DNA of 63,977 nt, filler included, from Octopus bimaculoides (taxonomy: Eukaryota): NCBI RefSeq assembly GCF_001194135.2. It is 8 parts of 7 records of this genome, joined end to end, with 100 filler letters (N's around TTAATTAATTAA, not from the genome) between each part and the next. Parts side by side here need not be neighbours in the genome. Positions count along the whole stretch, not along the records: positions 1 to 10,824 come from NC_068987.1; 7 more parts are not named here. One strand, given 5' to 3'. Below the pieces are notes generated by a model. That model had not been told where the DNA came from, ran no database searches, and saw only the letters and a list, made by a program, of their open reading frames with translations. The translations under genes and the position numbers were made by a program. Of this stretch, positions 1 through 63,977 are shown one piece after another; position 1 is the first letter of the stretch, and the number at the start of each line of letters is the position of its first letter.

Positions 1-31
1 TGTGTGTGTGTGTGTGTATATATATATATAC

Positions 32-1108
32 ATTAGAATGGCCCTTTGTTTTTCAACTTTCTAAAAGTTTAGTTCCCGCCCTCTATCTTGTTCCTATTAA
101 CAAAAAATCAATCTCTGCAAAATTTTAGCTCAATCGAACAACTGCAATGCGACCCTTATCGACCATGAAACTTTGGAGTGTTTTTTATCTCTTTTATAAT
201 ATTCTCTTAAGTTAAGAACTTGTTCAGGTTTATTCTTAGAAAAGTGACAATAAATATAATAAACACCTATTTTTCGCCGTCATCCAGTCGGCGGTCAGCC
301 GTGAAGGAGTGAGATTGTGAGTTACGTTCGTCCATTGAAAGAATTGTACTGCACCGAATGGCAGTGTAGAGAAATAGAATATTAAGAAATATACGTTAGT
401 GATAAACAGTAAACTAATATGACTTCTCTGCGTTTGACAATGTAAGTTGATTTATTTGTAATTACTTGTAAGCACTCTTCATTTTGTTGTGGAGCATTAT
501 GATATAAATCTTCCCCTTTTGTGCTGGTAGCCCTAACAAAGTTGTAATACCATGTTTATAACTTCTCCGTTTTTATAATGTTATGTGCTTTGTATACTTA
601 TTTTCAACGCCTTAGAACAAAATTTAGAGAAGCGAGACACACAGAAATACAGCACAAATTTAACCTAAACGACTGTCAAGAATTAGAGTTGCACTGGGGT
701 GGAAAGCTCCTCCCAGCAGTCACAGGCGTTGAAAAGGTTGACAGATTGACAATAATAGTAACTTTTCAAGGCAAGGAACAATTGTTGGGAGTCCCTGAAA
801 TTCCAACATCTTCAGGAGAACAGCAAGCCATGGCTGTTTACCAAGCAGTGGAGAAGTGGGATATAACCGACAAAATTCAGGCACTTTGCTGTGATACGAT
901 AGCAAGTAACACAGGTCGAGTAAATGGTGCCTGTGCAAATCTAGAAAAATTGTCCAATCGCGACCTGTTGTACTTCCTTTGCCGTCATCATATATTTGAG
1001 TTAGTTTTTAGGAACTGTTTTGACTCACTCATGGATGCAGTTTCTGATCCAGACATAGCGTTTTTCAAAAGATTTAAAGAAACCTGAACGAAACTCAACA
1101 AGGTTTAN
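32..1108 (+). mobile_element. hAT-superfamily (hATm-like) DNA transposon fragment with transposase ORF at 578-1087, truncated by a gap
   Basis: The ORF contains DRLTIIV...EQLLGVP...ALCCDTIASNTGRVNGAC...CRHHIFEL, matching the second catalytic Asp and CxxH-type motif of this transposase family. A stop at 1085-87 indicates decay. Confidence 0.8.
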
Positions 1109-1720
1109 NNNNNNNNNNNNNNNNNNNNNNNNNNNNNNNNNNNNNNNNNNNNNNNNNNNNNNNNNNNNNNNNNNNNNNNNNNNNNNNNNNNNNNNNNNNN
1201 NNNNNNNNNNNNNNNNNNNNNNNNNNNNNNNNNNNNNNNNNNNNNNNNNNNNNNNNNNNNNNNNNNNNNNNNNNNNNNNNNNNNNNNNNNNNNNNNNNNN
1301 NNNNNNNNNNNNNNNNNNNNNNNNNNNNNNNNNNNNNNNNNNNNNNNNNNNNNNNNNNNNNNNNNNNNNNNNNNNNNNNNNNNNNNNNNNNNNNNNNNNN
1401 NNNNNNNNNNNNNNNNNNNNNNNNNNNNNNNNNNNNNNNNNNNNNNNNNNNNNNNNNNNNNNNNNNNNNNNNNNNNNNNNNNNNNNNNNNNNNNNNNNNN
1501 NNNNNNTGAGTTTTAAAGGGATTACATTATGATGGCAGTTACAATGTTTCCTCTTAATTCGATTTCAGATGCCGGCTAACCACAACGACCCTATTGTCAT
1601 TACCGAGCCAACAATATGTTGCTAGGCTCTGGTAACTTTTCTCGCTGGATAAATCTGAAAGTCCTATTCAGAACTACATGATTTCTGTAGAGTAAGTAAT
1701 ATTATTATTAATAACGATAC

Positions 1721-2012
1721 GGAGAACGGAGATTTTTCACATCCATAATTTTATCCAACAATTATTTACAGCATTCTCTACTAGACATTCGCGCGTTTCA
1801 GCTACCGTAACTGCACACCATTGGATATGCCACCTGGTGTCATGGTCGGTGCAGTTTCATCTGGGTCCTTACTATTTACCATTTCGAAGTGAGGCGTAAG
1901 AACCCTGATGAAACGGCACCGACCATGACACCAGGTTGCATATCCAACAGTGAAAAGGATGCTATAAATAACTGTTAAATAAAATTATGGATGTGAAAAT
2001 TCTCTGTTGTCC
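1721..2012. mobile_element. Fold-back MITE-like palindrome
   Basis: The left arm (ggagaacggagatttttcacatccataattttat...ttggatatgccacctggtgtcatggtcggtgcagtttcatctgggtccttac) is the reverse complement of the right arm (gtaagaaccctgatgaaacggcaccgaccatgacaccaggttgcatatccaa...aaaattatggatgtgaaaattctctgttgtcc). The loop is about 23 nt. Confidence 0.8.
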
Positions 2013-2100
2013 TTACCATCCGTTTAAAATCGTTTATTTCCTGCTTAAAGATTTGCTAAAGCCTCAAAAACGGCCAAATACTAAAAAGAAAGAAGTACGA

Positions 2101-2530
2101 TAGGCACAGGAGTGACTGTGTGGTAAGATGCTTACTTCCCAGCCACATAGTTACAGGTTCAATCCCACTGTGTGACACTTTGGGCAAGTATCTTCTACTA
2201 TAGCCTCGGGCCGACCAAAGCCTTGTGACTGAAATTGGTAGACGGAAACTGAAAGAAGCTCGTCGTGTATATATGTATATATATGTATGTATGTATGTAT
2301 TTGTTATTTGTCCCTGTTTGCCCCCCTCCCCACCATCGCTTGACAACCGATGTTGGTATGTTTACGTCCGCGTCACCTAGCGGCTCGACAAAAGGAGACC
2401 GATAGAATAAGTACTAAGCTTACAAAGAATAAGTCCTGGGGTCGATTTGTTCTACTAAAGGCGATGCTCCATCAAGGTAGTGCTCCATCATGACCGCAAT
2501 CAAATAACTGAAACAAGTAAAAGAATAAAA
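2101..2530 (+). mobile_element. tRNA-derived SINE family A (head, internal microsatellite, 3' module). Other copies or parts at about 8455-8612(+), 17945-18118(+), 26045-26225(-), 27620-27830(+), 41780-42010(+), 44530-44720(-), 47775-47990(+), 53230-53410(-), 57610-58455(-, two), 61440-61545(-), 62740-62960(+)
   Basis: A-box-like GGAGTGGCTGTGTGG and B-box GGTTCA(A/G)TCC, shared body CTTGGGCAAGTGTCTTCTACTATAGCCTCGGGCCGACCAAAGCCTTGTGAGTGGATTTGGTAGACGGAAACTGAAAGAAGCCCGTCG, and tail AAATGACTGAAACAAGTAAAAGAG, repeated throughout the window. Confidence 0.85.
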
Positions 2531-2714
2531 TAAAAAAAGGAAAATTAATAAATATGTAAAACTGAAAAAAAACAGTGCCCCCCACTCCTATATTACTAAT
2601 AACAATATGTCCTACTCAACGAAATAAACATCGGAGATGCTTTTCCCCGGGCAGAAACTGCAGGAGCTACCGAGAGGTATTGCAAGCTCTTCTAGTGACT
2701 GCATTGCAATATTC

Positions 2715-2930
2715 TTTTCTACTCTAGGCACAAATCCCGAAATTTGGGGGAGGGGATTAAGTCGATTAGACCGAGCCCAGTACGCAACTGGTACTTAATT
2801 TATCGACCCCGAAAGGATGAAAGGCAAAGTCGACTTCAGCGGCATTTGAACTCAGAAAGTAAAGACAGACGAAATGCCGCTAAGCATTTTGCTCGGCGTG
2901 CTAACGATTCTGTCAGCTCACAGCCTTACC
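2715..2930 (-). mobile_element. tRNA-derived SINE family B. Other copies at about 3815-4025(-), 6045-6180(+), 9380-9505(-), 10390-10825(-, several), 21300-21405(-), 33100-33300(-), 33640-34013(+, two), 44150-44350(-), 51555-51755(+), 52008-52225(+), 52430-52590(+)
   Basis: Repeated consensus AAGGCGGCGAGCTGGCAGAATCGTTAGCACGCCGGGCGAAATGC...GAGTTCAAATTCCGCCGAGGTCGACTTTGCCTTTCATCC...AAGTACCAG...GGGGTCGAT with A/B-box-like motifs. Confidence 0.85.
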
Positions 2931-3084
2931 TACAATAATAAATTTTAATAATAAAGGAATTATGAATATTATTTAATACGATAGCATCAATTGCTTGCGT
3001 TTTTATTATCAAACTACATTAAGGCGGCGTGCTGGCAGAATCGCATTTCTTGCTTCATTACGTTCTAAGTTTGAGCGGCAGACG

Positions 3085-3482
3085 TGTCTATGAATATGTT
3101 GTTGGCACTCCGTCGCTTACGACGTCGATGGTTCCAGTTGAACCGATCAACGGAACAGCCTGCTCGTGAAATTAACGTGCAAGTGGTTGAGCACTCCACA
3201 GACACGTCTACCCTTAACGTAGTTCTCGGGGATATTCAGCGTGACACAGTGTGACAAGGCTGACCCTTTGAAATACAGGCACAACAGAAACAGGAAGTAA
3301 GAGTGAGAGAAAGTTGTGATGAAAGAGTACAGCAGGGTTCGCCACCATCCCCTGCCGGAGCCTCGTGGAGCTTTAGGTGTTTTCGCTCAATAAACACTCA
3401 CAACGCCCGGTCTGGGAATCGAAACCGCGATCCTATGACCGCGAGTCCACTGCCCTAACCACTGGGCTATTGCGCCTCCACG
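3085..3482 (-). mobile_element. tRNA-derived SINE family C (near full length). Other copies or parts at about 7165-7228, 17829-17875, 23998-24257(-), 43455-43692(-), 58689-58749(+, head)
   Basis: The reverse complement begins GTGGAGGCGCAATAGCCCAGTGGTTAGGGCAGTGGACTCGCGGTCATAGGATCGCGGTTTCGATTCCCAGACC (tRNA-like A/B boxes) and ends in a (CAA)n tail. Near-identical copies occur elsewhere in the window. Confidence 0.85.
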
Positions 3483-4025
3483 TCTATGAATATACATACA
3501 GATGAACACACGCACGCACATACATACATTCTCTCGTTTAGATGGAACGTGGGAATATGTTCGACTTCGTTTTCTTATGTTAATTTCCGATATTGGTTTC
3601 ATTTCCGTCAGGATCAAAGGTTATGGATATATAAACATATTCATCAATGTTTATAAACAAATTAAGATTGGAGAATTATAAAGAAGAGGTCAGTAACAAA
3701 GCATTTCGATTATTTTCTTTTATCTTTCCTATTTTTTTCCTTTGTTTTTTTCTTTTGGTTTGTTTCTGTCAGGGCCCTGATTAAGCGTCTCGTCTGCCTA
3801 GCATAGCTCAGCATGTATTTAAAATACTTTCTATTATAGGCACAAGACCTGACATTTGGTGGGAGGGGTAAGTCGATTACATCGACACCAGTGAGCAACT
3901 GGTACTTATCTCATCGACCCTGAAAGTATAAAAAGTAAAATCGACATCGGCAGAATTTGAACTCAGAACGTGAAGACGAATGAAACACCGCGAAGCGTTT
4001 AACAGTTCTGTCAGCATGCTACCTC

Positions 4026-4075
<50 letters not shown>

Positions 4076-4549
4076 GAGCACTCAGCGCAAAGCTCCGCCA
4101 AGGCAACACTAACATCCTGGTTTATTGTATTAGGCACAAGGCCTCTTATAAAGATGGGACAATACAAAGACAGACAAAACAATACAGTGGGGTACACAAA
4201 ACATATAACGGATGCAATTATGAATAAATGATAAATGGGATGAAATGGCTTACCTGCCCCCACCCCACAAGCAGGCAGTTTCATTTTACTGTTTATGTAT
4301 CACAGTTCATTATTCTTATTTTTTCCCGTCATTTTTTAAAAGTCCATATTTTAAAATTTTATCCTTTTAATTTAGATTTTTATGTATTTTCGTATTAGCT
4401 ATATAGTGCAAGGGAGACAGAGAGAGATATTGCAACGACTTTGATTAAGTGTTCCGGTATTCGACTAACGAAACTGCCTATTCCTTGTATAAGAGTATAA
4501 ATAGCTGAGCATCCAGCAAACACTTCTACTGTTAAGATGGTCCTCAAGT

Positions 4550-5830
4550 AAACCCAAAATGATATTCAGTGACAAACCTGGTCTTTTGAATAATGGACAC
4601 TTTTCGTTTTTTTTTTTTTTGTTTTTGTTTTTTTTTGCTATGGTCTATACGAATAGACTGTGCTCGTAGCCATCGTAGATCGATGGGTAGGTTGCGGGAG
4701 TAGGTCGCAGTAGTTGACGACTGCAGGAAAAATATGGACATGGAGGTAATTCCGGAGGGGTGATTTTCGAGGGAGGAAGGAAAGGGCACGATGATTAGTA
4801 AAAGATCTGGTGAGGGTGACACAATACGGAGGGTGTAAAAAAAAATAAAGGAGGTGATTGGATCGGGAGTGTCCGAGTGAATGTGAAATGAGACCAGCCA
4901 ACTTTGAATAGCAGAAGCAATTGCCGTAGCAGCAGAGAGAGAGAGGAGACAGAACGTCTGGCCTACAGACATTCTCTCTTCTCTCTGGCGGAGCCACCCA
5001 ACTTTTGGTGGGTGGGGATGCAGTTAGAATGCATGTTTGTGTAACAGCAGCACCTTCCTAGCTATCAGCAGAATATCTCATTATGATTCTTGCCTGAGCT
5101 TTGTAGACAATAATTATTGAGGACTGAACAATTTTCTGTCTTTGAGGGAGAAAACGAGTCTTTGTGATGTAGTTCTGTTACGTTGAAAATGTGCATTTGC
5201 TAGGAAAGTTTCTCAATGATTGTTAGATGAAGAATTTGTAGAGATCTTGAATGTTCTTGTTGCTTGCTGTTAATATTTGGTGAGGCCTGATATTTTCTTG
5301 ATATATATAATGATTGTGGCTTTGTGTTGATCTGACACAACTGGAGGATATTTTCGAGATCTCCTGTTCATAGAATCAGTGCATTTTTTATGAGGCATCT
5401 CAGTTGCGTTCGTTAGGTATTTCTGTCTTTGCGGCAGAAAGCCAGTCTTTGTGTTGTAGTTTTGTTAGGTTGAAGATGTGCATTTGACAGGGAAGTTTCT
5501 CAATGATTGTTAGATGAAGAATTTGTAACGACTTTGAAATTTCTTGTTGCTTGCTGTTAATATTTGGTGGGATATGATATTATTTTCTTGGTATGTATAA
5601 CGATTGTGTCTTTGTGTTGGTCTAACCCAATTAGAGGATATTTTCGAGGTCTCTTGTTCATAGAATCAGTACATTTTTTATATGAGGTATCTTAGTTGCG
5701 TGTGTAAGGTATTTGGGTGCGAAAGATTAGGGAAAAATGAATGGTGGTGTCATCTACATAAGTGTGGGTATTTGGGGGTGGTGTGATGGCAAGTAGGTCG
5801 TTGATGTATAGGATGAAGAATTTGCATGAC
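4550..5830 (-). mobile_element. Degenerate non-LTR retrotransposon (CR1/Jockey-like RT) relic with a tandem duplication of about 290 bp
   Basis: The minus strand at about 5750-5815 reads ILYINDLLAITPPPNTHTYVDDTT (RT motif LYINDL...YxDD). Segments 5130-5410 and 5420-5700 are diverged direct copies. Confidence 0.5.
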
Positions 5831-6704
5831 AAAATATGAAATAAATAGCATCTTTCTGTAGCAACATTATTACGACTTCCTTCAACAAGGATATTTCACT
5901 TACATCGTTTAGCCAGTGTTGTCGCTGTTGTCTGTTTTAGTCTCTGATCGGCTTTGATCAAGCAACCTTTTGGTCAAATATATTCCAACTTTAACAATCC
6001 TCATTTTTTTTTTTATACCTAGAACAACATAATCCTAATATTTCTTCCACGTTTTTACCGCCGAGTTCAACTTTGCCTTTCATCCTTTCAGAGTCGATAA
6101 AATAAGTACCAGTCGATGTAATCCACTTACCATATCTCCCGAAATCGCTGGCCTTGTGCCAAATTTGAAAGCCAATATTCATTCCACGTTTAAGATATAA
6201 TTAAGCATGATTGGGGCCTAGATTTGGCCACTATTTCTAGCCGGTCGAGTGACCACAAAAAGTTTCCTATGTCCTTATCAAAAGCACATAAGTCACAATA
6301 TCTTAATGCTTATCCCTTTAAAATATAAATCAACCTCATTAGCTAATTTTCTACATCCTTGTGCACTACAGTACATCTACAAAATTGTCATATCAATACT
6401 TCGGCATGTATTAGAAGACTTATTAGACCTTCTTCGCTAACGAGGTCTAATAAGACTTAAACATGTTCAGAGTTAGCTTTCTTCTTTTCCTTCCTTCACT
6501 TATTCGTCTGCGGCCAAGCTGGGGCACTGCCTTGAAGGGTGTAGTCGAGCAGATAAATCCATTTTTTATTTTGTTTTGTGTTTTGGAGGAGGTTTTACTG
6601 TTGCTTTTGTTTTCTTTTGTTTTTGTAAATCTCTTACTTATTCTGTCGGTCTCTTTGCCGAGCCGCTGAGTTACGGGAACCGATTTTTTTGCCAAATGAA
6701 CACA

Positions 6705-6746
<42 letters not shown>

Positions 6747-7228
6747 ATGCTGTCTTAAAATGATATAAGACGACAATGTATAACGTGTTATTACATACAT
6801 AATGACAGTCGAGCATGGCTAAATACTTGCGATTGTAGGTCTGTTTAATCAACGCCGACCTTGGGCTATATAACAAAACTATTTATGACCCATTGCCGAC
6901 ATACCCGTTTCTGCTTCCTTTTGCCATCCATACTTTCTCCCACTACACCACCTCATTATCCCGACAATTCAGCGTACGATGCCGAACCAACGACAGAGCG
7001 TCTACATCAGGCTACTGACCACCTTTGTTGAGAGGTGGGCCACATGAGACATGACCCCTTTTCAGATGGACCGTAAAACTAAAAGAAAATTCAAGGTAAT
7101 TTTTCGTTAGAAAAATCCCGTGCGACACAGTTTGTCCATTACTGGTCTACATGATCGCTTGAAACTGGCACTCCGTCGGCTACGACGACAAGGGTTCCAG
7201 TTGATCTGATCAACGGAACAACTTGCTC

Positions 7229-8455
7229 ACGCTGACGGAGTCATTATGTTGTGGACCACTACCCATACCGCGCGGAGGAGCTAGTCCATTGTCCTCCATG
7301 AGGGAAGGTCGCAGGGCGGCCGTGCGTGGGGAGTTCACACGCCTAGCCTGACCTGCGGGCCCCGTCCCTGATCCGCTGGCCACCAGTTTTACGGCGCCTG
7401 GCTGCCGTATGTTTTGGAACTTTTGTTTTTCCATTTTAATTTATTTAGCGGCAATTTCCATGAGCATATGGCTGAAACGATTAAGTTGAACTTAAAGAAG
7501 GTGCGAAACCCACCCCCCAAGATAAGCAAACATACCACCAACCAACCATCTAGAGTACCCACCGACCAACTGACTAACACCAGAGTGTGTACTACGGAGG
7601 GCTCTGCCTGGTAGTGCATCCACCGGCCGTCAGTTGTTTGTTCTGACAGAGCAAAGCCTGGCAGTGCATCCACCTACCGGAAACAGCGAGTCATAACACA
7701 CTAGACGCCAAAAACGCATCATGGCGGCGCATCCACCCACAGGTAGGTCATAACATATCAGACAAACCCGGTGGCGCATCCACCCGCTGAAAACACAGCA
7801 GGTCATAACTCACCGGGCTCCACTCACCACCAACACCGGGTCATAACGTACCAGGCATTGCCAACCGGGCCTAATCGCATCTACCGGTCCCTAAACAGGA
7901 ACCGCCCGACATGCCAAAGAACCTCCCAAACAAGACTAAACAAGAAAAACCTGAGAACGATCCACCCAAACAACCAAGGAACCCCTATGTTGTATGATAC
8001 TGGTGAATCGCACCAGTAAACAACTACAGTCCCGTTGGGAACCAACGCGACACTACACTGGCATCTAACTAGCCGGCTCGGGACATCTAGAAGGCAAACC
8101 AGCGGAAGTATACCTACCCTAGCAGGGAGGCCTACACTTCCCAATCAGGATCACCCATACACTGCATGGTCCCCACCAAATAAATTGGCACCGCTATGGG
8201 GGAAAAGAAGAACACGTTTAGTTTGTCCAAAGTGAGGGGACCAATCCGGCATGGTTGAACCTACCGGCACAGCTCCCCACACGGACGTAAGCTCTTTCAC
8301 CGCGACAAGATAGTGTTCATAAGGATAAAGCCTGGCAGTACATCCAGCTACCCGAAACAGCGAGTCATAACACACTAGACGCCAAGAACAAGCGTCATGG
8401 TGGCGCATCCACCCACTGAGTCAAGCAGGTCATAGCGCACCAGGCCTCACGAAAG
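7229..8455. mobile_element. Unclassified GC-rich interspersed element with iterated GCATCC...CATAAC units and a direct repeat of about 90 bp
   Basis: GC content jumps abruptly between a SINE C fragment and a SINE A fragment. Segment 7652-7740 is repeated at 8325-8414. No recognisable protein. Confidence 0.45.
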
Positions 8456-8614
8456 AGTCTTCTACTTTTGCCTCGGGCCTTGTGAATGGATTTGGTAGAC
8501 AGAAACTGAAAGAAGCCCGTCGTATATATGTATATAAGTCCTGGGGTCAATTTGTTTGACTAAAGGCAGTGCTCCAGCATGGCCGCAGTCAAATGACTGA
8601 AAGAAATAAAAGAA

Positions 8615-9193
8615 TAAATCTCTCTCAAATCGCACCCCTACTGTCTTAAAAAAAGATACATTAAATAACATGGGCCGATGAACCTTACACATAGAGAAGG
8701 AGACGAGATGAACTTTGACCGTATGTCTGTTCGATAGAGACTGACCTTAGTCTTCTCAACAACAAAAAGAATAAACATGCTAANNNNNNNNNNNNNNNNN
8801 NNNNNNNNNNNNNNNNNNNNNNNNNNNNNNNNNNNNNNNNNNNNNNNNNNNNNNNNNNNNNNNNNNNNNNNNNNNNNNNNNNNNNNNNNNNNNNNNNNNN
8901 NNNNNNNNNNNNNNNNNNNNNNNNNNNNNNNNNNNNNNNNNNNNNNNNNNNNNNNNNNNNNNNNNNNNNNNNNNNNNNNNNNNNNNNNNNNNNNNNNNNN
9001 NNNNNNNNNNNNNNNNNNNNNNNNNNNNNNNNNNNNNNNNNNNNNNNNNNNNNNNNNNNNNNNNNNNNNNNNNNNNNNNNNNNNNNNNNNNNNNNNNNNN
9101 NNNNNNNNNNNNNNNNNNNNNNNNNNNNNNNNNNNNNNNNNNNNNNNNNNNNNNNNNNNNNNNNNNNNNNNNNNNNNNNNNNNNNNNNNNNNN

Positions 9194-9228
<35 letters not shown>

Positions 9229-9324
9229 TGTTGTCTCTTGAGGTCTCTGGGTGAGACTTGGATCCAACTTGTACAAATGCAAAACAAAAGTCAAACTAAT
9301 AATAATAATAACAACAACAACAAC

Positions 9325-9363
<39 letters not shown>

Positions 9364-9770
9364 CATAATAATAATAATAATGGTTTCAAATTTTGGCACA
9401 AGCCCAGCAATTTTGGGTAGGGTAAGTCGATTACATCGACTCCAGTGCTTAACTGCTATCTATTTTATCGGCTCCAAAAGGATGACAGGCAAAGTCGATT
9501 TCGGTGGACCATAGTACTAAAAGAAAATTCAAAGTAATTTTTCGTTGGAAAAATACCGTAGGCCGCAGTTTGCTTGACCTGCTATAAGTAACTACCAAAT
9601 CTCCCTCAAATCACACCCCTACCGTCTTAGAAAAAGTTACATTAAATAAAAGTAACATGAACTTGTGTTCCTTACACATAGAAGAAAAGACGTGATGAAC
9701 TTTGATCGTGTGTCTGTTCGATAGAGACTGACCAGAGTCTTCTCAACAACAAAATGAATAACCGCATTAA
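8615..9770 (+). repeat. Clustered copies of repeat family D (8615-8785, 9505-9770; part also at 7070-7160)
   Basis: Shared AAATCTC(C/T)CTCAAATC(A/G)CACCCCTAC...GATGAACTTTGA(T/C)CGT(G/A)TGTCTGTTCGATAGAGACTGACC...GTCTTCTCAACAACAAAA, and shared GGACC(G/A)TA...ACTAAAAGAAAATTCAA(G/A)GTAATTTTTCGTT(A/G)GAAAAAT. Confidence 0.6.
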
Positions 9771-10924
9771 TAATTTTTTTCCATTCAATCCACCTGATCA
9801 TTACTATATGACTCCCCTCCCACTCCTCATCTTCATTCCTGCAGTCACTGACCAATAGATTCTTGAAAACGACATCAACCATGCTAATGTCATTTCGACA
9901 ATAGTATATGAACGACCTTTGCCTGCTGAACTCAGAACTCAACACATGTAAGTTCAGACACTGTAACCACTTCCTCAATCTCCAGTTTGTACCGTATCCA
10001 CCCCCATCCACCCCACCTGATTTCAAACTAAACAATTTGTCAACCTTTCTTTCTCAGCACTGTACGTTTTGAAAAATGATTTCCTTACCTTTTATCTTTT
10101 ACCTGTTTCAGTCATTGGACTGCGGCCAGAATTTCTTAATTGAATGAATCGCCCCCAGTTGATTGGCTGCTCTTTCTAGCAGATCGACTGTTCGTCTACA
10201 GGCTTTTTTGTTGGCTCGTAAATTTTTCCTTCATTTATCCAAGACTATTCCTGCTGATGCAGTAGATAACACATTACATCAGCTTTTTAAGTTTCACGTT
10301 GATAATGTAACTACTACTGCTACAACTATTGCTGCTGCAGGTGGTGATGCTAATTTTCAATGCAAAGCAATTAGCCAAATGATAATTCTTTCTAATTTTG
10401 GCACAAGGCCAGCAATTTTAGAGGGAAAGGAGTCGAATACATCGATCCTAGTACTTGAATGGTGTATATTATTATCGACCCCAAAAGAATGAAAGGCAGA
10501 CTTGACCTCGGCAGAATTTGAACTCAAAATATAAAACAGACGAAATGTTGCAAAGGAATTTTGAGGGAAGGGGCAAGTCGATTACATTGACCCCAGTGCT
10601 CAACTGGTACTTATTTTATCGATCCCGAAAAGCAAAGTCTACATCAGCGGAATTTGAACTCGGAACATAAAGACGGATGAAATGCCACTAAGCATTTTGT
10701 CCGCCATGCTAACAATTTTTCCAGATCACCTCCTTAATAATAATGGTTTCAAAATTTGGTACAAGGCCAGCAATTTCGAGGGATGGGGTAAGTCGATTAC
10801 GTTGCCCCATTGTTCTGACCCCTGNNNNNNNNNNNNNNNNNNNNNNNNNNNNNNNNNNNNNNNNNNNNTTAATTAATTAANNNNNNNNNNNNNNNNNNNN
10901 NNNNNNNNNNNNNNNNNNNNNNNN

Positions 10925-10978
<54 letters not shown>

Positions 10979-10999
10979 TACGTTCTTGCATATAAAGAG

Positions 11000-12191
11000 A
11001 GAGAAAGAGAGGAGGAGAAGATAGAGAGAGAGAGAGAATATTAGAAAAGAAGGAAAAACGAGAAAAGAAACAAAGAAAGAGGAGAAGAAAGGAAAAAGAC
11101 AGAAGATTAGAAAATGTACAGAGAAAGATAAAAAAATGATGGAAAGAAAGTGAAGAAAATCATTAAATTTTCGTATTCTTTCATATTTTGTAAATATATT
11201 CACATATAAACATGTGTGCGTATATATATTTATATATATATATAACTCTGCAGAAGTAGTACAATGAATGTATTGAGAGGTTTTCGTTTCGAATTACTAA
11301 AGAAATGTGACGTTTGAAAAGTAAACGATGAGAAAACATGGGTAGAAAAAGAGAGGTTGTGCGAGAGTGAAAGAGAGACAAAGACAGAAACAGTGACAAA
11401 CAGAGAGATATGCTTAGATTAAGAAATTTAGGGTAGATGAGAAACTAGAAAGAAGAAAAAGAAAACAGTATGATAGAAAAATGAGTGTATGTGATCGAAA
11501 GTGTGCTAGAAAAGAGAGACGTAGATAGATAGAGAGAGGCGTAGATAGATAGAGAGAGAGAGGGAGACGTAGATAGATAGAGATAGATATGTAGATAGAG
11601 AGTGAGAAAGAAGCGAATAGAGAAAGAGATGTAGATATATAGAGGAAATAGAGAGACACGGAGTGCTGCATAGACAAGAGAAAGACTGGTGTGAAAAGTG
11701 ATGAAAAAAGAAAGAAACAAAGTTGTGAAAGAGAGAAAAAGAGAAATATGTTTGCGTGTGAGAAAGTGTGAAAGAATAGAAAGAGAGAGATGTATGGAGA
11801 GAGTGATGGCAACAAAAAGAGAAGTGAAAGTGAATGAGTGAATCGCAGAAATGTAAACATACAGAGAAGTGAAACAAACATGGAAAGAGACAGAGAGAGA
11901 GAGAAAAAGATACAGGTAGACGGATTGAAGCAAAGCGAGAAACAGTTAGAGAAGATAATAAAGAAGAAGAAAAAACAAAGTTGTGATAGAGGAAAAAGGG
12001 AGAGATGTTTGTTGTGTGACAGAAAAGAGAGAAAGACGTGTAGAGAGGAAGATTGCGAAAGAGAGATTCGTAAGCGGTAGACAGCGAGAGAGAGAGAGAG
12101 AGAGAGAGAAAGATTTAGGCAGAAAGAAATAAACACAGAGAGAAAGATACACAGCGATAAAAGAAACACAAGGAGAGAAAGCGTGATACGG

Positions 12192-12230
<39 letters not shown>

Positions 12231-12240
12231 CAAAGAGCGC
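11000..12240. repeat. Purine-rich (AG/AGAT/AAAG) low-complexity tract
   Basis: Visible degenerate AG/GATA repeats; these generate spurious S/L/F-rich ORFs. Confidence 0.85.
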
Positions 12241-12399
12241 AATATAAAAAAAAAAAGAATTTATTTTGGACTTTAAGGTGTAAAAGAAAAAAGAAAACAA
12301 AGCGAAAATGCTAACAATAACAATAACAAAATTCAAATGGACATTACCTGGATGAAGAAGAAGAAGCCAGCAGGAGATGAACAAGGCGAAAAAGTGTGT

Positions 12400-12548
12400 C
12401 TGCGTTGAAAGAGACATGATTATTTGTTGCGGTACCGGTTTACTCTCTCGGTATTATGCCTCTCTTCCTACTATCCTCCTAAGTCGGTATCGCTGGCGTG
12501 GCAGACAACAAACAACAGCGGTGATGGTAGCGGCGATGACGATGCAGC

Positions 12549-12591
<43 letters not shown>

Positions 12592-13197
12592 GAAACTGCT
12601 GCTGCTACTACTGTTTTCCTTGGAACTGCTGCTGCTGCTACTGCTGCTGCTCTTTATATTATTATTGTTGTTGACGCTGTTGTAGCTGTTGTTGTTGTTG
12701 CTGCTGTTGCTACTGCTACAGATGTGATGGTACTGTTGTTGTCTTTGTTGATATTGACAATGATGATGATGATGATGTTACTGTTGCTGCCCCTGCCGTT
12801 GTTGGTTCTGCTGTAGTTGCTTCTTATTCGGTAACTAGTGATGTTGCTGATGTTGTTGTTGTTGTTGTCCTTGTTGGTGGTGTTGGTGACGAATCTGTTG
12901 GTGGTGATGTGTGTTCTGCTACATTGATGATGGTGACGACGTTGCTGCTGCTGCTGCCGCTAGTGGTGACGATGGCTGTAGTGGTAGAAGTGGTGGTGGT
13001 GGTGGTGTTGGTATTGGTAGCAGTGGTGGTGGAGGAGGTAGTGGTCGCGGTGGTGGTTTGTCGTGATGATGGTGGTACCACGTTCTTTTTTATGCTAGTA
13101 GTATTACGTTGCCTTCCCGCTAGATGTCAATGATGCAGCCGCTGTCCTCAGCGAATCTGATGTCGTCGTCGTCCTCGTCGCTGTCAATATATATACG

Positions 13198-13229
<32 letters not shown>

Positions 13230-15133
13230 GAGAGAGAGAGAGAGAGTTATTGTTATTGTTTATTTTTCTTTTGTTTTATTTTCTTGTTTGTTTAGATTCT
13301 TGTTACAAATGTTGTTGCTGTAGTTGTTGTTCGCGTAACATCAACACCAACAGCAGCACCAGCAGCAGCAGTAGTCACACTAGTTTTATTCTATAGTAGT
13401 AGTAGTAGTAGGAGGCCTTGTTGTGATCCTCGACAACGTTGACAATAAATCAGGCAACAGTCTTTTCTGTTCTACCTGTGTATATATTCTGCAGTCCAGT
13501 TCTGTTATGGTTGTGTGTGTATATATGCGTGTATTCTTCGTTGTGTTTGTGGTTCTTTTGCGTTATATATGTTGTTAGTTATCTAAAGGGTTATGATAAA
13601 TTTGTTTTGCTTTGACTTTTTCGTCTCTAGTCTTAGAATGTGTAAGGTGTTATTTTCTAAAGTATGTATATGTAAGATTCGCGTTTGTGTACTTTTTTCT
13701 AGTTTTAGTTGGTTTGCTTTTTGTTGATTTTTTTTCTTCTGGTTGTGCTGTTTTGTAGTTTTTGCGGTTGTGTTTTTGTTGTTGCGATGCTGTGTTGTGC
13801 ACTGTTTGAGGGTATGTTGCGCTGGGTGCCAGGTGCTAGATGTTTGGTGTTGTGTTATGTTGTGCTGTTATGCTGTGTTGCGCTATGTTGCGTTGTGTTT
13901 TTGTACTGGTGTGTTGCGTGGTTTCCTAGTTGTAGTTGTGCTAAGTTTCTAGTGTGAGCGTATGCGTCTATTACATATATATGTACGTGTTTGTGTGTGT
14001 GTGTGCGTGCTTGAGTCTGTGTGTATGCACGTGGGTTAATCACGCTTGCGTTGTGTGCTGTGTGGCGCTAGTATTTCGCACGAGATTCGTTCCTTGTTAT
14101 ATTGCACAACACTTATCGGTGTGTGTTGTGTTTGAATCCGTTGCGTTGTGTTGTGGTTTCTCATGTTACGTCTCCCCGTCTGTTGTATTCTACCTTTTAT
14201 TCTGCTATCCTCTAAAGCACGATAGGTTGTCATGTTCTTTCAGGTGGAAAGCTTTACGTTTGTTTATTTGTCGCACACTGTTCGGCAACCTTTGTGTTTA
14301 TCTATCACATACGTCTAACAACAGGTGCTTCCTTATTGCTGCTTATGTTAGCGATACTATTCGCACTGTCAACGCCGCTGATGTTGCTGTTGTTGTTAAT
14401 GTCCCTGTCATTGTCACTATTATCATTGTTACTCTTATTATTGTCAACGTCGTTACTCATGTCAGAGTCAGTGAAGTTTACTTGTTTACTACAGAAACTG
14501 TTGGAATTTATTTTATTTATGCGAAAGTTCTGCTGTCTTCTATTTTCCTTTCTTCTTCTTCAGATTATTATAATCATTCTTCCTTTTTTTTTAAATCTTA
14601 TTCTTTCTAAAACTATTCTAACCGCATTCAGCTCTATCTGGCATCGCGTGTGGTTTTATTTTCCTTGTCGTCTTTATTGCTGTTCATGTTTTTCTCAACT
14701 GTTTTTTTTCTTCGTGTACCTATCTTTTTCTTCTACAGTTGATGTTGCCCTTCTTCTTCTTCTTCGTTTACTTCCTCGTTCTCGTCTTCTTTTTTTTTCA
14801 GTTTACGCGGCTCGATTCTTCGCTTTAATTTCTTCTGTCATCATTATTATTATTATTCATACTCATTGTCATTTTTGTTGTTGCTGTTGATTCCGTTGTT
14901 GTTGTCACTGGAAGTTGTTCCTGTTTTGTTGGGTGGTAATTGTAGTTTACTGTGTGCATCAGGCCGTTTTACTTTTATTATTATTATTACTACTACTACT
15001 ACTACTACTACAACTACTACTACTGCTATTACTACAAATACTATTATTTCATCTTGGTTTTCTTTTAACTCGTTTGCTTTTCTTTATTCTTCACTTTAAT
15101 TATTCGTCTTACTTCAAAACATTTGCAGTGCCG

Positions 15134-15182
<49 letters not shown>

Positions 15183-15560
15183 CAGTAGTAGTAATAGTAG
15201 TAGTAGTAGCAGTAGTGTTTATTGTTGTTGTCGTATTGCTAATCGGAGAGAGAAAAAGGGGGAGGGTTATAATAGCAGCGTTTATCTTCAAATTATTTCT
15301 TAAGCACTCCACCCCCTACCACCACGCACGCACACGCACATTGTTATAAAAGGAAGCAGAAGAAATGACCAAGGTGGACATGTCTCGTTAACGACCGTCG
15401 CAGTCTCATTTCCTGATTGATGTTGTTGCTGCTATAGTTTTCACATTTTTGTAGCCGTTGTTGTTGCTGTTGTTGTTATTGTTGTCCTCCCCGCTGTTGT
15501 TGTTGTCATCTTCCCCGCCGTTTTTATCGTTGTTTTTGTTGGTAGTGGTGGTCATGGCGG
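12400..15560. repeat. Cluster of degenerate trinucleotide (CTA/GTT/GAT/GGT/GTA) and dinucleotide microsatellites
   Basis: Visible triplet runs; the ORFs here are homopolymeric (L/T/V runs). Confidence 0.8.
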
Positions 15561-16227
15561 TGGTAGTGATGTAATTTTGTCGCAGTTACATATACCGAGA
15601 GATATACCTAAAGATAAGGGAATTGCGTAATGGGTGTATGTGTGTGTACATGCGTGTATCTTTTGTGTTTCTGTGTGTGCATGTGTGTATTTGCGAATTT
15701 TTATCTGTCTACATATCTATGTGCATGTGTTTATGCCTGTATTTACATACATCTCTGTAAACGTATATATATATATATATATACGCACATGTCTATGTAT
15801 GTGCGAGTGTGTGAGTATGTGTGTGGTGTATGTATGCGATGACTTGCATGTGTGTATGTGTGCCGTAAAGGAAACCGAAGGAGAGAGAATAAAAGAGATA
15901 AGAGGAAGACAGAGAAGAGGAGAAGAAGATGAAGAAGAATGAAATTAAGAAAAGAAAGAACGCAAAAGTGAAAAAAAACGAAAGAAAGAATATATTAATA
16001 AATTGATAACAGAATAAAAGTAAGAAGGAAATATTGGAAAGAAGAATGAATTAAAGAATCAAAATAAGAAAAAGAAATATTGAAAGAAAAAACGAGAGAA
16101 AAGCCACGAAGACAGGCAGGCAGGCAGGCAGGTAGGTAGGTAGGTAGGTAGGTAGGTAGGTAGATAGATAGATAGATAGGTTAGAAGGTGAATAGATAGA
16201 TAGATAGGTTAGAAGGTAGGTAGGTGA

Positions 16228-16275
<48 letters not shown>

Positions 16276-18556
16276 GAAGAAATCAAAAGAAAAAAAGAAA
16301 AGTAAAAATAGTTGGAAGTGAAAGAGCTGTACTTAACGGCAAAAGTACTTCGAAAGAAATGCAGAAAAGTTGGATCAGTTCTGGGTGGCGCTGGTGTTGT
16401 TTTTATTGTTGTTGCTGCCGCTTCTGCTGCTACTGCCGATGTTATTGTTGATGATGCTGTTACCGTTGTCCTTCTTTAGTTTTACCTTTTGTGTGAACCC
16501 TGGTCGATCGAACCGACCAATGGTCAAAGGAAAGATATTCCAGCCAACCGTGACCATCGCGTCTATTTTTTTTTTATATCAAGCAACCGACAACTTATAT
16601 CGTTTCAATCCGACCTTCTTTTTCTTTTTTGGTTTCCTTTAAGACGATGCTAACATGTGATTTTTGAGGAAGCTGTGGCTGCCATTTCTAGTAGGTCAGC
16701 CGACCACATAGAGGCATCTTCATTGGTTCATATTTGTAGTTATGGTTCTTTTTGTTGTTGTTGTATTTAGTTGCTGTTATTGTTCATCATGTTGGAGTTG
16801 TTTTGTGGGGGGGCGGGGATATTTGGGGGGTTTCTATTGCTTCTTCTTTTGCCTAGACACCTCCTATACCCACTACTCCTCCCCTTCCCCATTACTGCTG
16901 CTGGTGCTGCGGCTATTACCTCTTCATATATTCTTTGTTGCTGTTACTGTTGTTGGTGCTGCTACTAACGTGACATAACTTTCTCCCTGTCTGTCTATCT
17001 TTCTCTCCCTCCCTCTCTCTCTCTCTCTCTTTCTCATCCCACCTCTTTTCGTCTCCCATTCTCTAATCCACATCTCGCCCATCCTCTTCTCTTCTCTCTC
17101 TTCTTCTTCCCTCCCTTTCTCCTCTCATTCCACCCGAGACCACCCTACCCGACCCTAGCCCATCCGAACTCACCCATCACATCCTTTCCCCACCACCTCC
17201 TCCTCCTCCTCCATCACCTTCTCCCCCTCCCCATCCTCATCCTCTTCCTCATCCTCTCACTCTTATTAAATATCGCCAAATGTAGAATATTAATTCTTAA
17301 CGGAATTGGTGATGGAATTACTCGTTTCCAAATTTAATATTCCCTTCTCCACAACATCGATATTTATTCATATTTACATCTTTATACCAGGATGTGTTTT
17401 CTCTTGCAGCATCCTGTTTTAGAGGTTTCTTCTTTTTCTCTTTCCTTTTCCGTAACCAGTCACCTACTCGATGGCGAGGTTATAAAGCTAAAACAAAATA
17501 TGTAATAACAAAAATAAAAGGGAAATTGGTCACGTTCCCTTCCGTCATCCGTTGCTCAGTTATTTACTCTGAAAAATGTTGAAACGAAAAAGGGGGAAAT
17601 GCGATGTGGCCTCGTTTTTTCCCCTTCATCCTTTGCACATTTAGTTCCCGTAAAAGAAATGTGAAAATTTTATGAAACTAAAAATAAGTGGAAATTTTAA
17701 CGGTGAGTGTGTTAAATTTTAAGGCACGNNNNNNNNNNNNNNNNNNNNNNNNNNNNNNNNNNNNNNNNNNNNNNNNNNNNNNNNNNNNNNNNNNNNNNNN
17801 NNNNNNNNNNNNNNNNNNNNNNNNNNNNGGATCAACTGGAACCCTCGACGTCGTAAGCGACGGAGTGCCAACAACCCACGTGGAATGCAGCCCCAATGTT
17901 TGTTTTTTTTTATACTTTGTTTCTTATTTCCTGTGATTATATATAAATGTGTATAAATGTGGCTGTGTGGTAAGAAGATTGCTTTCCAACCACATGGTTC
18001 CGGGTTCAATCCCACTGCGTGGCAACTTGGGCAAGTATTTTCCACTATAGCCTCGGGCCGACCAAAGCCTTGTGAGTGAATATGGTAGACAGAAACTGAA
18101 AGAAACCCGTCGCGTATGTGTTCGGTGTAACAAGCAACTAGAAAAATTACGAATTATCTTTGGTACAATAATCTATAGAACAATATTTTAATAATGACAC
18201 TAACCATGTTCTGAATAATTCAAACGATTCTGTACTCAAAGAGAGACCGCTCATACTTTTTAAATAAATATGAATCTAACATGGAAGAGGTCGAGCACAT
18301 ACACACAGACACACATATATATATATATATATATANNNNNNNNNNNNNNNNNNNNNNNNNNNNNNNNNNNNNNNNNNNNNNNNNNNNNNNNNNNNNNNNN
18401 NNNNNNNNNNNNNNNNNNNNNNNNNNNNNNNNNNNNNNNNNNNNNNNNNNNNNNNNNNNNNNNNNNNNNNNNNNNNNNNNNNNNNNNNNNNNNNNNNNNN
18501 NNNNNNNNNNNNNNNNNNNNNNNNNNNNNNNNNNNNNNNNNNNNNNNATGCGAAAG

Positions 18557-18667
18557 ACTTGGTTGCTATCTCTTGCAAACCCTGCTACCATGTAACATGT
18601 ATTTCCGATCCTTTATCGTAAACAGCTGTTACGTGGTAGCAGGACATGCTAGAAATAGCAGCCAAAT
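18557..18667. repeat. Short inverted repeat (arms of about 41 bp)
   Basis: acttggttgctatctcttgcaaaccctgctaccatgtaaca versus tgttacgtggtagcaggacatgctagaaatagcagccaaat. Confidence 0.7.
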
Positions 18668-19321
18668 CCTTTGAGATGAGATACGTTGAATGCACTCGAA
18701 AGAAACCTATGGGGAAAAATACTATTTAACACCGAGGTTACGAAAGTGCCTTTTCGAAATACCGTAGTTTTAAAGTCATTTCACTTTAAAATATATTTTG
18801 GATATACCAAAAAAAAAAAAATGTTCTAATGGTATTCACTTAAAAATAATTTTTAAAAACATTAAAATATTGTCTGTCTAAAGAAAGCTAAAATATAAAT
18901 ACTTACTGTAAAAACAACTTACATTTTTGAAATCACATTCACTTAAAATTATTCCTAAGAGATTAAAATATTATATTTAACAAAAGCGAAAATAGAAACA
19001 TTTACTGTAAAATACTCAGAAAGATAAGAGTTTCTTCCGTTTCAGGATGAAGATGATATTTGCAATATTTTCCCATTATGCATAGTTGTGGTTACTTATT
19101 CCCGAAAACCTCTAATATCTCTAAATCTACTTGTCCGATCTACGCGAAACTTTTTTGTTCACTTCGTACTAACATTTCTGGGTAAACTTAATTCAAAGTA
19201 TTTTTCCGTTATGTGCTAGTTTGGGTAACATTGCAAGCAAGCAAGCAAGATACGAACAGACGTTTAATGTTTTATAGTTAACATTTTATTATTCTTTACT
19301 GTGATTTACAGTTTTAAATAT

Positions 19322-20280
19322 AGCGGAGGTGCGTTGAAAACCATTTGATATTTACAAAGAATGTATAGCCAATTTAAGAATAACACCATGTGTATTTCCT
19401 TGTGTTGGTGTTTAGACTTGTACCAGAACTTTCTCACGAAAACTGTGACCAACGAGATGTCAACCATTTTCTTGTACGAGATTGTGTAGAAATGTTTCCC
19501 GGAATAGTTACGTTAAACAAAAGATAACTTATTTACATAAGCTTCAACATCATCTTCTTCGAAGTAGCCACCTTGTGCAGTAATACAGCGGTCCCTGCAT
19601 TCCTGTTATTTTTGGTATCTGGCCTGCAAGTCGTTTTCCGCAAGCGAGTTGAGAACCTTCTGTGATTCGCTTTGGATCTTGGCAACAGTGTCACAATTGC
19701 GACCTTTGAGCTGCATTTCCATGTTGGGGAACAAAATGAAGTCCACTGAATCTGGCGAATACGATGTGAGGAAACGATACAATTTTCATTTTGGCAAGAA
19801 ACTCATGAGTGAGTGATGCTTGGTGGAGACTCCAATTCTTTTGCCTAATGCCCTCTGTGAAACGCTTCAAAACGTTGCAGTAGAACTCTTGTTTGACAGC
19901 CAGGCCCTGAGGTCGAATTCCCGATGCACAATACCACATTCCCAGTGATGGCACTCGTGAAAGGTCATCTGGATCGCTCATAATCTTCCAGGGACGTTCT
20001 TTGGTTTTTGAAGCGCCTGCGCCACTCGAGAGACTGCGTACGACCCATTGCCTCGACGCTATAGGCTTGCCGAAGTATGCTCAATGCATCTGTAGCGGAA
20101 TTCTCAAGTTTAGTGCAAGATTTCACGTTGGCTCTTTGTTCCAACTTCTTGTCCATGACAAACTTACAGACTGCAGCATACAGGTGATCATGAAAGCACA
20201 AATTTCACAACTTGGGAAGTAAACGGAGCAATGTCACAGCATACACTGCCTCGTGAACATCACTCCTAGCTTTCAACGCG
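19322..20280 (-). mobile_element. Internally deleted Tc1/mariner transposon (mariner transposase pseudogene)
   Basis: N-terminal HTH EQRANVKSCTKLENSATDALSILRQAYSVEAMGRTQSLEWRRRFKNQRTSLED, and C-terminal YCNVLKRFTEGIRQK...LTHEFLAKMKIVS..PH...FVPQ-like motifs with frameshifts. A TIR-like GAGGTGCGTTGAAAA lies at about 19327. Confidence 0.85.
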
Positions 20281-20468
20281 CAGGCAGCCACGTGCTGTCA
20301 ACCTTTTGCGTGCTGCCGTCTTAATATATATATATATATATATATATATAAAGACAGATATGGCCGGTCAATAGCGCATCCATCAATGGTTTCGCATCCA
20401 TAAGGCGCTTATCTTTACAGCGCCTTGTCAAAACCTAATCTATGTATATACATATACATATATCTACG

Positions 20469-20550
<82 letters not shown>

Positions 20551-21417
20551 NNNNNNNNNNNNNNNNNNNNNNNNNNNNNNNNNNNNNNNNNNNNTTAATT
20601 AATTAANNNNNNNNNNNNNNNNNNNNNNNNNNNNNNNNNNNNNNNNNNNNCTCCTCGTTTATCTCCCTTGTACCTTTCCCTTTGTCTCTTTGATTTTTTC
20701 AAATCCTTCAATCTCACTGCCCCCACCCCTCTCTCCACCTTCCACGTGACCGGTGTCCGGCCAGCCATGATCTTTCTTTCTTGATCTGACTGCCGACCGG
20801 CAACACCTCCTATGTCCATTTCCTATGTTCTTGCCTTAAGGCTTTCACTTTATACACGCCAGCTCAATTTGATTCGTCCTCAGTCGAAAGACATCTGTTG
20901 TTATATTCTTGTTGTTTGTATTTGTAACTGTGTACCATGTTCTCTGTCTTCTTTTTGTTGTTTTTTTGTCTTTGTTGCCGTCGACATTCGATAGCTTTCT
21001 TACAAAAAAATTTAATACTCTTAGCTTAGACTTTTTGGGGGGCAACCAGATCAAACAGACTCAAGTGTAACTGCCCGAAACTGTAAGGACATTTGGTAAC
21101 TTAACTGAAGAAAGAAGGCCACGAATGACCCATCCTTTTTTCCCCCCTGTCCTTCTAATTGTTGTTTTCCCTGTCCGCTTTTGTATCGTCTATCTGTCCG
21201 AATGTGTTTTATTGCCCTCTATTGCGCTAAAGCTTGGAGCACTACAGGTTGGTGCACTGTAACAATATTGTAATGACTAATATTACAATCAGCTTCTTAG
21301 TTCTTTATTGCCCACAAGGAGCTAAGCATAGAGGGGACAAACAAGGACAGACAGAGTGATTAAGTCGATTACATCGACCCCAGTGTGTAACTGGTACTTA
21401 ATTTATATATAATAATA

Positions 21418-22520
21418 TTATTAGGGACAAAATCCAAAATTACAGGTAAAAAACTCAATTAAAATCAATTTATAAAAAATTAAAATTAAATTGAGCCTTA
21501 TAGATAAAGTATATATAAAATATATATAGTTTTAGGGAAAAATTTGGATAAGTACTGTTTTCACTTTGCTAAAGATTTTCTACTATTTGAAAATAATATG
21601 TATTCTTGTTTTTATACTATTCATTTGGTTCTTTATAGATTATTTTAATAGATAACTTNNNNNNNNNNNNNNNNNNNNNNNNNNNNNNNNNNNNNNNNNN
21701 NNNNNNNNNNNNNNNNNNNNNNNNNNNNNNNNNNNNNNNNNNNNNNNNNNNNNNNNNNNNNNNNNNNNNNNNNNNNNNNNNNNNNNNNNNNNNNNNNNNN
21801 NNNNNNNNNNNNNNNNNNNNNNNNNNNNNNNNNNNNNNNNNNNNNNNNNNNNNNNNNNNNNNNNNNNNNNNNNNNNNNNNNNNNNNNNNNNNNNNNNNNN
21901 NNNNNNNNNNNNNNNNNNNNNNNNNNNNNNNNNNNNNNNNNNNNNNNNNNNNNNNNNNNNNNNNNNNNNNNNNNNNNNNNNNNNNNNNNNNNNNNNNNNN
22001 NNNNNNNNNNNNNNNNNNNNNNNNNNNNNNNNNNNNNNNNNNNNNNNNNNNNNNNNNNNNNNNNNNNNNNNNNNNNNNNNNNNNNNNNNNNNNNNNNNNN
22101 NNNNNNNNNNNNNNNNNNNNNNNNNNNNNNNNNNNNNNNNNNNNNNNNNNNNNNNNNNNNNNNNNNNNNNNNNNNNNNNNNNATATAATAAGTATTTCAT
22201 ATTAATTCATTTGGTACTTATTGTTGGTTGAGATATATATCTAATTATTGTTCTACTTACGATCTGACGAGTAGCTATATTTTTGAATAGAACTTATTTT
22301 CGATAATTTCAATTGATTTTAATCGATTTAAATTTCTTTTCTATTTGAAAATTGGTTATGAAACACGTGTAATCTTTTTATTATATTTATCTTATGATAT
22401 TTACTTTACTTTATATTATACTCATTTATTGTGCTTTTAATTATTAATTTTTCTATATGTGATAGTGGATTTTCATCGATGAGTTCTTGAAAATTGGTTA
22501 TTTTCCCTAAAACTATATAT
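21418..22520. mobile_element. Penelope-like pseudo-LTR modules in inverted (tail-out) arrangement around a gap
   Basis: The terminal motif TTTT(T/G)(C/T)CCCTAA(AAC)TA appears on the minus strand at 21418 and 21530 and on the plus strand at about 22500. Segment 22380-22520 is the reverse complement of 30520-30670, which adjoins a PLE ORF. A hammerhead motif lies at 22261-22374. Confidence 0.55.
22261..22374 (+). ncRNA. Type I hammerhead ribozyme motif (PLE-type) with long stem II
   Basis: GAU|CUGACGA|stem II (guagcua..auuuuugaauagaa paired with uucuauuugaaaau..ugguuau)|GAAAC-ACGU-GUA^AUC. Stem I is GAU/AUC and the stem III loop is palindromic. Confidence 0.6.
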
Positions 22521-22810
22521 ATATATATACATATATATTAATAAAGTTTGTTTGGTAAGACTGACATGTCAGTCTGTTATAGTCTCTATAGTCACATCCT
22601 CGTCCCTCGACTAACCCTACAAAGATTTTAGCATTCCAATGAATAATAAATAAATAAATAAATAAAAAATATGACGCTGATTGTCTGCTGGTATGTGTTT
22701 GTGTATGTACGTGTATGCGTGCGTGTAAATGTATGACACTGTGTGTTTGTGTGTGTACGCGTAACTGTATTAGACTATGTGTTTGTGATCGTACGTAACT
22801 GCATGAGACT

Positions 22811-22857
<47 letters not shown>

Positions 22858-23104
22858 TGTGTGTGTGTGTGTGTGTATGAGTTGGCATCTGTGTACGTTT
22901 GTGCAAGAATATAAGACTATAATTGTCTGCTGATAATTGTGCATCTGTGTGTGTTTATATATGTACGCATGCGTGTATGTATAAAACGAACAGAGTGCAT
23001 TGCACGTAACAATATGCGACTGTGTTTGAGTGTGTATGTGTGTATGTCGTTATCTGTGTATGTTTGTGTAACAACAGATTGTGCAATTGTCGGCTGGTAT
23101 CTGC

Positions 23105-23445
23105 TGGTGCGTGGCTTAAAGGTTAGGGTATTTGGCTCAAGATCGTGAGTTCGAAAACCAGCAGCGCGTTGTTACACGATACCCCTTCAGTCCACTCAGC
23201 TGGCAAAAGTGAGTTGTACCCGTAATTCACAAGGGACAGCCTTGTATATAAATAAATATATGTGTATGTAAGTGTATGTGCGCGTGTATTTATGTACATG
23301 TGCGTCTGTATGTGCATATATTTATACATGAAGGTGCGTGGCTTAGTGGTTAAGGTATTCAGCTCACGATAGTCAGATGGTGCGCTCGATTCCCGGAAGT
23401 GCGTTGTGCCCTTGAGTCAGATACTTTATTTTACGTTGCTCTAGT
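23105..23445 (+). mobile_element. Two partial tRNA-derived SINE family E copies (CORE-like body)
   Basis: Heads GGTGCGTGGCTTA(G/A)(T/A)GGTTA(G/A)GGTATT with B-box G(A/C)(G/T)TCGA, followed by GTGCCCTTGAG...ACTTTATTTTACGTTGCTC and CAGTCCACTCAGCTGGCAAAA. Confidence 0.6.
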
Positions 23446-23641
23446 CTATAATATAAATTGAAGTTGGCCGACCATTGTATTCTTTCTTGTCTTGAGGTTC
23501 ACGGCCAAACGGCTGGGTGGATTCACGTGAAAAATGGCACACATGTGGAGACGGGTGCATAGATTGGAATGCACTTTCTATGTATGTGAGTGCGTGCCAC
23601 ATCATTCAAACAGACCGGGTGAAACCGGGTTTAGCTGCTAG
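23445..23641 (+). mobile_element. Non-autonomous Helitron-like element
   Basis: Starts TCTATAATATAAATT and ends with the GC-rich hairpin CCGGGTGAAACCGGG, 7-8 nt before CTAG|T. It interrupts a SINE E copy. Confidence 0.6.
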
Positions 23642-25446
23642 TATATATATAAAACAAACGTTGAATAGGTGTCAATTCATGAATTGACACCTGTCCATCT
23701 TTTGTTATTTATCTATTTATGAGTCACCTATCTCGTAACCTGCTTCTCGCGTGTTCCAAAGTATAATATGGACCGTATATTTAATACAATGTGCGTTTCT
23801 GAATTAGCACAAGAGCTGATGATATAGTCAGTTGGGTTCAATCAATTGTATACGTAACCGGAATATCTTTCTGCCTTTACTCCGGTGCCAATGTTTGTAT
23901 TCGTCTATAATTGCTGTGTATGCATTTTAATTTTGACCTGACCCAGTGCCTTACCATTTAAGCGCCTTATTCAGCTGAATCTGTATACATACATACATGT
24001 TGTTGTTGGCACTCCGTCGCTTACGACGTCCAGGGTTCCAGTTGATCCGATCAACGGAACTGCCTGCTCGTGAAATTAACGTGCAAGTGGCTGAGCACTC
24101 CACAGACACGTGTACCCTTAACGTAGTTCTCGGGGAGATTCAGCGTGACACAGTGTGACAAGGCTGACCCTTTGAATTACAAGCACAGCAGAAACAGGAA
24201 GTAAGAGTGAGAGAAAGTTGTGGCGAAAGAGTACAGCAGGGTTCACCACCATCTCCTNNNNNNNNNNNNNNNNNNNNNNNNNNNNNNNNNNNNNNNNNNN
24301 NNNNNNNNNNNNNNNNNNNNNNNNNNNNNNNNNNNNNNNNNNNNNNNNNNNNNNNNNNNNNNNNNNNNNNNNNNNNNNNNNNNNNNNNNNNNNNNNNNNN
24401 NNNNNNNNNNNNNNNNNNNNNNNNNNNNNNNNNNNNNNNTATATATATACACACACACACACATCATTATTTGTAGAATTCATTTATATCAACGTATTTC
24501 AATATCAAAAGGACCAAGATATGCACATCTGTGTATATAACGTATAAAAACACTTCTACGTATATCCATGCTTATATGCACATTTTCAAACACATGTACG
24601 TGAACACATCACTATACATATACATATAGATATATACGTATATGAAATTATATACCCATACACACCAACACGCAGTTTCACGATCTGCTGTACGTTCCAG
24701 ATCCAACATAAGGAAGGTCCCAGGTGAGGTATTTACATAAAGAAAGGCACAATTGGGTTAAGGTTCACGACAGCTGAAACAGACGTAGTGAACATTAACA
24801 CATTTGTGTTCTTTTTTTGATATACATACATACATACATACATACATATNNNNNNNNNNNNNNNNNNNNNNNNNNNNNNNNNNNNNNNNNNNNTATAAGT
24901 ATGTGTGTGTATACACGCATAGACACAGGCACACACACATATACATATATATACAAGTGATATAAGTGTGTGTGTATACACACATAGACATATCTATGCA
25001 TGCATACTTACATATCACACACACACACACACACAAACACGCATACATATCTATACATATATTTATCTAAATCTATGTATGTCAATACGTGCATCCATAC
25101 ATGTGTGTATACGTGTTTTTGTGCGTACATCCCATAAACATTTTTCTGTATACCCATACATAGACACATATCTATACATACGCATGTGCGTGTATATGAA
25201 TGCATGTATCTATGTATTTATGTATGTATGCCGTATATATATATATGCATACATATATATACACTAACATACAAAAATGGCGCACAAACATACACCATCT
25301 AATTAGCTGGCTTCAGCATTTGACAGTTCTCCAAATACCACTTTGATGGGAGAAAAGAGTTCAGTGTATATATACTTGTTTGAAAGGAATACATACATAC
25401 ATACATACATACATACATACATACACACACGCATACATACACACAC

Positions 25447-25481
<35 letters not shown>

Positions 25482-27797
25482 NNNNNNNNNNNNNNNNNNN
25501 NNNNNNNNNNNNNNNNNNNNNNNNNNNNNNNNNNNNNNNNNNNNNNNNNNNNNNNNNNNNNNNNNNNNNNNNNNNNNNNNNNNNNNNNNNNNNNNNNNNN
25601 NNNNNNNNNNNNNNNNNNNNNNNNNNNNNNNNNNNNNNNNNNNNNNNNNNNNNNNNNNNNNNNNNNNNNNNNNNNNNNNNNTATGTATATATATGTATAT
25701 ATACATATATACACACACACACATATATATACATATATACACACACACATACATATCTGTGTGCATGAATGCGTATGTGTGTGTGTGTATTGACACCGAT
25801 GATTGCACTAACTCGATCCCATGACGGGTCGCCGTTTACCAACCTGACCTTTCTCTACATCTGTCACATCAGTTCCTACACAGCTAATTCTGTCTCTATA
25901 ATTAAAAAAATATAAATATAAAAAGAGCCAAGGGACGCAACTGGAGTGGGCCAACGGCATGAATTTATCTAAATTCATTGCTAGCACGCTATATAATGTA
26001 TGCGTGTACTGAATGATGCATCTTTAAATTTTGTCGTTTGCCTTCTAATTCTTTCAGTCATTGGACTGCAGCCATGTTGGGGCACCACCTCGAAGGGTTT
26101 AGTCGAACAAATCTAACCCAGTACTGATTTTTCTTTTTTAAGTCTGGTAAATATTCTACCATTCCAGATTACGGAGATGTACAAACCAACACCGGTTGTG
26201 TCGTAGTAGTAGGGACAAACACAAACACAAAGCTACACACACACACACATCACATGCACATACATACACATCAGACACATACACACACATGACTCCACGT
26301 ACCTCTAGACATATATATATTCATGCATATATACATGTATATATATTTAATCCATAATCGTTAGTCAAACAAAATACATATTCTGTTTCGCTTGTGGCTA
26401 ATCAAGAACATTCTTTCTTCACTCTCAGACTTATATTGGAGTACTTAATCTAAGTGACCAGACTGACAGCTTCTTTTTGAACTTGTCCCCCGATTTTTTA
26501 CTGTCTCCGACTAATGAGAGAAAATAAATCGTCACGAATATCTCCCATTGATCAGTCACTTGCGGTACACTTAAATTCTTTTCAAAATTCGGCAGCATAC
26601 CTGAACTAAAAATATAACTAAATGTATAAGGGAAAAAATTATATTCAGGTTACACTGCGGCACACCTAGCATAGTCTCGTGACACGCCAGCGTGCCGCGG
26701 CCTACCGGTTCCAGAACACTGCTACAGATGACAACGTCATCGGCATCATCACCATAGACAGAAACAGCAGGAGCCTTTGTGCAATTATTTGTCATTGGAG
26801 AAAAGCAGTCAAGTCTCGCTGTGAATCACATTTCAGCTCATCGTTAAAAAAAAAAAGACTACATTAGACTGTACATGTGACAAATATGCAAAAAATGATG
26901 GAATGATCACAGCTGGACTTTTTTATTCATTGCTCTGTTCAGTCAATGTTAATTTATGGCAAAACAATAACATCGGTAGCGACCATCATTATCAGCATAA
27001 CGGATGCAAGAGTAACGATGACAATAACGACGATAACGATGACAATGACAGCAACAACGACATCACCACCATTACCACAAACAAGAGCAAGAAAATCATA
27101 AAACAATAATAAAAACATACAATGGTTAAAGTGTTTTGAAATAGAAGTACTTCTTATCTTGATGGCGCGATAACGAGGTTGACCGGAAATCGTCTGCTTT
27201 AAGTGGGATTTTCATCTTTTCCATCATTTCTGATTGCTGATTAGCACAACCGAGATATGAAAGGAACGAATGAGTCGGACAGAAAGCATTGCATACCTTA
27301 TTAACCTGCGAGACAGTATTTTAAATGATTTACTAGAAATGGTTAAAAATAAAAAAAAAAAAAATATTTAAACCTTGAAGTCTACGATCATTTCCTTACT
27401 CGTTGATAATGGCGGTTTTTCTTTGAAGGTGTCTAGCAATGAGGCTTCCTGTTGGAAGCATTCAATGTAGCTGCTGTTCTTACTAACGTTGTTATTGCTG
27501 TTGTGTTTTACTTAATTAGAAGCATTTTATTGTTCTTCGCGTTCTGTTTCTGTTTTGTTTTGTTTTTTTCCACATTTATAACATTTCACACACTAACACA
27601 CATTAATATATAAATATGCATAGGCGTAGGAGTGGCTGTGTGGTAAGTAGCTTTCTTACCAGCCACATGGTCCCGGGTTCAGTCCCACTGCGTGGCATCT
27701 TGGGCAAGTGTCTTCTACTATAGCCTCGGGCCGACCAAAGCCTTGTGAGTGGATTTGGTAGACGGAAACTGAAAGAAGCCTGTCGTATATATGTATA

Positions 27798-27830
<33 letters not shown>

Positions 27831-29399
27831 NNNNNNNNNNNNNNNNNNNNNNNNNNNNNNNNNNNNNNNNNNNNTTAATTAATTAANNNNNNNNNNNNNN
27901 NNNNNNNNNNNNNNNNNNNNNNNNNNNNNNGCTTGGCATCAAAGTGTTAGTCGAGGGCCAACTTCGCTGCTAACACGTCGGTTGCGATGCCTGTCCTAAG
28001 AGCCTCGTCTAGTTTGTTAACTAAATCCCGCTCTGTTTTCTTACGTTCTACAGCTAGAGCCTTACTAAACGTAATTGATTCTGTTCTAATTGCCCGCTTC
28101 AGGGCGAACCACCAGTTGTTGTTGATGATTGCCCNNNNNNNNNNNNNNNNNNNNNNNNNNNNNNNNNNNNNNNNNNNNNNNNNNNNNNNNNNNNNNNNNN
28201 NNNNNNNNNNNNNNNNNNNNNNNNNNNNNNNNNNAAAGGATGGAAGTAAGAAGTAAGAGAATAAAGGGAAATAAGAGAATAAAAGTGAAAATAAAAATAT
28301 ATGTAGGATGTAATAGTTGCAGTTCCATTATCTAAGGAAAGTGGTGTGCAGAAGTGGTAAAAATGCTTCTTGTCCATAGTATGTAAATTCTGATAGGAGT
28401 TCATATTATGACATTACAAATGGAAATGGTGGAGACGTAGATTTCATGTACTGTTCATTCAAAAGGGTCTTGTGGTGTGAATGAAATTTTGAGAATGTTA
28501 AAATGAGGAGAATGGCCAGAAGGAATAGGTGAGGAAAGAAGAAAGAAAGAAAGAGGAAGAGGAAATACAAAAGGAGTGTTAGTTGGTGGTCGAGATATTA
28601 TGAAGGGGATGAGAGAGGAGTAGGGGAGGGATAGGAAGAGATAAGTATGAAAGGAAAGAATCTTTCGTATTTATTGAATTCGTTTCAGGACTTCACTTTT
28701 GGATTATTGTGAACTGTCATCTCATCAGCTCGAGACTTTTTGATTTGTCTGTATGTATTTATGCAATTCTTTATAGGAATTTGATTTGGGCACGGAATTT
28801 CACTATTATATGTGTTTATATCTTTTTTTTGTTATGTGTTCGCATATTTATAATGGCTTATATATACTCTCTGCGTTTAGATGTGTGACGGCTTTGATGA
28901 GGAATATTATTAACCTTGAAATGTGTGTCTATATATATATATATNNNNNNNNNNNNNNNNNNNNNNNNNNNNNNNNNNNNNNNNNNNNNNNNNNNNNNNN
29001 NNNNNNNNNNNNNNNNNNNNNNNNNNNNNNNNNNNNNNNNNNNNNNNNNNNNNNNNNNNNNNNNNNNNNNNNNNNNNNNNNNNNNNNNNNNNNNNNNNNN
29101 NNNNNNNNNNNNNNNNNNNNNNNNNNNNNNNNNNNNNNNNNNNNNNNNNNNNNNNNNNNNNNNNNNNNNNNNNNNNNNNNNNNNNNNNNNNNNNNNNNNN
29201 NNNNNNNNNNNNNNNNNNNNNNNNNNNNNNNNNNNNNNNNNNNNNNNNNNNNNNNNNNNNNNNNNNNNNNNNNNNTATATACACACCCATACTCATGCAC
29301 GCATATATGTATAAATGTCTATATATTTATTATTAAACAATTAAAAAGTTAGATTGGAGAGTTAAAAAATTAAAAACGGAGACAACGAAAAGTCAAACA

Positions 29400-30670
29400 G
29401 GGTTACTGGAGATTACCTAAGGGATGTTCGGGATATGTACTGTGTGGTGATTTAGCTTGCATTTCGATTTGTGGTAAAATTTGAAGGTATGAGAAAAGCG
29501 GTGGTCTAGTAGTATTGAAGAGTTGTGTTTTAATATGTGGAATGCCTCTTTTAGGCATAACTTACAGATTGAATGTTGACCCTGGTATGGAAGCCCAGAA
29601 TCTATTATGGACCATGACAAGATGTATGGAATATATCTAATTTTGAGATGATGTATGTGGCTGGCGAGTGTTGTGGATTTACTGTGTTTCCCATATCTAG
29701 AAGAATTGAGATGCGCAGCGTATCGCTGTTTAAAACCTATAGCTGACCCTAATATATATGGTTGTAGAATTGTGTAAAGTGTTGAGGACGGTGCATTTAT
29801 AAATTACGTTAGACCTGCAACGGGTTTGTAGAGAGCAGATTGTCCCAGGGCGGCAGTTACATGGTAGTGTATTGTGGGGATTATTCGCAGGAATGGAGGG
29901 GATAATACTGTCTAATGAGAGGTTAGAGATGGCGGTAGATTGGTCTATTTTATTAACACTATTATTACTATTTCTGTCGCTGTTGTGATTTATCCTATCT
30001 GTAATAGTGGTGGAAGTTGGGGTAGTAGTATTCTGGTTAGGTTTTCGTTGTGGTCTAAAGTATGGTGTTCCGTATTGGAGCTAGTTTTTCGTTGTGGTCT
30101 AAAGTATGGTGTTCCGTATTGGAGCTATGTATATGTTGAGCGCTCATATATTCAGAGTTGTTACGGTGTAAGTTTTGATAATAGGAAGAAAGTTTTCGTC
30201 TATTAGAGGCTGTTATGATAGACTCAAAGTTGGGCGGGGAAGAGTAGGATAAAATCTTTATAAGAATTTATGAAGTAGTCAGCGTGAAAAAAAACCCTCA
30301 TAGGGAAAAAAAAACCCATCATTTTTTTCCATAAATATATAATTTAATTTATATAAGGGCATTACTATACAATAATGCCTCACGCTTAGAGGGACTTCAT
30401 AAGTCAAAACTACCAAAATAAGCACATTTTTACCGATCGCGAGGGAATGCAACTTTCAAAGCTAACCTCCTAAAAACTTTTAACTTAACGGCATACCAAT
30501 GGTTTCCTAATTAACACAACAAATATATATATAGTTTTAGAGAAAAGAATCAATGTTCATGAACTCATCGATGAAAATCCGCAGTCACATATAGAAAATT
30601 AATAAGTAAAAGCAAAATAAATAAGTATAATATAATACGAAGTAAATATCATAAGATAATGATAATAAAA
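29400..30670 (-). mobile_element. Penelope-like element fragment (GIY-YIG endonuclease pseudogene plus pLTR)
   Basis: Minus strand reads PCNCRPGTICSLQTRCRSNVIYKCTV...YI/...GFKQRYAAHLNS...STTLASHIHHLK...YILSWSIID...CKLCLKEAFHIL, the PLE CCHH linker plus GIY-YIG signature, with frameshifts. Confidence 0.85.
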
Positions 30671-32084
30671 NNNNNNNNNNNNNNNNNNNNNNNNNNNNNN
30701 NNNNNNNNNNNNNNNNNNNNNNNNNNNNNNNNNNNNNNNNNNNNNNNNNNNNNNNNNNNNNNNNNNNNNNNNNNNNNNNNNNNNNNNNNNNNNNNNNNNN
30801 NNNNNNNNNNNNNNNNNNNNNNNNNNNNNNNNNNNNNNNNNNNNNNNNNNNNNNNNNNNNNNNNNNNNNNNNNNNNNNNNNNNNNNNNNNNNNNNNNNNN
30901 NNNNNNNNNNNNNNNNNNNNNNNNNNNNNNNNNNNNNNNNNNNNNNNNNNNNNNNNNNNNNNNNNAAAATAATATAAAAATATAAAAATAATATAAACGA
31001 ACAGAAATATTATATGCAAAAACAAATTTTAACGAATCTTTCGTTTAAAATACAATTTAAACGAAGTTTTAGGTTAAATTAATAAAGATAGAAGTAACAC
31101 TTATCTAAACGATGCTATAGTTTAAACTAAAAGATTTTAGACTAAAACGTTTATTTGAAAGAAGTCTCGTGAAAATATTGCGTAAAAAAAGAATAGAGTA
31201 AATAGATATAAAAACAGGAATGAAAATTTTATTATGAATGAAAGATTAAACTTTATATAACTTAAATCATAATAAAACAATTAACTATATCGTAAACATA
31301 TATGCTATGGTACACAAATATGCTATGGTATGGTACACAAATAACGATTGCACATACACACACACTCACACACACACACGCACACACACACATAAACACG
31401 CGCGCACACACACACAAACAAACACATACACACACACATATAATGCATATACACACATACGCACACATAAATTGTAATCTTTTGATGGTTTAACATAAAT
31501 GAAATATGAGTAAAAAATGATCTCATATACTCTCAATACAGATAGTAGGTTACATATATATTTTATTTTTCACAATAAAAATTGACTCTTATAAGCTTCG
31601 TTGTTTTGTTGCTTATAAGTTCTTACTGTCACTTTTTATGTGTCTGTGTGCAGAAAACAAAAGTGAAAGTTACCCGTTATAACAATTATTATTTTCTTTT
31701 TACATAATTTGTATCTTTTTCCACCTCCATTTTCTTTCAAATTATGTCTGAGAAGATATTCTTTCTGCTAAGCAACATAATCAGTGCTTTAGTGCCAACG
31801 ATATTCTACCCTATAACTAAATTGTTTGTCAAACTGAAGTGAATAAATTTACTTCATATTTAAATGTCGATTTGCAAAAGAGACTTTTCAGCGTCTCCTA
31901 GTAGAATATAGTATAATAATTCTAAATTGTCTGATCATCAATGTCTTGTAGAATATACTAAGATTCATATACAAGGTTTCAGATATCCTGACCAAAATCG
32001 ATATATCGTAACCATTGACAGGCGGCAAATCGTCACAAGCACAACCAGACAGATACACAAAATCAATACCATTGATACCACTGT

Positions 32085-32197
32085 TTTCTTCTTCTTCTTC
32101 TTCTTCTTCTTCTTCTTCTTCTTCTTCTTCTTCTTCTTCTTCTTCTTCTTCTTCTTCTTCTTCTTCTTCTTCTTCTGCTGTTGCTGCTGCTGCTGCT
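32085..32197. repeat. Pure (TTC)n microsatellite followed by (GCT)n
   Basis: About 30 uninterrupted TTC units are visible. Confidence 0.95.
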
Positions 32198-34013
32198 TCA
32201 TGAGAGGTGCACTTGTTATTTTCGAATAAATTTTTAATAAGGAAACGAACCCTGATTCATTATGTCCGCTGCCGTTTTTGTCATCATCATCATTATCATC
32301 ATTTATACCACCATTTCCCACCCCTTATCTTGGTCACCACTTGTGCCCTCGCTATTACCACCTTCATTGTTATCATCGCTGACACCGCCACAGCAACATT
32401 GTAAAAGCTGCTGTAATTATTACTGACGTCGTTTCCGCCACAAGCACCGCCACTACCATTAACTCCAACACCAGCACCAACAAATTTACCTGTGTTGTCC
32501 CCAACAGTGCCAGCGAATTCAATTTCCTATCAACTGTTTATAACTGAATAAGATTTATATTTCCAAAGATAAAATGGTCAAAGAATAAGGATGGATTGCA
32601 TCGTCATCGCAAGTTATGGAGATTCGCATGAATGGAATTCTAAGGCAGCAAGATTTAAATATTTATCAAGCAATGTTCCCCATAATGGATATTTCTAAAA
32701 ATTGCTTCCAATAGAAATGAGAAATCGGAACCCGGATATTGAAAGGTCTTGAATATCGTCAGTCAATTTGGAAATAGTTAACAATGTAAACATTGTCCAA
32801 GTCGGAGAATCTAAATGAAATTTGGATTTTCACCGAGAAATAGGAAGGTAGATATACTGAATTCCGTTTTAGGATTCTATATCACTAGGTACGTGGTCGT
32901 TCTACTATCCAAGCTGAGTTGACTAATATGTTTTAAATAAAGGGAATCGATGTCCACAATACAGATTTTATAATCGCTTTCTCATATAACATAAAGTGAT
33001 GACATTTCAGTAATTAACTGAGATGCTGAAAATAATATTTCTTATAGCTTATTATATAACGATGAAATAATTCAACTACTGAGTTCTAACACATACATGG
33101 CCATAATTTTTGAAGAGAGACGTGCAGTTGATTCTATTGATCCTAGCACTTGGCAAGTACTTTATTTTACCAACCCTGGAAAAATGAAACGTGAATATGA
33201 ACTCGATGTGATTTGAACTTACATCACAAATCGACGTAGCTAAATGCTTTTAAAACATTTTATCGCTGTTTCTAGCAATTCTGTCAAATCACTTCCTTAT
33301 AAATTCCATGTGATTATGAAACTGAAACCCTGCCTAATATACAAACGATGTCTATCGGTTAATGCGCGAACCTGACAGGAAGATCAGAGGCCTGAGTATA
33401 ACAAAGAAAGTATACCACTAAAACTGGCTGTTGCTGAATAAAAATAGTTTACTGTTTCAGATTTAGCGTTCTTTATTATTACTGCACTGGAAGTCAAAAA
33501 TTATACAAAATCTTGAGTGGACTATTCAGAGCATATGCTATTATAAACAAATAAGAATATGTTCTTGTGAGGAGAGTTTCTCCACTCACTTTTGTAAATT
33601 GCTGTATTGCTTATAAAATTTTGGATACTCCTACTTGACTTGGGCGGTGAGCTGGCAGAATCGTTTGCACGCCTGGCAAAATGCTTTACTGTATTTCGTC
33701 CGTCTTTATGTTCTGAGTTCAAATTCCACCGAGATTGACTTTACCTTTCATTCTTTCGCGGTCGATAAAATAAGTACCAGTTGAACACCGGGGTCAATGT
33801 AATCGATGCTGGCCTTGTGCCAAAATTTGAAACCCCTAAGGCAGTGAGCTGAAAAAATTGTTAGCACGCCGAACGAAATGCTTATCGGCATTTCATCCGT
33901 CCTTACGTTCTGTGTTCAAATTCCGCTGAGGTCGACTTTGCCTTTCATCCTTTCAGAGTCAATGAAATAAGCCCCGCCCACCAAATTTCAAGTTTTGTAC
34001 CTATGATAGAAAG

Positions 34014-37008
34014 CATGGACGTGCCGCCTGGGTAGGTAAGGTAGGCAGTACCTACCCTGAATAAAATAGATCGATAGTAACATTTTCATTTTATGGCAAA
34101 ATATGCACCTAATTCTGTAAAATTATGAAGGTTACTCTGATTACTATGCATAAAATGCAAAATATCTTATTTTTTTGTAGATTAGGTAGGCATAATTCGC
34201 CCCTGCCTTTCAATTTCAGTATTAAAACTATGTATAGCACTGCTGTAGTACATGTGCTGCGTACATTCCTACAACAACGTTTTCTTTATGCGCTATAAAG
34301 GCAGAAGTAATTCTGCCTCCAACTCAGACGCGCGCATGCGTTTCGCTTCTTTTCTTTTCTTTTTTTGCGTGTTTTACTACATAAACGTCACCAACTGCCT
34401 ATCCTGAGTAATTACTGACGGCAGGTGCCTGATAGAAAGAATTCTTAAGAGCTTTCCATTCAGCAAGATATAACAAATTTGGCAACAAGATTAGATATGA
34501 GGCTACTTTTGAGGAAACTTCTTAACACAGCAGAAGACGCAAGACTTTATTTTGCCCAGGAATGCAAAAGATTTAACTTTTGACCAGATCATACAAGTGT
34601 CGTCTTTGACGAGCGTTCTTCGAAGTTCAATATTTGATATCGGTGCATGAAACTGGCTAGGCAGGAAGGTGAAGATTATATCCTTTATGCAAATAGAGAC
34701 AATCTTGAATGCGAACAGTTCAAGTTGTCAACTATGACAGAAGACTAGTTCAAATACTTGATTTTTATTTGCGGCTTACTGTCAGTCACATATCGACAGT
34801 AAACATACGAACTAAATTATTGGGCAAAATTGAAAATCTCCAGGTATGACGCTGCAAACAACCACACATTTGTACCAACGCCTTCTCATGTACAACACGT
34901 TGGAAAGCCTACTATTCAATCCCACCACTTCCTGACCACTTCCCGACAGTCTCTATCTCTAGCAGGCGCTGATGAGTCAAAACCACCAATGGCCTGTTGG
35001 CAATGCGGTGAATGGTATTATGTTAGGTGATATCACTACAAAAGACATAAGCGCTCAGTGTGAAAATGACATGGACACAAGGAAAACCAGTACCGAACAA
35101 GGTAGTCGGCGACAATCAATTCCCCTTTTAAATACAGTGTTTACAACGATTGGCGACGAAGTTGTGAATACCCGAAACAATAAGCATATGTAGTTAATTA
35201 TTTGAAAGGTAAATGTAAATTTATTTTTATTTTGCAAAATAATTTCAACAAAAAATGGCTTTGCTGAATAATAACATACAATACAAAAAGTGAGCAAATG
35301 CAGTGTTATACCCGTGTAAACAAGTTGTTTATGTGAACATGGTGAAGGAAGTAACAACCTTAATAGAGGAAATTGCCGTGAACTATTGCAGTGCTTTGCT
35401 GAAATCGACAGCGTATTTGCTTCTAGTCTTTCTACTAAAGAGGGGTCGAAACAGTTTTCAGGAGTCTCAAGCACAATACAAAATGACCTAATACAAGTGA
35501 TTGGAAATGTCATCTCTGATGAAATTAGAAGCGAAATCGATAAAGCTCCGTTTATGTCTGTACAAGCCGACGAAACTACAGACTGTGCAATGCATGTCTA
35601 ACTGTCGATCATAATAAAATATGTATATGAAGACAAAACATGTGAACGATTTTTCGGATTCTATGAAGTCAGTGATGATAAAAATACTACAAGACTGGCT
35701 GATGTGATCGCAACTGCGTTGAACTCCTCCAGTGACGCTACTGATAAATTAGTAAGCCAGACTTACGACGGAGCAGCTGTAATGGCAAGAACGCTAAACG
35801 AAATACAGAGCAAGACAAAAGATAAAAGATTTAAACACGCGCACTTCATTCACTGCTATGCGCATAAACTTGAGTAAAAGTACCGAGAAGGTGAGTGGAG
35901 TATAAATGGGGTTTTTGTTTTCTCATTTACGCGCATTAAATAAATTTACATTTTCCAGTACCAAGCGGGAAACTGTTTTCAGGCAGTTTAATGTCAGTAT
36001 TTAATCACTGTGCGAAACAAGATGGAAGAACTGTCATCTATAAAACTATTGCACGAAAACTTGAAAAATGCCTTCACAAGTATTCTAGGCTCTAGTGAAA
36101 AGTTGGATAAAGTAACTTTGTCAAACAGACAATTTATTGGCAAAGTTGAATGATTTCACATTCATGTTTTTCATCAATTGCTTTCAAAAGATACTTTCTT
36201 ATGCTGGAAAAGTCTTTGATATTCTACAGTGTAAGCTACTCAGCATAAAGCACGGTCAGAGTAAACTAAATGACTTCATTCATTGTGTTGAAGGTTATCG
36301 TAAGGGCGAACATTATGAAAACATTCTGCGCGATACAGCTGCTGTCACTGAAAAGGTAGATGAATCCGATCCTCTACCTAGAAAAAGAGTCAGAGAACAA
36401 ATCAATTACAAAACTACCTATTTTGAAATAATTGATAACATTCTAATGTCCTTACGAAAGAGATTTTCTAGCATTCGGGGGTATGGATTATTTTGGATCA
36501 CTAGAGTTTGAAGAGTTTGCTAACTCATTTCTCATGCAATATATGGACTCTCTAGAAAACAAGCATCCCTGTATTTTTGACTTAGTGAACGAGCTAAAAT
36601 ATATGTATATTGACAGTGATTTCAAAAAGTGCAAGTCAATCAACTCCTTTTTAGAATTACTGTATAAATTGGAGTTGACTTCCGCTATGCCGGAATCCAC
36701 TAAACTAATGAAGCTAGTGCTGACCATTCCCTTAACATCAGTCGCTAATGAGAGAATTTTCTCAACGTTTGATTGAATCTGCTCATATCTGAGAAGCACA
36801 ATGGCCCAAGAACGGCTGTCTTCACTGGCTCGTATCTCCATCGAGAAAAGCATTTTGAACGACTTGACCAACAAGGAGTTGCATGACAAGATATTATACG
36901 ACTTTACCATGAAACCAACACGACTGTTTTATTGTTAAATTATCAATGCACATATTAGTCTGGGTGTGCATTACATCTCTTACCTTCTTTTATACATGTG
37001 TCTTATGC
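34014..37008 (+). mobile_element. hAT transposon (ZMYM1-like/DUF4371 transposase pseudogene at about 35300-36938); right end replaced by a PLE insertion
   Basis: SSTIQNDLIQ...FMSVQADETTD...QLSI..ERFFGF...QTYDGAAVM...HCYAHKL...LVLTIPLTSVANERIFS...RSTMAQERLSSLA, with stops and frameshifts. TIR-like start CATGGACGTGCCGCC. Confidence 0.88.
34490..35100 (+). mobile_element. Ty3/Gypsy gag fragment nested in the hAT element
   Basis: RLLLRKL...ILPRNAKDLTFDQ...FNI*YRCMKL..EGEDY..YAN...ECEQFKLSTMTED*FKYLIFICGL...CWQCGEWYYVR resembles gag of the K02A2.6-type Gypsy group. Confidence 0.65.
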
Positions 37009-37009
37009 A

Positions 37010-37560
37010 AAATGCGGTAAAGGTTTAGTAACCCACCTACTGGATCTAGCGAACGTTTGCATCTAAATACCAACCAAGATGTAAACAGCATTGATAAGCA
37101 CCAGCTTCGACCAATTCGTAGTAGTAGAAATACTTATGATACAGCTAACACAGTAACAATGCCAGTAAATGGAGTCGGGACTACCTTATATACAAATAAA
37201 TACGATAAATGCTCATGCAGAGAAATATCAAAATGTCCTTTGATGAATCTCTGTATGAGTACAAATCTTGTATATAAATGTACCGTGCACACAAGGGGAG
37301 GGCCCTATGTTTACATTGGGCAGACGGCTGATTCATTTAAGAATCGGTATCGTAACCATGTTGCCAGCTTTAAGACATTCAACATCTTTGGCAGATTTTG
37401 TATAGCAACTGAAGGAGGGTAAAACGAAGTACAGTATAATTTCCAGGAGATGCCGTCTCTGCTCCGAGGAATCCCTGTCTAACGAGAAGATAATTAATAG
37501 AATTTCTGAACAACTCTCGAGATGCCTCTACGCATATAAATGTACTTTCGCACAATGTAG
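37010..37560 (+). mobile_element. Penelope-like element fragment, GIY-YIG endonuclease (ORF 37057-37422)
   Basis: KCSCREISKCPLMNLCMSTNLVYKCTV...YVYIGQTADSFKNRYRNHVASFK followed by RRCRLCSEE, the PLE CCHH/GIY-YIG signature. Confidence 0.88.
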
Positions 37561-38329
37561 TTAGAATGAATTTTGAGTAACCGTTAACTTAACTTGATTT
37601 ACTTTAAGGTATGGATGACTTAAGTTCACTTTTAACCACCCCATTCTTATAAACAGTAAGTAGAAAACTAACTCGCTTTGTAATCATGAGTGCACCAAAC
37701 CTCACGTGTGTGTATGCTCACATTTTTACAGATGCTTGTATGAGCGAGTGTACTCGCGCCATGCAGCTAGCCTGAGGGCGTTTATACATCCATATCTGTT
37801 AACGGTTATTTTTAATACTTTTCTCGTTGGATTGCGTGTTCATTTCTCTTTTTGCCATCTGTGATTTTATTTTTGATCTTCTATATAAATGAAGATATTT
37901 CCTCTATCTGGCTGCCTTTCTCTCTACAAAATGGAAAGTTAGATTGTGGCACAGTCATTTTATGACTCGACAAGATACATCTGCACCGCCGGATGCTCCT
38001 GAATCAGTTGTTGAATGTCCCACCCAAGAGGAATCGATGCTAGATGTGTCGAAACAATTGTCGTCATTAATAATAAATTCTCGTATATTCCATCTNNNNN
38101 NNNNNNNNNNNNNNNNNNNNNNNNNNNNNNNNNNNNNNNTTAATTAATTAANNNNNNNNNNNNNNNNNNNNNNNNNNNNNNNNNNNNNNNNNNNNTACAT
38201 GCAAAGTATTAGCAGACGTTCGGGGAAGGAAAGAAAAATGGTTTCACGTTTCGAACAAGAGCTCTTCTTCAGTGATTACATTTCTAAGACAGGAGACTGT
38301 AAGAGAAGGAGGTATGTGTGGGTATGTGC

Positions 38330-39750
38330 GTGCGCGCAATTCTCTGTGTGTATATGTGTATTTGTGTGTGTGTGGTGTTTGTGTAGTGTTGGCTGTTTAT
38401 ATGTGTATGTGTGAGTAAACTTTGTGTCTCTTAATGTTGTAGGAAGAATTCAGCAGCATGGTAACAGGAGTTGTGGTCCTTTGGGTAGTTGTGTGTCTCT
38501 TCGCATGTGCGTAGAGAAATGGTCAGTAGAAAGGTGTTTGACTGGCAGTTTGAAGTATGTGTGTGCGTGAGTATATAAGTGTGTGCGTGAGTATGTATGT
38601 GTGTGCGTGTATATATATGTTGTGTGTGTTTTGTGTGTGGTGTGTGCATGCGTCTGTGTGTGTGCGTGTGTATTCGTGTGTGAGTGTGTGTGTGCGCGTG
38701 CGTGTGCGTGTGTGTGCGTATGTGCGTGTGTATATGTGTGTACGTGGGGTTGTGTGTGTGGTGCGTGTGTATATGTATGTGTGTGTAGTGCGTGTGTATA
38801 TGTGTGTGCGTGTATGTGTCTGTGTACGTCTGTGTGTGTGCGTGATATATGTGTGTGTACGTGGTGTTGTGTGTGTGGAGGTATATGTGCCTTGCTGTAC
38901 GTGTGTGCGCGTGCGTGAAAATGCATGTACATGTGTGCATGTGCGCGTGCGCGTAGTNNNNNNNNNNNNNNNNNNNNNNNNNNNNNNNNNNNNNNNNNNN
39001 NNNNNNNNNNNNNNNNNNNNNNNNNNNNNNNNNNNNNNNNNNNNNNNNNNNNNNNNNNNNNNNNNNNNNNNNNNNNNNNNNNNNNNNNNNNNNNNNNNNN
39101 NNNNNNNNNNNNNNNNNNNNNNNNNNNNNNNNNNNNNNNNNNNNNNNNNNNNNNNNNNNNNNNNNNNNNNNNNNNNNNNNNNNNNNNNNNNNGTGTGTGT
39201 GTGCGTGTGTGTACGTGTGTGTGTGTGCGCGCGCATGTATGTGTGTGTTGTGTGTGTGCGTATTGTGTGTGCGTGTTGTGTGTGGTGTGTGAGAAGTATA
39301 TGTACATTCATGTGTGTGCGCGTACGTGTATGTGTGCATCTGTGTGTATGTATGTGTGTGTGTATGTATACGTGTGTATGCATACGTGTGTATGTATGCG
39401 TGTGTGTGTATACGTGTGTATGTATACGTGTGTATGTATACGTGTGTATGGATGTTTGCGTGGGGTTGTGTGTGTGGAGGTATATGTGTGTTCCTGTGTG
39501 CATGCGTGTGTGTACGCGTGTATGCGCGTGTGCGTGTGTACGTGCGTGTGTGTATGCGTGTGTGTATGTGTGCGTGTACGTGCATGTATGTGTGTGTATG
39601 TGTGTGCATGTATATGTGTTGTGTGTGTGTGTGTGGTGTGTGTGGGAGGTATATGTGAGGTATATGTGCGTTCATGTGTGTGCGCGTGCGTGTATGTGTG
39701 CGCGTGTGCGTGTATGTACGTGTGTGTGTATGTATGTGTGCGTGTATACA
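38330..39750. repeat. Complex degenerate (TG/TA/CG) dinucleotide satellite
   Basis: Visible; it is the source of the 473-aa and 401-aa His/Thr or Val/Cys pseudo-ORFs. Confidence 0.92.
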
Positions 39751-40244
39751 GAAATAAAATAAAATATAATAAAAGAAGATCGAAAGAAAGGGGGAAGGGT
39801 ACAAGATGGAAGAATAAAAATGAATAAAGAATACAAAAAATAACAGATACAAGAAAAAAATGAAATATAAATTTAGAAATTAAAAAATTAAGTGGATAAA
39901 AATAGAAATTAAAAGAATTATAAAAAAATTAATACAATTAAAAAATTCGACGGAAAAACGATAAAAACTGATTTTAAAAATTCGAAAAAAGGTAACAGTG
40001 TAAAAGAGTAAGTGGGTATAGGAGAGGATAAAATAAAATACAAAGTTGCTTTTTTAAGGTAGGTGTAGAGACAGTCTTTAAGAGGAGGGGATTGTGTTGA
40101 GTCCGAAGCAGTTTGTGTTTGTAGACAGAAAATGAGACGCTATTCTAGGCGGAGTCGGGAGTGTGTGGTTCCGTGGTGCATGGCGAGGCCAAAAACGGAG
40201 ATATTAGAGGTGGAGCGATTGGCCAAGCGGAAATGACGGGCGAC

Positions 40245-40294
<50 letters not shown>

Positions 40295-40295
<1 letters not shown>

Positions 40296-41318
40296 GGAAT
40301 CAGGATGTCTTCTGGTTCAACCCGATTTTCAATTTGCATGTTTCAAACAAGATCGGTGGAAAATTTTTTGCTGCTTTGGACTAGTGTTTTCCTAAATCCA
40401 ATCGGTACCATGCTATTTTAAATCGACACACCGTGAAGGTATCCTACGCCAACTCTGCTAATTTAGAGAAGCTTATGCATCGCATACACAATAGCAAAAT
40501 GCGGCAAAGGTTCAATAACCCACCTACTAAATCTAGCGAACATTTGCATCTAAATACCAACCAAGATGTAAACCGCATTGATAAACACCAACTACGACCA
40601 TATTGTAGTAGAAGAAATACTTATGATACAGCTAGCACGGTAACAACGCCCGTAAATGGAGTCAAATGGACACATATATATACCCGTCTATCCTCCTCAT
40701 ATATAGTAACAATAACAATGGACTCTTTGGTGTGCATGTATAGACATTTATGTATGTACATCTAAACACACATATAGGTATTCATGTATTTATGTTTATG
40801 TATTTATGTATATCTGTATATGTTAACGTATGCATGCATATGTATATATATGTGAGTTTTTATGACACTATATATGGGTTTCTTTTATATGCTTTTATAT
40901 TTTTATATTTATACTTGAATTTTGTAAACTTTATGAACTGAACTTTGTAAATCTCTGAAGAGGCCTAGAGAATCATGCATGTACCTCCATTGCATCCATT
41001 TCATCTACCAATTACTCCAGCTTACTGGAGTTATGTAGATAGAATGAGGCATGCCACTTCTAGGCCGAAACAGCTGTAAGACTTTGTCCCTTCTTCGGTC
41101 ACTAGATGTCCATTTGAATTTTGAATTTTTAATTGTTGATATNNNNNNNNNNGTCACTAGATGTCCATTTGAATTTTGAATTTTTAATTGTTGATATGAC
41201 ATAGTGTGTCATATGTGTTTGTATATTGTCTTTATTGTCCTCTTGGTTAAAAATAAACAGGTAAATTAACATAATACAGGGTCTGCAAGTTGATGAGTAC
41301 CACATATTCCTCTCCATT
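40295..41318 (+). mobile_element. Penelope-like element fragment (RT-EN linker) plus 3' pLTR containing a hammerhead
   Basis: In-frame RNQDVFWFNPIFNLHVSNKIGGKFFAALD*CFPKSNRYHAILNRHTVKVSYANSAN matches the PLE motif IIWFNPPY...IG..F...D.HFP...IFNR.TVKVSYS. Segment 40500-40670 is homologous to 37010-37180. Confidence 0.85.
40951..41082 (+). ncRNA. Type I hammerhead ribozyme motif with canonical core and about 105-nt stem II domain
   Basis: UCU|CUGAAGA|GGCCUAGAG...UUCUAGGCC|GAAAC-AGCU-GUA^AGA. All core residues are present, stem II opens with a G-C pair, and stem I is UCU/AGA. Confidence 0.75.
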
Positions 41319-42038
41319 NNNNNNNNNNNNNNNNNNNNNNNNNNNNNNNNNNNNNNNNNNNNNNNNNNNNNNNNNNNNNNNNNNNNNNNNNNNNNNNNNN
41401 NNNNNNNNNNNNNNNNNNNNNNNNNNNNNNNNNNNNNNNNNNNNNNNNNNNNNNNNNNNNNNNNNNNNNNNNNNNNNNNNNNNNNNNNNNNNNNNNNNNN
41501 NNNNNNNNNNNNNNNNNNNNNNNNNNNNNNNNNNNNNNNNNNNNNNNNNNNNNNNNNNNNNNNNNNNNNNNNNNNNNNNNNNNNNNNNNNNNNNNNNNNN
41601 NNNNNNNNNNNNNNNNNNNNNNNNNNNNNNNNNNNNNNNNNNNNNNNNNNNNNNNNNNNNNNNNNNNNNNNNNNNNNNNNNNNNNNNNNNNNNNNNNNNN
41701 NNNNNNNNNNNNNNNNNNNNNNNNNNNNNNNNNNNNNNNNNNNNNNNNNNNNNNNNNNNNNNNNNNNNNNNNNNNNNNNGTTTGTGTGTCTATGTTTGTC
41801 CCCCCACCATCGCTTGACAACCGATGCTGGTGTGTTTGCGTCCCCGTAACTTAGCGGTTCGGCAAAAAGAGACCGATAGAATAAGTACTAGGCTTCCGAA
41901 GAATAAGTCCTGGGGTCGATTTGCTCGACTAAAGGCGGTGCTCCAGCATGGCCGCAGTCAAATGACTGAAACAAGTAAAAGAGTAAAAGAGTAAAAGAGA
42001 AAAAGAGTATATACAAAGAGAGAGAAACAGAAATAGAT

Positions 42039-42099
<61 letters not shown>

Positions 42100-42225
42100 T
42101 TATTTTACGATTATGTTAATATCCGGAAATGGGTAACAAGAATTCGGAATAAGAATTTTTGGAGTTATAACTTCCAACAAATTGCATCACATCGTTTCTT
42201 ATTTTTCATTTGCGTGTTTCCATGA

Positions 42226-42285
<60 letters not shown>

Positions 42286-44839
42286 GTGTGTGTGTGTGCG
42301 CGAGCGCGCGTATGCGCGCATGTTGTATGTGAATATGCAATCATTTTTCTTTTTTGTTATATTTCTTTTACGGAACCTACTTTGAGTGAAACCCCACCAC
42401 CACATCACACCTAGGAACCTACTGCACTATTGAAGGCGTATGTTTAACTGTAGAAGGTGTAGCTGTTATTGTATAACAACTAATCTGAAAACGTATTGAC
42501 CCCCACTAGAATTTCTATCGTCCTTTCTTCCTTTCTGGTGCAGGCTCTGGTGATGACTAATGCAGAAACACTTTGAATCTTTTGCCAGAACTCAGAAACG
42601 CCTTTAACTGTTTCCACAAATGTTTCTCGCCAGAAAACTCCGTTTCTTCTCGTAGTAACTTGTAAGCTATATACAGTGTGTTAGGATTGCTAGAGTATTT
42701 GTTTTTGTTTTTGTTTTGTTTGTTTTGTTTTGTTTTTATTTATTTATTTTTTTTCTCTCACATCTCCCTTAAAGTGTCTTATTCATACTAAATTCTCACG
42801 CGGAACTTGTAGGGAACAGGAAAATACGCTCCATTTTTTAAAATTGTGTTTTTGTTGGATTTTCATTGTTATGTGTGTATGTGTGTATGTGTGTATAATT
42901 TAGTGTGAATGTGTGAGTTTGTGAACGTGTGTGCATGTATGCATGTGTGTCCACGTGTGTATGTATGCGTCTGTATCCGTGTGTGTATTTCAGCTAGAAT
43001 TTATTGTTTTGCCGGTTGCTTTTTTGTACTTTAGAAGAAAACGAATTCAAGGTAAAGAGTTGTACAAGAGTTTTCATCCATCGTAGAATGAGATTGATAC
43101 ATATTTGAGCTTTTGCATAATTACTTTATCTATTCCAAATCGTAACCAATTCTCTTTCACATCCTACACTCTTGTAATAAAAAAAAAAAACAAGGAAGGG
43201 TATTTTAGATAATGTCCATAGCCGTCACTCGCAAGCCAGCTTGATTTGGTAGCGTGTGTCGTGGTTTCACAAATTATTCACAAACACGCTCATATAGTCA
43301 TGAGATCGGGAGACGATATGCACACCCTCTCAGCCACCCCATCCGCGACCTAACAAAACATTCAAGATGATATGAAGGGAGAGGACAGCAGTAGCACTTA
43401 GCTGGTATTCATTTCAACGAAGCTACATTAAGCGTCTTGCCGTTTTAGATGTTGTTGTTGTTGTTGTTGGCACTCCGTCGCTTACGACGTCGAGGGTTCC
43501 AGTTGATCCGATCAACGGAACAGCCTGCTCGTGAAATTAACGTGCAAGTGGCTGAGCACTCCACAGACACGTGTACTCTTAACGTAAGGTTCTCGGGGAT
43601 ATTCAGAGTGACACAGTGTGACAAGGCTGACCCTTTGAATTACAGGCACAACAGAAACAGGAAGTAAGAGTAAGAAAGTTGTGGTGGAAGAGNNNNNNNN
43701 NNNNNNNNNNNNNNNNNNNNNNNNNNNNNNNNNNNNNNNNNNNNNNNNNNNNNNNNNNNNNNNNNNNNNNNNNNNNNNNNNNNNNNNNNNNNNNNNNNNN
43801 NNNNNNNNNNNNNNNNNNNNNNNNNNNNNNNNNNNNNNNNNNNNNNNNNNNNNNNNNNNNNNNNNNNNNNNNNNNNNNNNNNNNNNNNNNNNNNNNNNNN
43901 NNNNNNNNNNNNNNNNNNNNNNNNNNTTTTTTTTTTATTTAATATTTTTCTTTTAGAGATTGACTGGATTAGGGTTGACCTGGGGTTAAACAACAAAAAC
44001 AACAACAGCTACACATCTTTGAAGAATTTCATGTAATGTTAGAAATAATTATTTCTAGCCTTGGATCAAGTCCAGAGAATTTGTGAGGAAAGCTCGGTCT
44101 ACCACAAAGAAATAATTGAACTCTTTCACAATTGGGTGTTTCCGATAATCTAGCAGTAATTTTGACACAAGGACAGCAATTTTGAGGGGAGAGAGAGGGC
44201 AAGTCGATGACGTGACTGGTATTTCTTTTATCATCTCTGAATAGGCAAAGTCGACTTCGGCAGAATTTGAACTCAGACGTAATGAGTGGAAGACATACCA
44301 GAAAGCATTTTTTCCGACACTTTAACAATTCTGCCACCTCACCGCCTTCAATTTAGCATCAAAATTAGAGAAAAAGAAAATGTTACAAAATCAAGAGTTA
44401 TCCAAAGAAGTTTTAAAAACAACATTTTCACGCAGTTATTTATAGCCTTATCTGCTTCGAGTTTCACCGTTTCAAAACAGAATTTTATATATGTGTATGC
44501 GCGCGCGCATGTATGCGTATGTGAGTGAGTGTGTCTATGCATACACACGACGATTGCCATACAGTTTCTATCTACCAAATTTACTCACAGAGCATTTGGT
44601 CGGCACGGGACTGTAGTAGAAGACACTTGCCCAGGGTACCGCACAGTGGGACTGAACCCGAAAACCATACAATCAGGAAGCGAAATTCTTAACCAAATAA
44701 CCATGCTTGCCCCTTATCCGCAGCCCGAAAAAAAAAACGGGGAGAGCTTTTGTCATATAATCGCTCAGAGAGTTTCAGTTAATAAAAGTTTTTCAACTCA
44801 ATATATTAAATATATATGACCTTACCATATTTTGTGCTT

Positions 44840-45100
44840 AATATGTAGAACGCTCCCCTGAGGTATTTTCCGTCCGACATATTGTTGACGGAATCGTAAA
44901 TCTCGCGAGAGGATTAACCAGTTAGGCGAGCAATGATATTAACTTCATTTAGCATGGCACCATGTAGCTTTACATCGATCGTTTTACGGCAAGTTGGTGT
45001 AGATTCTGTTAAGAGACATCAAAGGTCGATTTAACACGCTGCAGAAATTAACTCAACTACTGTTTGACTTCAAACGTCATGATTGAACTTAAAGTTTTAG
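44840..45100 (+). promoter_or_regulatory. CpG-retaining promoter-like region, probable ASB promoter, with TCTCGCGAGA palindrome
   Basis: Unique sequence with a local CpG excess and a perfect TCTCGCGAGA at 44901-44910. It lies immediately upstream of the CpG-depleted gene body. Confidence 0.5.
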
Positions 45101-45130
45101 TTTACAAATTATTTTACCAACACGAGCAAG

Positions 45131-45185
<55 letters not shown>

Positions 45186-45433
45186 GCGCGCATGCACACA
45201 TATATACATAAATACACGTACATATATATATATGTATATATACATACGTATATATATATATTCATATATATAATATACATACGTCTATTGTGTGTACATA
45301 TATATACGTATATACATATATATATATATATATNNNNNNNNNNNNNNNNNNNNNNNNNNNNNNNNNNNNNNNNNNNNTTAATTAATTAANNNNNNNNNNN
45401 NNNNNNNNNNNNNNNNNNNNNNNNNNNNNNNNN

Positions 45434-45450
45434 AAAAGTTCAAGGTAAGT
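45434..45450 (+). other. Candidate splice donor of an upstream ASB exon that is hidden in the assembly gap
   Basis: The contig restarts with aaaagttcaag|GTAAGT (GT at 45445), a perfect donor consensus 1.3 kb upstream of the ankyrin exon and just downstream of a CpG-rich promoter-like region. Confidence 0.35.
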
Positions 45451-45993
45451 TTGCGGTTAATGATATTTGGTTGATCCTCAAAGAATGATAAAAAAAACTT
45501 ACAGACTACATATTATAAAGTCAAAGTATAATGTTTTGGACATTGTCCTTTATGTGATACAAACAGTTAAGTCCATGAAAGAGAGAAATGGGTCAGGAAA
45601 ATTCTATGTAACTCACTTGTTTGTTCCCTGACTAACTGGAAATGTAAGATGTAACTGTAGTTTTTAATGGCAAGGCAGTGCTTCTTTGTGTGTGTGTGTG
45701 TGTGCGCGTGCGCATGTGTATGTGTGAGCGTAAGTATTTGTGTGAGGATACATGTAAATATATATAGAGTGTATATGTCTATATATTTTTGCATGTGTGT
45801 ATATATGTTTGTATAAGCTGTGTATTTGTGTGAGAAAGTGCTTGGTTATGAGATTAGCTATTTAACCTATTACTGGGGCCTTTGACATGTACTACCACTT
45901 CGGGCCTGAGCAGAGCTGAAAAAAGTGGTAACTTGGGTGTAACTCCATACATATCAAAACTCCTGAATTCTTAAACTAAAGTCTCACTTTATT

Positions 45994-46423
45994 TACATTA
46001 TTTACATTTGACGGATATTTCTCCTCATCTTGTTTGTTGTTAACACAACGTTTCGGCTGATATACCCTCCAGCCTTCAACAGGTGTCTTGGGGAAATTTC
46101 GAACCTGGGTTCTCATTCCTAAGGTATTTTTCGTTGTTGTTGTTGTTCAGGTCACTGCCTGGAATCGAACTTGGAATCTTGGGGTTAGTAGCCCGGGCAT
46201 TTGGCATAGTGGTTAAGAGCGTGGACTGTTAACCCCAAGATTCCAAGTTCGATTCCAGGCAGTGACCTGAACAACAACAACAACAATGAAAAATACCTTA
46301 GGAATGAGAACCCAGGTTCAAAATTTCCCCAAGACACCTGATGAAGGCTGGAGGGTATATCAGCCGAGACGTGTTAACAACAAACAAGATGAAGACAAAT
46401 ATCTGTCTAATGTAAATAATGTA
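45994..46423. mobile_element. Head-to-head inverted pair of a tRNA-headed SINE (family G) with a hammerhead-like 3' module
   Basis: Segment 45994-46195 is the reverse complement of about 46221-46423. Plus-copy head GGCATAGTGGTTAAGAGCG...GTTCGATTCC. The tail contains GACAC-CTGATGA-A-GGCTG..CAGCC-GAAACGTT-GTGTT. Confidence 0.85.
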
Positions 46424-46749
46424 CATAATTCCTCATCTCTTAAATATAGAACTGTAAAGACTCACTGTTGGATGCATTTTAACCCTTTAGCACTTAAACC
46501 GGCTATATCTGGCCCGAATATTCTTCCAGGTTTATGTTCAAACATATATCTCTGATAAACCACTGTATTTTGAGGTGAACAATATGATCTCCACCTAGTG
46601 TCAGTATTACATATCAGGAACACTGTTTTTCTGAATGCATCTAGGAGTTTAAACTGATATGTGACAAGTCTGCTCAATCAGGGTTGATGTGTGTTTAAAC
46701 ATTAACATAACTCTTTTTACTAATTACTTATATTTTCTACTACTTTCAG

Positions 46750-47065
46750 TTGTTGCTTGAATTTGGTGCTGATGTTAATCTCAAAAATCAGAATGATATC
46801 AAGATTGATTATCAAAGGCCACTAAGTTTGGCTTTTGCTTATCAACATTTGGAATGCGTCAAGTTATTATTGAAATCAGGAGCAGACCCTAACTTGTCTG
46901 GATATTTCTGTCACCGAGCAGTCCGTAAAAAATACTCCAGTATATATATCCATCTCTTTTACCAGTTTGGAATTAATATCTTTCAGAAGGATAAATCTCA
47001 AATGTTTGCTTGGGAATTAGACAATGATCAAAACGAGTGTGTCAAACTTCTTAACATCCTCAAAG
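46750..47065 (+). CDS. Internal coding exon of an ankyrin repeat and SOCS box (ASB) protein, ASB1/ASB12-like ankyrin repeats
   Basis: Acceptor tactttcAG at 46748-49 and donor GTgagt at 47066. The open frame LLLEFGADVNLKNQ...RPLSLAFAYQHLECVKLLLKSGADPN contains clear ankyrin motifs (LLxxGADVN, PLxxA...ECVKLLLxxGADPN). The exon is 316 nt and ends in phase 1. Confidence 0.92.
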
Positions 47066-47449
47066 GTGAGTCACATTTTACAACCTTCATCAAATTTTTT
47101 AAAGGATATTTCATTTTATAAATATATTCATTTTGTTTAATTATATATTGTGATATGCAAATATGTGGCCCAATGGTTGCAGTGTTTGGCCTACTGTAAT
47201 AAGATTGTGGATTCAAACATGGGTATAGACAAAACCTACAAGTTTGGGGTGTATTTGACCTCCTAAATATAGATTTCAAAATGTGTCTCTAAAAGTTGAC
47301 TTCTGTACAACTATATATATGGTATATTATAGAATTAAATTATCACTGTATGAATTATATTTTTACAAAATAGAATATATATAACAAAATTAGAATAGTT
47401 ATTATTTAGAATATATATATATGGCCACTGGAAAAATGTGAAAGGAAGG

Positions 47450-47735
47450 AATTTCAGATGGTTGACACTCTGCAGAAGAAGGACTTGGCCTTGTAGAGAG
47501 TGCCAGATCTACTGGAGTCAGGCATAATGTGACAGGAGGAAGAGAGATGAATTGAGAGTGCTTGAGTACAGGTGGAATGGGACCGGTTAACTTTTGAGTA
47601 GCAGATGGTATGGCAGTAGCAATGGAAAAAGTGAAGAGAAGAATCAGTGTGTCTGTGGACCTGAAAGAAGGGATAACAAAAGAAAATGAAGCTGTTGGTG
47701 ATAAGCTTTATGACTGACCTGTCTAACACATGGTG
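47450..47735 (-). mobile_element. Degenerate CR1/Jockey LINE 3' fragment in the ASB intron
   Basis: Minus strand reads SLHFFHCYCHTICYS...KSFFCRVSTI*NS, resembling the C-terminal LFYRY.HG.CS...SFF.RT..LWNSLP motif. Confidence 0.5.
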
Positions 47736-48387
47736 TCCATATTAAAATGATGACGATCAAATATATCAAAATATAGATGCGGGCGTGGCTGTATGGTTAA
47801 GAAGTTTGCTTCACAATCAAATGGTTTCAAGTTCAAGTCTTACTGTGTCATCTATTACAGTCTTGGCTGACCATTGTGAATTTATGTATGTATGTGTGCA
47901 TGAATGTTTTTGTGTGTCTCATTGCTTGACAACTGATGTTGGTTTGTTTATGTCCCCATAGATTAGCAGGTCTGACAAAAAGAGATTAATAGGATGTCAT
48001 CGTCGTCGTCGTCGTCGTCATCATCATCATCATCATCACCATCATCTCCATCATTGTTTAATGTCTGTTTTCCATGCTGGTACGGGTTGAGCAGTTTTGA
48101 CAGGAGGTGCTCAGCTGGGGGAGCTATCCTAGTAGAGTTAAATAAATATTGGCAACAATTTGGCTGACTAAATCCTTCAATGCAGAACTTCATCTTTGCT
48201 GCAGTCTATTGAGTGAAACAAGTAAAGGGACATAGGGATATAAAAATGGACTAAAGAGGCCATATTAATATGATGATTGATAAAATGTAACCTTTGTACC
48301 TTGAAGTCAGTGAATATTTTCCACACATTTATTCTTGACAGACTTTCCCTATACCTAGAATAATGGTTTCACTTTCTCTTTTAACAG

Positions 48388-48530
48388 AAACTCCACGGCA
48401 GCTAAAAGCATCTTGCAGGATATGCATTTGGAAACATATTGGATGGCAAAGAATAAAGAAAATCAATGAGCTAGTGATGTTACCTAAGTTTTTGATATCT
48501 TATTTGAACTATGATGATCTGTGTGGTTGA
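48388..48530 (+). CDS. Terminal coding exon of the ASB protein: SOCS box
   Basis: Acceptor ctcttttaacAG at 48386-87. Its phase matches the previous exon (G|AA = Glu). Translation (E)TPRQLKASCRICIWKHIGWQRIKKINELVMLPKFLISYLNYDDLCG* fits the SOCS box pattern PxxLxxLCRxxI...I..L..LP..L..YL. Stop TGA at 48528-30. Confidence 0.93.
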
Positions 48531-49562
48531 ATTCTTGGCAACAATGTTAACATTTCATGCAATTATTTCATGATAAGCGTGTTTTGTTCTTAATTTGAAA
48601 AATGATATTTAGCAAAGGTTTTAAATTCTTGTTCGAATTATAGTTTAAAATATTTGGGGTTTACATTTGTTTTTTCTTGTTATTTGAATACTGCTGACTG
48701 GATATATGTAAGAAGGAAAGGAAAGTGGCTTTAGGCTGATAGAAATGTATGTATCCTTCACAAATATTGCTTGTTGTATTTGGAAAATTATAGATTTAAA
48801 CTGCTGGCTTTCAAGTGATGTTAAAGCTATTGAAGTGAATTTCATTGACAACATTCGGCAGTAAATTGGAAAAAAAAACTTTTAAGTAAAAAACAGAGTG
48901 ATTTGTTTCTCATGATGGTAGCTAAAATAATCAAAGAGAATATCAAACATGGGGCAAAGAGAAAAGTAATAGAAACTCTGTCATAGCAAAATCTCATAGA
49001 AGTCACAAAAACTAAATGTGAAGGTCATATAAACTCATTAAGTTTTTCTATATGGTTAACATGAAAATCAAAACTGAAGGATTTATGTATTGCAATTTAC
49101 AAAATCCAAATTACAAAAGCAATCCATGATCCTTTTTACTGACAAAAATTACAATAGATCAGCTGACAGTGATGATCTTAAGGAAGGAAGGGTGAAACTG
49201 GTGACACATGAATAATTTACAAGACACCTTGCTCTCACTCTGTCTCTTTCTTTCTTTCTTTCTTTCTTTCTGTATGTATGTATGTATGTATGTATGCATG
49301 CATGCTTGCATACATACATACATACATACATACATCATACATGCATACATCCATCCATCCATCCATACATACATACATACATATCCTGTGTGTACAGTTA
49401 GATGTATGATTCCTACTATTCAGTTTAGAGCTCCATGTAGATTATCATCACCAAGTTTGCTTTTATTATAGTGGCTTGGTTACTACTATACTTAGTAGTA
49501 TTACTGGTTACAATATACAGAGCAAATGTAGGATTACTTATGATTAACACAAGTTTATATAA

Positions 49563-49707
49563 TTTGTTCCCTTACATTCATTTCACTGCTGTGGTTCTTT
49601 GGAACATCTGTATTGGCCCTGTTGTGGTTATGCATCCAATTGCACTTTGAACATTCAATGCAGAGGTTCCAAACAACCGCAATGGTGAAACATATGTAGG
49701 GAAGAAA
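49563..49707. repeat. Fold-back hairpin (MITE-like), arms of about 53 bp
   Basis: tttgttcccttacattcatttcactgctgtggttctttggaacatctgtattg versus caatgcagaggttccaaacaaccgcaatggtgaaacatatgtagggaagaaa. Confidence 0.75.
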
Positions 49708-52700
49708 TAATATATAAACTTGTGTTTATCATAATCTTTTATATCAAAGTTCCATAATACTACTCTGACATTATAAGAGTGATAATTAAGGAACTACTCT
49801 ATTTATAAACCAAATGTAGTGTTATAAAAGACAATTGAATTAAGATGTCAAAAATATTGACATGGATGCTGTCTTGTGAGATAGCTTGAGATTGTAGTAA
49901 TGTTATTAAGAAAGATGACAGATTAAATATAAAGTCCAATAGATTGTGCTGCCCAAAATGCCTTCAATTTACTCTGATTTCTGTGGTACAGAGACATTGA
50001 GATTTATATAACAGAAAACTCTAAATAAACATTTATAAAACATATTAAGATGTTCATGTTTACCTCATTATTAAAGATTGTTTTACATAGCTGACATACT
50101 GAAAAAAGATTACAAAATTACCTGCCTAGCAACAAAATAAAATCTTACTCTGCTAAAGTCATTGAAGACAACTTAATTCTTCTCTGCATGGTTCAATCAC
50201 AACACTCATCTTGTAAATTAAGTTTGTTCTGTTGTGCCTATCATTATTGTTTTATTTAATTTGGTGCTGTTAGATGAGGTAAGAATCGAAGACATATGCT
50301 TGTAATGTTAAGAAAACTATACATATCTCAAAACTGCCATGAGAAACATTGTTTTTATGATATTTAGGACTGTCAGCTGTACAGTGCTACCTTGATGTAA
50401 TTTATTGAAACTATTTTTGAAGAATCTGCAGCTTTAGATTATGTTTTGAAGCAAAATGTGATATGAAAATATTAAAATCAAATATTCTTGGTGTTGTGAT
50501 GGAATGTTTATTTGCAGAAATATTCTGTTGTTTCCCTGGCAATTTATGTTGTTATTGCTGAAATAAACCAAAGAAATTTGTGTGTGTGTGTGTGTGTGTG
50601 TGCTGTGCGTGCGTGCGCGAGTGTGTGTGTGTGTGCTGTGCGTGCTAGTGCGAGTGTGTGTGTGTGTGTGTGTGTGTGCTGTGCGTGCATGCGTGAGTGT
50701 GTGTGTGTGTGTGCTGTGCGTGCTAGCGCGAGTGTGTGTGTGTGTGCTGTGCGTGCATGCGCGAGTGTGTGTGTGTACGTGAATTGTGATTTACATTAAA
50801 CTGCTCAATACAGGGTTGTTGTGAAGAATGTAATGACTGATATTGTGTGCGTATAGTTAATACTCATTAATAGTTATGTAGAAAAGAAGAGAAAAATGGA
50901 CCTTTGACTTAAAATTCAGAAAAGACTAAAATTGAACTATTTTTTCAAACAGAATGTGAATTTATTCAAGTGCTATTTTCATGATATTTAACTATTTTGT
51001 CTGTGATTATTTTTATGTCAATTGTACTTACTTAAGACTTGTTAAAGTCTTGGTAAGCTGCTTTAACCTTGCTGTTGGAACTCATATATATTCTTTTATT
51101 CAGTAGTGAGTTTTAGGATTGGTGAATATATTGATAATGTCCTTTTAATAAATGTCTCAATTTGATATTGCATTGCTCAGCCTCTTAACTCAGAATTAAA
51201 GATACCTTTATTCCATTATTTATAATGGATTATGAATTTGCTACAAATTGTCTAACTATAGATTTTGCTGGATGAAAATACACGAAAAAGTAGGGGAAGG
51301 GATTTGATAATTTCATATAAAACGATTTAGCTTTTATGGTAATCTTACTGTTTATTGAATTCTTAATGTTAGTTGTTTTTAACTTTTAAAGTAAAAGTAA
51401 ATAGTAAATAAAATTAAAAAAACTTTTAGTAAATGTCTGCAAACTACCACCCCAAAAAGTCATGTGTTGTTTCAATTTAATGCAAAATTAGAGGAAACGT
51501 GTTAATATATCTTTTTCCAATTTCCTTCAGTTTTTAATAATTATATTACTTAAGTAAGGCAGCAAGCTGGCAGAATTGTTAGCATGCTGGACAAAATGCC
51601 TAGCAACATCTCATCCGTTTTTACATTCTGATTTGAAATTCTGTCAAGATTGACATAGTCAATAAAATAAGTACCAACTGAGCACTAGGGTTGATGTAAG
51701 CGATCTACCCCCACCCACTCAAAATTGCTGACCTTGTCCCAAAATTTGAAACCAATAATTATACTACTTAAGCTATGTAATTAGTCTCTTGTAAAAGTGC
51801 TTCACTCTTCAGTAGTCTTCTTTCTACAAAAGAACTGCATTCTACCTAAGAGTTGAATTCTCTCAAGAAGAGCTTGAATGAATTCTTATTAATCCAGATG
51901 AAACCAATACACCCAAAGAAGAAGGGGAGGAGGAATAAATCAAAAGGGAAGAACAATTCCATAATTTAATAACCACCATACACACATTTGTTAATATTCC
52001 TCTGTCTTAAGGCAGTGAGCTGGCAGAAATGTTAGCACACTGGGCATAATGCTTAGCAGCATTTTGTCTGTCTTTACATTCTGAGTTCAAATTCTGCTGA
52101 GGTTGACTTTGCCTTTCATCCTTTTGAGGTCGATAAATTAAGTACCAGTTGCATACTGGGGTCGATCTAATCGACTGGCCCTCTCCCCCAAAATTTTGGG
52201 CCTTGTGCCTAGAGTAGAAAAGAATATTCCTTCGTCTTGAAATGTTCCCTTGAACAAAGAAATAATTTAAAGACTAAATCTCTTGTCTAAAACTACAAAA
52301 ATATCAAATCAAACCCTTAAACAGTATTAGTTATCCTAAAAGACAGAATAAAATTTCTGTACAACAGGAATAGATATTTTCTTGCTTCGGAGAATGGTAG
52401 ATTGAAAGAATGGCTAGAGTGTGGGACAAAAGACATTTTAGTGTTTAGTTATGTCCCTTTACATTTTGATTTCAAATCCTGTTAAGGCCAACTTTGCCTT
52501 TTATTCTTCCAAGTCTGATACAAAAAAAAAAGTACCAGTCAAATCCTGAGACTGCTTCTTCCAAATTTGTGGCCTTGTGATTATTGTAGAAAATATTTCT
52601 ATTTTCCTTCTTAATTATGATAGTGTTTTTTTTTTTAATCAATTAATAAGTAATTATTTGAAAAAGTGTGTTCATCATAGACTATTTAGAAACACAATTG

Positions 52701-54263
52701 GTTGAAACATAATTTTAAAAAAAATAACGTTTCTGGTTGCTAGCAGCAATGAAAATTTGTTGTGAGAATTTGTGCTTGTATTGTAGGATTACCTGCACAT
52801 TATTTACCCAATCAAAGGTTGTGATGAATATTTAACGATAGTATTATTGTATTTGAAGTTGAATTATTTATTGTAAAAGCTATTTATTGTAAAGAAACAA
52901 AAACAAAACAAAAAAAGATAATAAAGTGATACTAATTAATTTTAAAAAATAAGCAAATAAAAATAACTGTTTTGTTGTTTTTTACAGTAAATTTTTTATT
53001 GAATCCTTTTTTCCGCCTGTTTTCACCATCATCATGACTTTAATGTCCTCTTTTCCTTGTTTGCATGGGTTTGATGGAGTTTTAGGCAGGATGCCCTTCC
53101 TGTTGCCAACCTTCACCTGCTTCCAAGTGACGTAACATTTTCTCATGGTTAGACATGTTTTTTGAAGAACATTGGAAATGTGTGATACTCATTTACAACT
53201 ATTACACAGTGTGATGACAAGGAAACATATGCAATCTTACACATATATGATGGGGTTTCTTGGAGTTTCCATCTACCAAATCCACTCACAAGACTTTCAT
53301 TGGTTTGGAACTATAGTAAAAGACATTTGCCTAAGGTGTCATTAAGTGGGATTGAACCTGTAACCATATGATTAGAATCAAGTTTCTCAACGACGCAGGT
53401 ATGCCTGCACTTTTATTTCAATAAAATGGTGTTTAACTTATGTTTTCTTGGTAAATTTTCCTCACAGTGAACTTTCCCTGCAGTGAACTGATGGTGGTGG
53501 ACTTACCTGTAATCTGTCACCACCCTAACTTGTTTTCCAAGTGAGGTATTTTTTTCATTCCACTGTTCTTCACACATGAAAAAAAAAACCGGTTCTGGTT
53601 ACTTTCTGCTTTGCAGAGATTGGAAACAGATGCCGAATTTGTCACTCAGGTGATATTAATAACATTCACACATACATATACATTAGTTAACTAGAAGGAC
53701 TTGGAGAACAAAACCAGTCTGGACAAGGATGACATGGAAGCTCAAAGATCCAGCATACCAACAGAAATATTCTAATGGAAATTTCTGATGAGGAAGAGGA
53801 GTTGGAGACAAATAGTTTAGAGAAGTTCCTGCAAGACAACTTAATAAGGGTTACAGACTAAATCTATAGCTGGTACAAATATTAATGCATGGGTGTAGTG
53901 GGGAACCAACAAAAAATTCTAAGGCTAAACATGAGATAATCTTCTGCCACACTTGATAGATTCAATTCAAGCAGCCTTGATTGTTTGAGACTGTCATTAG
54001 ATACATTCGCTTGAATATGAGATCCCAGATGGATCTATGCAGGATGGTACCTAAGGACTTACACTCATGGATCTATGCAGGATTGCACCTAAGAACCTAT
54101 GCTCTTGTTTCTACAACTTTGGAAAGTTGAACTATGAACTTTTATGCTTCTTTTTTCTTCTTTCTCTCCATCTCCTTATTCTTTTACTCCCTTCCTCTAT
54201 GTTGTCATCTCATTAATATATACCATTCTTGTTTTCTCTATTATTCCCTGTTTGTCTCTGATG

Positions 54264-54479
54264 TTGCCAGTACCGCCTGACTGGCCTTCGTGCAGGTGGC
54301 ACGTAAAAGCACCCACTACACTCTCGGAGTGGTTGGTGTTAGGAAGGGCATCCAGCTGTAGAAACTTTGCCAAATCAGATTGGAGCCTGGTGTAGCCATC
54401 TGGTTTCACCAGTCCTCAGTCAAATCGTCCAACCCATGCTAGCATGGAGAACGGACGTTAAACGATGATGATGATGATG
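54264..54479 (+). mobile_element. SINE family F (AGGAAGGGCATCCAGCTGTA central motif, (GAT)n tail). Other copies at about 47995-48200(-), 53025-53230(-), 56275-56468(-)
   Basis: Body GGTTGGTGTTAGGAAGGGCATCCAGCTGTAGAAAC and tail CCAACCCATGCTAGCATGGA.AACGGACGTTAAAC(GAT)n, matched by the reverse complement at 56275-56468. Confidence 0.8.
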
Positions 54480-54745
54480 AAATATCCCATCTCAGGGATA
54501 TCACAGAAAAAGCTGTAAGACTTTGAATGTTTTTTCCAATAATAATACTGTATATGACTTGAGATGTTTGCTTTGCCTTAATGTTTGTTGTCCTCTTTAA
54601 CAATTATATATCTGCTGCATCAGAAATCTGCAATGGCTCCATAACTACCATCTTGGCTATAACCTTTGAGCCCTAGTAATCCGTTACAGCACTTACCTAG
54701 CATACCTAATCATTTAGATCACCTGTGAACTAAACCCCCATACTT

Positions 54746-54788
<43 letters not shown>

Positions 54789-54950
54789 TTATATAATTAA
54801 TTTAATTATATAGGCAGGTAGGGTAAATCCCAGCTGTTTCCTCATAATACACATCTACTTAATCAATTATTACAATCCAGCATGTACGGTATGTTAATCA
54901 AGATACATGTTAAAATTGAGTGTTGTGGAAATATTATCTGCAGAGTTATT

Positions 54951-55242
54951 GTATAGCAAAACAGGGAACTGGAAATTTTTTTTGTATTATTCACCATTAC
55001 ACATGTTTCATTTGCTGATAGGAAATCCAAAGATTTACATGTTAAATAAACATGTAAGGAATTTCCATAAGAAATTCTTGAGATAGAGAAATGAAATAAT
55101 ACATTATTCTATTTCTCTGTCTGAAGAATTTCTAACAGGAAATTCCTTACATATCTATCTAATATGTAAAACTTTGTAAATCCTATTAGCAAATGGTGAA
55201 TAAATAATACCAAAAAAATTTCCAGTTCCTTGTTTGTTATGC
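54951..55242. repeat. Near-complete palindrome of about 290 bp (fold-back MITE)
   Basis: gtatagcaaaacagggaactggaaatttttttgtattattcacc...catttgctgatagga...gtaaggaatttcc...aagaaattctt..agagaaat pairs with atttctct..aagaatttct..ggaaattccttac...tcctattagcaaatg.gtgaataaataataccaaaaaaatttccagttccttgtttgttatgc. Confidence 0.8.
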
Positions 55243-55277
55243 ATGTAAATATTGGCTTGAAAAACCCTTTTGGATAG

Positions 55278-55360
55278 AAAAGTCAGAGGCTGCCCATAGT
55301 GCAGTAGAAGCCTTTGGACCCACATGTTGGTTCAGGTCCTATGAGCAGCCTCTGATTTTT
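55278..55360. repeat. Small inverted repeat or mini-MITE
   Basis: aaaagtcagaggctgcccatag ... ctatgagcagcctctgattttt. Confidence 0.65.
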
Positions 55361-55520
55361 TGTATCCCACAGGGTTTTTCAACTCAATATTTACATGCTG
55401 TTATTTATAGCTTCGTATATGCACTTTGAGATATTCCAGGAAAAGAATTAGTTTGTATTCTCTCAACAGTTTATAAATTCGTAAACATGCATACATATAG
55501 AGATACATACATACATACAT

Positions 55521-55565
<45 letters not shown>

Positions 55566-56127
55566 CACACATACACGTATATATATATACATATACATAC
55601 ATACACACTTGTACATGCACACACACAAATGCAAGACATACATGCATGCACACATGCATATATATTTCTGTACACTACTTTGATTGCATCTGTTTCCTTT
55701 TAAATGTCAACCTGCCACCATCGCCACCACCTTTGAGGATATATCTATAGGTTGTGTTGAATGGCATTTTTAGTTCAGTTCTGCATATCTAGTAGACATC
55801 AAAGAAGTAAGGGTTTACTCGTAAGCTAAACATACTTAATGGTTGTCACGACATGTCTCATAATCGATAGAAACTAGGCTGAACTATTGAAAATCTGAAG
55901 AAAGCAGTTGGACAATTAAAAAGTATGAATAGCAACAGGTTATCAGTTGAATTGCTTTATGCANNNNNNNNNNGACAATTAAAAAGTATGAATAGCAACA
56001 GGTTATCAGTTGAATTGCTTTATGCATTTGCTTGAATAGTAATTCTTTCTAAAATCATTTTTTGAAGTTTCACAGATATTTAAATAAAAATCAGCAGAAT
56101 ATTTAAAAAAGAAAAGCTATTACACTG

Positions 56128-56268
56128 TACAAGGGGGTGCTGAAAAGTTCCTGGCTTTAAGGGTATCACAAAAGGCTTAGTTGAAGGCCCAACCTGCCAA
56201 CTTCCAGGTTCTTTTATAGGGCTTAGAAAAACTGAAGGACCGCTGCAATAAGCGTGTGAATCCTAATT
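56128..56268 (+). mobile_element. Mariner-derived MITE fragment
   Basis: TIR-like TACAAGGGGGTGCTGAAAAGTTCCTGGC followed by GLEKLKDRCNKRV, similar to the mariner transposase C-terminus. Confidence 0.55.
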
Positions 56269-56568
56269 AACTAATCATCATCATCATCATCATCGTTTAA
56301 CGTCCGCTTTCCATGCTAGCATGGGTTGGACGATTTGACTGAGGACTGGTGAAACCGGATGGCAACACCAGGCTCCAATCTAATTTGGCAGAGTTTCTAC
56401 AGCTGGATGCCCTTCCTAACGCCAACCACTCAGAGAGTGTAGTGGATGCTTTTACATGTCACCCGCACNNNNNNNNNNNNNNNNNNNNNNNNNNNNNNNN
56501 NNNNNNNNNNNNTTAATTAATTAANNNNNNNNNNNNNNNNNNNNNNNNNNNNNNNNNNNNNNNNNNNN

Positions 56569-56639
<71 letters not shown>

Positions 56640-56642
<3 letters not shown>

Positions 56643-57590
56643 TCACATTTTGGGTAAGGAAAAAACGTGATCTAATCTTGCATTTCATTAAAATCTAATT
56701 CTGTATATAAATAATTCCCATCATTATCGATGACTTCCTTCAATCAAGTGATCAGTTTTTTTAAATTCTATTTGTTGAAAATTCTTTTGGTTTTGTTGAG
56801 AAGAAGGAAGAGAGATCAGTTTAGAACTCTTGGGAGCTTTTGAGCACTAATCCATCTAAATGATTCTGTAAGCTTTGAAATAAATGATAATAAGAAAAAG
56901 CGAAGTCCGGAAAATTATGTAGGTGAGGGATATTTTCCAAGCCAAGTTCTTCGATGTTTTTCTGATGTAATCTTTGCAATGTAGGAATCTTGCATTATCA
57001 TGATGAAATACCACTCCTTTACGATTCACCAAAGCAGGGTTTTTTCTAATAGTTGATAACAGGTGTGAGCAGTAATTGTTGCATTAGTTGGTAGCGGCTT
57101 TAAGTGGATAACTCCAATGCAAAGAAGACTGTTTTTTGCATAGTGGTCCTTTTTGAGTTGTGGTTTAGCCTGTTCTCCACACCTAAGCCATTGCTTGCGT
57201 TGCTTAATATTTTCATAAAAATCCAATTTTCGTCACCAGTCACTAATCTGTCCAAAACTGGTGAATAAAAAGCTGATTTCCAGTTGGCTTTTGTCAAATC
57301 ATGGGGAACCCATTTTCTGATTTTGAGCACCTTCCCAAGTTGTTGAAGATGGCGGTGAACAGTTGAATAACTTGAACTGAGCTTACTTGCCAATTCTTCA
57401 ACAGACACATCACTGTGGGATTAATATTGGCAATTAATTCAGATTATTCTGTAAGAAGAAATTATATTAAGTTAAATGTGTCCAAATTCATATGATTATC
57501 AATCAATATCATTCAAATATTTTAGAATACTGTAAAATTTGATAGAAATTACTTATATTTCGGACATTATTTATGGGATGACCTGATATA
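56640..57590 (-). mobile_element. Mariner (SETMAR/Mos-like) transposase pseudogene
   Basis: SVEELASKL..SYSTVHRHLQQLGKV.K..KWVPHDLT...LDRLVTGDENW...FHHDNAR motifs with frameshifts. TIR-like TATCAGGTCATCCCATAAATAATG on the minus strand at about 57565-57588. Confidence 0.85.
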
Positions 57591-58495
57591 TGATACATAT
57601 ATATATATATTCTTTTATTCTTTTAATGTTTCGACTTGCTTCAGTCATTTTGACTACAGCCGTGCTGGAGCACAACCTTGAAGGGTTTCAGTCAAACAAG
57701 TCGACCACAGGACTTATTTGTTTAAGCCTAATACTTATTCTATCAATCTCTTTCGCCGAACCACCAAGTAACTCTTTTACTCTTTTACTTGTTTCAGTCA
57801 TTTGACTGCGACCATGCTGGAGCACCGCCTTTAGTCGAGCAAATCGACCCCAGGTCTTACTCTTTGTAAGCCTAGTACTCTTTTTGCCGAACCGCTACGT
57901 TACAGGGACGTAAACACACCACCATCGATTGCCAAGCGTTGTTGGAGGGGACAAACACAGACACTCAAACACACACACATACATATATATACGACGGGCT
58001 TCTTTCAGTTTCTGTCTACCAAATCCACTCACAAGGCTTTGGTCGGCCCGAGGCTATAGTAGAACACATTTGCCCAAGGTGTCACGTAGTGGGACTGAAC
58101 CCAGAACCATGTGGTTGGTAAGCAAGTTACTTACCAGCCACTCCTGCGCCTGGTAGTGTATTTACGGGGACGTAAATATACCAACACTGCTTGTCAAGCG
58201 GTAATGAGGGTACAAACACAGACATAAACACACATGCACACAAACACACACACACACACACACACACATACATACACACACACACACGTATATATATATA
58301 TATATATATATACACAACGGGCTCCTTTCAGTTTCCGTCTACCAAATCCACTTACAGGGCTTTGGTCAACCCGAGACTATAGTAGAAGACACTTGCTCAA
58401 GGTGCCACGCAGTGGGCCTGAACCGAGAACCATGTGGTTGGGAAGTAAGCTTCTTATATACATATACATATTTATATATAAAAATTATTAAAATT

Positions 58496-58648
58496 ATTAG
58501 AATAACCCCAACGCAAAGCCGGCAATGTTTGCAACACGTCGGTTTGTATATGTAATTTATTGGCCGCCATATATCTATGCATATTTAGCTAAATGTACGT
58601 ATATATGTTTGTATGAGCATATGTGGGTATATGTGTGTCTATTTACGA

Positions 58649-58686
<38 letters not shown>

Positions 58687-59554
58687 GTATGGCCCAGTGG
58701 TTAGGGCAGCGGACTCGCGGTCGGAGGATCGCAGTTTCGATTTCCAGACNNNNNNNNNNNNNNNNNNNNNNNNNNNNNNNNNNNNNNNNNNNNNNNNNNN
58801 NNNNNNNNNNNNNNNNNNNNNNNNNNNNNNNNNNNNNNNNNNNNNNNNNNNNNNNNNNNNNNNNNNNNNNNNNNNNNNNNNNNNNNNNNNNNNNNNNNNN
58901 NNNNNNNNNNNNNNNNNNNNNNNNNNNNNNNNNNNNNNNNNNNNNNNNNNNNNNNNNNNNNNNNNNNNNNNNNNNNNNNNNNNNNNNNNNNNNNNNNNNN
59001 NNNNNNNNNNNNNNNNNNNNNNNNNNNNNNNNNNNNNNNNNNNNNNNNNNNNNNNNNNNNNNNNNNNNNNNNNNNNNNNNNNNNNNNNNNNNNNNNNNNN
59101 NNNNNNNNNNNNNNNNNNNNNNNNNNNNNNNNNNNNNNNNNNNNNNNNNNNNNNNNNNNNNNNNNNNNNNNNNNNNNNNNNNNNNNNNNNNNNNNNNNNN
59201 NNNNNNNNNNNNNNNNNNNNNNNNNNNNNNNNNNNNNNNNNNNNNNNNNNNNNNNNNNNNNNNNNNNNNNNNNNNNNNNNNNNNNNNNNNNNNNNNNNNN
59301 NNNNNNNNNNNNNNNNNNNNNNNNNNNNNNNNNNNNNNNNNNNNNNNNNNNNNNNNNNNNNNNNNNNNNNNNNNNNTATATATATATATATATATATATA
59401 TTCGTAAATAGACACACATATACCCACATATGCTCATACAAACATATATACGCGTATTTAGCTAAATATGCATAGATATATGGCGGCCAATAAATTACAT
59501 ATACAAACCGACGTGTTGCAAACATTGCCGGCTTTGCGTTGGGGTTATTCTAAT
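58496..59554. mobile_element. Element with inverted termini of about 170 bp enclosing a SINE C head and a gap
   Basis: Segment 58496-58670 is a near-perfect reverse complement of 59378-59554, with a few substitutions. Confidence 0.55.
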
Positions 59555-60329
59555 TTTCTAGAGAGACAGAATATGAAACCAAAGTCAAAGAAAAGGTAAA
59601 TAGGTCGGTTGTGACATTTTAAGTAGGTATTGAATGACTAGTCATTAAGCATTAAGCAAATACCACTTATGTCAATATCTCGTTCACAATTTAAACTTTC
59701 TGATTTCCCATACTTCTTTGTTTGTCCACTGACAATTCTTATTTTTTGAATTTGTAGTGAATTTATTACCACAACGCACATTCGTCCGCCCACATATACT
59801 GATATACACAAACATTGGTACATATACATTCTGAAACTGAATATTATATATTGAGACGTACACGGTATCGAAACATACGTTGATAATCTTAGGTTTATGT
59901 GGGAATAAATATTACCTCTCGGTATTAATACTTCCTCTTTCGCTAATATACATTTCTTAACAAGTTAACTGGTTAAACAGCGCCTATCCTGCTACGGTCA
60001 ATCTATATATCACTGCCGGGGAGATGAGCCGCTGCTATCTCTAGCGGTCGAGTTTTCAAACAAGGTCGAAATTACATGATCTGGTGGTCTAGGCGCTGGG
60101 TATAGCGGGAGATTTATCTCCGCTAGCGATATAAACAAGAGTGTGTTATGCACCAGAACGTCAAAATGAGAGTTTCTCTTATGGTAACTGACGCAGCAAA
60201 GTCTGTTCTAACAGAACATCCACTTTAAAGTGAGAATAAATATCTCTTTGTATTTATACTGCCTCTGTCACTAATATATATAGTTGTTATATATGTAGCA
60301 AGTGTATGTTTCATAGATTGCCAGCTAGG

Positions 60330-60600
60330 CTTAAATAGTCAGAAAATGGCTCATACATAGGTTTTCTACGATTAGTCACGTGACCTGGTCATGTGATGGT
60401 GTAACACATTGACCAAGTCTGTTGTTGAGATTAGATAACGTTATGTACATACGTTAACTGTCCAATCGGATCACGCGACAGACCAACCAAGCGCAGCAAA
60501 ATAATGTTTGCTATCTGGAGCCGTTAATCATTTTCAAATAAAAGGATCTTTCCTGTCTTCGCTAGTGAGGTCGGAAGTATGAACAAAGAGGTGAGTTGTT
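60330..60600 (+). promoter_or_regulatory. Housekeeping-type promoter of a second gene
   Basis: CpG-retaining unique sequence with GTCACGTGAC (60375-84), a degenerate copy GTCATGTGA (about 60388), CCAAT (60462), a TCTTTCC pyrimidine initiator-like motif (about 60547) and CGGAAGT (60572-78), followed by ATG and a GTGAGT donor. Confidence 0.55.
60579..60590 (+). CDS. Candidate first coding exon (M-N-K-E) of an unidentified gene
   Basis: ATG AAC AAA GAG|GTGAGT directly after the promoter motifs. Downstream exons were not identified. Confidence 0.35.
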
Positions 60601-61342
60601 TTGCAGGTAGTTTTGATGCTCTGTGTTTTTGTTTACCATGCACCTACAAGCAGAGAGATATGAGAGACTCCAAGAAGGGATGTCACGTATTTTTGTTCCT
60701 GTCTGCCAAGTTCCAACTGATTTGAAAAGCAAATATGTATATTTTCTTTAGACAGTCTCATCATGATGTAACCAGCCAGTTGCGGTACAAATTCATTTAG
60801 CAGTTGAAAAAAACGTCACTTTTAATTGCAACTCGTTTTCTTATATTTTTTCCAGTTTTATACACGACTCGTTGGAACCCAAACAGAGACACACTAACCA
60901 ACCTACTAAAAATATATTCATTCACGCATACGTATACTCACATTCTGGCCTGTATGTTCTTATCTAATGGTTTACGGCTACATACAGACGTATGCTTATA
61001 TGTACATACATGCAGTGATATTTGCACATATAGACACTCGTGCACATTAACAGGTACATTTTGATCACTCATCCATATATACTGATACCGCCAGTTATTT
61101 TGGAGGTATCAGAATGACTGGATGAGTGTCTATATGTGTTGATATCATTAAATGCATATACATATATACATACGAACGTATATCGCCGTATACCATTGGA
61201 TAATAATATACAAGCCAATATATATATATATATATACATTGGTCGGATAACTGAAGAGATGTTGGCGTCGGCTCCCACTCTGGCATCCGACACTCGGAGT
61301 TTTATCATGGCTACTGAATAAGTGTCACATATTTTTACAGAT

Positions 61343-61376
<34 letters not shown>

Positions 61377-61557
61377 TGACATCCATATGTGTGTGTGTGT
61401 GTTTATGTGTGTGTTTATGTGTGTGTGTGTGTGTAAACGAACTTCTTTTAGTTTCCGTCTACCAAATTCACTCACAAGGCTTTGGTCAGCCTAAGGCTAT
61501 AGTAAAAAGCACTTGCCCAAGGTACCACGCAGTGGGACTGAGCCCATACATACTTCA

Positions 61558-62603
61558 TGTCCGTCGGTGCGACGAAGATCATCTAGTCATCCTGGGGTGG
61601 GCTTGTTTTGTGAGTCCGCAGATGGCTAGTGAGGCTAATCTGCGTTCGAAAGAGTCTTTGACAGTGTGGACAGGGAATGGTAGCGCCTGCTACAGGGTTG
61701 TTAGCTCTGTTCTTCCTGGCTTGTCTGCGGTCTTCTGTAGCAGCGATCCTATTGGTCTCGCGTGTGTTGGCACCCTTGTGGACAGCTGATCGCCACCTTT
61801 CTCTGTCTAGAGCAGACTTCTCCCAAGTGTCATGGTCGATGTTGAAGGCTTTCAGTGAGGCTTTCAGTGTGTCCTTAAAGTGTTTCTTCTGGCCACCTTG
61901 TGAGCGCTTTCCCGATTTGGTAATCGATCGTCTGACATGCGAGCTAAGTGCCCTGCCCAGCGACGCTGAGACTGCATCAAGATGGTATGGATGCTGGGCA
62001 GGTTAGCACGTATTAGTACCTCGGTGTCCGGGATCCTGACCTGCCATTTTATGCCAAGAAGTTTTCTGAGGCATATTGTATGAAAGTGGTTCAGCTTCCT
62101 GACATGATGCTGGTGGACCGTCCAGGACTCGCAGCCGTAAGGCAGCGTTGTGAAAACAACAGCCCAGTACACCTTGATCTTTGTCATGATCGTGATCCCC
62201 CTCTTGTTCCAGACAGTCTTGCGTAGCCTGCCGAAGGCAGCGCTTGCCTTGGTGAGTCTGGCGTTGATTTCGTCATCGACGACAACACTTCTAGAGAGTG
62301 CTGCCAAAGTAGGTGAATTTGTCCACCGCGTTCAGTTGCTGCCCGTTGATGGTGATGCTGGGTTCAACGTAGGGCTTGGTTGGAGCTGGCTGATACATTA
62401 CCTCAGTCTTTTTTGTATTAATAGTAAGGCCAAAGCTGTTGCAGGCGCCAGAGAACAAGTCAACGCTGTGCTGCATGCTGGACTCAGTGGCAGCATTGAG
62501 AACGTAGTCATCGGTGAACAGGAGGTCGTTGACGGTGTCTACTGAAACCTTGGTTTTCGCTTTGAGCCTCCCGAGGTTGAAGACTGAGCCGTCGGACCGG
62601 TAC
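61558..62603 (-). mobile_element. RTE (BovB-like) LINE 3' part, RT C-terminal domain, frameshifted
   Basis: LFTDD...LQHSVDLFSGACNSFGLTINTKKTEVM...VDKFTYFGSTL...EINARLTKASAAFGRLRKTVW...TKIKVYWAVV..TL.YGCESWT...LRKLLGIKWQ.RIPDTEVL...RWAGH..RM. Confidence 0.92.
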
Positions 62604-63269
62604 NNNNNNNNNNNNNNNNNNNNNNNNNNNNNNNNNNNNNNNNNNNNTTAATTAATTAANNNNNNNNNNNNNNNNNNNNNNNNNNNNNNNNNNNNNNNNN
62701 NNNATATATATATATATATATATAGATAGATAGATAGATAGATGTGTGTCTTTGTGTCCGTGTTTGTTCCACACCACCGCTTGGCAACTCGTATTGAAAT
62801 GTTTACGTTCCTGTAATTTAGCTGTTCGCCTATAGAGACCGATAGAATAAGCACCAGGTTTTTTAAAAGAAAATCTACTGGTGTCAGTTCGTTTCACCAA
62901 AATTCTTCAAGGTAGTGTCCCAGCATGGCCGCAGTTTAAGGACAGAAGCAAAAAAAAGATAAAATAATCAGACAGACGGACAGACCGATAGGTAGATAGA
63001 TAAATAGACAGACACGGATAAGAAAGTTGGATGGAAAGAGAGAAATGCATACAACGGTAATGCATAGAAACATGCCTAGTGCTGTTACAACAGCTGCCAT
63101 CTTGTTTACATTAATTGAACGTAAAAAATATGACGGTCAGTTTGAGCTGTTCCTTTCATAACTACGTGGTTCCGGTTTCGATCCTGCTGCGCGCGTTTTG
63201 AGGACAAATAGTTTTACTATAATATCAAAATGTGAACCAAAAGAAATATATATGGCTTCATATTATAAA

Positions 63270-63830
63270 TCTAGATCATCCACTTCTGTAGAAATAAGAA
63301 TGAAAATAAAACTATATAAAGATGTTATAATTGCAGTTCCATTATCCAAGGAAAGTAGTGAAGTGATAGAAATGCGTCTTGTCCGTGGTATATAAATTCC
63401 AATAGGAGTTCCTATTTTGTTATTACAAATTGGAATGTGTAGAGACGTACATTCCATGTGCTGTTCATTCAAAGAAGTCTTGTGGTTTGAATGAAAATTT
63501 AAGAATGTAGTGGTTGTATTAAGTGGATAGAGTGGTAGTATTAAGTGGATAGTATTAAGTGGGGGAGAAGAGATCTGTATGTTGGATAATGGAACTGTAA
63601 CTATAACATCTTTATATATTTTTATTTCTACATTCGTCCTCCTATTGCCCTCTATACTCCTTATTTCTTTCCTTTTCCAAAATAACTACTTATATTGAAC
63701 TCTAATATTTCTCTCTATTTAAACATCTCGCATCGTCTCTGATGAAGGGATATCCCTTATATCCCAGAAACAGCTGTAAGACTAACTTTCTCTTTATAAA
63801 TGTCCTGAAAATTTCACACTGCCTCGGCTT
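63270..63830. mobile_element. PLE-type pLTR inverted duplication; the same family occurs at 28240-28750(-)
   Basis: Segment 63295-63350 is the reverse complement of 63584-63630, and 63300-63500 is homologous to 28300-28500. A hammerhead-like motif lies at 63735-63782. Confidence 0.55.
63735..63782 (+). ncRNA. Compact type I hammerhead-like motif (variant core)
   Basis: GUCU|CUGAUGA|A-GGGAUA-loop-UAUCCC-A|GAAAC-AGCU-GUA^AGAC. Stem I is GUCU/AGAC; an A.A pair replaces the canonical first pair of stem II. Confidence 0.6.
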
Positions 63831-63977
63831 TGGTGTCTCGTTTTATTTAACATAAACATGTTCATACAAGACCCCGCATTAGACTCTTCACTCGTACCAT
63901 TATCGAACCGATAATGGTACGAGTATATATATATATACACACATATATCAATATGCGCAATACATATGCTAGCTGAA

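What the first reader, a model, noticed from the sequence alone, without database searches (positions are those of the whole stretch)
7650..8440. Array of conserved-flank, variable-stem hairpins in an unclassified GC-rich element: candidate new RNA motif
Seen: at least five units of GCATCC-A[variable]GT-CATAAC at 7666-7697, 7729-7754, 7776-7809, 8339-8371 and 8405-8436, with partial units at about 7615 and 7842. The variable part is always self-complementary but differs in sequence and length (acccac-ag-gtaggt; acccgctg-aaaaca-cagcaggt; acccact-gagtca-agcaggt). Its mismatches are mostly C.A on the plus strand, which become G.U pairs on the minus strand. The minus-strand RNA therefore reads GUUAUG-[stem-loop]-GGAUGC, in some units closed by an outer helix (AGUG/CACU, GGUG/CACC). 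A block of about 90 bp is duplicated 673 bp apart. Inference: an invariant internal loop with exchangeable stems is the signature of a protein-binding RNA element or small ribozyme, repeated in the UTR or terminal repeat of an unknown retroelement. I do not recognise it as a hammerhead, twister or HDV fold.
Basis: partly seen in the sequence, partly recalled or inferred. Interest (0 to 1): 0.72.

Follow-up and report, generated by a model that had tools for sequence, protein, structure and literature searches.

The report
Decaying hairpin-shaped repeats in mobile-element DNA
A short run of seven related 50-65-base repeats, each a rough palindrome framed by two conserved 8-letter words, sits in a non-coding GC-rich insert of a repeat-rich, probably octopus, genome; the pattern that looked like a new RNA motif is mostly what shared ancestry, CpG decay and skewed base composition produce, so it is probably ordinary.

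Summary
The repeat is real. GCATCCAC...GTCATAAC occurs only at 7600-8440, always on the + strand: five full units and two half units, with a 117-bp block (7653-7761) duplicated at 8327-8443.

The claim that the stems are exchangeable is not supported.
- The stems are the same stem with point changes.
- In a five-unit alignment 82.7% of the proposed pairs form, against 82.3% when partners are shuffled, so there is no covariation.
- Only one unit (7763-7822) folds far better than shuffles.
- The youngest copy, U5, has stem-breaking changes.
- G.U on the minus strand versus C.A on the plus strand runs 11:4 by column, which is what the block's base skew (2.7:1) predicts.
- Variable columns are mostly CpG positions (16/19 versus 12/32), and the two invariant words contain no CpG.

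There is no Rfam match, no coding signal and no homologue in any collection I could reach; none of them holds this genome.

Context: the block 7143-8466 is missing from a paralogous copy of its flanks at 9485-9761. It is fused on the + strand to the body and tail of a SINE, starting where that SINE's tRNA-like head would end.

Best reading: a decaying minisatellite-like array in the non-coding part of a retroposed element. A protein-binding hairpin array is not excluded, because the two word cores are more conserved than chance (p about 0.004).

The parts
7143..8466 (+). GC-rich (53%), A+C-rich, non-coding block that carries the repeats; absent from the paralogous copy of its flanks
   Evidence: Composition. 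No Pfam hit in six frames. No protein relatives. The best empty-site join is 7142|8597 against 9485-9720.
7598..7652 (+). U0, half unit: the 5' word GCATCCAC at 7616-7623, followed by an unrelated hairpin GTCAG...CTGAC; no 3' word
   Evidence: nhmmer E=1.6e-3 on the 5' half of the profile only.
7653..7712 (+). U1, full unit, A type (GCCTGGCAGT-GCATCCAC ... GTCATAAC)
   Evidence: The inner stem has 8 positions with 3 G.U and 1 C.A on the minus strand and is not better than shuffles.
7713..7766 (+). U2, full unit, B type, with a shortened inner hairpin (5 bp, 4-nt loop)
7758..7826 (+). U3, the best preserved unit: outer stem CCCGGTG/CACCGGG, inner stem of 8 bp, loop of 6 nt
   Evidence: -33.4 kcal/mol, z=-5.4 on the minus strand; -22.7 kcal/mol, z=-3.9 on the plus strand.
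7812..7866 (+). U4, half unit: the 3' word GTCATAAC at 7840-7847 and a degenerate 5' word GCTCCAC at 7817-7823
   Evidence: E=3e-4 on the 3' half of the profile only. No significant fold.
7877..7915 (+). Possible very degenerate unit: GCATCTAC followed by the hairpin CCGGTCCC-TAAA-CAGGAACCG; not found by the profile
8327..8386 (+). U5, a 94% copy of U1 with ACATCCAG in place of GCATCCAC and two stem-breaking substitutions
8387..8450 (+). U6, B type, a relative of U2; the 3' word reads GTCATAGC; inner stem of 7 bp
7998..8018 (.). Perfect 8-bp hairpin TACTGGTG-AATCG-CACCAGTA that uses the same CTGGTG/CACCAG arms as the outer stems of the units
8458..8618 (+). Body and A-rich tail of a tRNA-derived SINE (internally deleted), lacking the tRNA-like head and joined directly to the block
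   Evidence: Alignment to the full SINE copy at 2097-2535. Tail pieces recur at 6496-6533 and 10108-10128.
7046..7142 (+). Left flank X, which recurs at 9485-9575 (84%)
8597..8774 (+). Right flank Y (its start overlaps the SINE tail), which recurs at 9576-9761

Best explanation
The units are a short, decaying minisatellite-like array. An ancestral GC-rich quasi-palindromic unit of about 55-60 bp (outer stem, GCATCCAC, inner hairpin, GTCATAAC, outer stem) was amplified head to tail six times at 7598-7915. Two of the units were later copied to 8327-8450. The array lies in the non-coding part of a 1.3-kb sequence that was inserted here, most likely by retroposition on the + strand as one piece with the SINE body and tail at its 3' side (inferred).

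The look of an invariant loop with variable stems arises without selection on structure:
- the stems are CpG-rich and decay fast by transitions;
- those transitions leave wobble pairs on the G+T-rich strand;
- the two 8-letter words contain no CpG and change slowly.

Shown: the repeat itself, the homology of the stems, the lack of covariation, the CpG effect, the composition effect and the absence of coding or any known RNA family. Inferred: amplification by slippage or unequal exchange, the retroposed origin, and the lack of function.
For: - Units are direct, contiguous and homologous.
- No covariation: 82.7% of cells paired against 82.3 +/- 1.8 in shuffles, 247/500 shuffles at least as high; score 0.300 against 0.308.
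- The register is right (33-55% paired when slid), so the consensus is a palindrome, but this is inherited.
- Only U3 folds well.
- U5, the youngest copy, carries pair-breaking changes and a change in the word.
- Across both duplicated blocks, 3 of 32 word columns differ against 16 of 85 other columns, which is not significant (my count).
- 18 of 28 variable columns are pure transitions and 15 are CpG-type.
- CpG-involved columns are variable in 16/19 cases against 12/32 elsewhere, p=0.0015.
- G.U to C.A by column is 11:4 against 2.7:1 expected from composition.
- No Rfam family, no tRNA, no Pfam domain.
- The block is an indel relative to 9485-9761 and continues into the SINE body exactly after the position of the tRNA-like head.
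Against: - The two word cores (GTCATA and CATCCA) are more conserved than random placement of invariant columns allows: two runs of 6, p=0.004. They also survive in the two half units, where the rest is unalignable. CpG-freeness explains part of this, not clearly all.
- The spacing between the words varies by 12-22 nt, yet a hairpin brings them together. That fits recognition of a folded single strand better than a duplex site.
- The minus strand of the array and of the stretch between the two clusters folds better than shuffles: z=-3.5, -3.4 and -2.9. The plus strand also does so: z=-2.1 and -2.8.
- Five sequences give the covariation test little power.
- The CpG classification is partly circular. 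With CpGs defined on U3 alone the contrast is 7/8 against 21/43 (my count; I did not run a test, and it looks marginal).
Confidence: 0.6

Rival explanations
1. Each unit is a cis-acting RNA hairpin read on the minus strand. The conserved asymmetric internal loop GUUAUGA / UGGAUGC is held between two helices and binds a protein. Several copies raise avidity, for example for export, packaging or localisation of an element's RNA. The loop can be drawn with a box C/D-like core: G.A, A.G and U.U from UGA opposite GAU.
For: - The word cores are more conserved than chance and are kept in the half units.
- The spacing varies but the words are juxtaposed by the stem.
- The structure is in register (slid controls).
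- Minus-strand folds are better than shuffles.
- One pair follows the path G-C, G-U, A-U (columns 28-41) and one changes C-G to U-A (columns 12-58).
Against: - There is no covariation above shuffles.
- The G.U excess equals the composition expectation.
- U1 and U5 do not fold better than shuffles, and U5 has broken pairs.
- A competing small hairpin GGUGG-AUGCR-CYRCC puts GGAUGC in a loop instead (U2 and U0).
- The K-turn drawing needs a 2-nt bulge instead of 3.
- No Rfam family matches.
- The fusion to a + strand SINE tail suggests that + is the sense strand.
Confidence: 0.15
2. The words are duplex-DNA binding sites that were multiplied as an enhancer- or promoter-like repeat of a mobile element, as in LTR U3 repeats or LINE 5' monomers. 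The 3' word contains a nuclear-receptor-type half site RGGTCA in U2, U3, U4 and U6.
For: - Direct orientation, a 47-65 bp period and word conservation.
- AGGTCA or GGGTCA sits inside the 3' word.
- Such tandem repeats are common in element control regions (my own knowledge, not tested).
Against: - The distance between the two words varies by up to 10 bp, which does not suit a fixed two-site protein.
- U1 and U5 read GAGTCA.
- No promoter, LTR ends or primer-binding site could be shown; the candidate TGGTGGCCAGCGG at about 7385 does not look like the complement of a tRNA 3' end.
- No data on chromatin or expression are available.
Confidence: 0.15
3. The units are single-stranded-DNA hairpins recognised by a rolling-circle or HUH-type enzyme or a recombinase, in the manner of Helitron ends, bacterial REP elements or integron attC sites.
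For: Conserved flanks with a variable palindrome are the architecture of attC and REP sites. CTAG follows U1 and U5.
Against: - The two words are not inverse complements of each other.
- The array region 7590-7920 has no perfect Watson-Crick stem of 6 bp or more with a loop of 12 nt or less.
- The strict 22-base unit pattern has no match in 185,579 prokaryotic genomes, in IMG/VR or in JGI metagenomes. The two-unit pattern gives only chance-level hits, none homologous.
- No transposase or Rep gene is nearby.
Confidence: 0.03

Closest known systems
Internal tandem repeats (VNTR or minisatellite regions) of non-autonomous retroposons and LINE untranslated regions, for example the VNTR of SVA-type composite elements
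   Same: GC-rich, non-coding, head-to-tail units of tens of bases with indels between units. They are embedded between other modules and followed by a SINE-derived 3' part with an A-rich tail.
   Different: Only about 7 units are present. The units are quasi-palindromic with two sharply conserved words. The parent element was not identified, so the composite structure rests on one copy.
Kink-turn motifs of box C/D RNAs and SECIS elements (bound by L7Ae-family proteins)
   Same: On the minus strand AUGA lies directly 5' of a helix and GAU lies on the opposite strand, so G.A, A.G and U.U can be drawn as in a C/D core.
   Different: The bulge would be 2 nt, not 3. In SECIS terms the GA is offset by 2 nt from the helix, and there is no AAR apical loop or 12-14 bp helix II. 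Neither family matches in Rfam.
Integron attC sites and bacterial REP/BIME elements
   Same: Conserved short flanks around a palindrome of variable sequence and length, found in arrays.
   Different: The window is eukaryotic. The flanks are not inverse complements. All units are in direct orientation. No homologue exists in prokaryotic collections.

Membership tests
New structured RNA family (Rfam-type motif) | A consensus secondary structure shared in register by the copies | tested here: met
   82.7% of cells pair, against 33-55% when partners are slid by 1-3 columns.
New structured RNA family (Rfam-type motif) | Compensatory changes beyond what column composition gives | tested here: not met
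   Shuffles give 82.3% paired, and 247/500 reach the observed value. Covariation score is 0.300 against 0.308. The test has only 5 sequences, so its power is low.
New structured RNA family (Rfam-type motif) | Homologous copies in other loci or genomes | not testable with these tools
   No copy in genome, viral or metagenome contigs. The protein collections hold no ORFs from this genome's SINEs or from the block.
Known ribozymes and other Rfam families | A covariance-model match | tested here: not met
   Nothing in 7130-8470 on either strand at E below 1; the best hits are unrelated miRNA and sRNA models at E of 1.3 or more.
Kink-turn (box C/D, SECIS) | Tandem sheared G.A pairs next to a helix with a 3-nt bulge on one strand | tested here: not met
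   By inspection of A3. G47.A24, A48.G23 and U49.U22 can be drawn only with a 2-nt bulge (U45, G46). The alternative register clashes with the inner helix.
Animal microRNA precursor cluster | A stem of about 33-35 bp (lower plus upper stem) with a conserved mature arm | tested here: not met
   The best unit has about 20 bp interrupted by a 4x4 loop. Conservation sits in the middle of the arms, not at a seed. There is no Rfam miRNA hit on the units.
DNA-transposon subterminal repeats | Motif copies in inverted orientation at the two ends, terminal inverted repeats, and a transposase | tested here: not met
   All copies are on the + strand. There are no terminal inverted repeats. There is no transposase in 6750-8560; the hAT-like ORF lies 6 kb away.
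tRNA-derived SINE head (units as multiplied SINE heads) | Significant similarity to the head of the SINE copy in the window, or a tRNA fold | tested here: not met
   Best p=0.06 for U6, about 0.5-0.9 for the others, and a control region scores p=0.02. ARAGORN finds nothing.
Minisatellite-like repeat inside a retroposed element | Head-to-tail direct units related by descent, non-coding | tested here: met
Minisatellite-like repeat inside a retroposed element | The host sequence is a mobile insertion with a recognisable 3' tail and target duplication | tested here: inconclusive
   There is an indel against the paralogous site and a fusion to the SINE body and tail. No clean target duplication was found, because the junction lies inside sequence shared by both flanks. 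No other copy is available.

The most novel reading that the evidence does not exclude
The units are a previously undescribed protein-binding hairpin, read as RNA from the minus strand. Its conserved asymmetric internal loop (GUUAUGA opposite UGGAUGC, with a C/D-like G.A / A.G / U.U core) is presented several times by a cephalopod retroelement, for example to recruit an L7Ae-family or other RNA-binding protein.
Probability: 0.1. Interest if true: 0.55.

Novelty: new member of a known kind. Interest (0 to 1): 0.2.

Why it matters
If the neutral reading holds, this is one more internal repeat of a mobile element. It is useful mainly as a caution: an 'invariant loop with variable stems' can arise from CpG decay of a palindromic repeat on a strand with skewed composition. 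If the rival reading held, it would be a new RNA-protein recognition module from cephalopods, animals known for unusual RNA biology. That can only be decided with genome-wide copies and expression data.

Tried and rejected
- **Rfam.** Searched at permissive thresholds on the whole piece and on 7130-8470: nothing.
- **tRNA scan**: nothing.
- **Coding potential.** Pfam on six frames of 6750-8560; a word-indexed search of the minus-frame pseudo-ORFs; an exhaustive HMMER search of the + ORF 7747-8016. The only hit, P0020, is a translated prokaryotic repeat.
- **Finding the source contig or other copies.** Exact look-ups of two window ORFs failed. The hAT-like ORF led only to contigs sharing that transposon at 86% nt identity and none of the window's SINEs. 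A SINE/junction query found no candidates, so this genome is not in the collections.
- **DNA pattern scans.** The 22-base unit pattern gave 0 hits in genomes, viruses and metagenomes. The 24-base two-unit pattern gave 18 hits, all chance matches or local tandem duplications and none homologous by blastn. One of them (L015) resembles U1 closely, but there the sequence is an exon end duplicated around a telomere-like insert.
- **Literature.** A search for the 9-mers returned only primers. The Octopus vulgaris supplement of PMC9115989 has only scattered single occurrences of the 8-mers and none of the four sequence words tried from the SINE adjoining the block, on either strand; one transcript carries a motif of the window's second SINE family.
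- **Origin from the SINE's tRNA-like head.** Not significant.
- **5S rRNA origin.** A resemblance I recalled from memory; there is no Rfam 5S hit, so I dropped it.
- **Solo LTR with a primer-binding site.** No TG...CA ends with a target duplication, and no convincing primer-binding site.
- **Perfect DNA hairpins.** Only mildly enriched in the block (8 against 3.1, p=0.045) and absent from the array.

Full report
**Observation.** The region was read on both strands.
- GCATCCAC occurs exactly five times (7616, 7666, 7729, 7776, 8405), with a one-mismatch copy at 7877.
- GTCATAAC occurs exactly five times (7690, 7747, 7802, 7840, 8364), with GTCATAGC at 8429.
- All copies are on the + strand and none lies elsewhere in the 10.8-kb piece.
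- The combined pattern has 4 matches against 0.02 expected.
- A profile built from the five full units finds them again, plus two half units: 7606-7628 (5' half only) and 7823-7857 (3' half only). It finds nothing else.
- The units are contiguous from 7598 to about 7915. A second cluster, 8327-8450, is a copy of the U1+U2 pair: 7653-7761 versus 8327-8443, 84% over 117 columns, with the first 63 nt at 94%.
- TRF reports nothing because the units are too diverged.

So the repeat and the duplication are real.

**Hairpins.** Folded one by one with flanks, only U3 (7763-7822) stands out: -33.4 kcal/mol and z=-5.4 on the minus strand, z=-3.9 on the plus strand. U0 reaches z=-3.1 with a different structure. 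The others are within one standard deviation or so of shuffles (z from +0.9 to -1.1).

The segments between the words, tested alone on the minus strand, give these results:

| Unit | p against shuffles |
|---|---|
| U3 | <0.0005 |
| U6 | 0.036 |
| U2 | 0.057 |
| U1 | 0.22 |
| U5 | 0.19 |

On the plus strand only U3 is significant. A competing small hairpin, GGUGG-AUGCR-CYRCC, places the 5' word in a loop and is what RNAfold predicts for U2 and U0.

**Are the stems exchangeable?** No. In the alignment the arms are the same sequence with point changes. I wrote the long-hairpin structure on that alignment and counted pairs.
- 82.7% of cells pair, far above the slid controls (33-55%), so the consensus is a genuine quasi-palindrome.
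- Dealing the 3' partners out among the units gives 82.3 +/- 1.8%, and 247 of 500 shuffles do as well.
- The covariation score is 0.300 against 0.308.
- There are single suggestive cases (columns 28-41: G-C, G-U, A-U; columns 12-58: C-G against U-A), but they are no more than chance.
- U5, the 94% copy of U1, has three of its four differences in the word and stem, and two of them break pairs.
- Across both duplicated blocks the words differ at 3 of 32 columns against 16 of 85 elsewhere, which is not significant (my count).

**Strand argument.** Non-Watson-Crick cells are 28 G.U on the minus strand against 6 C.A. By column the split is 11 against 4. The whole block is A+C-rich on the + strand (A 0.29, C 0.30, G 0.23, T 0.18). 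For the array this predicts a G.T to C.A ratio of 2.7 to 1, which is 10.9 against 4.1. The asymmetry is therefore what composition gives and says nothing about which strand is read.

**Why the words look invariant.**
- The two invariant runs (GTCATA and CATCCA cores) are more clustered than random placement allows, p=0.004.
- Of the 28 variable ungapped columns, 18 are pure transitions and 15 are CpG-type.
- Columns that are part of a CpG in any unit are variable in 16 of 19 cases, the others in 12 of 32 (p=0.0015).
- Both words are CpG-free, whereas the stems and the stretch before the 5' word (GGCGGCGC) are full of CpG.

CpG decay thus produces fast-changing stems that change by transitions, hence wobble pairs, next to slow-changing words. 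The classification is partly circular. With CpGs defined on U3 alone the contrast is 7/8 against 21/43 (my count; I did not run a test, and it looks marginal). I take this as a large part of the explanation, not all of it.

**What the block is.**
- It has no Rfam match, no tRNA and no Pfam domain in six frames.
- It has no protein relatives.
- Its flanks recur 2.4 kb downstream, joined together: 7046-7142 with 9485-9575, and 8597-8774 with 9576-9761. The best join is 7142|8597. So about 1.45 kb is an insertion relative to that copy.
- The 3' 160 bases of the insert are the body and A-rich tail of a tRNA-derived SINE, of which a full copy lies at 2097-2535.
- The similarity starts at about 8458, where the SINE's tRNA-like head would end.
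- The units themselves are not derived from that head.

My inference is that the block and the SINE-like 3' part were retroposed together on the + strand. Either this is a 5'-truncated copy of the element that donated the SINE's body (its partner LINE's untranslated region), or it is a composite retroposon. This rests on one copy and on a junction that lies inside shared sequence, so I found no clean target duplication.

**Organism.** The SINEs are ones I recall from Octopus genomes; that is memory, not a test. One Octopus vulgaris transcript in the supplement of PMC9115989 carries the motif of the window's second SINE family, which is consistent.

**Search for relatives.**
- The collections I could reach do not contain this genome: a SINE-derived query found no candidate at all, and the exact look-ups failed.
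- The hAT-like ORF at 578-1087 has 47-84% relatives on ENA, Logan and NCBI contigs. Those contigs share only that transposon.
- DNA pattern scans of prokaryotic genomes, viral contigs and metagenomes gave either nothing or chance-level hits.

**Comparison with known kinds.**
- The closest match in kind is the internal GC-rich tandem-repeat region of composite retroposons and LINE untranslated regions.
- As a structure, the loop can be drawn with a box C/D-like G.A / A.G / U.U core. That drawing needs a 2-nt bulge and fails the SECIS and K-turn definitions.
- The attC, REP, Helitron, subterminal-repeat and microRNA readings each fail a defining feature (see the membership table).

**Verdict.** The feature is real, and its anatomy was described mostly correctly. 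The evidence offered for a selected RNA fold (variable stems, G.U bias, invariant loop) is accounted for by common descent, CpG decay and base skew.
- Neutral repeat reading: 0.6.
- Functional minus-strand RNA hairpin array: 0.15.
- Duplex-DNA binding sites: 0.15.
- Interest: low (0.2). The novel case has probability 0.1 and would deserve interest 0.55 if true.

Noticed in passing
window 578-1087 (+): An intact 169-aa ORF of a hAT/DUF659-type transposase fragment, cut by the N gap at 1108. Relatives at 47-84% aa identity lie on ENA, Logan and NCBI contigs. Two long ENA contigs (L001, L002) carry 86% nt copies, and in L001 a Dimer_Tnp_hAT gene lies about 9 kb away.
   Followed up: partly
window 2097-2535 (+); fragments at 6440-6750 (-), 8458-8618 (+), 10108-10128 (-): A full-length tRNA-derived SINE (degenerate head, (TA)n/(GT)n core, A-rich tail) and several fragments of it. 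ARAGORN does not call the head as a tRNA.
   Followed up: partly
window 6060-6150 (-), 9380-9498 (+), 10390-10720 (+): A second SINE family (tggtttcaaattttggcacaagg ... ggcaaagtcgacc ...). The same motif occurs in an Octopus vulgaris transcript in the supplement of PMC9115989.
   Followed up: partly
window 5133-5391 and 5420-5681: A tandem duplication of about 288 bp at 86-88% identity inside a G+T-rich stretch (GC skew +0.3). It is a different element from the one studied.
   Followed up: no
window 7046-7142 with 8597-8774, versus 9485-9761: The flanks of the block recur joined together 2.4 kb downstream. The end of the left flank (GGCCGCAGTTTG...TGAC) itself resembles the SINE tail (GGCCGCAGTCAAATGAC), so the junction may reflect recombination between tail-like sequences rather than a simple insertion.
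   Followed up: partly
window 7189-7225: A long near-perfect hairpin CAAGGGTTCCAGTTGATC-T-GATCAACGGAACAACTTG at the left end of the block. It is unrelated in sequence to the units. Its weak Rfam hit to mir-2796 (E=1.7) is not credible.
   Followed up: no
window 7921-8319: The unique stretch between the two repeat clusters folds better than shuffles on both strands (z=-2.9 and -2.8). It holds a perfect 8-bp hairpin at 7998-8018 built from the same CTGGTG/CACCAG arms as the units' outer stems.
   Followed up: partly
L015 1895-1990 (JGI Ga0115001_10056588): A protist-like metagenome contig with PGPG-repeat exons and introns full of CCCTAA repeats. It carries GCATCCACCTACCAGGAAACGAGGTCAT twice, flanking a (CCCTAA)n insert and running on into AAC in the first copy only. 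This first copy is very close to U1 (GCATCCACCTACCGGAAACAGCGAGTCATAAC). It looks like a target duplication of an intron-like insertion. I judge the resemblance to U1 a coincidence, though an unlikely one (rough p about 1e-3).
   Followed up: partly
window 1108-1506 and 8784-9193: Assembly gaps (runs of N). The second is flanked on its right by (ATA)n/(TAA)n microsatellites and gives rise to spurious long ORFs.
   Followed up: no
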